NCBI GenBank assembly: GCA_038154245.1 | Contig: JAYOZP010000005.1 | Span: 7,307-71,306, forward strand | Origin: Nitrospinales bacterium | Lineage (GTDB): Bacteria > Nitrospinota > Nitrospinia > Nitrospinales > JAJDAT01 | DNA length: 64,000 nt | Reading direction: 5' to 3' | Shown here: positions 1-64,000 of the stretch, in pieces | Position numbering within the stretch: the stretch's first letter is position 1 | How the letters are laid out: every line of letters starts with the position of its first letter | Notes under the pieces: model-generated | What the model was told of the DNA's origin: nothing | Seen by the model: the letters and a program-made list of their open reading frames with translations, nothing else | Databases searched by the model: none | Translations under genes and position numbers: made by a program

Positions 1-119
1 CTTCGACAGGTGGATAGCAACAATTCTTTTTCAGCCAACTCCTGTTGGAGGTCGGTTAATTCTCTATTCTTTTGGCGGAGTTCTTCCTCTTCAGGGGTTA
101 GAACGCAGGTAGGTAACAT
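1..119 (-). CDS. hypothetical coiled-coil protein, 5' end only (runs off the window start)
   Basis: ATG at 119-117 on the minus strand with GAGG 5 nt upstream. Open to position 1 (MLPTCVLTPEEEELRQKNRELTDLQQELAEKELLLSTCR...). Below the ORF-track length cutoff. Confidence 0.3.
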   Translation of the reverse strand, partial: MLPTCVLTPEEEELRQKNRELTDLQQELAEKELLLSTCR

Positions 120-508
120 AAAAGCCTCGAAAAAAGATAAAATACTCGGCATCCCGAAATTATTTCACGGGAATCTCGCTATTTAACAATCGCTATTTGA
201 CGTTTTTGGGGATTAAGTGTATCAATATATTATGCTTTTTAATGAAGATTGGAGCAAGAATTATATTTTTCAGGAGGAATCTATTGGGAAGTTTTGAACA
301 AAAACAGTTAACTCCTTCCCTTAGTTTTATTTTTTCATAGAAACTTTTCCTAAAAAACCTATAAAGGCAATTAAATTAAATACTTATTAACAAACCACAC
401 ACCAATTAGTCAAGTAAAATTAATACTTAATTTTAACTAATTTTAATATATTTAAACACATAATTACTAGTTTTTTTACAAAAAAATCATTTCAACCACA
501 AATCGCTA

Positions 509-1366
509 TTGAATACTGAAAATCAAAACTCAATGCATAGGCCTTTTTTCCCAGAAAATAGCCAATTTATTACTTTGGACGAGCGGAAAAACCGATGGGC
601 TATTCCCTATAATTACGATTGCCTCAATGGACGAACTCAAAATTTATTGACTAGAAACACAGACGCTATAACAGGAAAACGAGTATTGGATTTGGGCTGT
701 CATATGGGGACTTTTTCTTATGTCGCTTGGAAGATGGGCGCCCAGTTTACATGCGGAATTGATTCTGAAGAAAACACCATTGAGCGAGGGAAAAAGATAT
801 TTTTAGACTTTGAAGTTCCAGAATCGTCTTGTAGTTTAAAAACGGGAGACGTTTTTGAATATTTAGAATCTCTTCAGCCAAATGAGTTTGATACTGTTTT
901 TTGCTTTGGACTTTTGTACTACGTTTCTGAACCTTATAATTTATTAAAGTTGGCCTGCAGAGCGGCAAAAGAAACTGTCTTATTAGATACCTTCACAGCG
1001 GCATACGCGGCGGTCCAAGGCAAAGAAGCGCCCTTGTTCCAAAAAATGTTGGAATCGGACTACTCTATGGAAATGCCAATACTTTTAGTCGCACTGACTC
1101 AACCTAATAAAAAAACATACCAACTGCCACAAGCTCACGACACTGGTAAAAAAAAATTAAGTTTAACTTGCTTTCCAACATTGGCTCTTCTAGAAAGATG
1201 GTTTTTATCATTAGAAGTAAATTTTGAAAAAATTTCTTGGAAAAACTTCATTCATAAAGATTGTCAATGGCAAGACTTAATAAAACCAGAGGCTAAAAAG
1301 CTCTCCCATTGGGCAGACTTATACGCATGCGGAATCCGCGAAGCTTACCGCCTTAATAAAACATAA
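509..1366 (+). CDS. class I SAM-dependent methyltransferase
   Basis: 285-aa ORF (TTG at 509, alternative ATG at 533). Motif I-like VLDLGCHMGTFS followed by GIDSEE, and FDTVFCFGLLYY. Confidence 0.7.
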   Translation: MNTENQNSMHRPFFPENSQFITLDERKNRWAIPYNYDCLNGRTQNLLTRNTDAITGKRVLDLGCHMGTFSYVAWKMGAQFTCGIDSEENTIERGKKIFLDFEVPESSCSLKTGDVFEYLESLQPNEFDTVFCFGLLYYVSEPYNLLKLACRAAKETVLLDTFTAAYAAVQGKEAPLFQKMLESDYSMEMPILLVALTQPNKKTYQLPQAHDTGKKKLSLTCFPTLALLERWFLSLEVNFEKISWKNFIHKDCQWQDLIKPEAKKLSHWADLYACGIREAYRLNKT

Positions 1367-1425
1367 CAAGTCAATAAATCATTAACCCAGAATAAAAACT
1401 TTTAACCTTAACCTTTCGGTCATCA

Positions 1426-1641
1426 ATGGATACTCAAGATCAAGTAGAAAAATTAATTGTCGCTTTAATGGTGCTGTTACAAGAAAAAGGCGGAGAATAT
1501 AAAATTGACTCAAACACCTATTGGGATATGTACAACTCTCGAATGAGTAAAGGTATCCAGGTTCAGGAACTAGAAAACGATGGGGTTTTGTTGAAAATGG
1601 GGGATATGAACGTAAGCCCCGACGACGCTTTAAACAACTAA
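1426..1641 (+). CDS. small hypothetical protein
   Basis: 71-aa ORF in an otherwise empty spacer; no recognisable motif. Confidence 0.35.
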   Translation: MDTQDQVEKLIVALMVLLQEKGGEYKIDSNTYWDMYNSRMSKGIQVQELENDGVLLKMGDMNVSPDDALNN

Positions 1642-1668
1642 ATAAAAACTTTAATTGGAAAAACGCTT

Positions 1669-1718
1669 CAAAAAAACTTGCTAATGGTCAAGTTCCTTAA
1701 TTGCTTAACCATTAGCAA
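1669..1718 (-). terminator. putative intrinsic terminator downstream of the MCP gene
   Basis: 11-bp stem TTGCTAATGGT (1678-1688) / ACCATTAGCAA (1708-1718) with a 19-nt loop. On the minus strand it is followed by a T-run (plus-strand AAAAAAA at 1670-1676). Confidence 0.4.
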
Positions 1719-1744
1719 AGTTTGATCTATGAGAACATCTAAAT

Positions 1745-4204
1745 TTATTTATTCCCATTTCCTAATTTGTAAGAACTAACAATATTTTTAAGATCCGCAA
1801 CCATCTGGGCTAAAGCACCTGAAGCGTCGCTGGTCTGAGAAGCCCCAACCGAGGTATCTTCTGCCGCTTGAGCAACCCCCGAAATATTTTCGTTGATTTC
1901 AACGGTTCTGCTAGACGCCTCATGAATATTGCGTTCAATTTCAGAGGTCGTTGCCGTTTGCTCCTCAACGGCGCTGGCGATTGTTCCTGAAATATCGTCA
2001 ATCCGTTTAATGACTTCGGTAATTTCATCGATTGCGCTGACCGCTTGATCCGTGTCTTGTTGAATCGATTCAATTCTTTGTGCGATATCTTCGGTCGCTT
2101 TGCTGGTTTCTTTCGCTAGATCTTTAACTTCATTAGCAACTACGGCAAAACCTTTCCCAGCTTCTCCCGCTCGAGCCGCTTCAATAGTAGCGTTAAGCGC
2201 GAGTAAATTCGTTTGTTCGGCAATAGAATTAATTACCTTGATCACTTGCCCAATCTCGCCGCTGCTATCGCCTAATTTCTGAACTATCTTATTGGTGGAT
2301 TCAACAATATCAACAGCTCTTTGAGACACTTGAGCTGCGTCGCTTGCAGCTTTGGAAATCTCTCTGATACTAGCGCTCATTTCTTGAGCTCCAGCCGAAA
2401 CTGTCTCAACACTGGCAGATACTTGCCCAGAGGCCTGAGAAACAATCGTCGACTGTTTAGAAGTTTCATGAGCATTTGAGGCCAATTGTTGGCTTATGGA
2501 GCTCATATGTTGAGAAGAATTATCTAATTGCTCAGTATTTTCAGCAATCTTGGTGATTCCATTTCTCAATTTATTAATAAACGCGGCCAATCCTTCTCCC
2601 ATCTTGCCAATCGCGTCGTCGCCAGATACACCTACCTCGCAAGTCAAATCTCCATGAGCCGCAGCATCGACGGACACTAACATTTTATCAACTTTTTCCT
2701 GTAACTCTTTAGCGCCTTTTCTTTCTCGCTCTTGCATTTCTATCTTTTCAGTCACGACCGACCAAGCCGCCATTGGTCCCAAATAATTTCCTTCTTTATC
2801 TCTCACGGCGCTAACTAATAAATCAATGGTTTCATTTCCCACTTTAATAAGAGATTGAATCGGAAGATTACTTGGATTATCTAAAAGCTGACGTTGTTTT
2901 TTAGGATCTTTATGAAAAACATCTATATTTTCGCCAACTAAATTTTCGGCGCTAACCGGGATAAACTCCTGAAGGGTTTTAAGCGTTTTACGTGTCGCCG
3001 GATTCGTATATTGAATCTGTAAATTTTTATCAGCCAACATAACATTTATAGGCAAATTTTCTACAACAGCCGTAATCTTGTCGGACTCCTTCCAAGCTCG
3101 AGTTAGCTTACGCAAAACAAGCGTAGTGATTCCCCAAGCGACAAAAATGGACAAACCAGTGCCAAATATTAAAGCTGCCCAAAGTGCATTGCTAAAATGC
3201 TCGCTATCAGACTTTGCAATTTCCATATCTTTATTCAATAAATTTCTTTGGCTATTTAACATAGAATCCAAGCCTTGCTTGATACGGAAAGCTGTTGGGG
3301 CCGCTTTGGTTCCTAACCATAAATTAGCTAAATTCCAACTTTCCCCACCTCGAATTTCTAACATCTTTGGAGGCAACGGAGCAAATGCTTTTCTGGCTAC
3401 TTTCAATCTTTCAAAAGCAGCCTGTTGTTCTGGAGTCAATAAATCTGTTTTTGTGGCTAACAAAGAATAACGGACATTATTTTTATCCCACATTGCTTTA
3501 AACTTCTTTTCAAACTTCTCATTACCAGAAAGTAAAAATGCTCGAATATTTGCCAACGCCAGCCCCATACTTCCTCGGATGTCCGCCATAATACCTAAAA
3601 GCTCTTTTCGTTCCGGGGTCGCCTCTAACTTTGCCTCAATGTCAATCATTTCAGTAATGGCTGAGATGATAATAGCCGCTTGTGGAGCCGCGTCTTTAAA
3701 CAATATTTTAGTGGCCGGAGTATTTTCGACAGTTTGCGCAATATCTTCAATTTCTTTCTGAAACTGCTTAAACTTTTCTAAATCAAGTTTGATTTGATTT
3801 AAAACTTTCACATTATTAGGGTCTGTCCAATTTTGGGATAATCGCGACATTTCTTTAAACGCGGGTTCGATTTCCAATCCCCAAGATTTATCGCGCTCAT
3901 CTTTGAATTTATCTTTTCCTAATATCATCCAACCTCTTAATGCCGCAAGTGAATGATTTATTCCATTAAGCATATTGAGGGTGTTTTGCGCCGTTGGCAT
4001 TCTAAGTTCTACCAAACGATCAAAAGAAGCTTTTCCCTTTTGACTTTCAACAATTGAAAAAGAAATCGTCCCAATCAAGATTAAAACTACTATCGTAAAC
4101 CCAATGCTAATTTGAGTCCTTACTTTTAAATGATCAAACCATATAAACATAACCATTTCTCCTTTGGATTTTGTCTTAAAAGTAGAAAATCCTATATTTT
4201 TCAA
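1745..4204 (-). CDS. methyl-accepting chemotaxis protein (periplasmic helical sensor, PAS-like segment, MCP signalling domain)
   Basis: 819 aa. N-terminal TM, large periplasmic region and a second TM. PAS-like [22 protein letters not shown]. Conserved MCP hairpin [30 protein letters not shown]. Confidence 0.9.
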
Positions 4205-4940
4205 CTTATATTATCGAACAGTTAAGATCCAACTCCATATAAACCTACATTTTCTTGAACTATCTTAATTAAAAAGCAAGTTTTCTGCTATTCAAATTTC
4301 TGTACGAAATATCGATATTTTAAACTAGCTAGCCAATCAAATCAATATAAATTTGGAATTCCAAAATAAAAAAATCATATAAATACTTATAAAAAAAGGT
4401 CTTAATAAATCAAAAAAAAGTTACAATCATGTAACATAAAAACTTATCGGCATCATGAAAACCTGAAAAGTTTAAAAACACAAAAAATTAAATGATAATG
4501 AAAATCAAAAAATCCAGAAGTCGTAATTTATAAAACAAGCATAAAAATAAATTATCGACAACTAACAATAAAAAAATATCCCCAAACACATAATAGTAAC
4601 AATCCAAATATTAGAATCCAATTTTTTCGATGTTAGACTTCAGAAAAACTTCGATCTCATCTAAATGCTTTAAAGTAAAGCGATATTGGTGTTTTATTCA
4701 ATCTTTAAATTATCGATCATGGAATTTAAACCTAGAAAAATATTTCATATATCTGAAATATTAATTTCCGAATTTCTAATTAATTTAAAATAATATAGGA
4801 ATTTCTAATAGTTATTTACTATCTCTTTAATAGTAATTAAAAATACAAAACCATTATTAAGCAACAAAGGATGGAGAATTGGCAGGAGAAGATTATATTT
4901 CGGCTATAAAACCATTAGTTAATGGGTAGGAGCTGTAACG

Positions 4941-5711
4941 TTAATTATTTGACCAATTTAATAAGTAGTCTTTTATTCTAAAGATGTATCTTGAAATTTG
5001 TTTATCTTCTTTGGTTAATTTTTGATCAATCCTACTTACTAACCAAATGTTTTCAATTTGCCTATAGTAATAAAGAGTCTTTTCTATATGAGACTGACCT
5101 CCAAAATTGAAACGCGCAACGCTTTCAGAAACTAACCAATGTCCATTTTTTTCAATATACTTGAATGCGCCTGCGACTTTTGTAGGAGCTTCTATCCTAT
5201 CAATTAAAATCCTAGAAACATTGCGCAACTTGTCGTTTATAAAGAGAGAATACCTCGACATTCCATCTTGAAAGTCGATAATATCGAAATCAATTCGAGT
5301 TCCGAATTTACTGCGAGCGATTCTGCTCGGGTATCGAGAAAATTTTTGGATCAAGGTTTGAGGAAGAAGAGATTCTTTATAATTTGAGAAAAATCGCAAT
5401 AAACCATTTTGTTCTTCTTTAGAGATTTTTAAAGATTCGCCAATCACCCTAAAAGCTCTTTTATCAGAAACGCTATTCCATGAAAACTTTACCTGGGGAT
5501 TTTTCTTAAAAGCTGCGGAACCATGGGCCCCTTTCTCCCAAACGACAGTTGCAACAAGACCCGTTAACCCGTTCTTTTGTGGATAATAGTAAGAAGAATC
5601 GAGTTTTTTAAGAAGCTGATTAGATTTTTTTTGTGCAAAAACAGAGGCAGGAATACAACAACAAATCGAGAGTATCCCCAAGAAAAGAAAAAAGCATTTT
5701 GATCTTTTCAT
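4941..5711 (-). CDS. secreted hypothetical protein
   Basis: 256 aa with an N-terminal signal peptide (MKRSKCFFLFLGILSICCCIPASVFA). Lies 14 nt downstream of the TlpA-like gene, so probably the last gene of that operon. Confidence 0.55.
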   Translation of the reverse strand: MKRSKCFFLFLGILSICCCIPASVFAQKKSNQLLKKLDSSYYYPQKNGLTGLVATVVWEKGAHGSAAFKKNPQVKFSWNSVSDKRAFRVIGESLKISKEEQNGLLRFFSNYKESLLPQTLIQKFSRYPSRIARSKFGTRIDFDIIDFQDGMSRYSLFINDKLRNVSRILIDRIEAPTKVAGAFKYIEKNGHWLVSESVARFNFGGQSHIEKTLYYYRQIENIWLVSRIDQKLTKEDKQISRYIFRIKDYLLNWSNN

Positions 5712-5725
5712 GGGGAGAAGTTTAC

Positions 5726-6310
5726 TTAATCAATAACAGGGTTCAAAGCCTTACTTAACCTGACATTTTTAAATATATTCAAGAGAGCTTTTCTCGAAGC
5801 AATATGATCCCAAGCTCTTGCTCCAGAAATAAATCCTCTCAAATCTCCAGCAGAATCGATTAGATAACTGGTTGGCAATCCTCTAATAAAATAGTCTCGA
5901 CGAGCTTTTTGTTGAGGATCCAGTAAAATTGGAAAGTCGATTCCATAGGTTTTAACAAACTCTTCTATTCGATCGCGATTTCGCCTATCAACAGAAACCG
6001 CGATAATCTCTAATCCATCGCTTCTAAGTTGAGAATACAAACGTTGCATGGCGGGAAACTCTCTTTTACAAGCTTCGCACCACGTTGCCCAAAAATTTAA
6101 TAAAACAGGCTTTCCTTTAAAATCGCTTAGCTTTACCGTTTGTCCGTCTAGAGTCTGTAATGCAAAATCAGGAGCTTGTTTTACCGTTCGCGGTTCGACG
6201 ATTCCTAAGTTCGCAGAAAATTCTGATTGCGCCCAAATTACACTGGGGATTAAAACCGTATAAATCGCGATAAAAATGACAAATAATCTCGATAACCACG
6301 AGGTTTTCAT
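5726..6310 (-). CDS. TlpA/ResA-family periplasmic thiol:disulfide oxidoreductase
   Basis: Signal anchor plus a thioredoxin fold with the WATWCEAC CxxC site. 4-nt overlap with the upstream cytochrome c gene. Confidence 0.85.
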   Translation of the reverse strand: MKTSWLSRLFVIFIAIYTVLIPSVIWAQSEFSANLGIVEPRTVKQAPDFALQTLDGQTVKLSDFKGKPVLLNFWATWCEACKREFPAMQRLYSQLRSDGLEIIAVSVDRRNRDRIEEFVKTYGIDFPILLDPQQKARRDYFIRGLPTSYLIDSAGDLRGFISGARAWDHIASRKALLNIFKNVRLSKALNPVID

Positions 6311-6624
6311 GACGTTGCTCCTTTGGCAAAACGATGTAAATAGGTCCTTATGGTCCTAATTTCTTCGGCTGTATATGACACGCCTTTTTTTTCCATGTTC
6401 CCTTTCATTAGCTCCAAATAATGATCCCATTCAACTCTAGAATGCCTGGAAGGGTGAGGGAGACCATGGCACATCGAGCATTTTTTTGAGAAAAGACGGG
6501 CTCCTTGCGATTCTGGATCAGGAACCTGCATTCCCGCGCAGGAAAAAGAGACCAAGGCAACCACAAGGCCGCCCACTTGGAGGAGTGTTTTTTGTGATCT
6601 CTGTTTTTCCGTAAAAGTTGTCAT
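6307..6624 (-). CDS. membrane-anchored monoheme c-type cytochrome
   Basis: 105 aa. Hydrophobic N-terminus and a single CxxCH (CSMCH). Starts 1 nt after the upstream OMP stop. Confidence 0.7.
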   Translation of the reverse strand: MTTFTEKQRSQKTLLQVGGLVVALVSFSCAGMQVPDPESQGARLFSKKCSMCHGLPHPSRHSRVEWDHYLELMKGNMEKKGVSYTAEEIRTIRTYLHRFAKGATS

Positions 6625-6625
6625 A

Positions 6626-7786
6626 CTAGAATCCCAACTCTTTTGGAGCTTTGGTGCCTACATAACGACGGCTCTTTTTTGTTGGAATTTCAATATAGTA
6701 GTTAAACATGATTCTCCAATCTTCTGATAATTGAGGCCCATGAAGGTTTTGAACTATCGGGGTTGAAACAAGCAGTTCAACAATTTGCAAATCAAATGGT
6801 TGATATTGAAAACCGCCTGTGATGTTTAACTTAGTACCGCCATAAAAATCTGGGTTAAATAAAGGACTTGTAAAAGGAGCGGCTGGATTAAAACCTACAT
6901 GACCTGCCCCTTCAAATCTTTGCGCATCCGGCTCGTTGCTATATTGACCTTCATGATGAAAGTTGAACTGAAGTTCTACTAACGCTTTTGGGTGAAATTG
7001 GTACATGGCGTATGCGTCGACTTTTGCTTCTTGCCCTTGGTGATAACCTTGCTCGTTATCCATCCATCTTCCGGTATAAATTGCGTTAAGACCAAACCAA
7101 TATGGATCTCTTGCAGTCTGATAGGTTAGTCCCAAAATAGGATCGTAAGTACCGCTCCCTTGCTGCATTCGGAAAGGCTGAAGAGTATCGTTAATTCCAG
7201 GAATTGGATTATTTCTAAAACGCGAATCAACTTCGCCAGTCGGAAAGGACAGCCCAACAATAGCCGATAACTGATTAGTTGGCGCTAAGTCGTCGTCTGC
7301 AAACAATCTATATTTACCCATTACCTTAACGTCGGTCATTCCGTCGGACTTCATTGTAAAACCGTCGCTACCTGTAGCCGCATTAACTGTGGCATTAAAC
7401 TCCATATCCATTTCGCTATATCTATAACCGGTCATTGCCATGAGAGCAAAATTGTCGGTAAACGAATAGGCAACGCTGGCCATAGTCATCCACATACGCA
7501 TTTCAGAGGGAGCCACAACAAATTTTCCGTCTTGCGTTGGATTTCCCAGCAATGAGGTGGCGCTAACGTCGGTTGTACCGCTTCTAAACGGTCCCATTCT
7601 CATATAATTTTGACCCACTTTTACTCGAAATTCATGAGTCTCTGGCACGCCGCCGCCAGGAATATTCATTGGCATATTACCGCCACAGTGAGCGCAACAT
7701 AATCCAACATAAGCTTCAACTGGAGACTGGACAAACCACACAGCCAAATTTAAAACTAAAAAGAAAATTGATAAAACACGTTTCAT
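6626..7786 (-). CDS. outer-membrane beta-barrel protein with a Cys/His/Met-rich mature N-terminus
   Basis: The ORF runs to 7822, but ATG at 7786 follows a GGAGGAG Shine-Dalgarno and gives a clean signal peptide (MKRVLSIFFLVLNLAVWFVQSPVEA). Alternating beta-strand pattern, aromatic-rich, C-terminal F. The mature end begins YVGLCCAHCGGNMPMNIPGG. Confidence 0.6.
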   Translation of the reverse strand: MKRVLSIFFLVLNLAVWFVQSPVEAYVGLCCAHCGGNMPMNIPGGGVPETHEFRVKVGQNYMRMGPFRSGTTDVSATSLLGNPTQDGKFVVAPSEMRMWMTMASVAYSFTDNFALMAMTGYRYSEMDMEFNATVNAATGSDGFTMKSDGMTDVKVMGKYRLFADDDLAPTNQLSAIVGLSFPTGEVDSRFRNNPIPGINDTLQPFRMQQGSGTYDPILGLTYQTARDPYWFGLNAIYTGRWMDNEQGYHQGQEAKVDAYAMYQFHPKALVELQFNFHHEGQYSNEPDAQRFEGAGHVGFNPAAPFTSPLFNPDFYGGTKLNITGGFQYQPFDLQIVELLVSTPIVQNLHGPQLSEDWRIMFNYYIEIPTKKSRRYVGTKAPKELGF

Positions 7787-7936
7787 TTTTAAACACTCCT
7801 CCACACCTTGAATCACAAACAAACCATCAGGGTTCGATAACGTAAAACCTTTTAAATCCCAAATTTATTTGAAATATAAATAGGTAAATTGACCTCAAAA
7901 TTAGAAGTCGATTTTAAAATTTTTTAGGAATAAAAC

Positions 7937-8350
7937 TTAAGAAAGGCGCGGAGGGGGGATCGGCGGCGTCCCTAAAATGGAACGATACAGCCGAGGGCCT
8001 GAGGGGAAGCTTTGGAAAACTTCATTAGGTATCGGTAATATATGATTTTCAAAAAATACTTGGGAAAAGTTTTTCTGAAAACTCGTTTGATGGGCCCCTT
8101 TGGAAAAAGGAAAATTGCCACAATGCGATTGCAAAGAAGGGATCTGCTTAGAACCTTTTTTTAACAAACAATGCAGTAAATGATGACTCTTGTTCAGCAA
8201 ACAATGGGCTTTTTTCTTATCCAAATCGCCATCAAATGGCGAAATATTGGATTTGTGATGATGGCGCTCATGATCCCCATTAGCAAATGCAGAGCCTGCT
8301 AAAGAAAAACTTATAAAAATCGAAATAAAAATTAAAATTTTGATTTTCAT
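7937..8350 (-). CDS. small secreted His/Cys-rich protein
   Basis: Signal peptide, then NGDHERHHHKSN and a duplicated HCLL motif (AHCLLNKSHHLLHCLL). The C-terminal half is low-complexity, so the extent is uncertain. Confidence 0.45.
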   Translation of the reverse strand: MKIKILIFISIFISFSLAGSAFANGDHERHHHKSNISPFDGDLDKKKAHCLLNKSHHLLHCLLKKGSKQIPSLQSHCGNFPFSKGAHQTSFQKNFSQVFFENHILPIPNEVFQSFPSGPRLYRSILGTPPIPPPRLS

Positions 8351-8453
8351 TTAATCTCTTTTTAAAAAAGCTAGTCCTTGGAGATCTAAAGGCATATATC
8401 TTAAGGGTTTATATCGCAAAACCAAACAATTGTCAAAAATGCAAAATAAAAAA

Positions 8454-8867
8454 TTAAGCTGTTTTTGTCTTGGCTTTAGTTTTTGCTTTCGACTTAGCCT
8501 TCGCTTTCTTTTTACCTGTTCCTGGTCTTCTCAATTCTTTTAGGCGAGCCGCTTTACCGCGCAATTCTCTAAGATAATATAATTTAGCTCTTCTAACCTT
8601 AGCGCGTTTCACAATATCGATCTTTTCTACGCGGGGAGAATGAATTGGGAAAATACGTTCCACCCCAATACCAAAAGAAATTTTTCGAACTGTCAGGGTT
8701 TTTCGAATTCCACCGCCGTGCATCCGTATTACAACACCCTCGATAACTTGAATTCTTTCTTTTTCACCTTCCACAATTCTCATGTGAACTTTAACTGTAT
8801 CGCCAATATGAACCTCTGGAGGATTGGCTTTTAATTGTTCCGCTTCGACAGCGTCGATCAAATTCAT
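8454..8867 (-). CDS. rplS: 50S ribosomal protein L19 with a Lys/Ala-rich C-terminal tail
   Basis: Typical L19 core ([26 protein letters not shown]...). Extra tail [22 protein letters not shown]. Confidence 0.95.
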
Positions 8868-9046
8868 TGACTACAACTCCTTTTTCTATATTTTTTGAAA
8901 ATATCTTTATCGAAACTTTAATGAAAGTAAACTTGATTAGAGTTTCGGAAATACCTATTTAAAAGAGCGAATCTAAAATATCTTCCAACCATAGCCCTTA
9001 TTTTAAGAGCAAGTGATTCGCAATTTTGTATTTTTAAAACAACTCT

Positions 9047-9604
9047 TTATTTTTCAGACAAAAGGCGATCTAGAATAATAGCAATTGCAGCGCGAACTGG
9101 CAAATGATTATATTCTCCTTTTCCCTTAATTGGTTCCAAAATAAAATCGGCTTTTTCTGATAATCCTTTCACTAATCCCCAACCAGTCCCAAATATAAGT
9201 AAAATATTCCCGGGATCGGCTATTTCTTTACCAATTTCTTCAAAACTAACGCTTTTACTGTTCTGTTTTGCTCCTGTCGCTACCGTTTTGGGTTTTTCGC
9301 CGCACTCTTCTTCAAGGGTATCGATGGCGTCTTCTAAAGAGCGTTTAACAACGGTTTTTAATAACGCTTGTTTACGAGTTGGGTTATATTCGGCGCCATA
9401 ACCTGTTTGCCAATGGCTAATCATCCTGTTAACTAAGGCTTGCTGGGCTTTTAAAGGAGTAATGACAAAAAAATTAGAGACGTTATAAGTTTTACAAATA
9501 CGGGAAATATCGTGAATATCCAAAGTGGTTATTGAAGAAACCACTTCCTCTCCTTTTTTGTTATATACCGGGTAATGAACCAAAGCTAAATGAACGTCAG
9601 CCAC
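9047..9604 (-). CDS. SPOUT-type putative RNA methyltransferase (Methyltrn_RNA_4 / TM1570-like)
   Basis: LALVHYPVYNKKGE...TTLDIHDISR...LLIFGTGWGL...YNHLPVRAAIAIILDRL matches my recollection of this family. It sits between trmD and rplS. Confidence 0.7.
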   Translation of the reverse strand: MADVHLALVHYPVYNKKGEEVVSSITTLDIHDISRICKTYNVSNFFVITPLKAQQALVNRMISHWQTGYGAEYNPTRKQALLKTVVKRSLEDAIDTLEEECGEKPKTVATGAKQNSKSVSFEEIGKEIADPGNILLIFGTGWGLVKGLSEKADFILEPIKGKGEYNHLPVRAAIAIILDRLLSEK

Positions 9605-9747
9605 AATTTTTAACCTAAAAAACCCATCTCAAATCAATTATCTTTAAAAAAAGGTAACTATTTACCTCCCTAAATAATTATTTTTGACCCCATTAAAGGA
9701 TTTTAAAAAACCTCTAAAAGCTAAAACCTCTTTGGTAAAAGATCGTT

Positions 9748-10443
9748 TTAGTCTTTCTTTATTTCCATTTTTTCCAAAAGATCTGGCCTACAACGCGCGG
9801 TTTTTTCTAAAGCTTGACGCTTTTGCCATTCTTTTATTTCTTTGTGATTCCCAGAAAATAAAACTTCAGGAGCTTTATATCCTCGAAATTCTCTCGGCCT
9901 TGTATATTGAGGATATTCTAACAATTCCTGTTCGAACGATTCCTCCTCAGAAGATCTTGGGTCTCCAAGAGCTCCCGGTATCAATCGAGCTACAGTATCT
10001 ACCAATACCATGGCTGGAATTTCACCGCCCGTTAAAACATAATCCCCAATCGAAATCTCTTCGTCTGCGTAATGCAAGGAGACTCTTTCATCCACTCCTT
10101 CGTATCTACCGCAAATTAAAATAATTCTTTTATGTTTTGCTAATTCTCTAGCTTTTTTTTGATCTAATCGATTTCCCGATGGAGACATTAAAACCGTATA
10201 CGTTGGAGAATCGTCGCTTTTTAACTCATCTAAGGCTAGAGCGATAGGTTCAACCCCCATCACCATGCCCACCCCCCCTCCAAAGGGATAATCGTCTACT
10301 TTTTTATGCTTGTTCTGGCTGTAGTCTCTTAGGTTATGAATAAAAATATCAATTAACCCTTTTTCCTTAGCTCTCGCAATAATGCTTTCTCGGAAAACGG
10401 ATTCAAAAATATCTGGAAAGATCGATAAGATATCAAACTGCAT
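9748..10443 (-). CDS. trmD: tRNA (guanine37-N1)-methyltransferase
   Basis: [13 protein letters not shown]..., DDYPFGGGVGMVM, CGRYEGVDERV. Confidence 0.95.
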   Translation of the reverse strand: MQFDILSIFPDIFESVFRESIIARAKEKGLIDIFIHNLRDYSQNKHKKVDDYPFGGGVGMVMGVEPIALALDELKSDDSPTYTVLMSPSGNRLDQKKARELAKHKRIILICGRYEGVDERVSLHYADEEISIGDYVLTGGEIPAMVLVDTVARLIPGALGDPRSSEEESFEQELLEYPQYTRPREFRGYKAPEVLFSGNHKEIKEWQKRQALEKTARCRPDLLEKMEIKKD

Positions 10444-10945
10444 CGCCTAAGCCTTCGATAAACTCAAAAGTCAAGCGATTATCCTCCAAATCAACCTCTT
10501 TTACGACCCAATCTATGGCGGGCAATAGCAATTCCTTTTTTCCGTTGCGAACTACATAAACGTCGTTGCTTCCCGTTTCCATGACCTCTTCTACTCGGCC
10601 ATGGTAAACCCCTTGGATATCGTATACTTCTAATCCTTCAATTTCGAACCAATAGTAACTACATTCCGGCAAACTCTGAAATTCATCGCGAGGAGCTAAA
10701 AGAACAGTTCCCCGAAGTTCGCTTGAGCTTTCAATCGAATCCCATCCTTTTAATTTGATGATATAAGGAGCCTTAGCTCCTCGAATCGATTCGATTTGAA
10801 TTTCCCGTATCGGATTTTGGTTCTCAAACGCAACGGTTTTTACATCTTTATAGAGATTTGGATTGGAAACAAAGGGGTAAAACTTTAATTCCCCCTTTAA
10901 GCCATGCGGTTTGGCAATTTTGCCAAAAGGCGCCCAATCTTTCAT
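10433..10945 (-). CDS. rimM: 16S rRNA processing protein RimM
   Basis: [15 protein letters not shown]-terminus, PRC-barrel C-terminus, operon context. Confidence 0.9.
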
Positions 10946-11172
10946 TCAATAATTTCCAAAACCGCCCTTTTTTTCAGTTTTGTGGCAGTCGCATTTAGAA
11001 TGGTTCTCATAGCGCGGGCTGTCTTACCTTGCTTGCCTATCACTTTTCCTAAATCATCTTTGGCGACACGTAATTCCAAAACTGTAGTTTTTTCTCCTTC
11101 AACTTCTTTTAAATCAACTTCTTCAGGTTTATCCACTAATGACTTCGCAATCAACAATATTAGATCTTTCAT
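10942..11172 (-). CDS. KH-domain RNA-binding protein (YlqC-like)
   Basis: 76 aa with [18 protein letters not shown] (a GxxG KH motif). Located between rpsP and rimM. Confidence 0.85.
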
Positions 11173-11293
11173 AACTTACTCCCCGACCGCAAAATAATTT
11201 ACGATCTCCAGTTAGAGATAACAGCTACTCAGATTCGAGTTAACGCACAGCCTATTTAAAAACCAAGAAGCGCTTTAAGAATAACTAGGAAAT

Positions 11294-11545
11294 TTAGTTC
11301 TCTGTAACAATCCCAGCTTTTTTAATCAAAGCCGCAACCGTTTGGGAAGGTTTCGCCCCATTTTTCAACCATGATTGAGTTTTTTCAGGGTTCATCTTCA
11401 AACCATCTTCTTCTTTCAAAGGATCGAACGTACCTAATACTTCAATAAATTTTCCGTCGCGAGGGCACCGCTTATCAGCGGCTACAATTCTGTAAAAGGG
11501 TTTTTTCTTCGTCCCTCGCCGACTCAATCGAATTACTACAGCCAA
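11294..11545 (-). CDS. rpsP: 30S ribosomal protein S16
   Basis: [26 protein letters not shown]... Confidence 0.95.
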
Positions 11546-11658
11546 ATTAGCCTCCTAAAACAAAAATTAATAAAATTAATCAGTTTACTTCCCAACCTTC
11601 TTACAAACACCCTTTGGTTTTTAAATAAACAAAATTAAAAAAATTTTCCTACCTATAA

Positions 11659-13005
11659 TTAAAATGGGCTAAATCCACGACCACCCATTAAATTATTCAT
11701 ATTCATTCCCCCCTTCATTTTACCGCCGGAGAATTTCTTCATCATTTTTTGCATTTGAGCGAATTGTTTCAATAATTTATTTACATCGTTTACTGTAGTT
11801 CCACTACCAGTCGCGATCCTTCGTTTTCGACTACTATTAATTAATTTATGTTTTTCCCGTTCTTTTTGCGTCATGGAATTTATAATCGCTTCTACTTTTA
11901 CTAACGCATTATCATCCACGTCCAGGTTCTTCAATTTTTGCGCCCCTGGAATCATTCCCATCAATTGACGTATAGACCCCATCTTTTTAATTTGTTGCAG
12001 TTGGTCCTGAAAATCTTCAAGCGTGAAGCTATTCTTTTTTAGTTTTTTCTCAAGTTTAGATTTTTGTTCCTGATCGTAAGCTTCTTCCGCTTTATCAATT
12101 AAGGTCAAAACGTCGCCCATTCCCAAAATACGGGAAATGACTCGTTCAGGATAAAACGGTTCAAGAGCGTCTAACTTTTCCCCTGTTCCGATAAACTTGA
12201 TGGGCTTACCGGTTACTTTTTTAATGGATAATGCAGCGCCGCCTCTAGCGTCGCCATCCATTTTTGTCAAAACAATGCCGTCTACCCCTATCGCATCATG
12301 AAACGATTTGGCAACATTTACGGCCTCCTGCCCCATCATTGAATCGGCTACCAACAAAGTTTCATTCGGGTTTACTTTATCTTTAATACGCCGTAGCTCG
12401 TCCATTAGATCTTCATCAATCTGCAAACGACCAGCTGTGTCTAGAATAACAACATGGGCTAAGGATTTCTTAGCCTGCAATACGGCTTTTTCACAAATAT
12501 CTACCGGATCTTTTGAGTCTCCTGGAGAAAAAACATCTACGCCTAAATCGTTCCCTAATATCGTAAGTTGCTCGGTTGCCGCTGGACGATAAACGTCGGC
12601 AGGCACCAACAAACACTTTTTACCTTCTTTTTTTAATTTTTTAGCTAGTTTCCCAGACGAAGTAGTTTTACCAGAACCCTGTAAACCCGCCATAAGCACT
12701 ATAGTCGGAGGGTTAGCGGAAAACTCGAGGTTTGAAACGGTCCCACCTAGTAACTCGGTTAACTCATCATTGACGATTTTCACCATTTGGTGACCCGGAG
12801 TTAAACTGGAGAGAATTTCCTGACCGATAGCTTTTTCTCTTATATCCGCTAAAAACTCTTTAGCGACCGAAAGACTAACGTCCGCCTCTAACAACGCGAC
12901 GCGGATTTCTCGTAGGGCTTCGTCTACGTCCGCTTCTTTTAACTTGCCACGGCCTTTTAATTTTTTGTATATAGCCTCTAGGCGATCTGATAAATTATCA
13001 AACAT
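11659..13005 (-). CDS. ffh: signal recognition particle protein Ffh
   Basis: GLQGSGKTTSSGKLA P-loop, DTAGR, and a Met-rich M domain. Confidence 0.97.
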   Translation of the reverse strand: MFDNLSDRLEAIYKKLKGRGKLKEADVDEALREIRVALLEADVSLSVAKEFLADIREKAIGQEILSSLTPGHQMVKIVNDELTELLGGTVSNLEFSANPPTIVLMAGLQGSGKTTSSGKLAKKLKKEGKKCLLVPADVYRPAATEQLTILGNDLGVDVFSPGDSKDPVDICEKAVLQAKKSLAHVVILDTAGRLQIDEDLMDELRRIKDKVNPNETLLVADSMMGQEAVNVAKSFHDAIGVDGIVLTKMDGDARGGAALSIKKVTGKPIKFIGTGEKLDALEPFYPERVISRILGMGDVLTLIDKAEEAYDQEQKSKLEKKLKKNSFTLEDFQDQLQQIKKMGSIRQLMGMIPGAQKLKNLDVDDNALVKVEAIINSMTQKEREKHKLINSSRKRRIATGSGTTVNDVNKLLKQFAQMQKMMKKFSGGKMKGGMNMNNLMGGRGFSPF

Positions 13006-13063
13006 AAATAAAAACCAAGAAGGGTCCTGTTTGGATTAAAACCTGTAATTATATAATAGCAAA

Positions 13064-13080
13064 GAACCTTGTCAAGGTTC
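13064..13080. promoter_or_regulatory. perfect palindrome GAACCTTG-T-CAAGGTTC in the ffh/queC divergent spacer (candidate operator)
   Basis: 8-bp arms around one central base, read directly from the sequence. Lies 44 bp upstream of the queC ATG. Confidence 0.3.
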
Positions 13081-13123
13081 ACTAAATTCTTTTTAAAAGC
13101 CAAATCAAAATAGATATTTTTCC

Positions 13124-13813
13124 ATGAATCTTAGAGCCGTTATTTTATTAAGCGGAGGATTAGACTCCGCGACCGTTCTTGCCATTGCTAAAAAGGATGG
13201 ATTCCAAGTATTTGCCTTAAGTTTTGATTATGAGCAACGTCATTCATTAGAGTTAGAAAAAGCCAAGGTCTTTGCCAAAAATTACAACGTGGAAAGACAT
13301 AGAATCGTAAAGTTAGATCTTTTCGGCGGATCGGCGTTAAACGACAATATTCCTGTGCCCAAAAACCGCAACGAAAATGAAATCTCCTCTGGAATTCCTA
13401 TAACTTATGTTCCGGCGCGAAATACTATTTTTTTAGCTAACGCTTTAGCCTTCGCAGAAGTTAATAAATGCGACAATATTTTCGTTGGAGTGAACGCTGT
13501 CGATTATAGCGGTTATCCCGATTGTCGTCCCGAATATATTTCAGCCTTTGAAAAATTAGCCAATCTTGCCACTAAGGCTGGAACCGAAGATGAAACCGAA
13601 ATTAAAATTCATGCGCCGCTTATTCGATTTTCTAAGGCCGAAATTATTCAAAAAGGTCTAGAACTAGGAGTCGATTACCGGTTAACACATAGTTGTTACG
13701 ACCCCAATAGCGAAGGGTTATCTTGTGGAGTATGCGATAGCTGTGTCTTAAGATTAAAGGGATTTCAAGAAGCCGGAGAAAAAGATCCCATTGATTATAT
13801 TCATGACTTTTAG
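13124..13813 (+). CDS. queC: 7-cyano-7-deazaguanine synthase
   Basis: [12 protein letters not shown]-loop and a C-terminal Zn cluster CGVCDSC. Confidence 0.95.
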
Positions 13814-14065
13814 TGGCTAAAGCAAATTTGATATTTATTTCTAATTTTAAAGAAGCTAAATATAGAATTTTTTTTAACAAATCGCCTTCAAGTCATTTTC
13901 AAGTCTACACCTCTAAAAGTCGCCGACTTTTTGCCTCTAACATCCATCGAATCCCGCATCAGAATGTAACTCAATCGTTACACGACTAAATTAAAATTTA
14001 AGTTAATCTGCTCTCTACCTCGAATAACAAGTTTATTTCAACTTCATAAAAAGGTTAATCGAAGT

Positions 14066-14983
14066 TTGAAGTTTCCCGACTTTTCAGAAGAAAAAGAGAC
14101 TTTTTTTAGTAAAATCGTCGAACTTGCCGCCGATTCAATCCTCGCAATTAACGAAGATATGAAAATAGTCTTTTTCAATAAAGAAGCCGAAAAAACCTTC
14201 GGATATAAATCGCAGGAAATTATTGGGGAACACATTAACAAGTTAATCCCAGCCGAATATCATGAGCAACATAACCGACACATAAAAGAATTCTCAAAAA
14301 ACGGCGTCGTTGCGCGGTTAATGAATGACAGAAATGAAGTTGACGTAAAAGGCCTAAAAAAGAGCGGAGCCGTTTTTTTCTGCGAAATTTCTTTAATAAA
14401 AGTGGGAATGAAAGCAGGCACTTTTTTAGTAGCCATCTTAAGAGATATTACTAAAAGTAAAGAAAATGAAAAAAAACTTCAAAATCTTGCGGAAATAGAC
14501 GCTTTAACGGGAATTATGAACCGCGGGACAATTGAAAATGTTCTGAGGAGAGAATTTGAGAGGGCAACGAGATACGACAAAAACTTGGCCCTTCTTATAT
14601 TAGACATAGATCATTTCAAAAAAGTTAACGATGCATTTGGTCACGATATGGGAGATTTTGTCCTAAAACACTTGACTCTAATTTGCCGTGACAATATTCG
14701 CGAAGTAGATTCTATAGGTCGTTGGGGAGGAGAAGAATTTGTTGTTCTAATGCCCGAAATTGATTCCAAAGGCGTTTTTGTTGTCGCTGAAAAACTTAGA
14801 ACTTCAATAGAGAACCAACCAATAGAATTTGACTCGGGTGAAAAAATTCAAATTACCATCAGCATTGGAGGGGCTTTTTATAAAAAATCTAACCCAAAAT
14901 GGGAACTTCTTTTTAAAGAAGCCGACAAAGCTCTATATCAAGCTAAGGAGCAAGGAAGAAATCGGTTTTGTATGGCCGAATAA
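14066..14983 (+). CDS. PAS-GGDEF diguanylate cyclase
   Basis: TTG start. PAS (ILAINEDMKIVFFNKEAEKTFGY), then GGDEF with RWGGEEF and KVNDAFGH. Confidence 0.9.
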   Translation: MKFPDFSEEKETFFSKIVELAADSILAINEDMKIVFFNKEAEKTFGYKSQEIIGEHINKLIPAEYHEQHNRHIKEFSKNGVVARLMNDRNEVDVKGLKKSGAVFFCEISLIKVGMKAGTFLVAILRDITKSKENEKKLQNLAEIDALTGIMNRGTIENVLRREFERATRYDKNLALLILDIDHFKKVNDAFGHDMGDFVLKHLTLICRDNIREVDSIGRWGGEEFVVLMPEIDSKGVFVVAEKLRTSIENQPIEFDSGEKIQITISIGGAFYKKSNPKWELLFKEADKALYQAKEQGRNRFCMAE

Positions 14984-14994
14984 TTTATTTCCTT

Positions 14995-16122
14995 TTAAAT
15001 AACCTGCTCATAAATTTCGATGGTTTTCTTGGCGGCGGATTCCCAAGAGAATCTTTCCTTAGCCCTTTCCTGGCCTAATTGAGCCATTTCAACAGATCTT
15101 TTTTTATTTTCCAACGCTTCTATAATTGCCTCGGCCAAATCTTCAGGCGATCGAGGGGGGACAACCCTACCTGTGACTCCATCTTCCACAATTTCCGGAA
15201 GCGCCCCCGCTCTGGTGCAAACAATGGGAAGGTTTGCGGCCTGAGCCTCGGAAACGGCTAATCCAAAGCTCTCTATCCTCGACGGAAACACTCCTAACGC
15301 GCTCCTACTCGCCAGCTTTTGAATTTCTTTTGAAGATTTCCAATTCAAACAATTAATGTTTAAATTTGATTCTCTAATTCGATTTCTATAAGAAATCTCT
15401 TGGTTCCCTTCGCCAATCAGGTTGAGTTCTACCGGCCCTCGACGTTTCTGGACTAGTTCCATAGCCTTTAATAATTCAGGAATACCTTTCTCATCTTCTA
15501 ATCTTCCCCAAAAAATAATCTCATCGCAACTGCCTGGATTTCTAGTCACATCAAACCAAGAAGGGTCTATCCCAGGGGAAACCACTTGAATGCGTTCTAA
15601 ACTTGCGTCTCCTAAACCGTCCGCAATTAAATTACGGGAAAATTCGCTAAAAGCAATCAAACGATCCGCGTTTGCGGCGGCTTGTCTTAGCAAATAAAAA
15701 TTAACGTTTTTAAGAAAAAAAATTGGAGAAATAAGAGCCTTCAGAATACCTGTTTTTGGAATAAAAGGCGCATGAGAAGTAAAAACATGAGCGGTCGAAT
15801 CGTTGCGGGAAACCCACCGGAAAAAACAAGCTTCTTCCGCGTTACCATGAAAAACATTGAATTTATGTTTTCGAGCCAATTGCCACGCTTTTAATCCAAA
15901 CGAAAAAATATTTAAATTAATGGTCGCAACATTGAAATGGCGAACCCAATGTATATGATAACTGGCGGAGGCTTCTACTTCCTCTCCTGGTTGTTTGGAA
16001 TAAATTACGTGGACTTCATGCCCTAGATTGGACAACGCAGAGGCTAAAAAATGAACGGCGATTTGCCCACCTCCTTTAAATTTAGACCAAGGGGAAGAAT
16101 TTACCGAAAGACAAATTTTCAA
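14995..16122 (-). CDS. glycosyltransferase family 4 (GT-B)
   Basis: C-terminal ESFGLAVSEAQAANLPIV (E-x7-E type motif); N-terminal GGGQIAV. Confidence 0.85.
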   Translation of the reverse strand: MKICLSVNSSPWSKFKGGGQIAVHFLASALSNLGHEVHVIYSKQPGEEVEASASYHIHWVRHFNVATINLNIFSFGLKAWQLARKHKFNVFHGNAEEACFFRWVSRNDSTAHVFTSHAPFIPKTGILKALISPIFFLKNVNFYLLRQAAANADRLIAFSEFSRNLIADGLGDASLERIQVVSPGIDPSWFDVTRNPGSCDEIIFWGRLEDEKGIPELLKAMELVQKRRGPVELNLIGEGNQEISYRNRIRESNLNINCLNWKSSKEIQKLASRSALGVFPSRIESFGLAVSEAQAANLPIVCTRAGALPEIVEDGVTGRVVPPRSPEDLAEAIIEALENKKRSVEMAQLGQERAKERFSWESAAKKTIEIYEQVI

Positions 16123-16163
16123 AACGTAATTCTAACGAAGAAAAAAAAATTAGAGGATTAAAC

Positions 16164-16270
16164 TTAAGAGGACCTCTAATAAATTGGTATTTTTAAAAGC
16201 TTTTTGTCGGCTAGCTTTTGTTTTAAAAACTAATTTTTTTGCCAATTGGAGTTTTTTAAAGTTTCTCTAA
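16164..16270. repeat. TTAA-bounded inverted-repeat intergenic element, copy E (107 bp)
   Basis: Left arm TTAAGAGGACCTCTAATAAATTGGTATTTT. Reverse complement of the right arm TTAGAGAAACTTTAAAAAACTCCAATTGGC. Core stem AAAAGCT/AGCTTTT. Lies between the TPR and GT4 genes (both minus strand). Confidence 0.65.
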
Positions 16271-16294
16271 CTTAGCCCTATTAATTAGCGTAAC

Positions 16295-17110
16295 TCAATT
16301 TTGAGTAGGCGTTTCGTTCGAAGAATCTTCAAAATCTTTTGGTTCGTAGCCATATTCTTCATATAACTCATTTATGTATTCTTCCACCTCAAGAATTGCC
16401 TCTTTGGAATCCATTTCTTCTTCCATTAAAGCTTTAGCGATTCGTAAATGCAAAATCGCTTTAAAACCGTCCTGATTTGCGTCGTATGCTAAAGCTAAAT
16501 TATGATGGGCTTCTAAATAATCAGGTTCTAATTTAATTGCGTCCTGGTATTTTTGGATGGCCGGTTCAATACGATCTAATTTTGCGTATATGGAACCTAA
16601 TCCAAAATTAGCTTCGGCGTCTTCTGGGTCTAATTTTACCGCTTTTTCGCAAGCTTCAGCGGCTTCGCCTAATTTTTCCATTCCATCATAGATGGCGGCA
16701 AGAAGGAGATGAAATTCAGGTTCCTCTGAATTAAGCCTAACAGCCTCCTTACAAGCGACTAACGCTTCTTCTAATTTGTCAATTTTGCCTAGTACCTTGG
16801 CTAAACTAAAATGAGCTACCGAATGCTCCGGACACATTTGAATAACTTCTCGATACATTTGTTCGGCCTTGGAAACGTCGTCGCCTTCTTCATATATTGA
16901 TCCTAAAATAAATCGAGACTCGGCGTCTTTAGGATCCGCTTTTATTCTAGCCTCAAAATCCTCGATTATCTTGGAATAGCCTTGTTCTAGATTTTCTTCG
17001 CGATCCTCTCCTTCCATGGATTCTCCTTTAAAGTAGCGTTTTTTAAGAGGCGGATTATTAGGGATTCCTATATAAGCTGATTTTCTATACTGGCTTTTTT
17101 CATCCGTCAA
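16295..17110 (-). CDS. TPR-repeat protein
   Basis: Multiple 34-aa TPR units (AEANFGLGSIYAKLDRIEPAIQKYQDAIKLEPDY...). Confidence 0.85.
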   Translation of the reverse strand: MTDEKSQYRKSAYIGIPNNPPLKKRYFKGESMEGEDREENLEQGYSKIIEDFEARIKADPKDAESRFILGSIYEEGDDVSKAEQMYREVIQMCPEHSVAHFSLAKVLGKIDKLEEALVACKEAVRLNSEEPEFHLLLAAIYDGMEKLGEAAEACEKAVKLDPEDAEANFGLGSIYAKLDRIEPAIQKYQDAIKLEPDYLEAHHNLALAYDANQDGFKAILHLRIAKALMEEEMDSKEAILEVEEYINELYEEYGYEPKDFEDSSNETPTQN

Positions 17111-17289
17111 GATAGTTTTATGTTATACTCCACCGGTTAAATATCCTCAATCTTTTTAAGAGTTAAGGACAATTCACAAAACCTCTTTTCCTTAAATTTG
17201 AAAAAAAATTATAAGGAACCTCAAAAAATTACTAAATATTTTCTTTGAATCTGTAACGAACCTTCTCAGCTTTTTCTTTTTTCTGGCAT

Positions 17290-18300
17290 ATGGCCTCAAG
17301 TTCTAAAACTATTCTAATTACCGGCGGCGCTGGATTTATTGGCAGTAATTTCGTCAATCATATTTTTCGTAATTATCCAAATTACAAAATTATCCTGCTA
17401 GACGCGTTAACTTATGCGGGCAATTTAGATAATTTAGCGCCAGAAATGAAACGCGACGATCGCTTTAGATTTTACCATGGAAACATAACGCGGGCGGATA
17501 TCGTAAACGCATTAGTCGAACAAAGCGATGTGGTTGTTCATTTCGCGGCGGAATCTCACGTTACTCGGTCTATATACGACAACACCATCTTCTTTACAAC
17601 CGATGTGCTTGGCACTCAAATCTTAGCCAACGCAGTCGTAAATCATCCCGTTGAACGTTTTATTCATATTTCATCTTCGGAAGTCTACGGAACGGCCATA
17701 TCAGACGCTATGGACGAAGATCATCCCCTCAACCCGCTAAGTCCTTACGCGGCGGCAAAAGCGGGAGCGGATCGTCTAGTTTATTCTTATATGCACACTT
17801 ATGGAATTCCCGCCGTTATTGTACGCCCTTTCAATAATTATGGTCCTTGTCAACACATAGAAAAGGCAATACCGAACTTCATAGTCAGCGCGTTACAAAA
17901 CGAGCCTGTGACTATACATGGACAAGGTCTTAGTTCTAGAGATTGGACATTTGTTTCAGACACATGCAAAGGGGTTGATAAAATTCTCCACGTCGATTTA
18001 GAAACCGTAAAAGGTCAAACAATCAATTTAGGTTCTGAAGAAGATGTTAACGTTTTAGATATCGCCAAAAAGATTTTGAAAATTCTGGATAAACCAGAAA
18101 GCTTATTAAATTATATTGAAGACCGCCCTGGACAAGTTTCCCGCCATATTGCTTCCGCTCAAAAAGCTAAAAATCTGCTTGATTGGGAAGCCACTATCAA
18201 ATTGGAAGAGGGGTTGGAAAAAACTGTGGAATTTTATCGCAATAATCCAAAATGGTGGGAGCGTTACCTTTGGATGAAAGAGCTTTGGGAAAAAAACTGA
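17290..18300 (+). CDS. rmlB: dTDP-glucose 4,6-dehydratase-like NAD-dependent sugar dehydratase
   Basis: GGAGFIGSNF Rossmann motif, LDALTYAGNLDNL, and catalytic YAAAKAGAD (YxxxK). Confidence 0.8.
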   Translation: MASSSKTILITGGAGFIGSNFVNHIFRNYPNYKIILLDALTYAGNLDNLAPEMKRDDRFRFYHGNITRADIVNALVEQSDVVVHFAAESHVTRSIYDNTIFFTTDVLGTQILANAVVNHPVERFIHISSSEVYGTAISDAMDEDHPLNPLSPYAAAKAGADRLVYSYMHTYGIPAVIVRPFNNYGPCQHIEKAIPNFIVSALQNEPVTIHGQGLSSRDWTFVSDTCKGVDKILHVDLETVKGQTINLGSEEDVNVLDIAKKILKILDKPESLLNYIEDRPGQVSRHIASAQKAKNLLDWEATIKLEEGLEKTVEFYRNNPKWWERYLWMKELWEKN

Positions 18301-18367
18301 CCAAATCTCGAAACCTCCACAACGTCTCTATCCTTAATGGGCTTTAAATTTCCCGGAACTTAAACCC

Positions 18368-19063
18368 ATGCGCGTAGCCATCCTACAACCATCTTATTTA
18401 CCTTGGATTGGGTATTTCGACCAAATCGCAAAAGTCGATCGATTCATTTACCTTGACGATATCCAATTCACTCGACGCGACTGGAGAAATAGAAATAAAA
18501 TTAGAACAGCGGAAAGCTGGACTTGGTTAACGGTTCCCGTTATCCAAAAAAATCGGTACGCTCAAACGCTTCTTGAAACTCAGATCGATTCCGCGTCTAA
18601 TTGGCGAACGAAGCACCTTAACTCTATTCGCCATAATTATATAAAAACGAGGTTTTTTGACCTTTATTTTCCTAAAATCGAGACGATAATAAATAAAGAT
18701 TGGGATTTACTGGTAGATTTATGTTTGGAATTGACTGAAAATTTAAAAAACTGGTTAGAAATATCAACGCCCACTATTAGATCCTCCGAGCTAAACGTAA
18801 GCGAAAAAAAAGGCGATAAAATTTTAGCTCTATGTCGCAAACTGGAAGCGACTCATTATTTAACAGGCGACTTAGCTAGAGACTATCTGAACGAATCTGA
18901 ATTTTTAAGCTATAATATTCGACTGGAATATCATAATTATACGCATCCAACTTATCCACAAAGGTATCCGGGATTCGTTCCGTATATGTCAATTATTGAC
19001 TTATTATTTAACCAAGGCGAAAAAAGCCTAGAAATCTTAAAACAAACTCAAGAGTCTTCGTAA
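18368..19063 (+). CDS. WbqC-family protein
   Basis: MRVAILQPSYLPWIGYFDQI... is the typical WbqC-like N-terminus as I recall it. Glycan-cluster context. Confidence 0.75.
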   Translation: MRVAILQPSYLPWIGYFDQIAKVDRFIYLDDIQFTRRDWRNRNKIRTAESWTWLTVPVIQKNRYAQTLLETQIDSASNWRTKHLNSIRHNYIKTRFFDLYFPKIETIINKDWDLLVDLCLELTENLKNWLEISTPTIRSSELNVSEKKGDKILALCRKLEATHYLTGDLARDYLNESEFLSYNIRLEYHNYTHPTYPQRYPGFVPYMSIIDLLFNQGEKSLEILKQTQESS

Positions 19064-19093
19064 ACTGCGAAGATCGAAATTACTAAAAAACAC

Positions 19094-20206
19094 ATGGGCA
19101 ATCCATTTACAATAAAAAACCTGCAAAAGCAACTGCCTCGGTTGTACTCCACCATTCCCTTTTATTTATGGTCTAAATACGCCTTTCCACCAATGCATGT
19201 TTATTTTGAAGTGACCTATCGCTGTAATTTACGTTGCGACATGTGCCATTTTTTAGAAATTATTGAAGATACGGAAAAAAATAAAACTTATAAAAACGAA
19301 ATTAGTACAGAAACAATAAAAGATACTATTAGCAAAATTCCTCGATACGCAGTAATTACTTTCACTGGCGGGGAAGCCTTCATGAAAAAAGATTTCTTAG
19401 ATATTATGGAGTTTGCCGCAGCCCGTAACAAAGTCCATATCATAACTAACGGCACTTCTTTGAATGAAGCGGTTGTAGACAAAATTCTGAAAAACAGACT
19501 GAAATCTTTTTGGGGCTCTGGATTATTTTTTCTAGGAGTCTCCTTAGAAGGAAAAGAAGAGTTTCACGATCATTGTACACAGATACCCGGGTCGTTTCGA
19601 AAAACCACTAAAGGCCTAGAAAGATTAGTAGAGACAAAAAAACGCCTGGGTTCTCGCTATCCCATGCTTCACTTAACTTGCGTCATCGGCAAAAACAACG
19701 TAGAAGATTTAGCTTATCTATATGACTACGCAGAAGAACTTGGCATCGATGTTTGTAATTTTGTTTTAAGCAATCCAGCCGAATACTGGCATGGTAAAGG
19801 TTACGATCAAGCGGAACAATTAAGCTCTAAACCACAACCTGTCGAAGAAATTGACCCTAAGACTCTTATCGAGCAATTAGATCTTTTAGAAGTTAAAAGC
19901 AAAACCTTTAATACTCAGTTAAGGTATTCCCCTAATGGGATCACTAAAAAAGAAATTCTTAGATATTACTCAAATAAAAGTTCTTATAAAGATTACCGTT
20001 GTTTTTCGCCTTGGGCCAAAGTAGGAGTTTCAGCTTATGGAGATGTATTTAGCTGCCCGCACTATCGTCTTGGCAATATTTTGGAGTCTAACAACGAAAT
20101 AAATTGGAACTCTAAAGACCATCAAATGTTTCGGCAATCTCTAAAAAACGAATCGATCTTTCCCGGTTGTTTAGGTTGTTGCCAATCTGAGTACGTCGGA
20201 AACTAA
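19094..20206 (+). CDS. radical SAM protein with a SPASM-like C-terminal Cys cluster
   Basis: CNLRCDMCH (Cx3Cx2C). C-terminal CFSPW...CPH...CLGCC. Confidence 0.85.
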   Translation: MGNPFTIKNLQKQLPRLYSTIPFYLWSKYAFPPMHVYFEVTYRCNLRCDMCHFLEIIEDTEKNKTYKNEISTETIKDTISKIPRYAVITFTGGEAFMKKDFLDIMEFAAARNKVHIITNGTSLNEAVVDKILKNRLKSFWGSGLFFLGVSLEGKEEFHDHCTQIPGSFRKTTKGLERLVETKKRLGSRYPMLHLTCVIGKNNVEDLAYLYDYAEELGIDVCNFVLSNPAEYWHGKGYDQAEQLSSKPQPVEEIDPKTLIEQLDLLEVKSKTFNTQLRYSPNGITKKEILRYYSNKSSYKDYRCFSPWAKVGVSAYGDVFSCPHYRLGNILESNNEINWNSKDHQMFRQSLKNESIFPGCLGCCQSEYVGN

Positions 20207-20321
20207 AGTTATAGATAGTTTTTAAAAACTATTACTTTTATTAATTTGTTATTGCTTGGCCCACGATCTTAAAGCCTGGCATTTGAAAACTTTTTTTCAC
20301 GTATAGCTAAGCTTCAAAAAA

Positions 20322-20768
20322 ATGTTACGATCATCATCCGCTTATCCCGTTCAAAAAGAAATTCAAGAAACTTTTTTTGTTCGTATTTGGAATTCCTTTC
20401 GCTCTTTATTTGGCTTTAAAAAACCCGAAAAAATAGCCCAAACTCCCATTCCAAGCCCAGAACAATTAAGAGAGATGGTGGAGCGGTTTAAAGAAAAAAT
20501 TAAGAAAAACCCACAAGATAGTTCCTCTTATTTTAAACTCGGCGAATGCCTGATACATTTAAAACGAACCCGAGACGCTTTAGAGCCTCTGACCGAAGCT
20601 ACCAAAATAGACCCTAACTTTTACGAGGCTTTTTTTCACCTGGGGCAAGCTTATGCAAGTATAGGCCGGGACGAAGAAGCTATTCCGCCTTTGGAAAAAG
20701 CCATCGAACTAAAACCGGACAGCGAAGCGGTTAAAAAGGCTTTGGCGGGAGTCTATAAGGAGCAATGA
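20322..20768 (+). CDS. TPR-repeat protein, N-terminal part (ends at in-frame TGA 20766-20768)
   Basis: TPR units (YFKLGECLIHLKRTRDALEPLTEATKIDPNF...). The same frame continues as TPR sequence after the TGA. Confidence 0.7.
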   Translation: MLRSSSAYPVQKEIQETFFVRIWNSFRSLFGFKKPEKIAQTPIPSPEQLREMVERFKEKIKKNPQDSSSYFKLGECLIHLKRTRDALEPLTEATKIDPNFYEAFFHLGQAYASIGRDEEAIPPLEKAIELKPDSEAVKKALAGVYKEQ

Positions 20769-20870
20769 GAATATTTTGGAAAAGCTAAACGATACGACCT
20801 AGCTGAAGAAGCGTTTGAAAAAGCGATAAAAATCATTCCAAAGTTTGGTCCCGTTTATCTTGCAATAGGG

Positions 20871-21596
20871 ATGTCCTTTTCTCAACAGGGAAAATATGAA
20901 GAGGCTTTTAAGAAAATAGATCTAGCTCTAAAATACGATAAAAACCTAACAGTCGACGCATACTATCAATTGGGTCAAATTCACGAAAAGTTAGGCGACG
21001 TAAAAAAAGCTATGAAGGATTATAAAAATGCGATTTCAGCAAGCCCAAGAGCTGCATTACCTCAATTGGCATTGGGCTTACTTTACTCCAAACAAGATAA
21101 ATTCTTCGACGCGGCCAAACATCTTCAAGCGGCTGTCACCTACAGTCCCCGAGTAGCATCCGAAGGTTTTTTTCAACTGGGCAGAGCCTTATTAAAACTA
21201 GGTCGACACGACGAGGCTGTTGTTCCTTTTAAAGAAGCGGTAAATAGGTTTCCAGATAATAAAACAGTGAAAGATGGGCTAGCGGAATCTCTATTCCGCG
21301 TTAGCGAAAAATTAGCCGAAGAAAATCGTATTAGAGACCAAATTAAAATTTTAGAAGAAGCCGTCAAAGCTAATCCCCATTACGGTAAATGCCAGTTCTC
21401 TTTGGCCAAAGTTTACGACGAAGGGAAAGATGGAATCAACGCAGTTATCCATATGACATTAGCCCGGGAAGCCTTTGAGAAAAGTAAGGAAAAACAACCT
21501 GAAGCTCTGGCTTTAAAAACCCTGATGTCGTATTTCAAAAAATACGATCTAAATCCTCGCGATTACTCCGCAATCAAACTACCGCCTACTTATTGA
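20871..21596 (+). CDS. TPR-repeat protein, C-terminal part (same frame as 20322..20768)
   Basis: The first ATG falls in the middle of a TPR helix. The 34 codons upstream (20769-20870) are open and TPR-like (EYFGKAKRYDLAEEAFEKAIKIIPKFGPVYLAIG). Confidence 0.7.
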   Translation: MSFSQQGKYEEAFKKIDLALKYDKNLTVDAYYQLGQIHEKLGDVKKAMKDYKNAISASPRAALPQLALGLLYSKQDKFFDAAKHLQAAVTYSPRVASEGFFQLGRALLKLGRHDEAVVPFKEAVNRFPDNKTVKDGLAESLFRVSEKLAEENRIRDQIKILEEAVKANPHYGKCQFSLAKVYDEGKDGINAVIHMTLAREAFEKSKEKQPEALALKTLMSYFKKYDLNPRDYSAIKLPPTY

Positions 21597-21597
21597 T

Positions 21598-23478
21598 ATG
21601 GAAGGCCAAGATAAAATTCCACAAAATGGCGAGAATGGAGAATTCCAAAAAGACATTCGCCTATCCCATTTCACGATAGAGCATTCTCCAGATTCCATAA
21701 TCTGGTTCGATCAATATGCACGCATTCAACGCGTCAACCCAACCGCTTGTAAAACGTATGGTTATACCGCCGAAGAAATGACTTCGATAACTATTCACGA
21801 TTTAGACCCTAACTATCCCAAAGAAACATGGGAAGAAGCTTGGCAAGAATTTAAATCCGATAAATATCAGCAATTAGAAACCATCGGAATTACTAAAGCT
21901 GGCCGCAATTTTCCAGTCGAAGTTCACGCGCATTATTTTGAGTTTGAGGGTCAAGAATATGGTTGCGCCTACACACGCGACATAACTCAGCGAATATTAG
22001 CCGAAACTAATACTCGTTTCTCTCACTTCACGATTGAATACGCTCCAGATCTTATCTTTTGGTGCGATAGAAACGCCTTAATTCAACATGCAAACAAAAC
22101 TGCTTGCCAAGTGTACGGTTACTCTCCTCAGGAAATGACTGCGATGTCGATTTTCGATTTAGACCCCACCGTCACCGAAGAAAGCTGGGAGACCAATTGG
22201 GAGAAGATTAAATCGGACGGCGCAATCTCCATTGAATCCGAGGGTAAAACTAAAAATGGAAGAATTTTCCCAATTGAAGTAAAAGCTCATTTTTTAGAGT
22301 TTGAAGGCACCGAATTTCTCTGCTCTTTCGTTCGAGATATTAGCAAACGGAAAGAGAAAGAAAAAAAAGCTCGTTTTTCTCATTTCACAATTGAACGAGC
22401 TCCAGACTTAATATTTTGGTCGGATCGCAACGCAAATATCAAACACGCAAATAATGCGGCTTGCGCAACCTTTGGATATTCTCCTGAAGAAATAAAGGCA
22501 ATGCAGGTATTTGATTTAAATCCAGAAATGGAATCTAACAAATGGGAATCTTTTTGGGAAACCCTAAAAAAAAGAGGGACTTTGGTTATTGAATCAAAAG
22601 GAAAAACTAAAACAGGCAAAGTCTTTCCAACCGAAGTAAAAGCTCATTATTTGGAATTTGAAGGCGAAGAGTTTGCTTGCGCCTTTATTTTCGATATTAC
22701 AGACAGAATCAAAGAACAAGAAGAAAGAAAAAGACTAGCGACTGAAAAAGAAAGATTCGAAAGCGAATTGAAAATCGCCACATTAGTACAAAACGATTTT
22801 TTACCTGAAAAACCTCCCGAAAGATTTGATATCGATTTTGCGGCTAAAACGATTCCCGCAAAGTTTGTGGGCGGTGATTTTTACGACTTCATTCCTCTAG
22901 GCGGCGATTTATTGGCAATAGTTTTGGGCGACGTTGCTGGTAAAGGAGTCTCTGCTGCGCTTTATATGGCGAGATTATTAAGCGATTTCCGTCATGTTGC
23001 TCCCATGATGCTGGCCCCCGCCCAAACGCTCACTGAGGTGAATAAAATATTGGCCGAACGTTCGCGAAGAGGTATGTTTGCGACAACTTTATTTCTTTTT
23101 TTAGATTTAGAAACTAAATGCCTTACCGCTTCGAATGCCGGTCATCATCCTTTAATTATAAAGAAGAAAGACAAAGTAGCCGTGAACTGGGGCAACGCTA
23201 GCGGGGCTCCTATTGGAATTTTGCCAAGCGTTGATTATCAACAAGACGAAATTCAACTTGAAAGCGGCGACGTAGTATTTGCCTATACAGATGGCGCATC
23301 CGAACCTATGAATGCCGATGGAGAGCAGTTCGGAGTTTCAAGAATTAGAGACCGAATGGCTAATTTTTCAGGTTCGGCTCAGGAACTAATTGAACAGCTG
23401 GAAAAAGACATCGTCGAGTTTGTTGGCGATAGACCGGCGCACGACGATCTCACCTTCATCGCATTCCAGGTAAAATAA
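21598..23478 (+). CDS. 3xPAS sensor fused to a PP2C/SpoIIE-type serine phosphatase (RsbU-like)
   Basis: Three 119-codon PAS units starting R(L/F)SHFTIE. C-terminal GGDFYDF, GDVAGKGVSAALYMA, YTDG, HDDLT. Confidence 0.9.
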   Translation: MEGQDKIPQNGENGEFQKDIRLSHFTIEHSPDSIIWFDQYARIQRVNPTACKTYGYTAEEMTSITIHDLDPNYPKETWEEAWQEFKSDKYQQLETIGITKAGRNFPVEVHAHYFEFEGQEYGCAYTRDITQRILAETNTRFSHFTIEYAPDLIFWCDRNALIQHANKTACQVYGYSPQEMTAMSIFDLDPTVTEESWETNWEKIKSDGAISIESEGKTKNGRIFPIEVKAHFLEFEGTEFLCSFVRDISKRKEKEKKARFSHFTIERAPDLIFWSDRNANIKHANNAACATFGYSPEEIKAMQVFDLNPEMESNKWESFWETLKKRGTLVIESKGKTKTGKVFPTEVKAHYLEFEGEEFACAFIFDITDRIKEQEERKRLATEKERFESELKIATLVQNDFLPEKPPERFDIDFAAKTIPAKFVGGDFYDFIPLGGDLLAIVLGDVAGKGVSAALYMARLLSDFRHVAPMMLAPAQTLTEVNKILAERSRRGMFATTLFLFLDLETKCLTASNAGHHPLIIKKKDKVAVNWGNASGAPIGILPSVDYQQDEIQLESGDVVFAYTDGASEPMNADGEQFGVSRIRDRMANFSGSAQELIEQLEKDIVEFVGDRPAHDDLTFIAFQVK

Positions 23479-23484
23479 ATTATC

Positions 23485-23931
23485 TTATTTATTATCGTTT
23501 CCAGGGTTATATAAAACTACATTTTCTTGCTCGTTGGCGTCGTTACGCGAAACAACGGCCATTGCGGGTTCCGTTTTACTCAAATTGAACGGCTGATGAG
23601 GAACGCCAGGAGGTATAAAAACAAAATCGCCTTTTCGATTAATCATCGTTTCTTTCAAACCCGCTCCATAACGCGTCTCCACTTCCCCTTGTAAAATATA
23701 AATCGCGGTTTCAAAATCTTTATGATAATGCGGCTCGGGCGAAGCTCCAGGAGGAATGACCACAAGGTTCATGGATATTCCCTGCGCTCCTACAGTTTCC
23801 TTCGATACCCCTACAAAATATGGCAATCGTTGTTTTGTCATGACTTCGGCGTCAGGCCGAATACACTGAACGGTTAATTTATCTATATCCGACACTTCTT
23901 TACTCCTCAAAAATATCTTGTTTATAGTCAA
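23485..23931 (-). CDS. cupin-domain protein
   Basis: Cupin motifs PEPHYHKDFETAIYILQGEV and GDFVFIPPGVPHQPFN. Confidence 0.8.
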   Translation of the reverse strand: MTINKIFLRSKEVSDIDKLTVQCIRPDAEVMTKQRLPYFVGVSKETVGAQGISMNLVVIPPGASPEPHYHKDFETAIYILQGEVETRYGAGLKETMINRKGDFVFIPPGVPHQPFNLSKTEPAMAVVSRNDANEQENVVLYNPGNDNK

Positions 23932-24041
23932 TCATACTAAAGTAATTTATGATTAGACAAGTTAAGAAAAATTTTAAGAATAATAACTTCAATATGCGGA
24001 TTTATTATATAAAACCGACGCTGTCTTAAAAAATTGATCTT

Positions 24042-25172
24042 ATGGATTTTTCCATTTTAAAATTTTTCTCTTCTAAGAAAAAAGAGATAGCTGTCATGTC
24101 GGTCAGCATAGCGATTAGTCTAATTTTGGCTATCGCTGGCCTGGAGTTATATTTTCAAAAAAGATACTGGCACAGTTCTGGAACTCAATTTGACCCAGAA
24201 TTGGGATGGTCGGCCATCCCCAATAAAATGACTGAAAAAAAAGGCATTCGGTACACAACAAACTCTTTGGGATTTCGATCAGAGACAGTAGATTCATCAA
24301 GAAAACAAATACTAGTCCTCGGGGATTCAGTCGTTTGGGGACAAGGGGTTCAGGATAATGAAACGGTCGCAGCATACTTGGGAAACCACTTTCTTGATTA
24401 CCAAGTACTGAATATGGGTGTTTCGGGATATGGAATCGACCAATATTATTTACAATTGAAACAACATATTTCTCAATTAAACCCTAACATAATAGTTGTT
24501 GTTATTTTTTTGGGCAACGATTGGGGAGACTTCACAAAAGACACTCAGTATGGGAAAAGTAAACCTCTTTTTAAAACCGATACTTCTATATCTCATAATG
24601 AATTGGAAAATAGAGCTTCATTTCAAGTCGATCAGAATAAATTGGTTCTAACAAATAGTCCTGTTTCTCAGTATTCATGCTCAAATCTTATTTCCCGAAG
24701 CTGGACTTTAAGTTTACCTTTGCTCCAACCCGTCCGTGATTCTTTATGCACTATCAATAAACTCAATACTAGAGAAGGAATTTATGTCGCTATAGGCCTT
24801 CTGTTAAAAATCGGAAGTTTAGCGGAGGAAAAAAAATCGGAACTACTTTTTGTATTATCTCCTTCTAAAAGCGATTTCTATTACGATTTTAAAAAGCAAA
24901 ACTACGATGAACTTTTTAAAAAATATGAATCAAACAAATCTGAATCGTACAACAAGTTAAGTCAGTCGCTGTTTCAAAATATCTTTAAACAAACCCAGTT
25001 CCCTTACTTAGATTTTTACGAAATAATCAAAAAACGCGGTTGGAAAATAGAGGATCTTTATTTACCAGGAGATAACGATCATCTATCGCCTTTAGGCTTA
25101 AAATATATGGCAGAATCGATTCACAACTATTTTTTAAATCGTTCAACCATTAATAACACCTTTGATAATTAA
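24042..25172 (+). CDS. membrane-anchored SGNH/GDSL-family hydrolase
   Basis: N-terminal TM. Block I ILVLGDSVVWGQG, block III GNDW, block V DNDHLSP. Confidence 0.7.
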   Translation: MDFSILKFFSSKKKEIAVMSVSIAISLILAIAGLELYFQKRYWHSSGTQFDPELGWSAIPNKMTEKKGIRYTTNSLGFRSETVDSSRKQILVLGDSVVWGQGVQDNETVAAYLGNHFLDYQVLNMGVSGYGIDQYYLQLKQHISQLNPNIIVVVIFLGNDWGDFTKDTQYGKSKPLFKTDTSISHNELENRASFQVDQNKLVLTNSPVSQYSCSNLISRSWTLSLPLLQPVRDSLCTINKLNTREGIYVAIGLLLKIGSLAEEKKSELLFVLSPSKSDFYYDFKKQNYDELFKKYESNKSESYNKLSQSLFQNIFKQTQFPYLDFYEIIKKRGWKIEDLYLPGDNDHLSPLGLKYMAESIHNYFLNRSTINNTFDN

Positions 25173-25257
25173 CATTTATACTAGTTTGCTGTTGCCTAGC
25201 CCCTGGTTTTAAAGGCTAAGCCCCTGACAAATTTTGAATTTTTAGAGATTCCCTTAA
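25150..25257. repeat. TTAA-bounded inverted-repeat intergenic element, copy A (108 bp; left arm degenerate)
   Basis: Right arm CAAATTTTGAATTTTTAGAGATTCCCTTAA (25228-25257). Core stem GCCTAGCC/GGCTAAGC. The left arm TTAATAACACCTTTGATAATTAACATTTAT overlaps the last codons of the SGNH gene. Confidence 0.6.
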
Positions 25258-25317
25258 ACCAATAGTTTCATGAATGACTGATTTACTTTTACCAGCCTTC
25301 ATATATAATTCTCCTCT

Positions 25318-26799
25318 ATGTCTAAGAAACATCTTCCATCTATTCCTGTAACTCAATACCTCGTCGTTTCCTTTTTTTCCGGCTTTGCAGTTTTATCTTT
25401 AGAAATGCTTGGGTTTAGGTTTTTAGCGCCTTATTTCGGATATTCCACCTATGTCTGGGGAGGATTACTTGGATCTATTATGGCGGCGCTTTCAGGAGGT
25501 TATTACTTAGGAGGAGTTCTTGCGGATAAAAAACCAGAGGGACAAATAGCCTATCAATTAATTCTATACGCTACCCTTTATTTATTGGGTATTTTAATTT
25601 TCTACAAATCGATTTTAAATATTTTGGCAAGCGGCGGTATTATTTGGGGTTCCTTAGCTGCATCGGTTTTTTTGTTTGGACCTCCTATGCTACTGCTAGG
25701 AATGTTGTCCCCTTTCTTAATTAAAATTATCGCTAAAAAAGACGCTGTCGGCATGGCTTCGGGTAAAGTTTTTGCCATTTCCACCTGGGGATCTCTGGCT
25801 GGAGTATTTTTTACGTCTTTTTATCTCATTCCAGAATGGGGTAGCTTTCGAACTCTAACTTTTATTGTGATTTTATTAGCCATCCTTTACGTTTCTGGAA
25901 ATTGCAGTAACTGGCTTAAAACAGGCGGAGGGGCGGCAATAATTGCTTTTACCATTATTTTTCCAAATTCTCCCGTTTCAAGTGGAGTGGTTTTTCAAAC
26001 CGAATCGGCTTATAACTTAATTCAAATCAAAAAAAATTCAGAAGGTTATTCGCTACACTTAAACGATGGTCGGTGGACACATTCTAGTTATAAAAAAGGA
26101 TTTGTTTCTACAGGAAATTATTATGACTTTATGCTCTTAGGCACTTTATTAACTCCATTTAAGGATGTCTTAATACTTGGAACCGGAGCGGGTACTTCTA
26201 TCCGACAATTTTTATTTTTTAAGCCGGATGTTCATCTTGACGCCGTTGAGTTAGACCCAAAAGTCGTGGAAGCTGGAAAAAAGTTTTTTGATCTTCCCGA
26301 CCACCCAAATCTCAAAATTTACGTTGAAGACGCTAGACCTTTTTTATCAAGAACCAAAAAAAAATACGACGTGATAGAAATGGATATTTTTTCAGGAGGT
26401 CCTTTCGTTCCGTTTTATCTTTCAACTCAAGAATATTTCGAACTAATTAGCGCAAAACTAAAACCAGAAGGTTTGTTATTAATGAACGCTCTTAGGATTG
26501 GACAAAACGATGTTTTCGCAAATCGGCTAGGGCAAACAATTTTAAAAGAATTTCCTTCGTTATTTAAAATAAATTTGAACGATAATGTTTTATTGCTTGC
26601 GACTAAAAAAGAAACTTCACTAGAAAAGTTAAAAGAGACTTTGACAAATCAAGACAGCGCCAAAATCAAACCTATTGTGGAATATACTCTTAAAAATATA
26701 CAAAAATTTCCAACCGATACAAAAAACGATATTTTTACCGACGATCAAGCTCCCACCGAAAGACTTGTGTACGAAATGGTAAAGGACAGCTATAAATAG
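25318..26799 (+). CDS. fused polytopic-membrane / spermidine synthase-like (aminopropyltransferase-fold) protein
   Basis: About 7 predicted TM helices in the first ~210 aa, then a class I MTase/spermidine-synthase fold (VLILGTGAGTSIRQ, AVELDPKVVEAGKKFF, DVIEMDIFSG). Confidence 0.8.
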   Translation: MSKKHLPSIPVTQYLVVSFFSGFAVLSLEMLGFRFLAPYFGYSTYVWGGLLGSIMAALSGGYYLGGVLADKKPEGQIAYQLILYATLYLLGILIFYKSILNILASGGIIWGSLAASVFLFGPPMLLLGMLSPFLIKIIAKKDAVGMASGKVFAISTWGSLAGVFFTSFYLIPEWGSFRTLTFIVILLAILYVSGNCSNWLKTGGGAAIIAFTIIFPNSPVSSGVVFQTESAYNLIQIKKNSEGYSLHLNDGRWTHSSYKKGFVSTGNYYDFMLLGTLLTPFKDVLILGTGAGTSIRQFLFFKPDVHLDAVELDPKVVEAGKKFFDLPDHPNLKIYVEDARPFLSRTKKKYDVIEMDIFSGGPFVPFYLSTQEYFELISAKLKPEGLLLMNALRIGQNDVFANRLGQTILKEFPSLFKINLNDNVLLLATKKETSLEKLKETLTNQDSAKIKPIVEYTLKNIQKFPTDTKNDIFTDDQAPTERLVYEMVKDSYK

Positions 26800-27031
26800 A
26801 GGCTTGGTCTACTCTCAATCAGCAACCCTGTAATTAGTTTATTTGCAATGGTTTGACAGGTTTCTGGATTTATGTTAGTTATGATAAATTCGATCTTAAA
26901 TAAATCAAAACTAATGACTTAAATTAACTTCTTTGTTTAGTTTTTTGCCAACTCACCTTCGCAAAGTAAATCAGAATCCTTTTCTAAATATTTGAGTCTA
27001 AATAGACAACTAAAAATTAATTTATAGAATC

Positions 27032-27865
27032 ATGACTATTCCTTTTACAAAAATGAACGGCGCCGGCAACGACTTTGTTGTTATTGATAACCGTAAATCC
27101 ATAGTCCCAGACGAATCAAAAGAAAAATTCGTAGAAAAAGTTTGTAACCGAAGGTTTTCAATTGGAGCCGACGGGGTTATTTTTATCGAAAATTCAAATT
27201 CAGATAAAGTAGATTTCCGATGGGATTTTTATAACTCTGATGGAAGTACCGCAGAAATGTGCGGAAATGGAGCGCGTTGTGCAGCTCGATATGCCGTTGA
27301 CAACAACATTGCACAAGCCCCAAATTTATCTTTTGAAACGATTGCAGGCATCATCAATGCCGAGGTTGGAGATGAAACCATCAAAGTTAAGCTCACCGAC
27401 CCTCACGATTTTGAACAAGGCAGAAAAGTGGATTTGGATTCTGATTCCCATACCATAGATTCCATTAATACTGGCGTACCTCATGCGGTTCTTTTTTCCG
27501 ATAAAATTGACGACCTTCCAACTATTAAACCTATTGGATCTTCAATTCGATATCACAAAGAATTCGCTCCCGCTGGAACAAACGTTAACTTGGTAGAAAT
27601 TACCGGTAAAGACTCCATAAAGATTCGCACTTACGAGCGAGGAGTTGAAGATGAAACGCTTGCTTGCGGAACTGGCGCCACCGCCGCCGCAATTTTGGCG
27701 GCGAAAAGAGAGAAAGTAGTCGCTCCGGTAACGGTTAAAATTGCAAGCGGCTGTGAATTAATAATTCACTTTGATCCTTCCATGGATAATGGTTTTGGAG
27801 ATGTAATTTTAGAAGGACCCGCGGAAGTAAACTTTCAAGGAACTCTAAACGGCAACTTAATATAA
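27032..27865 (+). CDS. dapF: diaminopimelate epimerase
   Basis: FTKMNGAGNDFVV and catalytic Cys motifs EMCGNGARC and ACGTGATA. Confidence 0.95.
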   Translation: MTIPFTKMNGAGNDFVVIDNRKSIVPDESKEKFVEKVCNRRFSIGADGVIFIENSNSDKVDFRWDFYNSDGSTAEMCGNGARCAARYAVDNNIAQAPNLSFETIAGIINAEVGDETIKVKLTDPHDFEQGRKVDLDSDSHTIDSINTGVPHAVLFSDKIDDLPTIKPIGSSIRYHKEFAPAGTNVNLVEITGKDSIKIRTYERGVEDETLACGTGATAAAILAAKREKVVAPVTVKIASGCELIIHFDPSMDNGFGDVILEGPAEVNFQGTLNGNLI

Positions 27866-27892
27866 AACGCTATTCATAATTGAGGCTCAGGA

Positions 27893-28768
27893 ATGTTTGA
27901 AGGATCTTTTGTTGCAATCGTTACTCCATTTAAAAATGGAAAAGTAGACGAAGAAGGATTGCGCAATTTAATAGAATTTCAAATCACTAACGGAACAAAT
28001 GGAATTGTGCCTTGCGGCACGACAGGCGAGTCGGCTACTTTGGACCATGAAGAACACTCGCAAGTTATTTCCATAACTGTCGACGCTTGTAAAGGCAGGG
28101 TTCCCGTTCTTGCCGGCACCGGTTCAAATTCTACTAAAGAAGCGATCAAACTAACAAAAGAAGCCGAAAGGGCAAAAGCGGACGGAGCGCTTTTAATAAC
28201 GCCTTACTATAATAAACCAACTCAAGACGGCCTTTTCCGCCATTTTGAAGCAATTGCAAAAGAAACCAGCTTGCCCATCGTTTTATATAACGTCCCAAGT
28301 AGAACGTCGGTAAACATGTTATCCAATACGGTAAAGCGACTATCGGAAATAAAAAATTGTGTCGGCATTAAAGAAGCGTCTGGCTCCTTGCAACAAATGA
28401 GTGAAATTGTGGATCAATGTGGAGACAACTTCTCTCTTATTTCTGGCGACGATCCTCTTCTATTGCCAATTTTATCTGTTGGAGGTAAAGGAATAATTTC
28501 CGTGACGGCAAATGTAGCCCCGGATAAAGTCTCTAAGCTTTGCGCTTATGCCGCAAGAAATGAAATGGAGGAGGCTAGAAGACTTCATTTTGAGTTGATG
28601 GAATTAAATAACGCAATGTTTATTGAAACAAATCCGATTCCCGTTAAAACCGCGCTTGGGTTAATGGGAAAAATCGATCCCGAGCTACGACCGCCATTAT
28701 CTCCAATGTCCGAAGAAAATTTAGAATCGCTAAAAACCGTTTTGCGGAAATATTCCTTGATTGGCTAG
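27893..28768 (+). CDS. dapA: 4-hydroxy-tetrahydrodipicolinate synthase
   Basis: VAIVTPF..., GTTGESATL, YNVPSRT, IGIKEASG. Confidence 0.95.
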   Translation: MFEGSFVAIVTPFKNGKVDEEGLRNLIEFQITNGTNGIVPCGTTGESATLDHEEHSQVISITVDACKGRVPVLAGTGSNSTKEAIKLTKEAERAKADGALLITPYYNKPTQDGLFRHFEAIAKETSLPIVLYNVPSRTSVNMLSNTVKRLSEIKNCVGIKEASGSLQQMSEIVDQCGDNFSLISGDDPLLLPILSVGGKGIISVTANVAPDKVSKLCAYAARNEMEEARRLHFELMELNNAMFIETNPIPVKTALGLMGKIDPELRPPLSPMSEENLESLKTVLRKYSLIG

Positions 28769-28873
28769 GTCCAATCCCTATGAACTTTGATGAATGATGG
28801 CATCCTTCCCTAACGACAAAAACATTCGTCCATTTTTATTGAGAACTACTTTTACGTTAATAAGGAGAAACAA

Positions 28874-29680
28874 GTGATCAAAACGTTAGTCATTGGAGTT
28901 GCTGGACGAATGGGAAAAACGATTGTTTCCTGTTTGGAAGACACCGATGGAATCGAACTTTCTGGAGGAACAGAAACTTCTGGGAGCCCTAATATTGGCA
29001 AAGATGCAGGAGAATTGGCAGGCGTCGGCAAAAAAAATATTATTATCGATTCAGATTTAGATAAATTGGTACCTACTTGCGACGCCATTATTGATTTTAC
29101 AACTCCAGAATCTACTATGACAACGTTGGAATTCGCTTCAAAATATAACAAGGCTCTCGTCATTGGAACGACAGGACTTAATTCCGATCAAAAGCAAACG
29201 CTTAAAGAAAAATCGGCGAACATCCAATGCGTATTTGCTCCAAATATGAGTATTGGAGTGAACGTTCTTTTTAAAACCGTAAAAGATCTTGCCAAAACAA
29301 TGGGCGACGCCTACGACGTAGAAATTGTAGAAGCTCACCATAAGTTTAAAAAAGACGCTCCCAGCGGAACTGCTGTCAGGTTATCAGAAATTGCCGCAGA
29401 AGCCCTTGGACGCAACCTTGAAACCGACGGAGTCTATGGCCGTAAAGGAATGAGTCCAGGTCGAGGAGCTAAAGAAATTGGTATCCACACTGTTCGAGCT
29501 GGCGATATCGTTGGCGAACATAGAGTCATGTTTGGAGGGATGGGAGAAACTCTAGAAATTTCACATCGCGCTCAAAGCAGAGATACTTTTGCTAGAGGGT
29601 CCATTGCGGCGGCTAAATGGGTCGTAGAGCAAGCTCCTGGGCTATACGACATGCAAGACGTTCTTGGACTGACTAATTAA
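28874..29680 (+). CDS. dapB: 4-hydroxy-tetrahydrodipicolinate reductase
   Basis: GTG start after AAGGAG. GVAGRMGK, EAHHKFKKDAPSGTA. Confidence 0.95.
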   Translation: MIKTLVIGVAGRMGKTIVSCLEDTDGIELSGGTETSGSPNIGKDAGELAGVGKKNIIIDSDLDKLVPTCDAIIDFTTPESTMTTLEFASKYNKALVIGTTGLNSDQKQTLKEKSANIQCVFAPNMSIGVNVLFKTVKDLAKTMGDAYDVEIVEAHHKFKKDAPSGTAVRLSEIAAEALGRNLETDGVYGRKGMSPGRGAKEIGIHTVRAGDIVGEHRVMFGGMGETLEISHRAQSRDTFARGSIAAAKWVVEQAPGLYDMQDVLGLTN

Positions 29681-29699
29681 TAGCGTTATAATTAGATAT

Positions 29700-29797
29700 T
29701 TAACAGAACCTCTAATAATTCATACTTTTACTTATTCGCTATCGCCTAGGCAATGGCTAGGCTCTCGGCAAATTTTGATTTTTAGACATCCCCTTAA
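29700..29797. repeat. TTAA-bounded inverted-repeat intergenic element, copy B (98 bp)
   Basis: Left arm TTAACAGAACCTCTAATAATTCATACTTTT. Right arm CAAATTTTGATTTTTAGACATCCCCTTAA. Core stem GCCTAG/CTAGGC. Lies between dapB and the Mo-oxidoreductase gene. Confidence 0.7.
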
Positions 29798-29815
29798 CAC
29801 ACTAGGCGAATTGCC

Positions 29816-30580
29816 ATGGATCACCCCATAGAAAAATCCATTGCCAGTCGCAGAAATTTCCTCCGCGCGCTTCCTCCATTCCTTGCGGGAATTTTTGGGT
29901 ATTTATTTAAAGGGTCCGCTTGGGCTATTCCAGATCATCGTAACAGCAAAAATATTCCCAAAAACTATATACAAAACCGGGATATTCCCGGCTTTCATAT
30001 TCGAAGCGCAAACCCTTTTCTTGGGGTCGAAGTAAAAGATTGGGGCCTCGCTATTGGCGGATTAGTAAAAAAATCACTCGCTTTATCCTACGAAGATCTA
30101 TTTGATTTTAAGACAATACAACAAGTTTCCAGGCTCAAGTGCGTAGAGTGCTGGTCAGCTAAAGCGAAATGGGAAGGATTTACTTTTGAAGAAATTGTCA
30201 AACGAGTTCAACCTCTCCCTGAAGCAAAATACGTATACTTTAAATCTGCAGATTCTTATTACGAAAGCTATCCTCTTGAAGAGCTATTAAAACCAAGAGT
30301 TCTATTGGTTTTAAAAATGAACGATCGCGCGCTAAGTAAAGATCATGGATTCCCGCTACGACTCATAGCTCCATTCAAATATGGATATAAAAATATTAAA
30401 TATATCACCGGAATCGAATTCCGAAAAGATCGTAGTCGCAATTATTGGGCTGACAACGGCCCTTATTCTATTGATGGAACGATCCAACCCGGCATCGATC
30501 ACCCGTTAGATTTTAAAAAGAAACCGCTCCCGATCAACGGCGGCGAAGTATTTCACTTCTTCGACGAACCTCCATCATGA
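29816..30580 (+). CDS. Tat-exported molybdopterin-binding oxidoreductase (sulfite-oxidase family, YedY/MsrP-like)
   Basis: Twin-arginine signal SRRNFLRALPPFLAG. Mo-domain features LKCVECWS and GFPLRLIAPFKYGYKNIKYI. Confidence 0.8.
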   Translation: MDHPIEKSIASRRNFLRALPPFLAGIFGYLFKGSAWAIPDHRNSKNIPKNYIQNRDIPGFHIRSANPFLGVEVKDWGLAIGGLVKKSLALSYEDLFDFKTIQQVSRLKCVECWSAKAKWEGFTFEEIVKRVQPLPEAKYVYFKSADSYYESYPLEELLKPRVLLVLKMNDRALSKDHGFPLRLIAPFKYGYKNIKYITGIEFRKDRSRNYWADNGPYSIDGTIQPGIDHPLDFKKKPLPINGGEVFHFFDEPPS

Positions 30581-31383
30581 AATGGTTTTGCGCCTTTCTT
30601 AACCGTTTTGCAGTTTCTCCCCTGAAAAATTTCGTATTGGCTTTCGCTACAAAAACCCGAGTTAGCATATTTGTTTTCTTAATAACCACCTCTTTTTTTA
30701 TTTCTTGCTCTAAAGATTCCGTCGAACAAATTGAAGTGAAAATTCCTCCCGGTATTGTTGTCCCCGAAGAAATGGTTTTTATACCTGAAGGAGATTTCAT
30801 AATGGGGGAGGAAGACGAAAAACGAACCGCTAAAGGCAAAAAAATATTTTTACCGGCTTTTTTTATCGACCGCTTCGAAACATCAAGAAGCGAATACGCT
30901 GAATTTAATTCAAACTATCATTTCACTGAAAATAAAGGAGCATTTCCCGCCGCTCAGCTCAATTATTTTGACGCCGAATCTTATTGTCAATTTAGAGGCA
31001 AACGCTTGCCGACGGAAGCTGAGTGGGAAAAAGCCGCGAGAGGAACCGATGGAAGAAAATGGCCATGGTTAGTTTACTATAAACATCCCAACGATGGATT
31101 TTCCGGCTTTATACCCGAACCAATAGATAAAAGAAAGGACTGGATCGGTCCATACGGTCTATACGGAACTGGGCACAACGTTTGGGAGTGGACTTCAGAT
31201 TGGTATGACTACCCAGGAATGCCTATAGGGAAACGTAAAAAACAAAAAGTAATTCGCGGAGGATTATTACAAACCCACACTATGATTCGGTTCTCCCCAA
31301 CTTGGTATAGGAATTTTCAATATCCAAACAATCGATTCAACTTTTTAGGAGTGAGGTGCGCCCGCGACATTAAACCGAAATAA
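30577..31383 (+). CDS. formylglycine-generating-enzyme (FGE/SUMF1) family protein, probable lipoprotein
   Basis: ATGA overlap with the upstream gene. N-terminal hydrophobic segment ending FFISC. FGE motifs RLPTEAEWEKAARG, NVWEWTSDWY, IRGG. Confidence 0.85.
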   Translation: MKWFCAFLNRFAVSPLKNFVLAFATKTRVSIFVFLITTSFFISCSKDSVEQIEVKIPPGIVVPEEMVFIPEGDFIMGEEDEKRTAKGKKIFLPAFFIDRFETSRSEYAEFNSNYHFTENKGAFPAAQLNYFDAESYCQFRGKRLPTEAEWEKAARGTDGRKWPWLVYYKHPNDGFSGFIPEPIDKRKDWIGPYGLYGTGHNVWEWTSDWYDYPGMPIGKRKKQKVIRGGLLQTHTMIRFSPTWYRNFQYPNNRFNFLGVRCARDIKPK

Positions 31384-31560
31384 GATTTAACCTTCAGCGA
31401 TTTAAATTATTAAAACCTTCCTTTGATGCCCAAAAAATATTGTAAATTTCTGAAACATCTCTGTTTAACTTTAAACTCTTTTATGCTTCAATGCCCCAGT
31501 CGTCAAATCCCCTAAAATTTTTGTAAACTTCTAACAAATGAAATCGATTAAAAAGTTTTT

Positions 31561-32583
31561 ATGGCAAAAGGCAAAATCTTGATCGCAGAAGATGACATTT
31601 TTAGCTTTGGAGTTTTCAAAAACTATTTAATTCAAAGCGGTTATCAAGCCACAAACGTTAAAAATGGTCGCGATGCTTTAAACGCTTTACGCGACGAAAC
31701 TTACGATGTTGTAGTGCTTGATTTAGAATTGCCTTCCATTAACGGGATGGACTTAGCTAATCGTATCCGAACTGAGATCTTTCCTCATCCCACTTTAATC
31801 TTAACTATGGGTGGAGAGCGAAAGGGAATCGAACGTCAAGCATTAGATCAAGGAATCGATGAAGTTATATTTAAGCCGATTGATTTAAGGCAGTTATACA
31901 ACGCCGTATTAACGGGAATAAATAAAACAAGCTCACCCCCAACAACCGTTTCGCCTTTATTTCCGGTTAAAAAAGAAACTTCTATTACGCCGCCTTTTCC
32001 GATAGTTGTTATTGCGGCAAGCACTGGCGGTCCGCAAATACTAGAAAAATTTTTGAAATGCACGGAGCTTCCATTAAACGCTCCAATAGTTATTGTATTA
32101 CATGGGGCAGACTGGAGTTTACAATATTGGGCCGAATATATGGACGAAGAACTGGACGTTAAGTTTCATTTGGCCGAAAATAATATGAGACTACAACCTG
32201 GAGAAATTTACCTCGCTCCAGGCGATAAACACTTAATAACGAACGGAAACTATAATCTTTCTCTAGACGACGGTCCTAAAGAATGTTTTGTCAAACCTTC
32301 GGCAAATCCTTTATTTAGAACCGCTGCGTCGACTTTTGGAGAATTTTGTATTGGTATTGTTTTTACAGGTCTGGGCGACGATGGAGCTGCAGGCTCAAAA
32401 AAAATATACGAAATGGGAGGAAGCGTTATTGTTCAAGATCCGGCTACCGCTCCGGCTCCCTTTATGCCAAAAGCTACGATTGAAAAAGTTCCTAATTGCC
32501 AAATAGATTCTTTAGAAATTATCGGAAACCAATTGCCTAGTAAAATAGGATTATTAGCAAATCAACTTAAACTAAAAAAATAA
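31561..32583 (+). CDS. cheB: chemotaxis response regulator protein-glutamate methylesterase
   Basis: REC domain (ILIAEDD...VVVLDLELPSINGMDL), then methylesterase motifs AASTGGPQ, VLHG, GLGDDGA, VQD. Confidence 0.85.
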   Translation: MAKGKILIAEDDIFSFGVFKNYLIQSGYQATNVKNGRDALNALRDETYDVVVLDLELPSINGMDLANRIRTEIFPHPTLILTMGGERKGIERQALDQGIDEVIFKPIDLRQLYNAVLTGINKTSSPPTTVSPLFPVKKETSITPPFPIVVIAASTGGPQILEKFLKCTELPLNAPIVIVLHGADWSLQYWAEYMDEELDVKFHLAENNMRLQPGEIYLAPGDKHLITNGNYNLSLDDGPKECFVKPSANPLFRTAASTFGEFCIGIVFTGLGDDGAAGSKKIYEMGGSVIVQDPATAPAPFMPKATIEKVPNCQIDSLEIIGNQLPSKIGLLANQLKLKK

Positions 32584-32649
32584 ACTGAATAATAAAACGA
32601 TTTCAAAAAATTATTCTGTAATCAAATGAGTTTGTTTTAAATTAAAATA

Positions 32650-33501
32650 TTGAATATGGAAATAACCCCTCAAAAATTACTAGAATCTGATGACAAAATC
32701 GCTACTTTACCTACGGTTTTTTACCAAATTTTGGACGCGGTTCAGAGCCCTGATAGCTCATTTGACGATATTAGCCGATTAATCGCTAGCGATGTCGCTC
32801 TTGCGGCTCAATTACTTAAAGTGGTTAATAGTTCTTTTTACGGGTTTACTGAAAAGATAGATTCCATCTCTCACGCGCTTAATATAATAGGAACAGAACA
32901 ACTAAGTTGTTTAGTAATGGCTTCGGCGGTTGTATCGCGGTTCGATGGAATTCCAGAAGAATTTGTAACCATGGAGTCCTTTTGGCATCATAGTGTCGCG
33001 TGCGGTTTAGCCGCTAGAGCAATAGCAAAACATAAACAATTTTCTAACCCTGAAAGTTTGTATGTTGCGGGGATGCTCCACGATATTGGAAGTTTAGTTA
33101 TTTACAAACAAATTCCCGAACCAGCTCTTCAAGCTTTAAATCGATGCAACCAGTGGGGAATACCGCTAGCCCAAGCTGAAAAAGAGGTGTTCGGTTTTGA
33201 TCACAATATAGTTGGAAAACTATTAATCGAACAATGGAAACTTCCAGAATCTTGGTCGGAGATCGCTCAATTTCATCATCATCCAAAAAATTCAACGGAA
33301 TATGCGGAAGAGACAGCTATTGTCCACTTGGCAGATCATATCGCCCATAATAGCAGGCTAGGTAGCGCCGGACATTCTGGAACAAAATCGCTGGACGAAA
33401 GCGTTTGGCAAACGTTAAATATTGATCCTTCAATAAAAGGACCGGTCTTTAGAGAAATGCTCACGCTATTCGGCGAAACCGTTGAGATGTTTATCGCTTG
33501 A
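32650..33501 (+). CDS. HDOD-domain signalling protein
   Basis: LPTVFYQILDAVQSPDSSFDDISRLIASDVALAAQLLKVVNSSFYGF and MLHDIGSLV. Confidence 0.85.
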   Translation: MNMEITPQKLLESDDKIATLPTVFYQILDAVQSPDSSFDDISRLIASDVALAAQLLKVVNSSFYGFTEKIDSISHALNIIGTEQLSCLVMASAVVSRFDGIPEEFVTMESFWHHSVACGLAARAIAKHKQFSNPESLYVAGMLHDIGSLVIYKQIPEPALQALNRCNQWGIPLAQAEKEVFGFDHNIVGKLLIEQWKLPESWSEIAQFHHHPKNSTEYAEETAIVHLADHIAHNSRLGSAGHSGTKSLDESVWQTLNIDPSIKGPVFREMLTLFGETVEMFIA

Positions 33502-33554
33502 TCCTAATACTGACTAAATAAAAATTTGCTTTTCTTTACCGTAGAGATTTAAAA

Positions 33555-34742
33555 ATGTCCGTATCTAAAAAAATTCAAAGTTTTATGGAAGGTTCTTCCT
33601 GGATTCGAAAAATGTTTGAGGAAGGAATAAGGTTAAAAAAAGAGTTCGGAGAAGATAATGTCTTCGACTTATCTTTAGGAAATCCTGTCATGGAGCCTCC
33701 GCAAGAACTAATCGATAAACTTAAAGCTAATGTGGAAGACAAAAAACCTGGGACTCATCGCTACATGCCCAACTCCGGTTTTCCCGACACTCGACGCGCT
33801 ATTGCGGATTCTCTAAAAGCTGAATGTGGCGTTCCTTTTAACGAAAATCATATTGTTATGGTTTGCGGCGCCGCTGGCGGATTAAATATAACTCTTAAAA
33901 CTCTTCTAGATCCAGACGACGAAGTAATCATCTTCGCGCCGTTTTTCGTCGAGTATGTTTTTTATGCAGATAACCATGGAGGAAAAACTGTAACCGTTCC
34001 TACGTTGGAAGATTTTACTCCCGACCTTAAAGCTTTTACGAAAGCCATTAATAAAAAAACGAAAGCCGTAATTGTTAACTCGCCTAATAATCCGACTGGA
34101 GTTGTTTATCCCCGCCAAACTTTTGAAGAAATGGCTAAAGTTTTGCGCAAAAAATCTCAAGAAATTGGACGTCCCATCTATTTAATTTCAGACGATCCCT
34201 ATAAAAAAATCGTTTTCGATGAGGTTGAAGCTCCCAATATTTGCGAATTCTACGAAAACAGCATTTATATTACATCTCACTCTAAGGATTTAGCGGTACC
34301 AGGAGAACGGATTGGTTTTGTAGCTCTTCATCCAGAATGTGAAAATGCCTCTCAAGTGATGGAAGGTTTAGTCTTTTGCAATCGAGTATTGGGTTTTGTA
34401 AACGCTCCCGCATTGATGCAAAGAACGATAATGGACCTACAGTCTGTAAAAATTGACGTTGAGCAATACAAAAATAAAAGAGATTTTCTGCTCAAAGAAT
34501 TAACGAAGATTGGCTACAAGATTGTAAAACCACAGGGAGCGTTTTATATGTTTCCTGAGTCCCCGCTAAAAGACGACACTGAATTTTGCAAACTGTTAGC
34601 TTCTAAAAAAGTTTTGACGGTTCCAGGCAAAGGATTTGGTCAGCCGGGTTATTTTCGGCTTTCTTATTGCTTTCCTGATTCGGTGCTAGAAGGTTCAATC
34701 GCTGGATTTGAGGCTGCATTTAAGGAATCTTCAATTCATTAA
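33555..34742 (+). CDS. class I/II PLP-dependent aminotransferase
   Basis: NSPNNPTG, SHSKDLAVPGERIGF (PLP lysine), YFRLSY. Confidence 0.85.
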   Translation: MSVSKKIQSFMEGSSWIRKMFEEGIRLKKEFGEDNVFDLSLGNPVMEPPQELIDKLKANVEDKKPGTHRYMPNSGFPDTRRAIADSLKAECGVPFNENHIVMVCGAAGGLNITLKTLLDPDDEVIIFAPFFVEYVFYADNHGGKTVTVPTLEDFTPDLKAFTKAINKKTKAVIVNSPNNPTGVVYPRQTFEEMAKVLRKKSQEIGRPIYLISDDPYKKIVFDEVEAPNICEFYENSIYITSHSKDLAVPGERIGFVALHPECENASQVMEGLVFCNRVLGFVNAPALMQRTIMDLQSVKIDVEQYKNKRDFLLKELTKIGYKIVKPQGAFYMFPESPLKDDTEFCKLLASKKVLTVPGKGFGQPGYFRLSYCFPDSVLEGSIAGFEAAFKESSIH

Positions 34743-34938
34743 AAAAACAAATCCATATCCGCTCGCACAACTAGCTGAAAACATTGACCTTTTCTTATTG
34801 ATTTTCAATAAATTATCAATTATCCAATAATTTTTTAATACAGATTTAATATATTTTTTGGACGCTTGAAACCATTTTGATAGAATAAGCGTCTAAACTT
34901 AAAATTGAATGAAACGAACCATTTGAAGAGAAGGTATT

Positions 34939-36093
34939 ATGAGTTTATCTCAAGACCAAATTAGCCGGTATAGCCGACATTTACTTTTGCCCGAAGTGGG
35001 CGTTGAAGGACAAGAAAAGATTTGTAATTCGAAGATTCTTTGTATTGGAACCGGAGGTTTGGGTTCTCCAGTGTCGCTTTATTTAGCGGCTGCTGGCGTT
35101 GGTAAATTAGGATTGATTGACTTTGACGTTGTGGATAAAAGCAACCTTCAAAGACAAATTGCCCACGGAGAATCTACTGTTGGAAAACTTAAAGTTGAAT
35201 CAGCTCGAGAAAAAATTGGAGACTTAAACTCCGACGTCGAGGTAGTTACATATAACGAGCGACTTAGTTCTAAAAACGCTTTAGAGATTTTCAAAGACTA
35301 TGACGTGATTGTCGATGGAACCGATAATTTTCCAACACGCTATTTAGCTAACGATGCTTGTGTATTGCTTAAGAAACCATATGTCTATGGGTGTATTCTT
35401 AAGTTCGATGGTCAAGTTTCTGTATTCGACTCGAGAACAGGCCCCTGTTATCGTTGCCTATACCCAGAACCTCCTCCTCCAGGACTCGTGCCTAGTTGCG
35501 CCGAAGGCGGAGTTTTAGGGGTCTTATGCGGAGTTATTGGAACTCTTCAAGCAACGGAAGCTATTAAGCTTGTTCTAGGCCAAGGAAATACTTTAAACGG
35601 CAGACTAATGCTTTACGACGCCTTGGGTATGAAGTTCCGCGAAATGAAACTTCGTAAGGATAAAAACTGTACTATTTGCTCTGAAAACCCAACTATTACT
35701 GAATTGATCGATTACGAACAGTTTTGTGGAATTTTACCTCCAGAAGAAAAAACCGTTCCTGCCGATATGGAAATCGAGCCTACTGCGGTAAAAACTATGA
35801 TGGATAACAAAAAATCCTTCAAACTAGTAGACGTTCGAGAACCAAGCGAGTATGAAATTTGTAAAATAGAAGGCTCAATTCTTATTCCTTTGGGCGACGT
35901 AAAAGCGCGCGATCAAGCTCTACTTAACGGTCTAGATCCAGCGGATGAAATTGTCACTCATTGTCATCATGGCGTAAGAAGTTTGACTGCCGCCGAAATC
36001 TTGAAAGAAATGGGTTTTGATAACGTAAAAAGTATGAGCGGCGGTATAGACGAATGGTCTGTTCAAGTAGATAAAGCTGTCGCAAGATACTAG
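34939..36093 (+). CDS. moeB: molybdopterin-synthase adenylyltransferase (ThiF/MoeB E1-like) with a C-terminal rhodanese domain
   Basis: RYSRHLLLPEVG, GTGGLGSP, CYRCLYPEPP...C, rhodanese CHHGVRS. Confidence 0.9.
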   Translation: MSLSQDQISRYSRHLLLPEVGVEGQEKICNSKILCIGTGGLGSPVSLYLAAAGVGKLGLIDFDVVDKSNLQRQIAHGESTVGKLKVESAREKIGDLNSDVEVVTYNERLSSKNALEIFKDYDVIVDGTDNFPTRYLANDACVLLKKPYVYGCILKFDGQVSVFDSRTGPCYRCLYPEPPPPGLVPSCAEGGVLGVLCGVIGTLQATEAIKLVLGQGNTLNGRLMLYDALGMKFREMKLRKDKNCTICSENPTITELIDYEQFCGILPPEEKTVPADMEIEPTAVKTMMDNKKSFKLVDVREPSEYEICKIEGSILIPLGDVKARDQALLNGLDPADEIVTHCHHGVRSLTAAEILKEMGFDNVKSMSGGIDEWSVQVDKAVARY

Positions 36094-36101
36094 TAAAAAA
36101 T

Positions 36102-36135
36102 AAAGAAAACTCCCAAACGGGAGTTTTCTTTATTT
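36102..36135 (+). terminator. rho-independent terminator after moeB
   Basis: Perfect 13-bp stem AAAGAAAACTCCC (36102-36114) / GGGAGTTTTCTTT (36119-36131), AAAC loop, then ATTT. Confidence 0.8.
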
Positions 36136-36221
36136 ACCCAAACTGTCTTGACTCTAAAGAGATCAGGGTTTATTTTGGATGATGTATTATATTTATCAAT
36201 CGACTCCATTGAGGTACCCAA

Positions 36222-36623
36222 GTGACAGATCCTTCCGGACCAGAACGCGACTTTGAAAAACTTTCTAAAGCCATTACAGAAGCGGTAGTCAGTTCTCCAA
36301 AGGTAAAAAAAATCGTGGAAGAAATCTTAAAAAAAGATAAGATCTGCGCAAAAAGTTTTATGGTTTTGGTTCTTAAAATTCAAGCTCTCGCAGATGTTAT
36401 AGAAGAAAGCGAAGGCGACCTCGATCACGATAGCGAAGAAAGTATAGAAACAAGCGATTTAGAATCTCAAGAAGATTCCAAATCTGAAAAAACCTTGCCC
36501 AAAAATCCCGCTCAACAAATTGACGGTCGAATTTTAAGCGAAAAGGAAGCCGCGTTTGAAGAATTTGCCAGCGAAAAGTTCGACACAGAAGCCTGGCTTA
36601 AAAAGTTGGGCATTATCTTTTAA
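36222..36623 (+). CDS. acidic hypothetical protein
   Basis: GTG start after GAGGT. 133 aa with a strongly acidic middle (EESEGDLDHDSEESIETSDLESQEDS). No recognised motif. Confidence 0.45.
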   Translation: MTDPSGPERDFEKLSKAITEAVVSSPKVKKIVEEILKKDKICAKSFMVLVLKIQALADVIEESEGDLDHDSEESIETSDLESQEDSKSEKTLPKNPAQQIDGRILSEKEAAFEEFASEKFDTEAWLKKLGIIF

Positions 36624-36639
36624 AGCTTTTTTAATTGCC

Positions 36640-37326
36640 ATGGCTTCAGTGTTTCCTGCCTGCTGGGAAACCAAAGCCGACACTCCTGCAGATTTTGAGA
36701 GCCGTCGACGCAGCATGGCATTGCATGATATCAAAAAGCGAGGAATTTCCGACCCTGCCGTTCTGAAAGCCATGGAAACTGTTCCAAGACACCTTTTTGT
36801 CGAACCTTCCGACCTTTCACACGCCTACTCTGACAATGCATTAGCCATAAAAGAAAATCAAACTATTTCGCAGCCTTTTGTTGTGGCTTTAATGACCGAA
36901 GCGGCTCAATTAATGCCAAACCATAAGGTATTAGAAATTGGGACGGGATCTGGTTATCAAGCGGCTGTATTGTCTGAAATTGTCGCGGAAGTTTATACTA
37001 TAGAAATAGTAAAACCATTAGCTGAAAGCGCCGCAAATCGGTTTAAGGAGCTAGGATATAATAATATTCATTCTAAATGGGGAGATGGGTATGCTGGTTG
37101 GCCAGAGGTATCTCCATTCGACGCTATAATAATTACAGCCGCCGCTCCCAAAATTCCAAGACCGCTTATCAGGCAACTCAAAAATGGGGGAAAAATCGTC
37201 TTGCCCTTAGGAGTCTCTCCCAGATCTCAAGAATTAATAGTTTTAACCAAAAAAGACGACGCTTTGATAAGGACAGAATTAGGCTCGGTTGTTTTTGTTC
37301 CAATGACCGGAGAAGTGAGAAAATAA
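36640..37326 (+). CDS. pcm: protein-L-isoaspartate O-methyltransferase
   Basis: The ORF opens at 36556, but ATG 36640 avoids overlap with the upstream gene. ISQPFVVALMTE, VLEIGTGSGYQAAVL. Confidence 0.9.
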   Translation: MASVFPACWETKADTPADFESRRRSMALHDIKKRGISDPAVLKAMETVPRHLFVEPSDLSHAYSDNALAIKENQTISQPFVVALMTEAAQLMPNHKVLEIGTGSGYQAAVLSEIVAEVYTIEIVKPLAESAANRFKELGYNNIHSKWGDGYAGWPEVSPFDAIIITAAAPKIPRPLIRQLKNGGKIVLPLGVSPRSQELIVLTKKDDALIRTELGSVVFVPMTGEVRK

Positions 37327-37372
37327 TATTTCTTTAACTTTATTTTTACGACCAAATCAAGTTTTAAAACTC

Positions 37373-38002
37373 ATGCAGACCATTTCAAAAATTTTCAACT
37401 TTATTTTAGTTGGTCTTATTACTTCGATACTTATTCCTATGACAACATTTGGAGAAACGCAACCAATTATCCTAGCATTTGGGGACAGTTTAACCGCCGG
37501 CTTTGGAGTCGGAATAGAAGAGAGCTATCCATCTCGCCTACAAAATCTGCTAAAAAAACATGGCTTTCCTCATAAAGTGATTAACGCAGGCGTTAGCGGG
37601 GATACTACCGCCGGAGGACTTCGTCGCATTAATTGGCTAATGAAGCAAAAACCTAAAATCGTCATTTTGGAATTGGGAGCGAACGATGCGCTCCGTGGAT
37701 TACCTATAGAAGAAATGGAGGCTAACTTAAGCCAAATCATCCAGGTATGTAAAAAACAAAATTCAACTATTTTGTTGATTGGAATGAAAGCCCCTCCAAA
37801 CTACGGAGAAGAGTATTCATCTCAATTTGAAGAAACGTTTTACAAACTTGCAAAAAAATTTAAAACTCCTTTGGTCCCTTTTTTATTGGAGGGTGTTGCG
37901 GCAAAAAGGGAATACAACCAAGGAGATGGAATTCACCCTACAGCCGAAGGGTATAAAATTGTAGTTCAAACCGTGTGGGAACACCTAAAGCCAATGCTTT
38001 AA
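37373..38002 (+). CDS. secreted SGNH/GDSL arylesterase/lysophospholipase (TesA-like)
   Basis: Signal peptide. FGDSLTAG, GANDALRG, GDGIHP. Confidence 0.85.
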   Translation: MQTISKIFNFILVGLITSILIPMTTFGETQPIILAFGDSLTAGFGVGIEESYPSRLQNLLKKHGFPHKVINAGVSGDTTAGGLRRINWLMKQKPKIVILELGANDALRGLPIEEMEANLSQIIQVCKKQNSTILLIGMKAPPNYGEEYSSQFEETFYKLAKKFKTPLVPFLLEGVAAKREYNQGDGIHPTAEGYKIVVQTVWEHLKPML

Positions 38003-38020
38003 TATCTCGTTCCAAAAAAC

Positions 38021-39136
38021 TTAAGATCCATCTTTCGCGAAATCTATAAACCTTGTAAGACTCTTCATACATCGCCCGGACGCTAAAATATCCTTTGCCG
38101 CAATATAGCCTTCTTCCCAATCGCTAAATAGCCCAAACAGCTTTCCTATAGATCCAGCTTGCCAGGCTATCATAGGGGCGGCGGGACCGCTTGCGTCTTC
38201 CAACGCGGATAATCCTAAAGAGACAATTGTTTTAACGTCGGAAGTTCGACCCTTCAACGATAAAAAACTATCTTCTATTTCTTTTCCAAATTTTTCGGAT
38301 AACACCGAGGCGGCTTCCAATTTAATTTCTTCCAATTCCTCTCCCTCAGTCGCTCGAAAAACTTTAGCCGCTTTATGAACGCCATATAAGGACGTTCCTT
38401 CCATTCCATTGCCAATAACTACCGTTTGAAATGGACTCTCCTTTGCGGCGGCGGCCATTGGAACCTCATAGCCTCGATGAAAATACGTCGTCGCTAAATA
38501 ATTCTTTCCAGATTCCGTTTCCAAAGGGCATAACATTTTCTCAAATGTGGCTAAAGTCGACCTCTTAACCATTTCTGAACGTAAATCTCTCAGACTTTCT
38601 AATTTAGGGTGAGTTTGGCTTAAATCAAGGTAACAAAAACCTTCTTCTTCTAGGAACCAAGCGCAAGCCTCTATAGAGCTCCCAAGTTGTAATCCATAAT
38701 ATCCATTCAGAATTTCTGAGAAGGTGATGCCTCTTTTTGGAGGCATCGCTAAAGTAGAATGCCCATAACAAGGAAGTCCTAAAGCGGCAATAACTGGAAC
38801 GGCATAAAAACCAAAATAGGGCGTTCTTTCAAAACCATCAAATGCGTCGGCAATCTGAAGAGCTTGGTCTAACGATATTTTCCTTTTTACAGAGGTTTTA
38901 TTCAGCGCTCGCCAAAATCCTATATTTTCTTCTGGGGTTTCCAACTTCATCCGAGAAGCGATTAAAAATACAGCCGACCTAATAGGAGAAATATCTCCAT
39001 TTAAGATAAGGTCTAATGCATCTTCGGCTTCACTCTCCGTCAAGTTCTTACTTAAATGAGGACCTGAAGCGATTTTCCCTATATATTCACGCATTCGACT
39101 TTCTGCATCGGTCTCTTTTAGTTTCGATATGGACAT
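38021..39136 (-). CDS. anthranilate phosphoribosyltransferase-like protein (TrpD2/YbiB-type homologue)
   Basis: N-terminal helical bundle typical of glycosyltransferase family 3 (LTESEAEDALDLILNGDISPIRSAVFLIASRMKLETPEE). No clear GTGGD motif, so not called trpD. Confidence 0.55.
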   Translation of the reverse strand: MSISKLKETDAESRMREYIGKIASGPHLSKNLTESEAEDALDLILNGDISPIRSAVFLIASRMKLETPEENIGFWRALNKTSVKRKISLDQALQIADAFDGFERTPYFGFYAVPVIAALGLPCYGHSTLAMPPKRGITFSEILNGYYGLQLGSSIEACAWFLEEEGFCYLDLSQTHPKLESLRDLRSEMVKRSTLATFEKMLCPLETESGKNYLATTYFHRGYEVPMAAAAKESPFQTVVIGNGMEGTSLYGVHKAAKVFRATEGEELEEIKLEAASVLSEKFGKEIEDSFLSLKGRTSDVKTIVSLGLSALEDASGPAAPMIAWQAGSIGKLFGLFSDWEEGYIAAKDILASGRCMKSLTRFIDFAKDGS

Positions 39137-39214
39137 TTTATGTTTTTAAATGTAATTATTTCTCCGTTAAGGTACTATGTTTAATTACAATTTTAAACTT
39201 GGCGAATAAATTTT

Positions 39215-40981
39215 TTGCAGAAATTGCCATCATCACGGCAATCAGATTTTCTATTAAACTTAATGACTGTAGTCTCAACTGAAATACAAAAAGACTTTTT
39301 GAGCGTCCAGCGCAAAGACTTAAAAATCCTCTTGGTCTATCCTAACACTTGGGATGTTGCGATAGCTAATTTAGGTTTCCAAAGAGTTCACTCCATTTTA
39401 AACGGAATTGACGGCGTTCAATGCGATATTTTGAGCCTGCCTAATAATTGGAAACCCGACGTTCAAAGTCTCCATAGCGACGATCTTCGTTCGCGGGAAA
39501 TGAATCTCATCCCGCAGGATTTTGATATGATCGCCTTCTCCATTTCGTTCGAACCAGATTATCTAAACGCGGTCCTTCAACTAAAATATTTTAATATCCC
39601 GCTTGAGCGAGATGAAAGAAATAATTCTCATCCGTTAATTTTAGCTGGCGGTTCGGCCATATTTATTAATCCCGAACCTATGGCGCAAATCGCAGATGCC
39701 TTTTTTATTGGGGAGGCCGAAGGTCTTGCAGAAAAATTCTTCGATTTATTTGTTCAAAATGATTTTGACGATCCAAGAAATTTACTCCAAAAAGCCTCAA
39801 AAATAAAAGGGATCTACATTCCTCATCTATATGACGAATTGTATGAAAAAGGAACCCCTCAAAAACCAATGTCGGCTCTTGCTCATGAGTTCCCATTAGT
39901 CGAACGTTATTGGGTAGAAAATGAGCTCTCCCTGCAAACGCATTCGGAAATACATACAGAAACATCGGTTTTTAAAAATATGTCGTTAATGGAAGTTACT
40001 AGAGGTTGTATATGGGCCTGCCGCTTTTGTACTGCGGGGTTTATTTACCGCCCTCCACGACTTCCAGATTTAGACAAAACCTATGACTCCCTAACCAAAA
40101 CTTTAGAAAAACAGGGAAAAGAAACTAAAACAATCGGTTTAGTAGGACCATCGGTCACAGACCATCCACAGTTAGTGTCTTTGACGAAAAGGCTCGTTGA
40201 AGATGGGAAAGCCTTATCTTTTTCTTCGCTTAGAATGGAAACGCTTACAGATGAATTAATCGATCTGATGAAACAAAGCGGCCAAAAAACTATTACAGTA
40301 GCGATGGACGCGCCATCCGAAAGAATGCGTAACGCTGTTAATAAAGCGGCAACGGATCAATTTATAATCGATAAATGTCGATTTCTTGCGGAAAAAGGCA
40401 TCTTACATTTGAAATTATATTCAATCATTGGATTGCCAAACGAAACTGACGAGGATATAGATCAATTCATAAAAGTCATAGGAGACGTACAAAAGGGCTA
40501 TCTAGAAGCTTCTAGAAAACATGGCAGAATCGGCAATTTGACTATAGGCCTTAGCCCTTTTATCCCAAAACCCGGCACTCCTTTTCAATGGCACCCCATG
40601 GAAAGAGTTTCGGTATTAAAGAAACGATTCATGAAAATACGCAAAAGTTTATCAAAACTCCCTAACGTTAAATTGAGCTTTGGTTCTCCAAATGAAGCGT
40701 ATCTTCAAACCTACCTTTCAAAAGGCGGCAGAGAATTAATCGATTTCTTTAAGAGCTTTTTAAATTCGGGGCACGACGAAAAAAAAGCGCTAAATAATTG
40801 CCTTCCTAAACCCGACGACGTTGTTTATAGACAATATCAACAAAACGACTTTTTGCCTTGGGATATCATTGACCACGGTTACAGAGATAACTTTCTTTGG
40901 AAAGACTATCAACGCGGTTTGATGGAAACCCAAACACCTGCCTGCGACACAGCTACCTGCCATGTCTGCGGAATTTGCTAG
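39215..40981 (+). CDS. B12-binding-domain radical SAM protein
   Basis: TTG 39215 (alternative ATG 39263). N-terminal KILLVYPN... cobalamin-like domain. Radical SAM core EVTRGCIWACRFC. Confidence 0.8.
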   Translation: MQKLPSSRQSDFLLNLMTVVSTEIQKDFLSVQRKDLKILLVYPNTWDVAIANLGFQRVHSILNGIDGVQCDILSLPNNWKPDVQSLHSDDLRSREMNLIPQDFDMIAFSISFEPDYLNAVLQLKYFNIPLERDERNNSHPLILAGGSAIFINPEPMAQIADAFFIGEAEGLAEKFFDLFVQNDFDDPRNLLQKASKIKGIYIPHLYDELYEKGTPQKPMSALAHEFPLVERYWVENELSLQTHSEIHTETSVFKNMSLMEVTRGCIWACRFCTAGFIYRPPRLPDLDKTYDSLTKTLEKQGKETKTIGLVGPSVTDHPQLVSLTKRLVEDGKALSFSSLRMETLTDELIDLMKQSGQKTITVAMDAPSERMRNAVNKAATDQFIIDKCRFLAEKGILHLKLYSIIGLPNETDEDIDQFIKVIGDVQKGYLEASRKHGRIGNLTIGLSPFIPKPGTPFQWHPMERVSVLKKRFMKIRKSLSKLPNVKLSFGSPNEAYLQTYLSKGGRELIDFFKSFLNSGHDEKKALNNCLPKPDDVVYRQYQQNDFLPWDIIDHGYRDNFLWKDYQRGLMETQTPACDTATCHVCGIC

Positions 40982-41023
40982 ATCGTTAATAAAAAATCCC
41001 ACAACTTTTAACTCTACTACCAA

Positions 41024-41362
41024 GTGGAATCGTATAAAGAATATGTCCTGGACCAATTAGGCGGTTTAGACGGAGTTCGTTGTAGGAAGATGTTTGGCGG
41101 GTACGGAATTTATTATCAAGATTTATTTTTTGCGATCATTAGCGGCAGTCGCTTGTATTTCAAAACTGATTCTGTAACCGCAAAACAATATCAAGACTAT
41201 GGAATGGAACCTTTTCAACCTAACGTCAAACAAAAATTAAAAAATTACTACGAAGTTCCCGAGGAAATTCTTGAAGATGAAAGAGCGCTAATTCAATGGG
41301 CGAGAAGATCGGCAGAATGCAGTAAACCCCCACCGAAGAAAACCAAAACTAAAAAGAAATAA
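41024..41362 (+). CDS. TfoX N-terminal-domain protein
   Basis: GTG start. RKMFGGYGIYYQDLFFAII and a basic C-terminal tail. Confidence 0.75.
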   Translation: MESYKEYVLDQLGGLDGVRCRKMFGGYGIYYQDLFFAIISGSRLYFKTDSVTAKQYQDYGMEPFQPNVKQKLKNYYEVPEEILEDERALIQWARRSAECSKPPPKKTKTKKK

Positions 41363-41369
41363 CCGGATG

Positions 41370-41885
41370 CTATGACAAGCTCTCCTGAAACTCTAAACGG
41401 TTTAAAAATAATAGTAAAATCCCCCCTATCCCCGGCGAAAAAACAATAAAGGAAGTTCCCAAAGTCGTAAACCCGACAAAAAACGCTACGATCCCCAATA
41501 AGAAGCCGTTATTTTCATGAAAAAACATTTTATCAGGGCTTTGGAAACGAGATCGCATAACAACAAAAAAACGCCCCGCCCAAATAGCCGCCACAGAAAT
41601 CCCCATTGCCGATATTACTAACGCTAAGTAAGAAAACGGAAAAAAAGTTAATAAAACATGAACAGAATAAAACGCGACTGTACCCAAAACCACTCCCATC
41701 CAAGGAGTAACCCGCTTCATCCACATCCCTATTACACTTCCTACCATCCAAGAAAAAGCCACCGTCATATAGGTCAAATAAGCGGAAGAAACATTGATTT
41801 GCAAAATCGCCAAAAAACAAAATTGCAAAATCGAAAATTGAAGCCCGGTGACAAAAGCTAGAGTAGCGCGTTTAATCATAATCAA
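41370..41885 (-). CDS. polytopic membrane protein (5-6 TM)
   Basis: 171 aa, hydrophobic throughout. 14-nt overlap with the upstream spermidine-synthase-like gene. Confidence 0.55.
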   Translation of the reverse strand: MIMIKRATLAFVTGLQFSILQFCFLAILQINVSSAYLTYMTVAFSWMVGSVIGMWMKRVTPWMGVVLGTVAFYSVHVLLTFFPFSYLALVISAMGISVAAIWAGRFFVVMRSRFQSPDKMFFHENNGFLLGIVAFFVGFTTLGTSFIVFSPGIGGILLLFLNRLEFQESLS

Positions 41886-43383
41886 AATAACGGTCTGTAA
41901 ACCGCTCCCATCCCCTACGTAACACCAAATCTAATTCGTTAATAGATAGCGGAACCGCTCTTTTTAAATATCGTTGAACTCTTAATGGAGAAATAACCTT
42001 AAGCCTTGGTTCAAACGTACTAGTTAACTTTTTTATGTCGTCTTTTTTAAAAGGCAATTTTTGCGAAGCGTAAGCGAAACTTCTATCAGCTTTAGAACTT
42101 TTTATAACCATTACTTCTTCAAAGACCTCCGCTAAGGCGGCGGTTACACGAGCGGGAGTTCTATTATTTTTTTGCAAAGGTCCGCTAAGTTGAACAGCCA
42201 AAACTCCGTTTGCGGTCAAACGTTCTTTCACAAGACTATAAAATTCTTGCGTGTGCAAAACCGCTTCTTGGATAGTTAACGGAGAAGGGATATCCATAAT
42301 GATCAGATCGTAAGACTCCTCTTGAGTCCAGAGAAAATGTTTACCATCGTCTTCAAATAACCGCCAATTTTTTAAAGGAGCTAATTTATCTTGAGACGTA
42401 AAGAAACGTTTTCCTGCGGCAAGAACTCCCGGGTCTAATTCAACAGACGTCAGACGTTGTGAAAGTGGGTACACCACAGGAGCGGACGAAAGCGTTCCAT
42501 TACCAATAATCAAAGCGTTATCTGGGCGAGTTAATTCGGCTGGGACGTAGGCAATATAAAAATTTAAATATTTTAAATCACCTTCGTTGAGATTTAATAA
42601 TCCGTCTAAGTAAAGGTACTTTTCATTTTTATAATCCTCAATGACTTCGACTTTTTGATAAGGAGAATTAACCGAATACAATATTTTTGCGCCATGCTTT
42701 CCATGTTTTTTTTCATATAAATATTCAGAACTAGCTTTATCTAAATCATCCAAATAAAAACTAACGATTAAGGCAGCGACGAAATAACTTATTGTCCAAT
42801 ATCTTTTTCCTGTCGCCAAAAAAAGGACGGCACCCAAAACAGGCCAATATAAAAAAAGAATTGCCGAAACGGGTTTATTCATACTCCAACCTACAGCGGC
42901 AAATCCTGCGCAGAACCCTAAGAGCTCAAGCGTATAGAATATTTTCAAGCGTAATTCAGGGGACCATTCATTGTCGAAAGAAATTAATCGAGGTAAAAAA
43001 GCGGCAAAAAGAAAGCTAAAAATAAGTGCATAGACAAACAAAAGTAGAAGTAAAACAAATCCTTGTCGGTCGCCCAAAGAATCTATCCAAACAGCTAGAT
43101 ATCGATATGAAAATGGGAATGTTAAATGCAGGAAACCTAAAACTAAAGCGAAAGCTTTAAAAAAACTTTGGGAAAACTTTAAAGAGAAAAGATAACCAAT
43201 GGATAAACCCGAAAAAAATGCGGCAGTCACCAGGATAATGGCAACTTCTTCTCCATAAATGATAGTCACAAAATCTCTAACCATCACAAACTGGGTAACG
43301 CTTAAACAAAAACCTACTAGAAATATTAAAATTCCATTTTTTAAGCTATTTATCGTTTGGCTTGGCTCCAAAGCGTTATCCAT
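41872..43383 (-). CDS. fused polytopic-membrane / spermidine synthase-like protein (paralogue of 25318..26799)
   Basis: About 7 TM helices, then ALIIGNGTLSSA, SVELDPGVLAAGKRFF, DLIIMDIPSP. Confidence 0.8.
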   Translation of the reverse strand: MDNALEPSQTINSLKNGILIFLVGFCLSVTQFVMVRDFVTIIYGEEVAIILVTAAFFSGLSIGYLFSLKFSQSFFKAFALVLGFLHLTFPFSYRYLAVWIDSLGDRQGFVLLLLLFVYALIFSFLFAAFLPRLISFDNEWSPELRLKIFYTLELLGFCAGFAAVGWSMNKPVSAILFLYWPVLGAVLFLATGKRYWTISYFVAALIVSFYLDDLDKASSEYLYEKKHGKHGAKILYSVNSPYQKVEVIEDYKNEKYLYLDGLLNLNEGDLKYLNFYIAYVPAELTRPDNALIIGNGTLSSAPVVYPLSQRLTSVELDPGVLAAGKRFFTSQDKLAPLKNWRLFEDDGKHFLWTQEESYDLIIMDIPSPLTIQEAVLHTQEFYSLVKERLTANGVLAVQLSGPLQKNNRTPARVTAALAEVFEEVMVIKSSKADRSFAYASQKLPFKKDDIKKLTSTFEPRLKVISPLRVQRYLKRAVPLSINELDLVLRRGWERFTDRYFDYD

Positions 43384-43387
43384 TAAC

Positions 43388-44077
43388 CTAGTTTAGGCGG
43401 GCGTTAAAGGACTCCGGAGCGCTTTGCGAGAATTTTAAAATTCTTAATTTGATGTCTAGCTCCGTTAATACAAAATTCGCTCTCTTGACGACATCGATTT
43501 CTTCCAATACAGATTGTTTTTGTTCCGTTTTTAAATCCATTCCATAAACTATTTTATCTATCACTTCGCTCAAAGCGCTAGCCTGCTCAATCAACTTAAG
43601 AGGATTATTTGGGGAACTTTTTATTTTGGGATGAATGCTAACCCATTCCGAAAACTGAGTTTTCGCTTTTTCAGCTAATTCATCATCTGATTTGCTATCG
43701 TTGATTTCGGTTAGAAAATCTACATTTGCTCGACGATAAGGTTCTCCTTTTACTTCTTCCAAAATTTTAAAGCGACTTAAACCGGTTAATTCAATGTTAA
43801 ATTTACCATCTGGAAGAGATGTGATTTTATCCATCCGTCCAACGCAACCTATTTGAATTATATCTGGATTTTCGTAATATGAATTTTCCCAACCCGGCGC
43901 CAACAAAACCATTCCAATTAGTTGGTTTCCCGCTTGAGCGTCGCTAACCATTTTTCGATAGCGAGGCTCAAAAATATGGAGCGGTAATACTGTTCGAGGA
44001 AAAAATACCGTCGACGGCAATGGGAAAATAGCTATAGGATTGGATAAATCTTCAGTTTCCATAGTTACATCTCTCAA
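43388..44077 (-). CDS. LON N-terminal (substrate-binding) domain protein
   Basis: IFPLPSTVFFPRTVLPLHIFEPRYRKMV. No ATPase or protease part. 4 nt upstream of the next gene. Confidence 0.85.
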   Translation of the reverse strand: MRDVTMETEDLSNPIAIFPLPSTVFFPRTVLPLHIFEPRYRKMVSDAQAGNQLIGMVLLAPGWENSYYENPDIIQIGCVGRMDKITSLPDGKFNIELTGLSRFKILEEVKGEPYRRANVDFLTEINDSKSDDELAEKAKTQFSEWVSIHPKIKSSPNNPLKLIEQASALSEVIDKIVYGMDLKTEQKQSVLEEIDVVKRANFVLTELDIKLRILKFSQSAPESFNARLN

Positions 44078-44237
44078 AAATTTTTAATCCCACAAGTGGG
44101 TATATTCCCCGCAACTTGTCATGTCCTTTAAAATAACACTTTTTTAGGAGCAATTACCTTCAGTCTTGCAGCGGGTCCATTCATTATTTGCCGAAAATTA
44201 TACTCAAACTTTTTATGAACGTTGAATTCGTTGACAA

Positions 44238-45662
44238 TTGGCTAGAAGTTGCTTAACCTTTTTCATAATGACGACCTCTCCTGAAGAATTTTGCCTTAAA
44301 GTTCGAACTTCTTTGATTCAATCTGGAATCTTTTCAGAAAATGGGACCGAAAGAAGTTGGCGAATTTCCCCAAAGCCTTTTGAATTATCGAAAGAAGACA
44401 GCGCGTTTTTTTTGGATCTTGGCGATCATTTATTAAGCTTTTACAAAACTCTCAACAGTTTTTATTTTGAAAGTTTAAAAGATCGTTTCCCTTCCTGGCT
44501 CGCTCAATATCTAAATAATGGCAAACCGTCAGATTTGCTAGATTTTAGTCAAATGAAGCGATTTAAATCACATTTGCCAGGAATTATCCGACCCGACGTT
44601 ATTGTAACAGAAGATCGATTTATTGTTACCGAACTAGATTCAGTACCTGGAGGTTTTGGCTCTTTAACCCAATTAATGGAATTGTATCAAAGATCTTTTG
44701 ACTCTCTTATGGGAATAGAAAATGGCGGCATCCTGTCATTATTCGCCTCTATGATTCAAGAAACTGCGGGGAAGGAAAACCCAACCCTTGCTATCGTGGT
44801 TTCCGACGAAGCTAAGGACTATTTGGAAGAAATGAAGTTTTTAGGAAATCGATTAAATGATGCAGGCCTAAAAACTCATGTCATACACCCCAAAGATATA
44901 ATTTTTGAGGAAGAAGGGCTATTTGTCCAAAACTCTCAAGAAAAAGAGAAAATTGACGTACTTTATCGTTTTTTTGAGCTTTTTGACCTAAAAAACATAC
45001 CAAAATCAGAATTATTGATATATAGCGCTAAAAAAGGGAGAATAAAAACTACTCCACCTTATAAGCCATTTCTTGAAGAAAAGCTTAGTTTTGCGTTATT
45101 TAAACATCCTGCTCTTAGAAGTTTTTGGGAAAAAGCTCTGGGGTTTGAAACCTTTCAAAAGTTATCACATCTAATTCCTAGAACCTGGATTGTCGATAAT
45201 CAAGAATTGCCTCCACATGCAACAATCCCAGGATTAGAAATAAAAGGAAATCAGATTCAAAATTGGAGCGAATTATTCAACCTGACTCAAAAGGAAAGAG
45301 AGTTTGCGATCAAAGTCTCAGGTTTTTCTCCAAAATCATGGGGCGGCAGAGGAGTTACAATTGGCCACGATGTCGCAGGCCAAGTTTGGGAACAGACAAT
45401 AAAAGATTCTTTGGAAGGTTTTTCCAAAGAAACGGCTATTTTACAAGAATTTCATAAGGGTAAACGCTTTCGGGCTTCATATCTTGATTTTGAAGGCAAT
45501 ATCAAAGAAATGGAAAGTCGCGTAAGGCTCACGCCCTATTATTTTGTCGTTGGAGGCCAGGCAAAATTAGGCGGCATATTGGCAACTTTATGCCATAAAG
45601 ACAAAAAAAAGATTCATGGAATGACAGATGCGATTATGGTCCCCTGCTCTGTAGCTCAATGA
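44238..45662 (+). CDS. ATP-grasp-superfamily-like protein (glutathionylspermidine-synthase-like / circularly permuted ATP-grasp), function unknown
   Basis: IRPDVIVTEDRFIVTELDSVPGGFG, YKPFLEEKLSFALFKHP, ILQEF. Assigned from motif recall only. The in-frame ATG at 44268 is the more likely start. Confidence 0.45.
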   Translation: MARSCLTFFIMTTSPEEFCLKVRTSLIQSGIFSENGTERSWRISPKPFELSKEDSAFFLDLGDHLLSFYKTLNSFYFESLKDRFPSWLAQYLNNGKPSDLLDFSQMKRFKSHLPGIIRPDVIVTEDRFIVTELDSVPGGFGSLTQLMELYQRSFDSLMGIENGGILSLFASMIQETAGKENPTLAIVVSDEAKDYLEEMKFLGNRLNDAGLKTHVIHPKDIIFEEEGLFVQNSQEKEKIDVLYRFFELFDLKNIPKSELLIYSAKKGRIKTTPPYKPFLEEKLSFALFKHPALRSFWEKALGFETFQKLSHLIPRTWIVDNQELPPHATIPGLEIKGNQIQNWSELFNLTQKEREFAIKVSGFSPKSWGGRGVTIGHDVAGQVWEQTIKDSLEGFSKETAILQEFHKGKRFRASYLDFEGNIKEMESRVRLTPYYFVVGGQAKLGGILATLCHKDKKKIHGMTDAIMVPCSVAQ

Positions 45663-45748
45663 TTAGCTAGAGAAATAACTTAACGGTATTTTTGAGGAAC
45701 CCTAATTACAATTAAATCTCAACAACGATTTTTAAGAAAACAAACCTT

Positions 45749-45994
45749 ATGCTAAAACTTTATAACATTGACGGTTGTGGATATTGCGCGATGGTACGCG
45801 ACGTATTAGCAAAAATGGGACTGGAATACGAAAAGATTGACGTCGCATGGCCATTTTCGGAGAGGAAAGAAGTTTTCGAAGTTTCTGGGCAACATACTGT
45901 GCCGGTATTGGTTGACGGCGATACAGTTCTTGCCGACGAGTACGAAATTATCGACCATCTCAAATTAAATTACTCGCAAACTTCGACAAAATAA
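45749..45994 (+). CDS. glutaredoxin-like small thioredoxin-fold protein
   Basis: 81 aa. KLYNIDGCGYC CxxC near the N-terminus and TVPVLV. Ends 10 nt before the KamA gene. Confidence 0.75.
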   Translation: MLKLYNIDGCGYCAMVRDVLAKMGLEYEKIDVAWPFSERKEVFEVSGQHTVPVLVDGDTVLADEYEIIDHLKLNYSQTSTK

Positions 45995-46004
45995 AAGGAA
46001 TTCC

Positions 46005-47132
46005 ATGGAAACCTGGCAAAAACAGTTAAGCCAAAGTGTAACAAAAGTTAAAGACTTGCCTTTCCTGGCCAATACTTCTGAAGAATATAAAGAAAAATTG
46101 GAAAAAATTGCAAAAAAGTTTCCTATAAGAATTAACTCTTATTTTTTGGAACAAGTTAAAAGCTCCAACGACCCTTTATGGAAACAAGTTGTTCCTACAC
46201 TTGAAGAAATGGACGATTGGCTTGACGATGAGGACCTTCAAGAAAGCGACCCGCTAAACGAAGAAGGCGACATGCCTGTTCCTGAACTGGTTCATAGATA
46301 CCCAGATCGGGTATTATTAATGCTTAATAATCAATGCCCTATAATTTGTAGGTTTTGCACTCGCAAACGGAAAATCGGGTTTCCTGGAATAGTAACAAGA
46401 GAAACACTTCGCCAAGGTATTGAATACATTAGAAACCACACCGAAGTAAGAGACGTAATTATGTCTGGAGGAGATCCACTTCTTGTTCCAGACAAAGAGT
46501 TGGAAAGAATTTTAGGAGAATTACGCTCAATTCCTCATTTGGATATTATTCGCATAGGCACAAGAGTTCCGGGGACTTTGCCTGAACGGGTTACGGAAAA
46601 ATTATGCGCAATGCTAAAAAACTTTCACCCGTTGTACGCAAATTTACATTTCAATCACCCAGCGGAAATTACGCCCGAAGTTGAAAAAGCGTGTAATCGA
46701 CTTGCCGATACAGGAATTCCATTAGGAAGCCAAACGGTTCTCTTAAAAGGCGTTAACGACGATCCTAAAATCATGAGAGAACTGGTTCACAAACTTTTAA
46801 AAATTCGCGTGAAACCCTATTATATTTACCAAGCTGATATTACGGCGGGAGCAACGCATTTTCGAACGGCTGTCGAAAAAGGATTAGATATTATCAGGGA
46901 CCTAATGGGTCATACTTCGGGGATGGCAGTGCCTTATTTCGTCATTGACGCGCCAGGCGGCGGCGGAAAAATTAGACTACTGCCGAATTCAGTTATCGAA
47001 CACAACAAGCACGAAGTAATCGTAAAAAATTACGAAGGAAAGATTTATCGCTACCCACAACCTCGCCAAAAAGAAAAAGTCGCCGCTCCTTCTGGAAACG
47101 GAAACCACGCGCCTATGTGCGAAATCGCTTAA
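46005..47132 (+). CDS. kamA: lysine 2,3-aminomutase family radical SAM enzyme (KamA/EpmB-like)
   Basis: CPIICRFCTRK cluster motif, SGGDPL, YYIYQADITAGATHFR. Confidence 0.85.
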   Translation: METWQKQLSQSVTKVKDLPFLANTSEEYKEKLEKIAKKFPIRINSYFLEQVKSSNDPLWKQVVPTLEEMDDWLDDEDLQESDPLNEEGDMPVPELVHRYPDRVLLMLNNQCPIICRFCTRKRKIGFPGIVTRETLRQGIEYIRNHTEVRDVIMSGGDPLLVPDKELERILGELRSIPHLDIIRIGTRVPGTLPERVTEKLCAMLKNFHPLYANLHFNHPAEITPEVEKACNRLADTGIPLGSQTVLLKGVNDDPKIMRELVHKLLKIRVKPYYIYQADITAGATHFRTAVEKGLDIIRDLMGHTSGMAVPYFVIDAPGGGGKIRLLPNSVIEHNKHEVIVKNYEGKIYRYPQPRQKEKVAAPSGNGNHAPMCEIA

Positions 47133-47163
47133 CCAATTCTCTTCAAAATTTTTTACAACAAGT

Positions 47164-50100
47164 TTAATTCAAATTTACAGAGACAATTTTGGAAACGCCG
47201 CGTTCTTCCATCGTAACGCCATATAAAATATTGGCGAAAGACATGGTTCGCTGATTGTGAGTAATCAAAATGAACTGCGTTTTCTCGGTTAACTCCTGCA
47301 ACATGGTTTGAAACCGAACTACGTTAGGTTCATCCAAAGGAGCGTCCACTTCATCAAGAAAACAAAATGGCGTAGGTCTTATTTTTAGGAGGGCAAATAT
47401 GAGGGAGAGAGCAGTCATTGCCTTTTCACCGCCCGATAACAAACCTAAGTTTTGCATCTTCTTGCCTTGCGGCTGAGCAAAAATTTCAACGCCAGATTCT
47501 AATGGATTGTTTTCGTCGCATAAGCTCAAATGCGCTTTACCTCCCTGAAATAATCGAGCATATATTTTAGAGAACTGTTCGTTTACTTTGGTAAAGGTAT
47601 CGGTAAACCTCTCTAAAGTGGTTTGATTTATTTTATCAATAGCCTGTGTCAAGGTTTCCATAGATTCAGTTAAGTCCTGCTGTTGTCTAGAAAGGAAGGT
47701 ATATCTCTCGTTAGCTTGTTCATATTCTGAAAGAGCCGCCAAATTTACTTCGCCCATCCTTTCAATCTTGCGCCTTAACTCGCGTAAATGTTCTTCGATC
47801 TCCGCTTCATCGTCTATTTTTTCATTATAGTTTTCTAAAATTTCTTCCAAAGTCACATTAAAATCATTAAACGCTTGCTCTTGAAAATGCGCCGACTGAA
47901 TTTTAATTTCCGATCTTCTAAGTTCGTGACGAGATAAAACTTCGGCATTTTCTTGAAACTCTTTAAACAAAGACTTAGACTCTTTTTCCGCATCGTCTAA
48001 AATATTATCTTTTTCACGAAACATTTCTTCTATTTCAACCAACGTTTCGCTAGATTCGTCTTTTTCACGCGCTTTAACAATAATCTCTTTTTCTATCTCT
48101 TCTATCTCGCCTTTAAACTGAATTATTTTCTCCACATTATCTTTGGTGTCTTTTTCTCTTTTTTCAACGCGAATTTCGTAATTTTCTTTTTGAGCGATCA
48201 AACGTTTAATATCAGACAAAATAATATCGCGCTTACCCTTCAAAGAAGCGATCAAAACTTTCTGAGAATTCAAATCGGAATTATTTTTTTCAAGTTCTTC
48301 CCTAATAGCTTCTAAGTTTGACTTCGCTTTTTCTACTTCGCTTTCTATTTGTCCTCTTTCCGACTCTAATTCAGACAAAGACAACCTCATTGAATCTCTT
48401 TCTTTAGCCAATTCTTCTAATTCCATTTCACCCGAAGAACGCTCATAATCTAAAGCGGAAAGTTTACGATCCAATCTCTCTAATTCTTTTTTAACTTGTT
48501 CAAGGTCTTTTCGTCGCCCTTCTTTTTCAACTTCCATGTCATGCAATTGAGGCCGAATTTCGGATAATTGTCTTTCTAATTCCGCCAATGATTCGCCAAC
48601 TGTCTCTTTAGCTTCTTTGGCTGATTCCATCTTGGCTCGTAAGATTTCAATCTCTTCTTTTAGCTCTTCCAACTCTCTTTTTTGGGTCAACAACCCCGAA
48701 GAACCACTCTTAATATTACCGCCTGAGACAACTCCCTGAGAATCAAAAATTTCTCCAGCTTGCGTTACTACGGCTCCTTGGAAACCGGGTTTAGTATATA
48801 GTCCCAACGCCGTTTCTAAGTCTTCGACAAGAACAACGTCCCCTAAAAGGTGATCCACGATTGATTTATATTCCGTCGGGCATTCAACCATATCTTTCAG
48901 CTTACCTCTGACAGCAGGATTTCCATTTAAAACTATCGGCGGTTTTTCAAAAGATCGGGGCACTTTGGGAATAAAAGAACCTCTACCAGATTGATTGGTT
49001 TTCAAATAATTAATCGCTTGGAGACTATCGCTATAAGAATCAACAATAACGCTTTGCAGGCGATTGCCCAACACCGCTTCTAAGGCAGGTTCAATTTCCT
49101 CTGGAGCTTTCAACACATCAACCATTATTTCCAGCAAACCCGGCAACCTATCTCCATTGGTATTCGACATTAAAACTTTAACGCCTTCGTCGAACCCTTC
49201 AAGTTTTTGACGAAGAGCTTTTAACGAATCAAAATAAGAATTGCGAGCAAAGTATTCTTCGCGAATCTTTTCATATTCCTCTTCGCGCGCTTGAAGTTGA
49301 TTTTTGCAATTCTGGATATTTTCCTTAACGTCTTCTTCGCGCGATCTCAAAGCTTCCAAAGCGTTACATTTTTCTTCAAACAAAGTTTCGGAACTTGTTG
49401 CTAAAGCTTCTGTTTTTTCTTTTTCTTCTAATGATTCTTGACGCTCGCGCTTTAGCTTCTCCGCCCGCGATTCAATATTTTCTATCCTCGTATCTAAAAC
49501 AGAACACGCGTTGTTTTTCTGAGATAATTGAGCGTAAATCTCGCGACCTCTATTTTCTTTATTCCTTAAAAGGTTCTCCTCTGCACGCAGAGCTTCTCTT
49601 TTATCTTCAGTCCTTTTAGCCAACTCATCGCAAGTATTTTCTTGAGAATCTATTTCTTCCGCAACTTTTCCTAACTCTGCCCGTTGGGTAATCGTGTCTG
49701 ACTCCAACTCATGAATTTCCCTTTTCATTTCAGAAATTTCGTTTTCGGCGGAGCTGGAATCTTTTTCTGCCGCATCAACCTGAGTCTGCTTCAACTCAAT
49801 ACTGTGTTCGTCTTTAGAGATTTGACTTGCAAGGCTTTGAATAGAGTCTTTTCTATGTTCAATTTGAATTTGAAGTTCGCTAATTTCTTCTTTTAGCTCT
49901 TCAATTTTATTCTCTACCGTAGAAGACGACGAAGTTAATTTAACTTTTTTCTCTTCTGTAACCGTTAATTCTTTTTCTAATTTTTCTAATTCTTTTTGAA
50001 AAAGACGAAGCTTTTGAGAAAAAAGATTTAAAGAGAAGTTCTTTAGTTCCGCTCTATATCGTTTATAACGTTCTGCCTTATCGGCTTGTCTTTTCAAAGA

Positions 50101-50724
50101 ATCCGTCTGACGGGAAAGTTCTTGAACAATATCGCTTATTCTAAGCAAATTCTGTCTGGACGCATTAAGTTTAAGTTCAGCTTCATGCTTACGATGCTTA
50201 AACTTTAAAATTCCAGCCGCCTCTTCAATCAAATAACGTCGTTGCTCGGGTTTTGCAGAAATAATCTCCTGAACATGGTTTTGTTCAACAATCGTCATGG
50301 ATCGCGAACTGATTCCCAAATCCAAAAACAAATCGATAATATCTTTTAACCGACAGGGAATTTGATTGATGAAATATTCGCTATCTCCGGATCTATGGTA
50401 ACAACGCGTTACCTTAACTTCCGTTCCAGCTAGCGGAACGTTGGCTACCCTGATTCCCATTGGTATTTCTTCTAAAACCAAAGAAATTTCTGCCCGGTTC
50501 AACGCTTTTCTTGACGCGCTACCGTTAAAAATCAAGTCTGTTAACTTTTGCCCTCGAAGCGCTCTGGAATTTTGCTCGCCGATTACCCATCTAATAGCGT
50601 CGGAAATATTACTTTTCCCGCATCCATTAGGACCAACAATCGCGGTAAAACCTTGAGTAAAATCTAAATGGGCATTTTCTCCAAAAGATTTAAATCCAAT
50701 TAACTCTAAACTTTTTAACTTCAT
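47164..50724 (-). CDS. smc: chromosome segregation protein SMC
   Basis: The canonical N-terminus MKLKSLELIGFKSF...GPNGCGKSN begins at ATG 50724 (the ORF opens at 50793). Long coiled coils, hinge, and C-terminal LSGGEK...LDEVDAPLD. Confidence 0.95.
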   Translation of the reverse strand: MKLKSLELIGFKSFGENAHLDFTQGFTAIVGPNGCGKSNISDAIRWVIGEQNSRALRGQKLTDLIFNGSASRKALNRAEISLVLEEIPMGIRVANVPLAGTEVKVTRCYHRSGDSEYFINQIPCRLKDIIDLFLDLGISSRSMTIVEQNHVQEIISAKPEQRRYLIEEAAGILKFKHRKHEAELKLNASRQNLLRISDIVQELSRQTDSLKRQADKAERYKRYRAELKNFSLNLFSQKLRLFQKELEKLEKELTVTEEKKVKLTSSSSTVENKIEELKEEISELQIQIEHRKDSIQSLASQISKDEHSIELKQTQVDAAEKDSSSAENEISEMKREIHELESDTITQRAELGKVAEEIDSQENTCDELAKRTEDKREALRAEENLLRNKENRGREIYAQLSQKNNACSVLDTRIENIESRAEKLKRERQESLEEKEKTEALATSSETLFEEKCNALEALRSREEDVKENIQNCKNQLQAREEEYEKIREEYFARNSYFDSLKALRQKLEGFDEGVKVLMSNTNGDRLPGLLEIMVDVLKAPEEIEPALEAVLGNRLQSVIVDSYSDSLQAINYLKTNQSGRGSFIPKVPRSFEKPPIVLNGNPAVRGKLKDMVECPTEYKSIVDHLLGDVVLVEDLETALGLYTKPGFQGAVVTQAGEIFDSQGVVSGGNIKSGSSGLLTQKRELEELKEEIEILRAKMESAKEAKETVGESLAELERQLSEIRPQLHDMEVEKEGRRKDLEQVKKELERLDRKLSALDYERSSGEMELEELAKERDSMRLSLSELESERGQIESEVEKAKSNLEAIREELEKNNSDLNSQKVLIASLKGKRDIILSDIKRLIAQKENYEIRVEKREKDTKDNVEKIIQFKGEIEEIEKEIIVKAREKDESSETLVEIEEMFREKDNILDDAEKESKSLFKEFQENAEVLSRHELRRSEIKIQSAHFQEQAFNDFNVTLEEILENYNEKIDDEAEIEEHLRELRRKIERMGEVNLAALSEYEQANERYTFLSRQQQDLTESMETLTQAIDKINQTTLERFTDTFTKVNEQFSKIYARLFQGGKAHLSLCDENNPLESGVEIFAQPQGKKMQNLGLLSGGEKAMTALSLIFALLKIRPTPFCFLDEVDAPLDEPNVVRFQTMLQELTEKTQFILITHNQRTMSFANILYGVTMEERGVSKIVSVNLN

Positions 50725-51022
50725 AGCTTTATTAACAGAGGTTATTTTTCCAATTAGTTGGGAAGCGTAATACCGGAACTTTATCTCAATCAATTCCGAT
50801 TGTAAAGTAGATTATACCACTGCTAGTGTATTTTTTCTATCGTACATACTATATATTGTACCAATCAAATATGGCCTCTTCGAGCCTTTTTTTCAATCAT
50901 TTCTACCTAAAAAGTTTTTTAAAAAAAAAATTTAAGGCAATCGCAAGTGACAAACAATTTGATTCAATTTAATATACAATTTGATATATCTAAATATCGG
51001 AACCCTGGCAGGAGACAAAATA

Positions 51023-51370
51023 ATGATTCATCTTTATCAATACAACAAATGCGGCACTTGTAGAAAAGCTAAAAAGTTTTTGGACGACCGCAAAATTAAA
51101 TATAAAGACACCGATATTACATTGACCCCTCCCCCAAAAAAAGTATTGAAACTAGCTATTAAAGAGTATGGAATTAAAAAAGTATTCAACACGAGCGGAG
51201 TCGAATATCGAGAAAAGAAAATTAAAGATAAAATTAAAAATATGACAGAAAAAGAAGCTATCGACCTTCTTGCAGGAAATGGGAGACTGGTAAAAAGACC
51301 CATTGCTTATGAAGGAGATAAGATTACAGTAGGATTTAACGAGGAAGAATTTTCGAATTGGGCTACTTAA
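51023..51370 (+). CDS. ArsC/Spx/YffB-family thioredoxin-fold protein
   Basis: ATG 51023 after GGAGAC. IHLYQYNKCGTCRKAKKFL and LVKRPI. Confidence 0.8.
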   Translation: MIHLYQYNKCGTCRKAKKFLDDRKIKYKDTDITLTPPPKKVLKLAIKEYGIKKVFNTSGVEYREKKIKDKIKNMTEKEAIDLLAGNGRLVKRPIAYEGDKITVGFNEEEFSNWAT

Positions 51371-51377
51371 ATCTGGC

Positions 51378-51923
51378 ATGATCCTACTAGTAAATAGAAT
51401 TAAACAAGAATTTCCCGTTTTTAAAGGAGAACCTCCAACCGATAATATGAAGGCGGCGGTGATGGTTATTCTTTATTTAAGAGAAGGAAATCCTCACATT
51501 ATTTTGATTCGCCGTTCTCGCGATTTACGCCGTCATCCTGGAGAAATTGGTTGTCCTGGCGGAGTCTTCGAAGAAGAGGACGAAAACCTTCTTGTAACAG
51601 CCCAGCGGGAAACGTTTGAAGAAATCAACTTATGGGTGGAAGAAGCCTTAGTCATAGGACGTTTTGATAAAGTTGAAACTTTAACCGGATTTGAAATAAC
51701 TCCTTTTATCGCTTTGGTCGACCACATTCCGGTTTACGAACCTAACTTTGACGAAGTAGAACAAGTTTTTGATATTCCATTATTTCCATTACTCACAACG
51801 CAACATCCTGATACCGGCTTCAAAAATTCTATGAAAATGATTGCTTTCTGGCACAAAGAAAATAGAATTTGGGGAGCCACCGCTAAAATTCTCCGTCAAT
51901 TGGCAAGCTTAAAAGGCTTTTAA
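51378..51923 (+). CDS. NUDIX hydrolase (CoA pyrophosphatase-like)
   Basis: Nudix box GGVFEEEDENLLVTAQRETFEEINL. Confidence 0.8.
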   Translation: MILLVNRIKQEFPVFKGEPPTDNMKAAVMVILYLREGNPHIILIRRSRDLRRHPGEIGCPGGVFEEEDENLLVTAQRETFEEINLWVEEALVIGRFDKVETLTGFEITPFIALVDHIPVYEPNFDEVEQVFDIPLFPLLTTQHPDTGFKNSMKMIAFWHKENRIWGATAKILRQLASLKGF

Positions 51924-51976
51924 TTTTTAACTTCTTAGATAGCTTTAAAAAAATAACCTTGGTCGCAATAATAAAT

Positions 51977-52082
51977 TTAAGGGAGTCTCTAATAATTCGA
52001 AATTTTAGCTTGAGGCAACTCGCTTGCCTTTTGTTTGTAAAGGCAGCTCGCGGCCAAATTCAATTTTTAGAGGTTCCCTTAA
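51977..52082. repeat. TTAA-bounded inverted-repeat intergenic element, copy C (106 bp; best-preserved TIRs)
   Basis: Left arm TTAAGGGAGTCTCTAATAATTCGAAATTT. Reverse complement of the right arm TTAAGGGAACCTCTAAAAATTGAATTTGG. Core stem TGCCTTT/AAAGGCA. The right end abuts ATG 52083. Confidence 0.75.
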
Positions 52083-53024
52083 ATGAAAAAAATTAATTTA
52101 TTGTTTCTCGCTCCAAATTGGCGAGTAAGCCTTCTACGCAAATTCCAAGACACATTGAACTCTTTGCAGCCCGGAAATAGCATTGCCGGCGCCGATAGCA
52201 ACGCCTATTCCCCAGCTTTAAAAATATTAGACTCAAAGTTAACTATTCCTAGATTTGATAATCCAGATTGTCTTGACAGTATTTTAAATTTTTGCCGAGA
52301 GAAATCAATAGATGCAGTTATCCCATTAACCAATCGTGCTATCGAATATCTCGATCAAAACAGAAAACCCTTTACCGATCTGAGTATTCGTCTCTATATA
52401 AACGATTCGGAAGTAATTTCTATTTGCCACGATAAAGAGAAACTTTCAAACTTCTTTCAAGAAAATGGAATCCCTACGCCAGATCCATTTGACCCGGCAT
52501 CTCCCAATTTCCCATTGATATCAAAACCGAAAAGAGGGGAAGGAGGAGGTTGCGTTGTCATCAATAACCAACTAGACCTTGATTACTACAGCGCTAAACT
52601 TTCCGATCAAACGCTTCAACGCTTCGTAGACGGAGAAGAATACACAATAGATTGGTTTTCAGATGCAAACGGAGTCCCCTTAGTAATCGCTCCCAGAAAA
52701 AGAATCGAAACCAGAGCGGGAGAAGTCACTCTTAGTCAAATCGAAATGAATGAAGAGATAATCGCGCAGGCAAAAAAAATGGCCACCCTTTTAGGACTTA
52801 AAGGACCGTGCAATATACAGGGATTTAAAGAACCTTCAGGTCAGTTTCTATTCACGGATATAAACTTAAGATTTGGAAGCGGTTCGGTTCATTCGATTTC
52901 GCAAGGAGCGGATATTCCCAATCTAATTTTCAGGGAACTTAGCGGAGAAAAGTTGGAATTCGATCTGACTTCGATTCAGGATGGATCTGTAATGTCTAGA
53001 TATAACGATGGATTTTATTTCTAG
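52083..53024 (+). CDS. ATP-grasp domain protein
   Basis: ISKPKRGEGGGCVVI and EEYTIDWFSD...APRKRIETRAGEV, typical of carbamoyl-phosphate-synthase-like ATP-grasp ligases. Confidence 0.75.
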   Translation: MKKINLLFLAPNWRVSLLRKFQDTLNSLQPGNSIAGADSNAYSPALKILDSKLTIPRFDNPDCLDSILNFCREKSIDAVIPLTNRAIEYLDQNRKPFTDLSIRLYINDSEVISICHDKEKLSNFFQENGIPTPDPFDPASPNFPLISKPKRGEGGGCVVINNQLDLDYYSAKLSDQTLQRFVDGEEYTIDWFSDANGVPLVIAPRKRIETRAGEVTLSQIEMNEEIIAQAKKMATLLGLKGPCNIQGFKEPSGQFLFTDINLRFGSGSVHSISQGADIPNLIFRELSGEKLEFDLTSIQDGSVMSRYNDGFYF

Positions 53025-53743
53025 GAATCTGACGACGGGTTGAGATGATCTTCAAATAAATATTTTAATTCCTCGACTCCGTTTTCAAGAGTAAACCCAG
53101 TAATCTTCGCAAAACCATCAAGAATCAATAAACTATTAATATTAGCGTCGCCCGAAGACATATTTTTTATCCGACTGGCTAAGCCAAGATTTACAATACT
53201 AACTTGCTCTAATTCATCCGCCAATTCTTGCCAATCAATTTTAGGCAAAACGCTTTTATTTTTACTCATTAAATATTTTTTTAGTAAAAAAACAGACGCG
53301 GATCTAAATGTAGTTTCCTCGGCAGAAGCAAAAGGGAGATGGTATCTAACCATTGGCCTTAATGTCGACAGAACTGGACACCCACTGGTAACATTCACAA
53401 TTCCAATCATGCTTGAGATTCCAGACTGTAAACTTGTTTCTTTAAAATAAACTCGCTCGGGTACTTTCGCTATGACTTTTACTTCTTCAAAAGAAAAACT
53501 TGCTTTGAAGCTATCCAATATATAATGGTATTCTTTTGCAATAGGGCAAAAGGGGTTATCTTCGGATTTCAAGGTACAATTAGAACATTTATGATGATCG
53601 AGCTGAGTCCATTCAGGAAGCTTGCTAGTATCAACCTCAGACTTTAAAGCTAAACTTTCTTTATCTAGCTTAAAGAGAAAATCCCTAGTAGAGTTGTCAG
53701 GAAATCGAAACTGATATCGTATTTCGAAATCATCAGATGACAT
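53021..53743 (-). CDS. hypothetical protein with a HHKCSNC...FCP Cys/His motif
   Basis: 240-aa ORF; no family recognised. Its stop overlaps the stop of the convergent ATP-grasp gene in a shared CTAG. Confidence 0.5.
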   Translation of the reverse strand: MSSDDFEIRYQFRFPDNSTRDFLFKLDKESLALKSEVDTSKLPEWTQLDHHKCSNCTLKSEDNPFCPIAKEYHYILDSFKASFSFEEVKVIAKVPERVYFKETSLQSGISSMIGIVNVTSGCPVLSTLRPMVRYHLPFASAEETTFRSASVFLLKKYLMSKNKSVLPKIDWQELADELEQVSIVNLGLASRIKNMSSGDANINSLLILDGFAKITGFTLENGVEELKYLFEDHLNPSSDS

Positions 53744-53960
53744 GAAGCGGCTTTCTCTTTATTGATCGGATAGCTTTTCCCAATAGCGCACCCAACTAAA
53801 ATTGGCAGGATATAAAGAAGCCGCTAAGAAAAAAGGAATCAAAATTGAATTAAACACCCGTAAACTTAAAGAAAAATCATTATTAGGGCTTAGGCTTCAT
53901 CTATATTATCAGAGTTTTAGGATCAAAAAAACAAACAAAATTTAAGGCAGATAACTCAAA

Positions 53961-54683
53961 TTGACACTAGCTAAAGAAAGATTAATATTTGCTCTTGACG
54001 TACCCGATACTAAAGAAGCTGTTCGATTAACTAAAGTATTAGACGACCAAGTAGGTTATTTTAAAATAGGATTGGAGCTATTTGTAGCCGAAGGCCCCTC
54101 CGTAATTCAAGCGGTTACTGAAAATAGTTCGGCGGGAATTTTCTTAGATTTAAAGTTACATGATATTCCAGCCACTGTCTCGGGCGCTTTAAGGTCGGCT
54201 TCCAAATACCCTGTCCGTTTTGTCACAGTGCATTGCGATCACCCTAACTTGTTACAAAACAAAGAATCTTTTCGAAAAGATATAGATATTTTAGGAATTA
54301 CCATTTTGACAAGCGCATCGCCAGACCACTTGTCGCTCCTAGGTTTTTCCCAAAACATTAGTCTTCCTCAGTTAGCTACTGAAAGAGCTGAAATAGCGCA
54401 AAGAGCGGGTTGTTCCGGAGCCGTTTGTTCCGCTCAAGAAGTTGCAAAAATTCGCCAAGCGTGCGGTCCAGATTTTTTGCTAATTGTTCCCGGAATAAGA
54501 CCTCAATGGGAAGGAATGTCAACCGACGACCAATCGCGGGTTGCTACTCCCGAGCAAGCTATAAAAGATGGAGCGGATTACATTGTTGTTGGAAGACCTA
54601 TACGAAACGCAAAAGATCCTAAAGAGGCCGCTCAAAAAATTGTTACCGAAATTAAACAAGGGTTGTCTTTTCAAAACCCATAA
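53961..54683 (+). CDS. pyrF: orotidine-5'-phosphate decarboxylase
   Basis: TTG start. LIFALDV, YFKIGLELF, DLKLHDIPATV, VVGRPI. Confidence 0.9.
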   Translation: MTLAKERLIFALDVPDTKEAVRLTKVLDDQVGYFKIGLELFVAEGPSVIQAVTENSSAGIFLDLKLHDIPATVSGALRSASKYPVRFVTVHCDHPNLLQNKESFRKDIDILGITILTSASPDHLSLLGFSQNISLPQLATERAEIAQRAGCSGAVCSAQEVAKIRQACGPDFLLIVPGIRPQWEGMSTDDQSRVATPEQAIKDGADYIVVGRPIRNAKDPKEAAQKIVTEIKQGLSFQNP

Positions 54684-54932
54684 AAATCTGGCGCTTAACC
54701 CAAAAAATATTTTATTTTTCGACCATTAGCCTTCGTCAAATCTAACTGCTTTAAGAGCTTTATTTCAACCAATTACGCTTTCTATTAATGGCGGCAATTT
54801 GACAAATTTGATATGATACTCTTGTTTTCTAAAAACTATTTCAAGAAAACCTCCTAGTTTCCGAATTCCTTTTACGAAACAGTTGAACTATCCAATAACC
54901 ATATTAAAATCAAAAATTTTAAATAATTAAAA

Positions 54933-55391
54933 ATGATTTTAAACCTAATTTATCTTTTATCTTTAGTCGTTTGGATTGGTTCCATTATCTTTTTCTCTTT
55001 CTTTGCGGCGCCTGCAATATTTAAAACTCTGGAACGTGAAAAAGCGGGAGAAGTTGTAGGAGTCATTTTCCCCAGATATTATTTAATTGGTTATATTTCA
55101 GGCGCTATCGCCTTAGCCATTTTATTAATAAACTCTCAAGCCTTTACCGACCCCAAAATAGTTTTAACTTTTGTCATGTTATGCTGCTCTGCTTTTGCCG
55201 GGCAAGTAGTCGGCCCTAAGGCAAGAGGTTTAAAACCCTTGATTAAAAGTGAAGAAAACGCAGATAAACTAAGCGATCTCAAATCTCAATTTGACCGTTT
55301 ACATTCTTTATCCGTCAAATTGAATGGGACAGTTCTCATTCTCGGTTTAATATTATTGGGCTACACCTCAAAAGGCTTATCTTTAGGTTAA
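54933..55391 (+). CDS. DUF4149/TMEM205-like membrane protein
   Basis: 4 TM helices. N-terminal LSLVVWIGSIIFFSFFAAPAIFKTL pattern recalled for this family. Confidence 0.55.
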   Translation: MILNLIYLLSLVVWIGSIIFFSFFAAPAIFKTLEREKAGEVVGVIFPRYYLIGYISGAIALAILLINSQAFTDPKIVLTFVMLCCSAFAGQVVGPKARGLKPLIKSEENADKLSDLKSQFDRLHSLSVKLNGTVLILGLILLGYTSKGLSLG

Positions 55392-55407
55392 TTTTGAAAT
55401 AATCATT

Positions 55408-57222
55408 ATGAACATTTTAGGAATTTCAGCTTTTTATCATGATTCTGCGGCCTGCCTGGTCCAAGATGGAGAAATAACAGCCGCAGCGCAAGAAGAACGA
55501 TTTACCCGCAAAAAACACGACGCTTCTTTTCCTCATAAGGCCGTCGAATACTGTCTTCAAGAAGCTGGTATTGACGTGGAAGATTTAGATTATGTCGGTT
55601 TTTATGATAAGCCTTTTATCAAGTTCGAAAGAATTTTAGAAACCTACTTAAGCGTCGCTCCCATGGGATTAAAGTCGTGTCTTAAAGCAGTACCTTTGTG
55701 GCTAAAAGACAAACTTTGGACCCGCCAAAATGTACGAAACAACTTAGATTACTCAGGTCCTGTTCTGTTCGCCGAGCATCACGAATCCCATGCCGCCAGC
55801 GCATTCTTCCCATCGCCCTTTGAAGAAGCCGCTGTACTAACTATGGACGGGGTTGGGGAATGGGCTACAAGCAGTATCAGCGTCGGTAAAGGAAATAAAC
55901 TTGAACTCATTAAAGAATTACAATTTCCCCATTCGCTTGGGTTACTTTATTCGGCTTTTACCTATTACTTAGGCTTTAAAGTCAATAGCGGAGAATATAA
56001 AGTAATGGGGTTAGCTCCTTATGGCAACCCAAAATATGTCGACCTCATAAGAGAAAACTTGATAGATCTAAAAGACGACGGTTCGTTCCGAATGGACATG
56101 TCGTATTTCAACTATCTCGCAGGTCTTACAATGACCAATCAAAAGTTTGACAAATTATTCGGAGGACCAGCTCGTAAGGGAGAATCTAAATTAACCCAAA
56201 AGGAAATGGATATCGCAGCGTCGCTACAAGCGATCACCGAAGAAATCATGATAAAAATGTCGCGTTACGTTCGTAACCTGACTGGAATGAAAAACCTTTG
56301 CCTTGCCGGAGGGGTAGCTCTCAATTGCGTGGGTAATGGGAAAATACTTCGAGAAAAAGTTTTTGACGATATTTGGATTCAACCGGCCGCAGGCGACGCT
56401 GGAGGCGCTTTGGGCGTAGCTCTATATATCTGGCATCAAGCTTTGAATAGTTCGCGCAAGGTAAATGGCGGCGATTCAATGAAGGGGTCTTACTTAGGAC
56501 CTGAGTTTAAAACCGAAACAATCCGGACTTATTTGCAAAAAAACGAAATACCCTTCAAAGAATACAACGACAACGAATTAATTGAAACAGTCGCCAAACA
56601 TTTAAAAGATGAAAAGGTAATTGGCTGGTTTCAAGGACGAATGGAGTTTGGACCAAGAGCTCTTGGAGGCAGGAGTGTCATTGGCGACGCAAGAAGTAAA
56701 AAAATGCAATCTGTTATGAATTTAAAGATCAAATATAGAGAATCGTTTCGCCCTTTTGCGCCATCTGTTTTGAGAGAAAAAGTAAGCGAATGGTTTGAGA
56801 TGGATGCACCCAGTCCCTATATGTTATTAGTCGCTCCAGTAAAAGAAACTCGAAAAATTGAAATGACAGAAGAACAAAAAGAACTATTTGGAATTGATTT
56901 GTTAAATATTCCTCGTTCTGATATCCCAGCCGTAACTCACGTGGATTATACAGCCCGTATCCAAACGGTAGAAAAAACCACCCATCCACGTTATCACGCA
57001 CTATTAGAAAGTTTTGAAAAGCAGACCGGATGTCCAATTATCGTCAATACGTCCTTCAACGTACGAGGAGAACCTATCGTTTGCACTCCTGAAGACGCAT
57101 TTCGCTGTTTTATGCGTACAGAAATGGATTATCTAGTTTTGGGAAATTGCGTTCTGGACAAACTAGACCAAAAACCCCTCGAAAACGACTCCGACTGGAA
57201 AAACGAATTTGAGTTGGATTGA
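55408..57222 (+). CDS. carbamoyltransferase (NodU/CmcH family)
   Basis: MNILGISAFYHDSAACLV, LAGGVALNCVGNG, NTSFNVRGEPIV. Confidence 0.9.
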   Translation: MNILGISAFYHDSAACLVQDGEITAAAQEERFTRKKHDASFPHKAVEYCLQEAGIDVEDLDYVGFYDKPFIKFERILETYLSVAPMGLKSCLKAVPLWLKDKLWTRQNVRNNLDYSGPVLFAEHHESHAASAFFPSPFEEAAVLTMDGVGEWATSSISVGKGNKLELIKELQFPHSLGLLYSAFTYYLGFKVNSGEYKVMGLAPYGNPKYVDLIRENLIDLKDDGSFRMDMSYFNYLAGLTMTNQKFDKLFGGPARKGESKLTQKEMDIAASLQAITEEIMIKMSRYVRNLTGMKNLCLAGGVALNCVGNGKILREKVFDDIWIQPAAGDAGGALGVALYIWHQALNSSRKVNGGDSMKGSYLGPEFKTETIRTYLQKNEIPFKEYNDNELIETVAKHLKDEKVIGWFQGRMEFGPRALGGRSVIGDARSKKMQSVMNLKIKYRESFRPFAPSVLREKVSEWFEMDAPSPYMLLVAPVKETRKIEMTEEQKELFGIDLLNIPRSDIPAVTHVDYTARIQTVEKTTHPRYHALLESFEKQTGCPIIVNTSFNVRGEPIVCTPEDAFRCFMRTEMDYLVLGNCVLDKLDQKPLENDSDWKNEFELD

Positions 57223-57280
57223 TTTTTTAGACCAGGCAACTCTTATGCCTTGCATTGGACCGTTAATTCCTTTAGATTAA
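57221..57280. repeat. degenerate/truncated copy D of the inverted-repeat element
   Basis: GATTTTTTAGACCAGGCAACTCTTATGCCTT parallels copy C GAAATTTTAGCTTGAGGCAACTCGCTTGCCTT. The right end CCGTTAATTCCTTTAGATTAA is only loosely arm-like. Confidence 0.4.
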
Positions 57281-57327
57281 AAGCTTTACAAGAAACCAAT
57301 AAAATAGAATAAGCGCTTAAATATCCC

Positions 57328-58668
57328 ATGAAACACGTCTATATGGAAACATTTGGCTGCCAAATGAATGTGGCAGACACCGACCGGATGGAACAATTAT
57401 TGTTTCAATCGGGTTATTTGAGAACTCCCGCAAAAGAAGACGCCGATCTGATTTTGGTCAATACTTGTTCAATAAGAGACAAAGCAGAGCAAAAAATTTA
57501 TTCATTAGTTGGAGCCATTCAACCGCTTAAAAAAGCTAACCCAGATATGACTCTTGCGTTATCTGGTTGCCTTGCTCAGCAAGAAGGCGAAGCTTTAGTC
57601 AAAAAGTTTCCTTACTTGGATATGGTCTTAGGCCCTGACGCTGTGGAACGCGTCGTAGAAGCGGTTGATTACGTTAAAACTCAAAAAAAACCCTTAGTTT
57701 GGACAGAGTTCGATAAAGAAAAAAATTATTCTATTCCTATCAGCGACGAACCAGCAGCAAAAGTTACCAGCCCCAGCGCTTTTGTAAACATTATTAAAGG
57801 ATGCGATAAGTTTTGCTCCTTTTGCATAGTTCCCTTCACTCGAGGCCGAGAAAAATCACGCGAAGCCTACGAAATTTACGAAGAAGTAAAACAATTAGTG
57901 GACCGAGGGGCTAAAGAAATTATTTTGTTAGGTCAAAATGTAAATTCTTATGGAAAACGGGATATGCATCGCCCGACTCCATTTCATGAATTATTGTATG
58001 GAGTCGCTGAAATACCCGGAGTTGAAAGACTTCGATTTACTACAAGTCACCCTAAAGACTTCACTAAAGAAGCGGCCCGCGCATTTAAAGATTTAGACAT
58101 TTTAGTCAATCATCTACATTTACCGGTTCAAAGTGGAAATGATCGGGTTTTGGAAAGAATGCGCCGAGGCTATACCGTTGATGAATATAAAACCTTGATC
58201 GATCTATTAAAATCGGAAGCTCCTGAAATTGCATTTTCCACAGATATTATTGTCGGATTTCCTGGAGAAACCGAAAAAGAGTTCGAAGACACTCTAGAAC
58301 TTATGGAGTGGGTGGGCTATGACAGCAGTTATATGTTTTCTTATAGCCCTCGACCAGGAACACCTGCAACAGAAATGGAAGACTCTGTTCCTATCGAAGT
58401 TAAAAAAGAACGCTTGCAAAAAACGATCGACCTCCAAAAGTCTCTATCTGAACGTAACGGGAAAAAATACTTAAAACAAGAAGTAGAAGTGCTTGTGGAA
58501 AGTAAAACTACTCACAAAGACAGCGACTTTAAAGGAAGGTCCCCGCATTATTGGATGGTTAACTTTTCTGGCGGTAAAGAAGTTTTGAAACCGGGAGATT
58601 TAGCAAAAGTACATATTGAAGCGGCTTCTGGACACGCTTTAAAAGGAGTTTACCGCTCGCCAAACTAG
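57328..58668 (+). CDS. miaB: tRNA-2-methylthio-N6-dimethylallyladenosine synthase
   Basis: YMETFGCQMNVADTDRM, radical SAM CDKFCSFC, TRAM C-terminus. Confidence 0.95.
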   Translation: MKHVYMETFGCQMNVADTDRMEQLLFQSGYLRTPAKEDADLILVNTCSIRDKAEQKIYSLVGAIQPLKKANPDMTLALSGCLAQQEGEALVKKFPYLDMVLGPDAVERVVEAVDYVKTQKKPLVWTEFDKEKNYSIPISDEPAAKVTSPSAFVNIIKGCDKFCSFCIVPFTRGREKSREAYEIYEEVKQLVDRGAKEIILLGQNVNSYGKRDMHRPTPFHELLYGVAEIPGVERLRFTTSHPKDFTKEAARAFKDLDILVNHLHLPVQSGNDRVLERMRRGYTVDEYKTLIDLLKSEAPEIAFSTDIIVGFPGETEKEFEDTLELMEWVGYDSSYMFSYSPRPGTPATEMEDSVPIEVKKERLQKTIDLQKSLSERNGKKYLKQEVEVLVESKTTHKDSDFKGRSPHYWMVNFSGGKEVLKPGDLAKVHIEAASGHALKGVYRSPN

Positions 58669-58736
58669 ATTTCCCCAGTATTATCCCTTTATTATTTTAT
58701 ACTTAGAACTTTTTTCAAAAAAATTTAATTTTTTAT

Positions 58737-58763
58737 TAAAGTTTTAAAACCAGCTGCCGATAC
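58737..58763 (+). promoter_or_regulatory. sigma-28 (FliA)-type promoter TAAAGTTT-N11-GCCGATAC
   Basis: Matches the enterobacterial class-3 flagellar consensus TAAAGTTT-N11-GCCGATAA at 15 of 16 positions with exact spacing. Lies ~90 nt upstream of the flaG-like ATG. Confidence 0.65.
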
Positions 58764-58852
58764 GTGAGTTAGGGACCATATCCCCTAATTTTTCGGAGCC
58801 TGGTTTCTCTTGAAAAATAACAAAAACTCGTTTCATTAAGAAAGGAAACGCC

Positions 58853-59266
58853 ATGGAAACAAACGCGGTAGATCCATTAGGCCCTGCAGGAAGAAAACCG
58901 CCTGCAAATAAGCCGTCCGCGAATCCTAGGCCATCACAAACGTCTGAACAAGGAAAGGCGAATTCTGGCGAGGATTCGGTGACACTTTCGAGCGCGTCTC
59001 GGGCAGCAGCTTTAGCGCAAAAACTTCAAAATAGTGGGGGAGATGAGGTTCGTCGAGAAAATTCATCGTCGAAAAATCAAAACCAGTCTACCCCAACAAA
59101 TTTGAGGCGATTATCGATCACTGACAACCAACAGGTAGTATTGAAAATCATAGATCCTTCGACCAAGGATGTGGTTAAGCAACTTCCCACGGAAGAACTG
59201 ATCCGATTACGCGAAGCGGTACGTAGCGCAAACGAAAGTGCAGTTCAAATTCAAGAGACTGAATAA
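58853..59266 (+). CDS. flaG: FlaG-family flagellar protein with a disordered N-terminal half
   Basis: The C-terminal LSITDNQQVVLKIIDPSTKDVVKQLPTEELIRLREAV resembles the FlaG core (..vvkviD..T.EvirqiP.Ee.l..). AAGGA Shine-Dalgarno. Sigma-28 promoter upstream. Confidence 0.6.
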   Translation: METNAVDPLGPAGRKPPANKPSANPRPSQTSEQGKANSGEDSVTLSSASRAAALAQKLQNSGGDEVRRENSSSKNQNQSTPTNLRRLSITDNQQVVLKIIDPSTKDVVKQLPTEELIRLREAVRSANESAVQIQETE

Positions 59267-59283
59267 AAAATAAAGGAGGGGTT

Positions 59284-59583
59284 ATGCCAATCGAAGGAGT
59301 AGGTACCGCAACATTATTGACTCGACCAAATCCTACATCAACTTCAAGTACATCAGAAAATCGAGAAGCGCCATCGGCAAATTCAGCTGAAACAGCGCCG
59401 TCAACAACAAGCGATTCAGTAACATTAATTCCACCTACGCCAACTGAAGGCGCCACTCAAGAAGGAAATTCGGAAGGAGCTTCTAACTTTGATTCTTCGG
59501 CCAACTCGGCAAATACTTCAGCGTCTGAAGCGGAAGTTAGCGAAGGCGGAAACTCTGAGCAACGAGTGGATTTGACCGTATAA
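59284..59583 (+). CDS. Ser/Thr/Ala/Glu-rich low-complexity small protein
   Basis: Strong AAGGAGG Shine-Dalgarno 6 nt upstream. 99 aa, predicted disordered. Shares a DSVTL pentapeptide with the flaG-like product. Confidence 0.5.
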   Translation: MPIEGVGTATLLTRPNPTSTSSTSENREAPSANSAETAPSTTSDSVTLIPPTPTEGATQEGNSEGASNFDSSANSANTSASEAEVSEGGNSEQRVDLTV

Positions 59584-59588
59584 ATATA

Positions 59589-60155
59589 TTAGCTTGAAGC
59601 GGCGGTCATGAATCGCCGCTTTATTTCTTCCGGCGTATGGGTGACACGACCCGTATTGTGATGGTCAAAATCAGGTTCGACCTTAACCAAAATAAAAGAA
59701 GGTCCTTCAGAATTTAAAGCGTTTCGAAATTCCCTCTTTAATCCCTCTAGTTCATTAACAACCAAAGACCTCCGATAACCGGAACTTTCCGCAACTTTTT
59801 GTAATTCAATTTGGCTAGATAGAGTTTTTTGATTTCCAGTGGACTCGTAAACTTCATTATCGATAGTCACATGCACAAGATTTTTAGGAGCGGCGGCGGC
59901 AATCATAGCCAAAGTCCCCATTGCCATTAAGACATTTCCATCTCCATCCAAAACAACTACCTTTTTTTCCGGTTGCGCAAGAGCCACTCCCAACCCCATA
60001 GACGAAGCCAATCCCATAGAACCTATCATATAAAAATTCGCTTCGCGATCTTTTGCATTGAACGCTTCTCTTCCTATAAAACCATTAGCGTTCACTACAG
60101 GTTCATTGTCTAACTCTGCCATTACGGCGGCTATCGCTTCGCTACCTTTCATCAA
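59589..60155 (-). CDS. sulfopyruvate/phosphonopyruvate decarboxylase, beta (TPP-binding) subunit
   Basis: GSMGLASSMGLGVALA and LDGDGNVLM (the GDG-type TPP motif). Overlaps the alpha-subunit gene by 14 nt. Confidence 0.8.
   Translation of the reverse strand: MMKGSEAIAAVMAELDNEPVVNANGFIGREAFNAKDREANFYMIGSMGLASSMGLGVALAQPEKKVVVLDGDGNVLMAMGTLAMIAAAAPKNLVHVTIDNEVYESTGNQKTLSSQIELQKVAESSGYRRSLVVNELEGLKREFRNALNSEGPSFILVKVEPDFDHHNTGRVTHTPEEIKRRFMTAASS
59597..59630 (+). terminator. putative intrinsic terminator for the flaG-like pair, embedded in the 3' end of the convergent gene
   Basis: Stem AAGCGGCG (59597-59604) / CGCCGCTT (59614-59621), 9-nt loop, then TATTTCTT. Confidence 0.45.
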
Positions 60156-60639
60156 AAAATCCTTTTTTTACTAAAATCGTAAAAGGTAATTCATCTTCTA
60201 CAATTGTTTGACGAGCCTTAGCTAACACTTCGTCTAAGTTATCTTGCGTTAAAACAGAATGTTCCATACCGGAAGTTTCTAAGAGCTTCTCGTTTATATC
60301 GCCCATAATAATATGTTCGGGCGCATCCTTACCTCCGCAACCTCTCCAACTCATAATAACCAACATTGGAATTTTATATATTAAGTTTAGAGAAGTAAAA
60401 GCGTTTAAGCTATACCCCAAACCAGAGTTCTGCATTAATAAAACGGGAAGTTTTCCCCCCATATACGCCCCGGAACATAACCCTACAGCCGCATCCTCTC
60501 TGACGGAAGCAAGATAAGGAAACTCATCTTGTTTTTCCAAAATGGAAATCAATCCCGCCAAAAGCGAACAAGGAACTCCAGTATAAAAATTAAAACCTTC
60601 TTGTTTTAACCGATTAAAAAAACTCTGAGAATTAAGCAC
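60142..60639 (-). CDS. sulfopyruvate/phosphonopyruvate decarboxylase, alpha subunit
   Basis: TPP-enzyme N-terminal (PYR) domain. FYTGVPCSLL, MQNSGLG. Confidence 0.8.
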   Translation of the reverse strand: MLNSQSFFNRLKQEGFNFYTGVPCSLLAGLISILEKQDEFPYLASVREDAAVGLCSGAYMGGKLPVLLMQNSGLGYSLNAFTSLNLIYKIPMLVIMSWRGCGGKDAPEHIIMGDINEKLLETSGMEHSVLTQDNLDEVLAKARQTIVEDELPFTILVKKGFFDER

Positions 60640-60660
60640 GTTAAAAATTTCAAAAAAAAA

Positions 60661-61599
60661 TTACCAATTATCGACGGAGCGTTCCCCGCCATATTGAACT
60701 TGAAGCTGATGAATCAACTTAATATATTCTTTAATTCCATTTAACCCGGCAAACTCAACGCCCAATTCTTTAGCCGCTTCAGCGCTCATTGGAACGCCTT
60801 CCTGGCCTTTAACGCCTTGAGCTTCGCCAAATGAATCGACAATATCGGCAATTAATTGACCCAAATCCAAATTATGAATATGACCGTCAACTAAATGATA
60901 GGCAGACTTTGCGTCAGATTTTCCAATTACTTTTTGAATCGCCTGGCATACAGCGTCGACGGAAACATACTTTGTGCTTCCTTTCAAATCAACATTGTAA
61001 TTAGTCGCCAAATAATCGACTGTTTGAAACCATTCCGACTTATCAATCTCTGGTTTCACTCCATAAATGGTAACCGGTCGAAAAATTGTTAGATCAAAAG
61101 CACGCGCCTTATGATAAGAAAAGCAAAAAGCTTCGATCGCGGATTTAATAGCCCCAAATAAACCTGCAGGACGAACCGGATGATCTTCATCTAATGGGTT
61201 TTCGGCAGAAACAGATGGCAACACGTCTCCAAAAATAGCGCAAGCGCTCATAAAAATGAACTGTTTAACTTTTGCTTTTTTTGCCGCTTCCAGTAGTTCA
61301 TAGCTACCATTGACATTTGCCTTCACTAATTCATCGGCAGTTTGGACAGGACCCGGAAAATGCGCCAAGTGAATCACTGTATCGGCGTCGGCAACTAGTT
61401 TAGCTAACGAATCCTTGTCAGTTAAGTCGCCAATTACATAATCAATATCTTCAAATGGTTTTAAATGTTCAACGACACTCGATTCGCGAATCAAAGCGCG
61501 AATATTGTATTTCGGGCCTTCCGGGTTTTCTTTATCCAACCTTCGAACAAGATGGGACCCGACCATCCCGGTTATTCCAGTTAACGCAATATTCATCAC
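60661..61599 (-). CDS. NAD-dependent epimerase/dehydratase-family protein
   Basis: IALTGITGMVGSHLV Rossmann motif, then a short-chain dehydrogenase fold. First gene of the operon with the decarboxylase. Confidence 0.8.
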   Translation of the reverse strand: MMNIALTGITGMVGSHLVRRLDKENPEGPKYNIRALIRESSVVEHLKPFEDIDYVIGDLTDKDSLAKLVADADTVIHLAHFPGPVQTADELVKANVNGSYELLEAAKKAKVKQFIFMSACAIFGDVLPSVSAENPLDEDHPVRPAGLFGAIKSAIEAFCFSYHKARAFDLTIFRPVTIYGVKPEIDKSEWFQTVDYLATNYNVDLKGSTKYVSVDAVCQAIQKVIGKSDAKSAYHLVDGHIHNLDLGQLIADIVDSFGEAQGVKGQEGVPMSAEAAKELGVEFAGLNGIKEYIKLIHQLQVQYGGERSVDNW

Positions 61600-61839
61600 A
61601 ACCTCCGGTAAACTTCAGATTGCATTATAAATTTAAAAAGATCGGGAAGTCTAAGTCAAAACATTAGGCAATACGAGGGAAAAGCTTAAAATCAAGCAAA
61701 AAGCCTAGAAGAAGCTGCTATCCGGTTTCCTTCCCAATTTGTAAATAGGTCATTATGGGAAGAGACCTTAGGGAAGTCAACCGGTTTTTAATGTAGAAGA
61801 ATGGATTAGGAAGATTAGCCTGTTAAATTCCAAAGTTGA

Positions 61840-63645
61840 TTACAAAGCTGTAATGGTAACATTATCAAATCGATTAACCGAAGTTTTAGTCGCTACTCCA
61901 ACTTTGCCCGAAGAAAAAGTGGAATCAGATACCGTCAAATTCCAATCATTTGGTTCTGAAGATCCAGCGACCCAAAATTTTGCTTGAATACTATCCCCCT
62001 GAGCTCTGACTTTAAGGTAATGGGTCGTGTTTTTCAAAGAATCAAGCGCGACATCAAGCGTGGTTTCAGGACTCAATGTAGTTTCAGTACCGCCTTCAAC
62101 TTTAACTACTTGCAGTTTAAGTTCTTCAACCGCATTATTTCCATTGCCGGTGATGCTTGAATAAATTTGAACTCTATAATAGTTTTGATCGTCTTCACCC
62201 TGGTGCCGAATTACCATACCAGAGTAATCTCCATCTTGCATTCCAGACCCATTTTTCCCAACTAAATCCACTTGGGCGTCGTAATTTGTAGATAAACAGC
62301 CTCCATCATACACTGCAATACCAGATCCATTTGCTGCGCTATGATAAACTTTTGTGCCCGAGGTGCTTATATTCCAATTGGTTTGACCGTATTCTGTCCA
62401 ATTTGGGATTGTGTTCCCTGAAGCGTTTTCAAAATCCTCTGTAGCAATATTATCGCCCGCCGTAATTCCAGATGTAAATGAGATCGGAATTGAATTGTAA
62501 ATAGGACGACTTTCTCCATCAACTGTCACCGTTGTATTAGAAGACAGCGTAATCGTTTTGGAAGAATCGCTAAAATCATAGCTTAACGATGTTTCTGCAG
62601 AGCCGCTTGTGCTTGTCGTAGCGGAAGCCACTGAAAGAGAACCACCATTTGCCGTAAAAGTTAGCACTTCTCCAGACATAGCTTGCCCTTGATTATCTAC
62701 TAAGCCAGCCGTAATTGTTGTGGAAGTAGTTGGACAAGTTACGCTAGATGGACTGGCAGCCAGCGAAATTGATCCCCAAGGAGATAACGACAGATTTCTA
62801 GGAGAAATTTTTGCAGTGAAAGTTTTCCTATGATAGCCGTCGTTATAATTTGAAGATCCGCCATAAGTAGCAACGCTATTTGCCGTATAATTTCCACTGG
62901 ACAAATATTCTGGTTTAGAATCAGGATTTCTACTTCTGACTAATAGTTCCATATCTACACGCCGGATATCGTTTAGCTGAGATTCAGAAGTAGAAAAGTT
63001 AAATGGCATCGTAGGGTCTACATTAGGATTATTCGCGTCGCGAGGTAACAAGTTTAGGTTTTTATCGTAATAGGACAAAATAAAATTATCGACATTCCTA
63101 GCGACAACTGATTTGGTGTAACCGCTATCTCCATTATTAAGAGTGTATTTATACAAGTTGTAAGGAGGATTATTCAACATCAATTCAATGCTATATACAC
63201 GATGCTCATCGCTGGCTACATTTCCATCGTCATTTTGGTCAAAATAAGCGTCAACAGAAAAAGATTCCGTAACTGTACCCGAGGCTTCAGAAACGGCATA
63301 AACAAATACCTCATCATTCTGAATGGCGCCATCGTTATCTTCGTCATAAACCACGCTAAGATAATGATCGGAAGCAGCCAAAAAACGTCTACCACGAAAT
63401 ACGTTATAACCCGAATTCATTACCGATTTTGAAATAAACTCTTTTGTCGCTATCCCGGCGGTTTCAAGTTCTGAATTTTGGGTTTGCCGTTCAAAAATGA
63501 TTCGTTCGTTTTGAAGAATTCCAACCATAAGAGCAATTATCAGTAGCGTCAAGCCTGCCGCCATAACAAGTTCTACCATCGTAAAACCGCGTTGGTTTGC
63601 CCAGTAAAACTCATTTTTATTTTCAGATTTTAAAAATCGCATCAT
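61840..63645 (-). CDS. large type IV pilin-like (prepilin N-terminal methylation motif) protein with Ig-like and ConA/LamG-like C-terminal domains
   Basis: Leader ...ANQRG|FTMVELVMAAGLTLLIIAL. PilW-like middle region. Big_1-like ITAGLVDNQGQAMSGEVLTFTANGGSL. C-terminal jelly-roll-like region ending FDNVTITAL. Confidence 0.7.
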   Translation of the reverse strand: MMRFLKSENKNEFYWANQRGFTMVELVMAAGLTLLIIALMVGILQNERIIFERQTQNSELETAGIATKEFISKSVMNSGYNVFRGRRFLAASDHYLSVVYDEDNDGAIQNDEVFVYAVSEASGTVTESFSVDAYFDQNDDGNVASDEHRVYSIELMLNNPPYNLYKYTLNNGDSGYTKSVVARNVDNFILSYYDKNLNLLPRDANNPNVDPTMPFNFSTSESQLNDIRRVDMELLVRSRNPDSKPEYLSSGNYTANSVATYGGSSNYNDGYHRKTFTAKISPRNLSLSPWGSISLAASPSSVTCPTTSTTITAGLVDNQGQAMSGEVLTFTANGGSLSVASATTSTSGSAETSLSYDFSDSSKTITLSSNTTVTVDGESRPIYNSIPISFTSGITAGDNIATEDFENASGNTIPNWTEYGQTNWNISTSGTKVYHSAANGSGIAVYDGGCLSTNYDAQVDLVGKNGSGMQDGDYSGMVIRHQGEDDQNYYRVQIYSSITGNGNNAVEELKLQVVKVEGGTETTLSPETTLDVALDSLKNTTHYLKVRAQGDSIQAKFWVAGSSEPNDWNLTVSDSTFSSGKVGVATKTSVNRFDNVTITAL

Positions 63646-64000
63646 TCTATTTGTCCCACCCTTTCAACGCTAAAAATGGAAGGAATAAAAGGAGGCCAAT
63701 ATGAGGGATTTTGAAAATTCACGTCCCATCCCCAAGTTCGGGTCGGGGCTGTATAAACAGGACAACCATAACTCCAACTCCCCTTCGCTTGTGAACTAGA
63801 CCATAAATTAATAAACGCCCCATTTATGTACGCCGTTTTTCCAGACCAACTTTCGTGCATTCGCGGATAATTTTCTAAACCACCGCTATAAGTTCCGCCA
63901 CCTTCTGGGGTTGGAACATTACCGCCGAAAAAAGCTGCGTTATAAGTAGTATTGGAAGCCGAATTACAACCGCCTGGATCCGACCAATTATTAGACAAAA
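63642..64000 (-). CDS. pilus/pseudopilus-associated protein, 3' part only (continues beyond the window end)
   Basis: Open to the window edge. 4-nt overlap with the downstream pilin-like gene. Gly/Trp/Tyr-rich C-terminus (...TRTWGWDVNFQNPSYWPPFIPSIF). Confidence 0.5.
   Translation of the reverse strand, partial: LSNNWSDPGGCNSASNTTYNAAFFGGNVPTPEGGGTYSGGLENYPRMHESWSGKTAYINGAFINLWSSSQAKGSWSYGCPVYTAPTRTWGWDVNFQNPSYWPPFIPSIFSVERVGQIE

Follow-up and report, generated by a model that had tools for sequence, protein, structure and literature searches.

The window analysed here, a 64-kb stretch of DNA with a G+C content of about 39%, encodes chemotaxis, SMC, DapB and similar genes, and it carries a family of repeats of about 100 bp. 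Its proteins have close homologues that bear the labels Nitrospinota, Nitrospinales or Nitrospinaceae. An earlier note on this DNA had claimed four copies (E, A, B and C), all of which were recovered at the same coordinates. The copies follow one plan of about 90–100 bp, in which 17–18-bp terminal inverted repeats and a short subterminal sequence surround a GC-richer central palindrome; the terminal repeat is GGGAACCTCTAAAAATT at one end and the variant TCTAATAA at the other, so that the inverted-repeat arms around a central hairpin described in the earlier note were borne out. The elements proper are 90–100 nt long and have no coding capacity. Copy C with its TTAA duplications (51977-51980 and 52079-52082) occupies 51977..52082 on the + strand, and in its element proper of 98 nt (51981-52078, + strand) the left arm, at 51981-51998 (GGGAGTCTCTAATAATTC), is IRR-like and the right arm, at 52061-52078 (reverse complement GGGAACCTCTAAAAATTG), is IRL-like, with the central hairpin between them at 52022-52047; the TTAA on the right adjoins the ATG of an ATP-grasp gene at 52083. 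Copy B (29700..29797 with its TTAA duplications, + strand; element proper 29704-29793, 90 nt) has a shorter central loop and sits in a spacer flanked by dapB (28874-29680) and a molybdopterin oxidoreductase gene (29816-30580). Copy A (25150..25257 with its TTAA duplications, + strand; element proper 25154-25253) has a mutated left arm, TAACACCTTTGATAATT. Copy E (16164..16270, + strand; element proper 16168-16266) is degraded, with flanks TTAA and CTAA and an eroded right arm, and lies between the minus-strand genes of a GT4 glycosyltransferase (14995-16122) and a TPR protein (16295-17110). The four are oriented alike on the + strand, where TCTAATAA marks the left arm and TCTAAAAA the right arm, a uniformity that is not significant with n = 4. 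With moderate confidence, a probable fifth copy is recognized as a decayed relic at about 20211..20300 (+ strand), in the spacer after a radical-SAM gene (19094-20206); its interior is alignable to the family and its terminal repeats are lost, and the nhmmer matches are weak (E 0.07 with a profile of the four copies and E 0.5 with a 16-copy profile). The location of the copies in short spacers between co-directional genes was borne out as well, except that copy A lies partly inside a GDSL-lipase ORF.

We confirmed that these repeats of about 100 bp are a real, multicopy family. The arm consensus TTAAGGGAACCTCTAAWAAT, with at most three mismatches, has 6 matches in the window, where 100 dinucleotide shuffles lead one to expect 0.03, and a repeat finder independently flags both arms (families D9 and D15). 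The terminal arms are 17–20 bp long, and over 20 copies the pairing in the terminal helix reaches 89%. An independent HMM, built from 16 copies of other Nitrospinota MAGs without the window sequence, returned from the window exactly C (71.2 bits, E 4e-21), A (57.9), B (48.9) and E (27.2, E 2e-7) as clear matches, all on the + strand, against a maximum of 7.9 bits in 20 block-shuffled windows. Shuffled controls, for which the earlier note had asked, fall below the true copies on both measures. A profile made from the four copies found no further full copy in the 64-kb window.

The same family was found in five other Nitrospinota MAGs at 16 sites at least, with 74–80% identity over about 107 nt; a search of related genomes had been proposed in the earlier note. 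The MAG CAYFMN01 holds at least 10 of these copies, and the density in the window is four copies and one relic in 64 kb. Two subfamilies, told apart by the central stem, are present among the Nitrospinota copies. A two-arm pattern scan with one genome per species, in which the pattern required TTAA flanks, gave at least 118 matches at no fewer than 116 loci. Outside the Nitrospinota, elements with unrelated interiors have the same ends, TTAA-GGGnnnnTCTAAWAA, in at least 10 phyla among the matches listed; these include Bacteroidota, Ignavibacteria, Planctomycetota, Omnitrophota, Victivallales and Nitrospirales, several gamma- and betaproteobacteria, Desulfobacterales and Firmicutes. About 9 of the 118 listed matches look like chance hits in AT-rich DNA, and the remainder form at least 12 multi-member interior families and about 40 singletons; the 15-nt end core GGGnnnnTCTAAWAA with TTAA flanks is kept in some 105 or more of the 118. 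A literature search with the end sequence as a string returned only unrelated primers from open-access papers; since no such paper was found to contain these end sequences, both the window family and the wider set sharing its ends appear to be undescribed.

Several elements met in the scan deserve mention in their own right. One interior family of about 105 nt (...TTTGCGAACTTTGC...TCTCTGCGTTAAATATTTAC...) is common to Bacteroidota and Ignavibacteria/Melioribacter MAGs (loci L031, L038, L044, L049, L052, L055, L059, L061, L076, L086, L099, L100, L102, L108, L111, L114 and others), so that this interior family must either be old or have passed from one phylum to another. In a Chloroflexi MAG (L105, 3642-3744) a 103-nt element that matched the scan pattern has 19-nt terminal arms that are perfect reverse complements and ends that differ (TTAA-CAGGCTGTCTAAAAAG...); it is possibly a separate TTAA-flanked MITE family. 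In Streptococcus danieliae (L074, 3685-3791) a 107-bp element with the ends described here has the length of the pneumococcal RUP, and no match to it was found in phage or plasmid collections.

As judged from orthologous loci, the mobility of the MITE copies is shown by empty sites, which the earlier note had proposed to look for and which were found at B, C and E. Site B is empty in L133, whose DapB is 94% identical and whose spacer between dapB and the oxidoreductase gene reads ...ATATTT-TTAA-CATAAC... with a single TTAA, where the window has ...gatat-TTAA-(90 nt)-TTAA-cacact.... Site C is empty in L127, L128 and L129 (ATP-grasp protein 81% identical), which read ...AATAATAAAT-CTAA-ATGAAAAAAATT where the window has ...aataataaat-TTAA-(98 nt)-TTAA-atgaaaaaaatt; in these three loci the spacer from the NUDIX to the ATP-grasp gene ends AAAT-CTAA-ATG, with CTAA directly before the ATG. 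Site E is a single TTAA in L151 and L153, and L152 (MAG CAYFMN01) has a more decayed remnant at the orthologous position. Copy A is absent from the orthologous spacer of L133. The spacer that holds the relic at about 20211-20300 contains a full copy in L152 (5814-5914, 76 bits) and weak relics in L133 and L151. None of the relatives examined has A, B or C, which are therefore specific to the window lineage. The insertions span a range of ages, from the relic with counterparts at the loci of three relatives, through E, common to one related lineage, to the lineage-specific A, B and C. A partial copy (model positions 1-79) was also seen in L127 (12604-12684), after an OMP-decarboxylase gene, at a site where the window, L129 and L131 are without the element; the right arm and part of the ancestral spacer seem to have been lost there together by deletion. 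In addition, the exact proteins of the window are encoded in the short-read assemblies SRR26337559 and SRR26337551, and one of these contigs (L001, SRR26337559, window 52054-56021) starts within copy C, at 52054, as a contig broken by a repeat would, which suggests that the MITE repeat breaks short-read assemblies.

The parent of the family was sought in other genomes. The window contains no transposase gene of the type described below, in agreement with the earlier note, which had found none with these ends. An all-against-all comparison of 1016 ORFs from the 116 listed loci showed that only housekeeping families recur, with no transposase among them, and long-range end pairs in the same loci were mostly neighbouring MITEs. 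When the end consensus by itself was compared with plasmid sequences by BLAST, Sulfitobacter plasmids came up in which an annotated IS5-family transposase gene lies 58 nt downstream of AATTTTTAGAGGTGCCC abutting TTAA; the Pfam domains of the product are DUF772 and DDE_Tnp_1, and its plasmid relatives, as named by NCBI, include IS1194 (42% identity) and IS1169 (43%). A transposase of the same clade in a gammaproteobacterial MAG lies behind TAAA abutting GGGCACCTCTAAAAAT, about 0.6 kb from a MITE with an identical 16-nt end; a MITE and a same-end transposase in one genome were seen in this gammaproteobacterial variant only. A metagenome scan looked for GGGAAYCTCTAAAAATT with three conserved N-terminal codons after it at a spacing like that of an IS. 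Each of its 14 matches carries a full transposase homologue with 47–56% identity over about 340 aa; as the pattern required the three IS5-type codons, the 14/14 is partly built in, whereas the homology over 340 aa is not. The full-length IS with the same terminal repeats that the earlier note had advised searching for was found in the metagenomes, where four ISs of 1205–1260 bp have GGGAACCTCTAAAAATT at both ends (17/17). The transposases of these same-end ISs score 261–305 bits on NCBIfam NF033581 (cutoff 140). The metagenome contigs are short and several of their flanks differ at one base (e.g., TTTA / TTAA), perhaps because repeat contigs are chimeric. Similarity between MITE and IS fades after about 20–25 nt (24–27/36), and a simple internal deletion of these particular ISs is no more than a possible origin of the MITE.

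Taken as a whole, we put at about 0.85 the probability that the MITE family derives from, and is presumably mobilized in trans by, an IS5-family IS of the IS1194/IS1169-like clade (NF033581), a clade with a single DDE transposase composed of DUF772 and DDE_Tnp_1. The repeat core GGGnnCCTCTAA(A/T)AA is common to IS1194, IS1169 and the MITE, and the transposases of the ISs with the exact MITE end fall in the same NCBIfam NF033581. An IS1194-like copy of Lactococcus raffinolactis (L123) has its IRL, GGGCACCTCTAAAAAC, upstream of the gene and its IRR, GGGCACCTCTAATAAG, downstream; the A/T asymmetry of this IS1194-like IS (IRL ..TCTAAAAA and IRR ..TCTAATAA) is that of the right and left MITE arms. 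In contrast, IS1194 and IS1169 are autonomous elements of 1.2–1.3 kb with a transposase gene, whereas the window elements are about 100 bp long and unrelated in their interior, and the ends of IS1169 itself (GAGGAGTTCTATAAA) are more distant from those of the MITE. The IS5-family element of the Sulfitobacter plasmids (L118, 1806-3026, and L120, 301-1521; two copies 99.5% identical) has the canonical end on the transposase-upstream side only, and its other boundary (GCAATTGGCAGAGCC...) is without an inverted repeat; perhaps it is a truncated or one-ended variant that was nonetheless able to multiply. With one recognizable end only, it was left out of the call of the target-site duplication.

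The elements had been described as TTAA-bounded. The TTAA flanks are indeed present, but the outer TTAA is a 4-bp target-site duplication and lies outside the element. The sequence outside GGG... on full-length ISs varies (TTAA, TTTA, TAAA, TATA, TTAT, CTTA and GATT), which makes TTAA a flank and not part of the element. At a TTAA target, duplications of TA and of TTAA give identical sequence, which leaves the cases without TTAA to decide for 4 bp. MITE copies that were not selected by the scan pattern have the flanks TTTA/TTTA, TATA/TATA and TAAA/TAAA, and full-length ISs have TTAA/TTAA, TTAT/TTAT, CTTA/CTTA and GATT/GATT; the non-palindromic 4-bp direct repeats among these (TTTA, TAAA, CTTA and GATT) exclude a duplication of TA only. 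IS5 has been reported to make tetranucleotide duplications (PMC10379815).

The same flanks decide against the mobilization that the earlier note had thought compatible with the termini, that is, a TA-duplicating element of the IS630/mariner type. According to that reading, the repeats would be an IS630/Tc1-mariner-type MITE like RUP, with an element AGGG...CCCT placed at the central TA of TTAA and TA only duplicated. The filled and empty sequences at TTAA sites fit it equally well, RUP is a 107-bp MITE with TA termini attributed to IS630-Spn1 (PMC2229807; PMC3049150), and the element of S. danieliae joins the same length of 107 bp to the ends found here. Nevertheless, TTTA and TAAA beside MITEs and CTTA and GATT beside full ISs cannot come from a TA-only duplication, every transposase found beside these ends belongs to the IS5 family, and no IS630-type gene was met beside them in searches that were not aimed at IS630. 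We therefore regard an IS630 origin as highly improbable. A known non-coding RNA family, or a REP/BIME palindrome mobilized by a RAYT (Y1) transposase, would likewise account for elements that are intergenic, palindromic and repeated. In the Rfam check that the earlier note had recommended for excluding a known RNA family, no match in the whole window reached a gathering threshold, and the best permissive hits on the copies had E values of 0.95–0.99. REPs are 20–40 bp long with a GTAG or CGTC tag at one end (PMC3733652), whereas the present elements, of about 100 bp, start with GGG, are bounded by genuine terminal inverted repeats and duplicate 4 bp; the chance that either identity is correct is next to negligible. 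Integron attC sites were considered and dropped, as the sequence holds no GTTRRRY/RYYYAAC cores. The general view of the repeats as non-autonomous transposon relics, or MITEs, was upheld by the terminal repeats, the lack of a transposase nearby and the empty orthologous sites.

With the IS5-family origin as the preferred reading, the elements can be set beside better-known ones. IS5 of E. coli (InsH) and ISKpn26 have the same transposase domain architecture as the same-end ISs, but with only 27–29% transposase identity over two thirds of the protein they are distant relatives. The ends of IS5 differ from those of the MITE (GGAAGGTGCGAA...). The tetranucleotide duplication is a further likeness, CTAG having been reported for IS5 (PMC10379815). 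IS5-derived MITEs are already known, namely BrickBuilt and MITEPgRS in Porphyromonas gingivalis and ATR in Neisseria, whose parent is ISNme1 (PMC4596501). These are also non-autonomous elements with terminal repeats that match IS5-family ISs, and filled and empty sites of BrickBuilt_4 show a 4-bp duplication, GAAA (PMC4596501). They differ from the window family in their ends (GAGACCTTTGCA), size, minisatellite-containing structure and hosts, and there is no sequence relation between them. RUP of Streptococcus pneumoniae and Correia of Neisseria, which were compared with the window MITE by description only, are intergenic hairpin MITEs of about 100–150 bp in many copies that are sometimes fused to gene ends (PMC2229807; PMC3049150), but TA termini are reported for them, and RUP has been attributed to IS630-Spn1. 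The earlier term Correia-like holds for the architecture as an analogy, whereas membership in that family has no support. In kind, the window elements are classical MITEs and ordinary selfish DNA.

The earlier note had also expected every copy to be co-transcribed and able to fold into a long imperfect hairpin, an architecture that can serve as a terminator, an RNase target or a promoter. Folding better than shuffles was found for copy C on both strands (z -4.1 on + and -5.3 on -) and for copy B on the minus strand only (z -2.5), but not for A, E or the + strand of B. Consensus scans for promoters and terminators around copies B and C gave nothing above shuffles, and among the Nitrospinota copies the orientation relative to co-directional flanking genes is mixed (6 same, 4 opposite); with only one copy folding clearly, the proposed regulatory roles found no support here. 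The RNAalifold consensus consists of the terminal-repeat helix only, and for this reason the central stem was drawn by hand. In the resulting end-to-end hairpin, 83% of the cells are paired across the 20 copies, and paired cells with changes on both sides number 29 against 17 ± 3 in column shuffles (0 of 500 reach 29), a control that ignores the relatedness of the copies.

It is conceivable that the host has recruited some or all copies as structured elements of RNA or DNA, and that the palindrome persists for that reason; mRNA-stabilizing or attenuating hairpins, control of translation downstream and protein-binding palindromes are possible roles. The paired and doubly changed cells of the hairpin speak for this, as do the two subfamilies, which differ by compensating changes in the central stem, the folding of copy C together with its AGAGG 10 nt ahead of the ATG, and the interior of the relic at about 20211-20300, which is better kept than its ends. 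Yet the shuffle control leaves relatedness aside, and a control hairpin slid by +1 scores nearly as well (0.160 vs. 0.171). The restriction of the RNAalifold consensus to the terminal repeats, the unremarkable folding of A, E and B (+), the mixed orientation relative to genes and the promoter and terminator signals that do not exceed shuffles all point the other way, and close relatives have the same genes around empty sites. A host takeover is, in our estimation, unlikely. We read the palindrome as kept by descent and perhaps weak constraint, and not as evidence of an RNA gene. It may be suggested, quite tentatively and with much more doubt than belief, that the window family is a branch of an uncatalogued, bacteria-wide superfamily of MITEs of about 90–115 bp, all tied to one IS5-group transposase clade, in which the palindrome from end to end, with its compensating changes, could have persisted because it is needed and not by chance, possibly for a hairpin or cruciform intermediate during transposition or for host use of the hairpin in mRNA.

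If the MITE family is indeed mobilized by an IS5-family transposase, the biology of that family suggests that the enzyme would bind both terminal repeats. Insertion would take place at an AT-rich tetranucleotide, preferably TTAA, a preference to be read with the fact that the genome scan pattern itself required TTAA, and a 4-bp staggered cut followed by repair would produce the duplicated tetranucleotide observed here. TTAA holds TAA on both strands and would be regenerated on each side of the insertion, so that an insertion at a stop codon or just upstream of a start codon would leave the coding sequence intact. An intact coding sequence would in turn explain why copies survive tightly between genes, as they are found, and since the duplication restores TAA, TTAA targets at stop codons may be safe landing sites. 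All 20 Nitrospinota copies are intergenic; the stop codon of a flanking gene lies inside the duplicated TTAA in 4 of them and within 2 nt of it in two more.

The effects of single insertions on the adjoining genes can be seen at copies A and C. The GDSL-lipase ORF (24042-25172) reads 23 nt into copy A, which supplies its last 7 codons (INNTFDN) and its stop (...RST-INNTFDN*); the window lipase has 376 aa, compared with 365 aa for the L133 orthologue, whose C-terminus reads ...SYFFNNSEN*. Copy C puts TTTTTAGAGGTTCCCTTAA directly before the ATG at 52083 and has taken the place of the 5' leader immediately ahead of the ATP-grasp gene. Selfish DNA whose effects are incidental is the best description of the copies. 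For annotation, the MITEs explain odd gene ends and leaders in Nitrospinota, such as a lipase C-terminus encoded by a MITE and transposon sequence before a start codon, as well as contig breaks in short-read assemblies. The results also link the TTAA-flanked palindromes of about 100 bp of many uncultured phyla to one IS5-group clade, and they suggest a simple reason for the tolerance of such elements in compact genomes, namely that the duplicated TTAA target regenerates TAA stops. The graded ages of the copies relative to syntenic relatives make them usable as insertion markers for lineage tracing among marine nitrite oxidizers. The current understanding of how MITEs work is unchanged by these results.

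Two genes of the window close to the relic showed features of a different kind. At 20322-21596 a 424-codon TPR gene has one in-frame TGA (20766-20768), at a position where the L133 orthologue has Cys (KEQ-C-EYFG). Selenocysteine was considered for this codon and rejected, as no hairpin follows it (z 0.07); the TGA is more probably a nonsense mutation or an error of sequencing. The gene at 21598-23478, for a protein of 626 aa, contains three 112-nt direct repeats (21874-22699; spacing 357 nt, 63–73% identity). The syntenic orthologue in L133 has repeated PAS domains and SpoIIE, which indicates that the 112-nt repeats are probably PAS domains.
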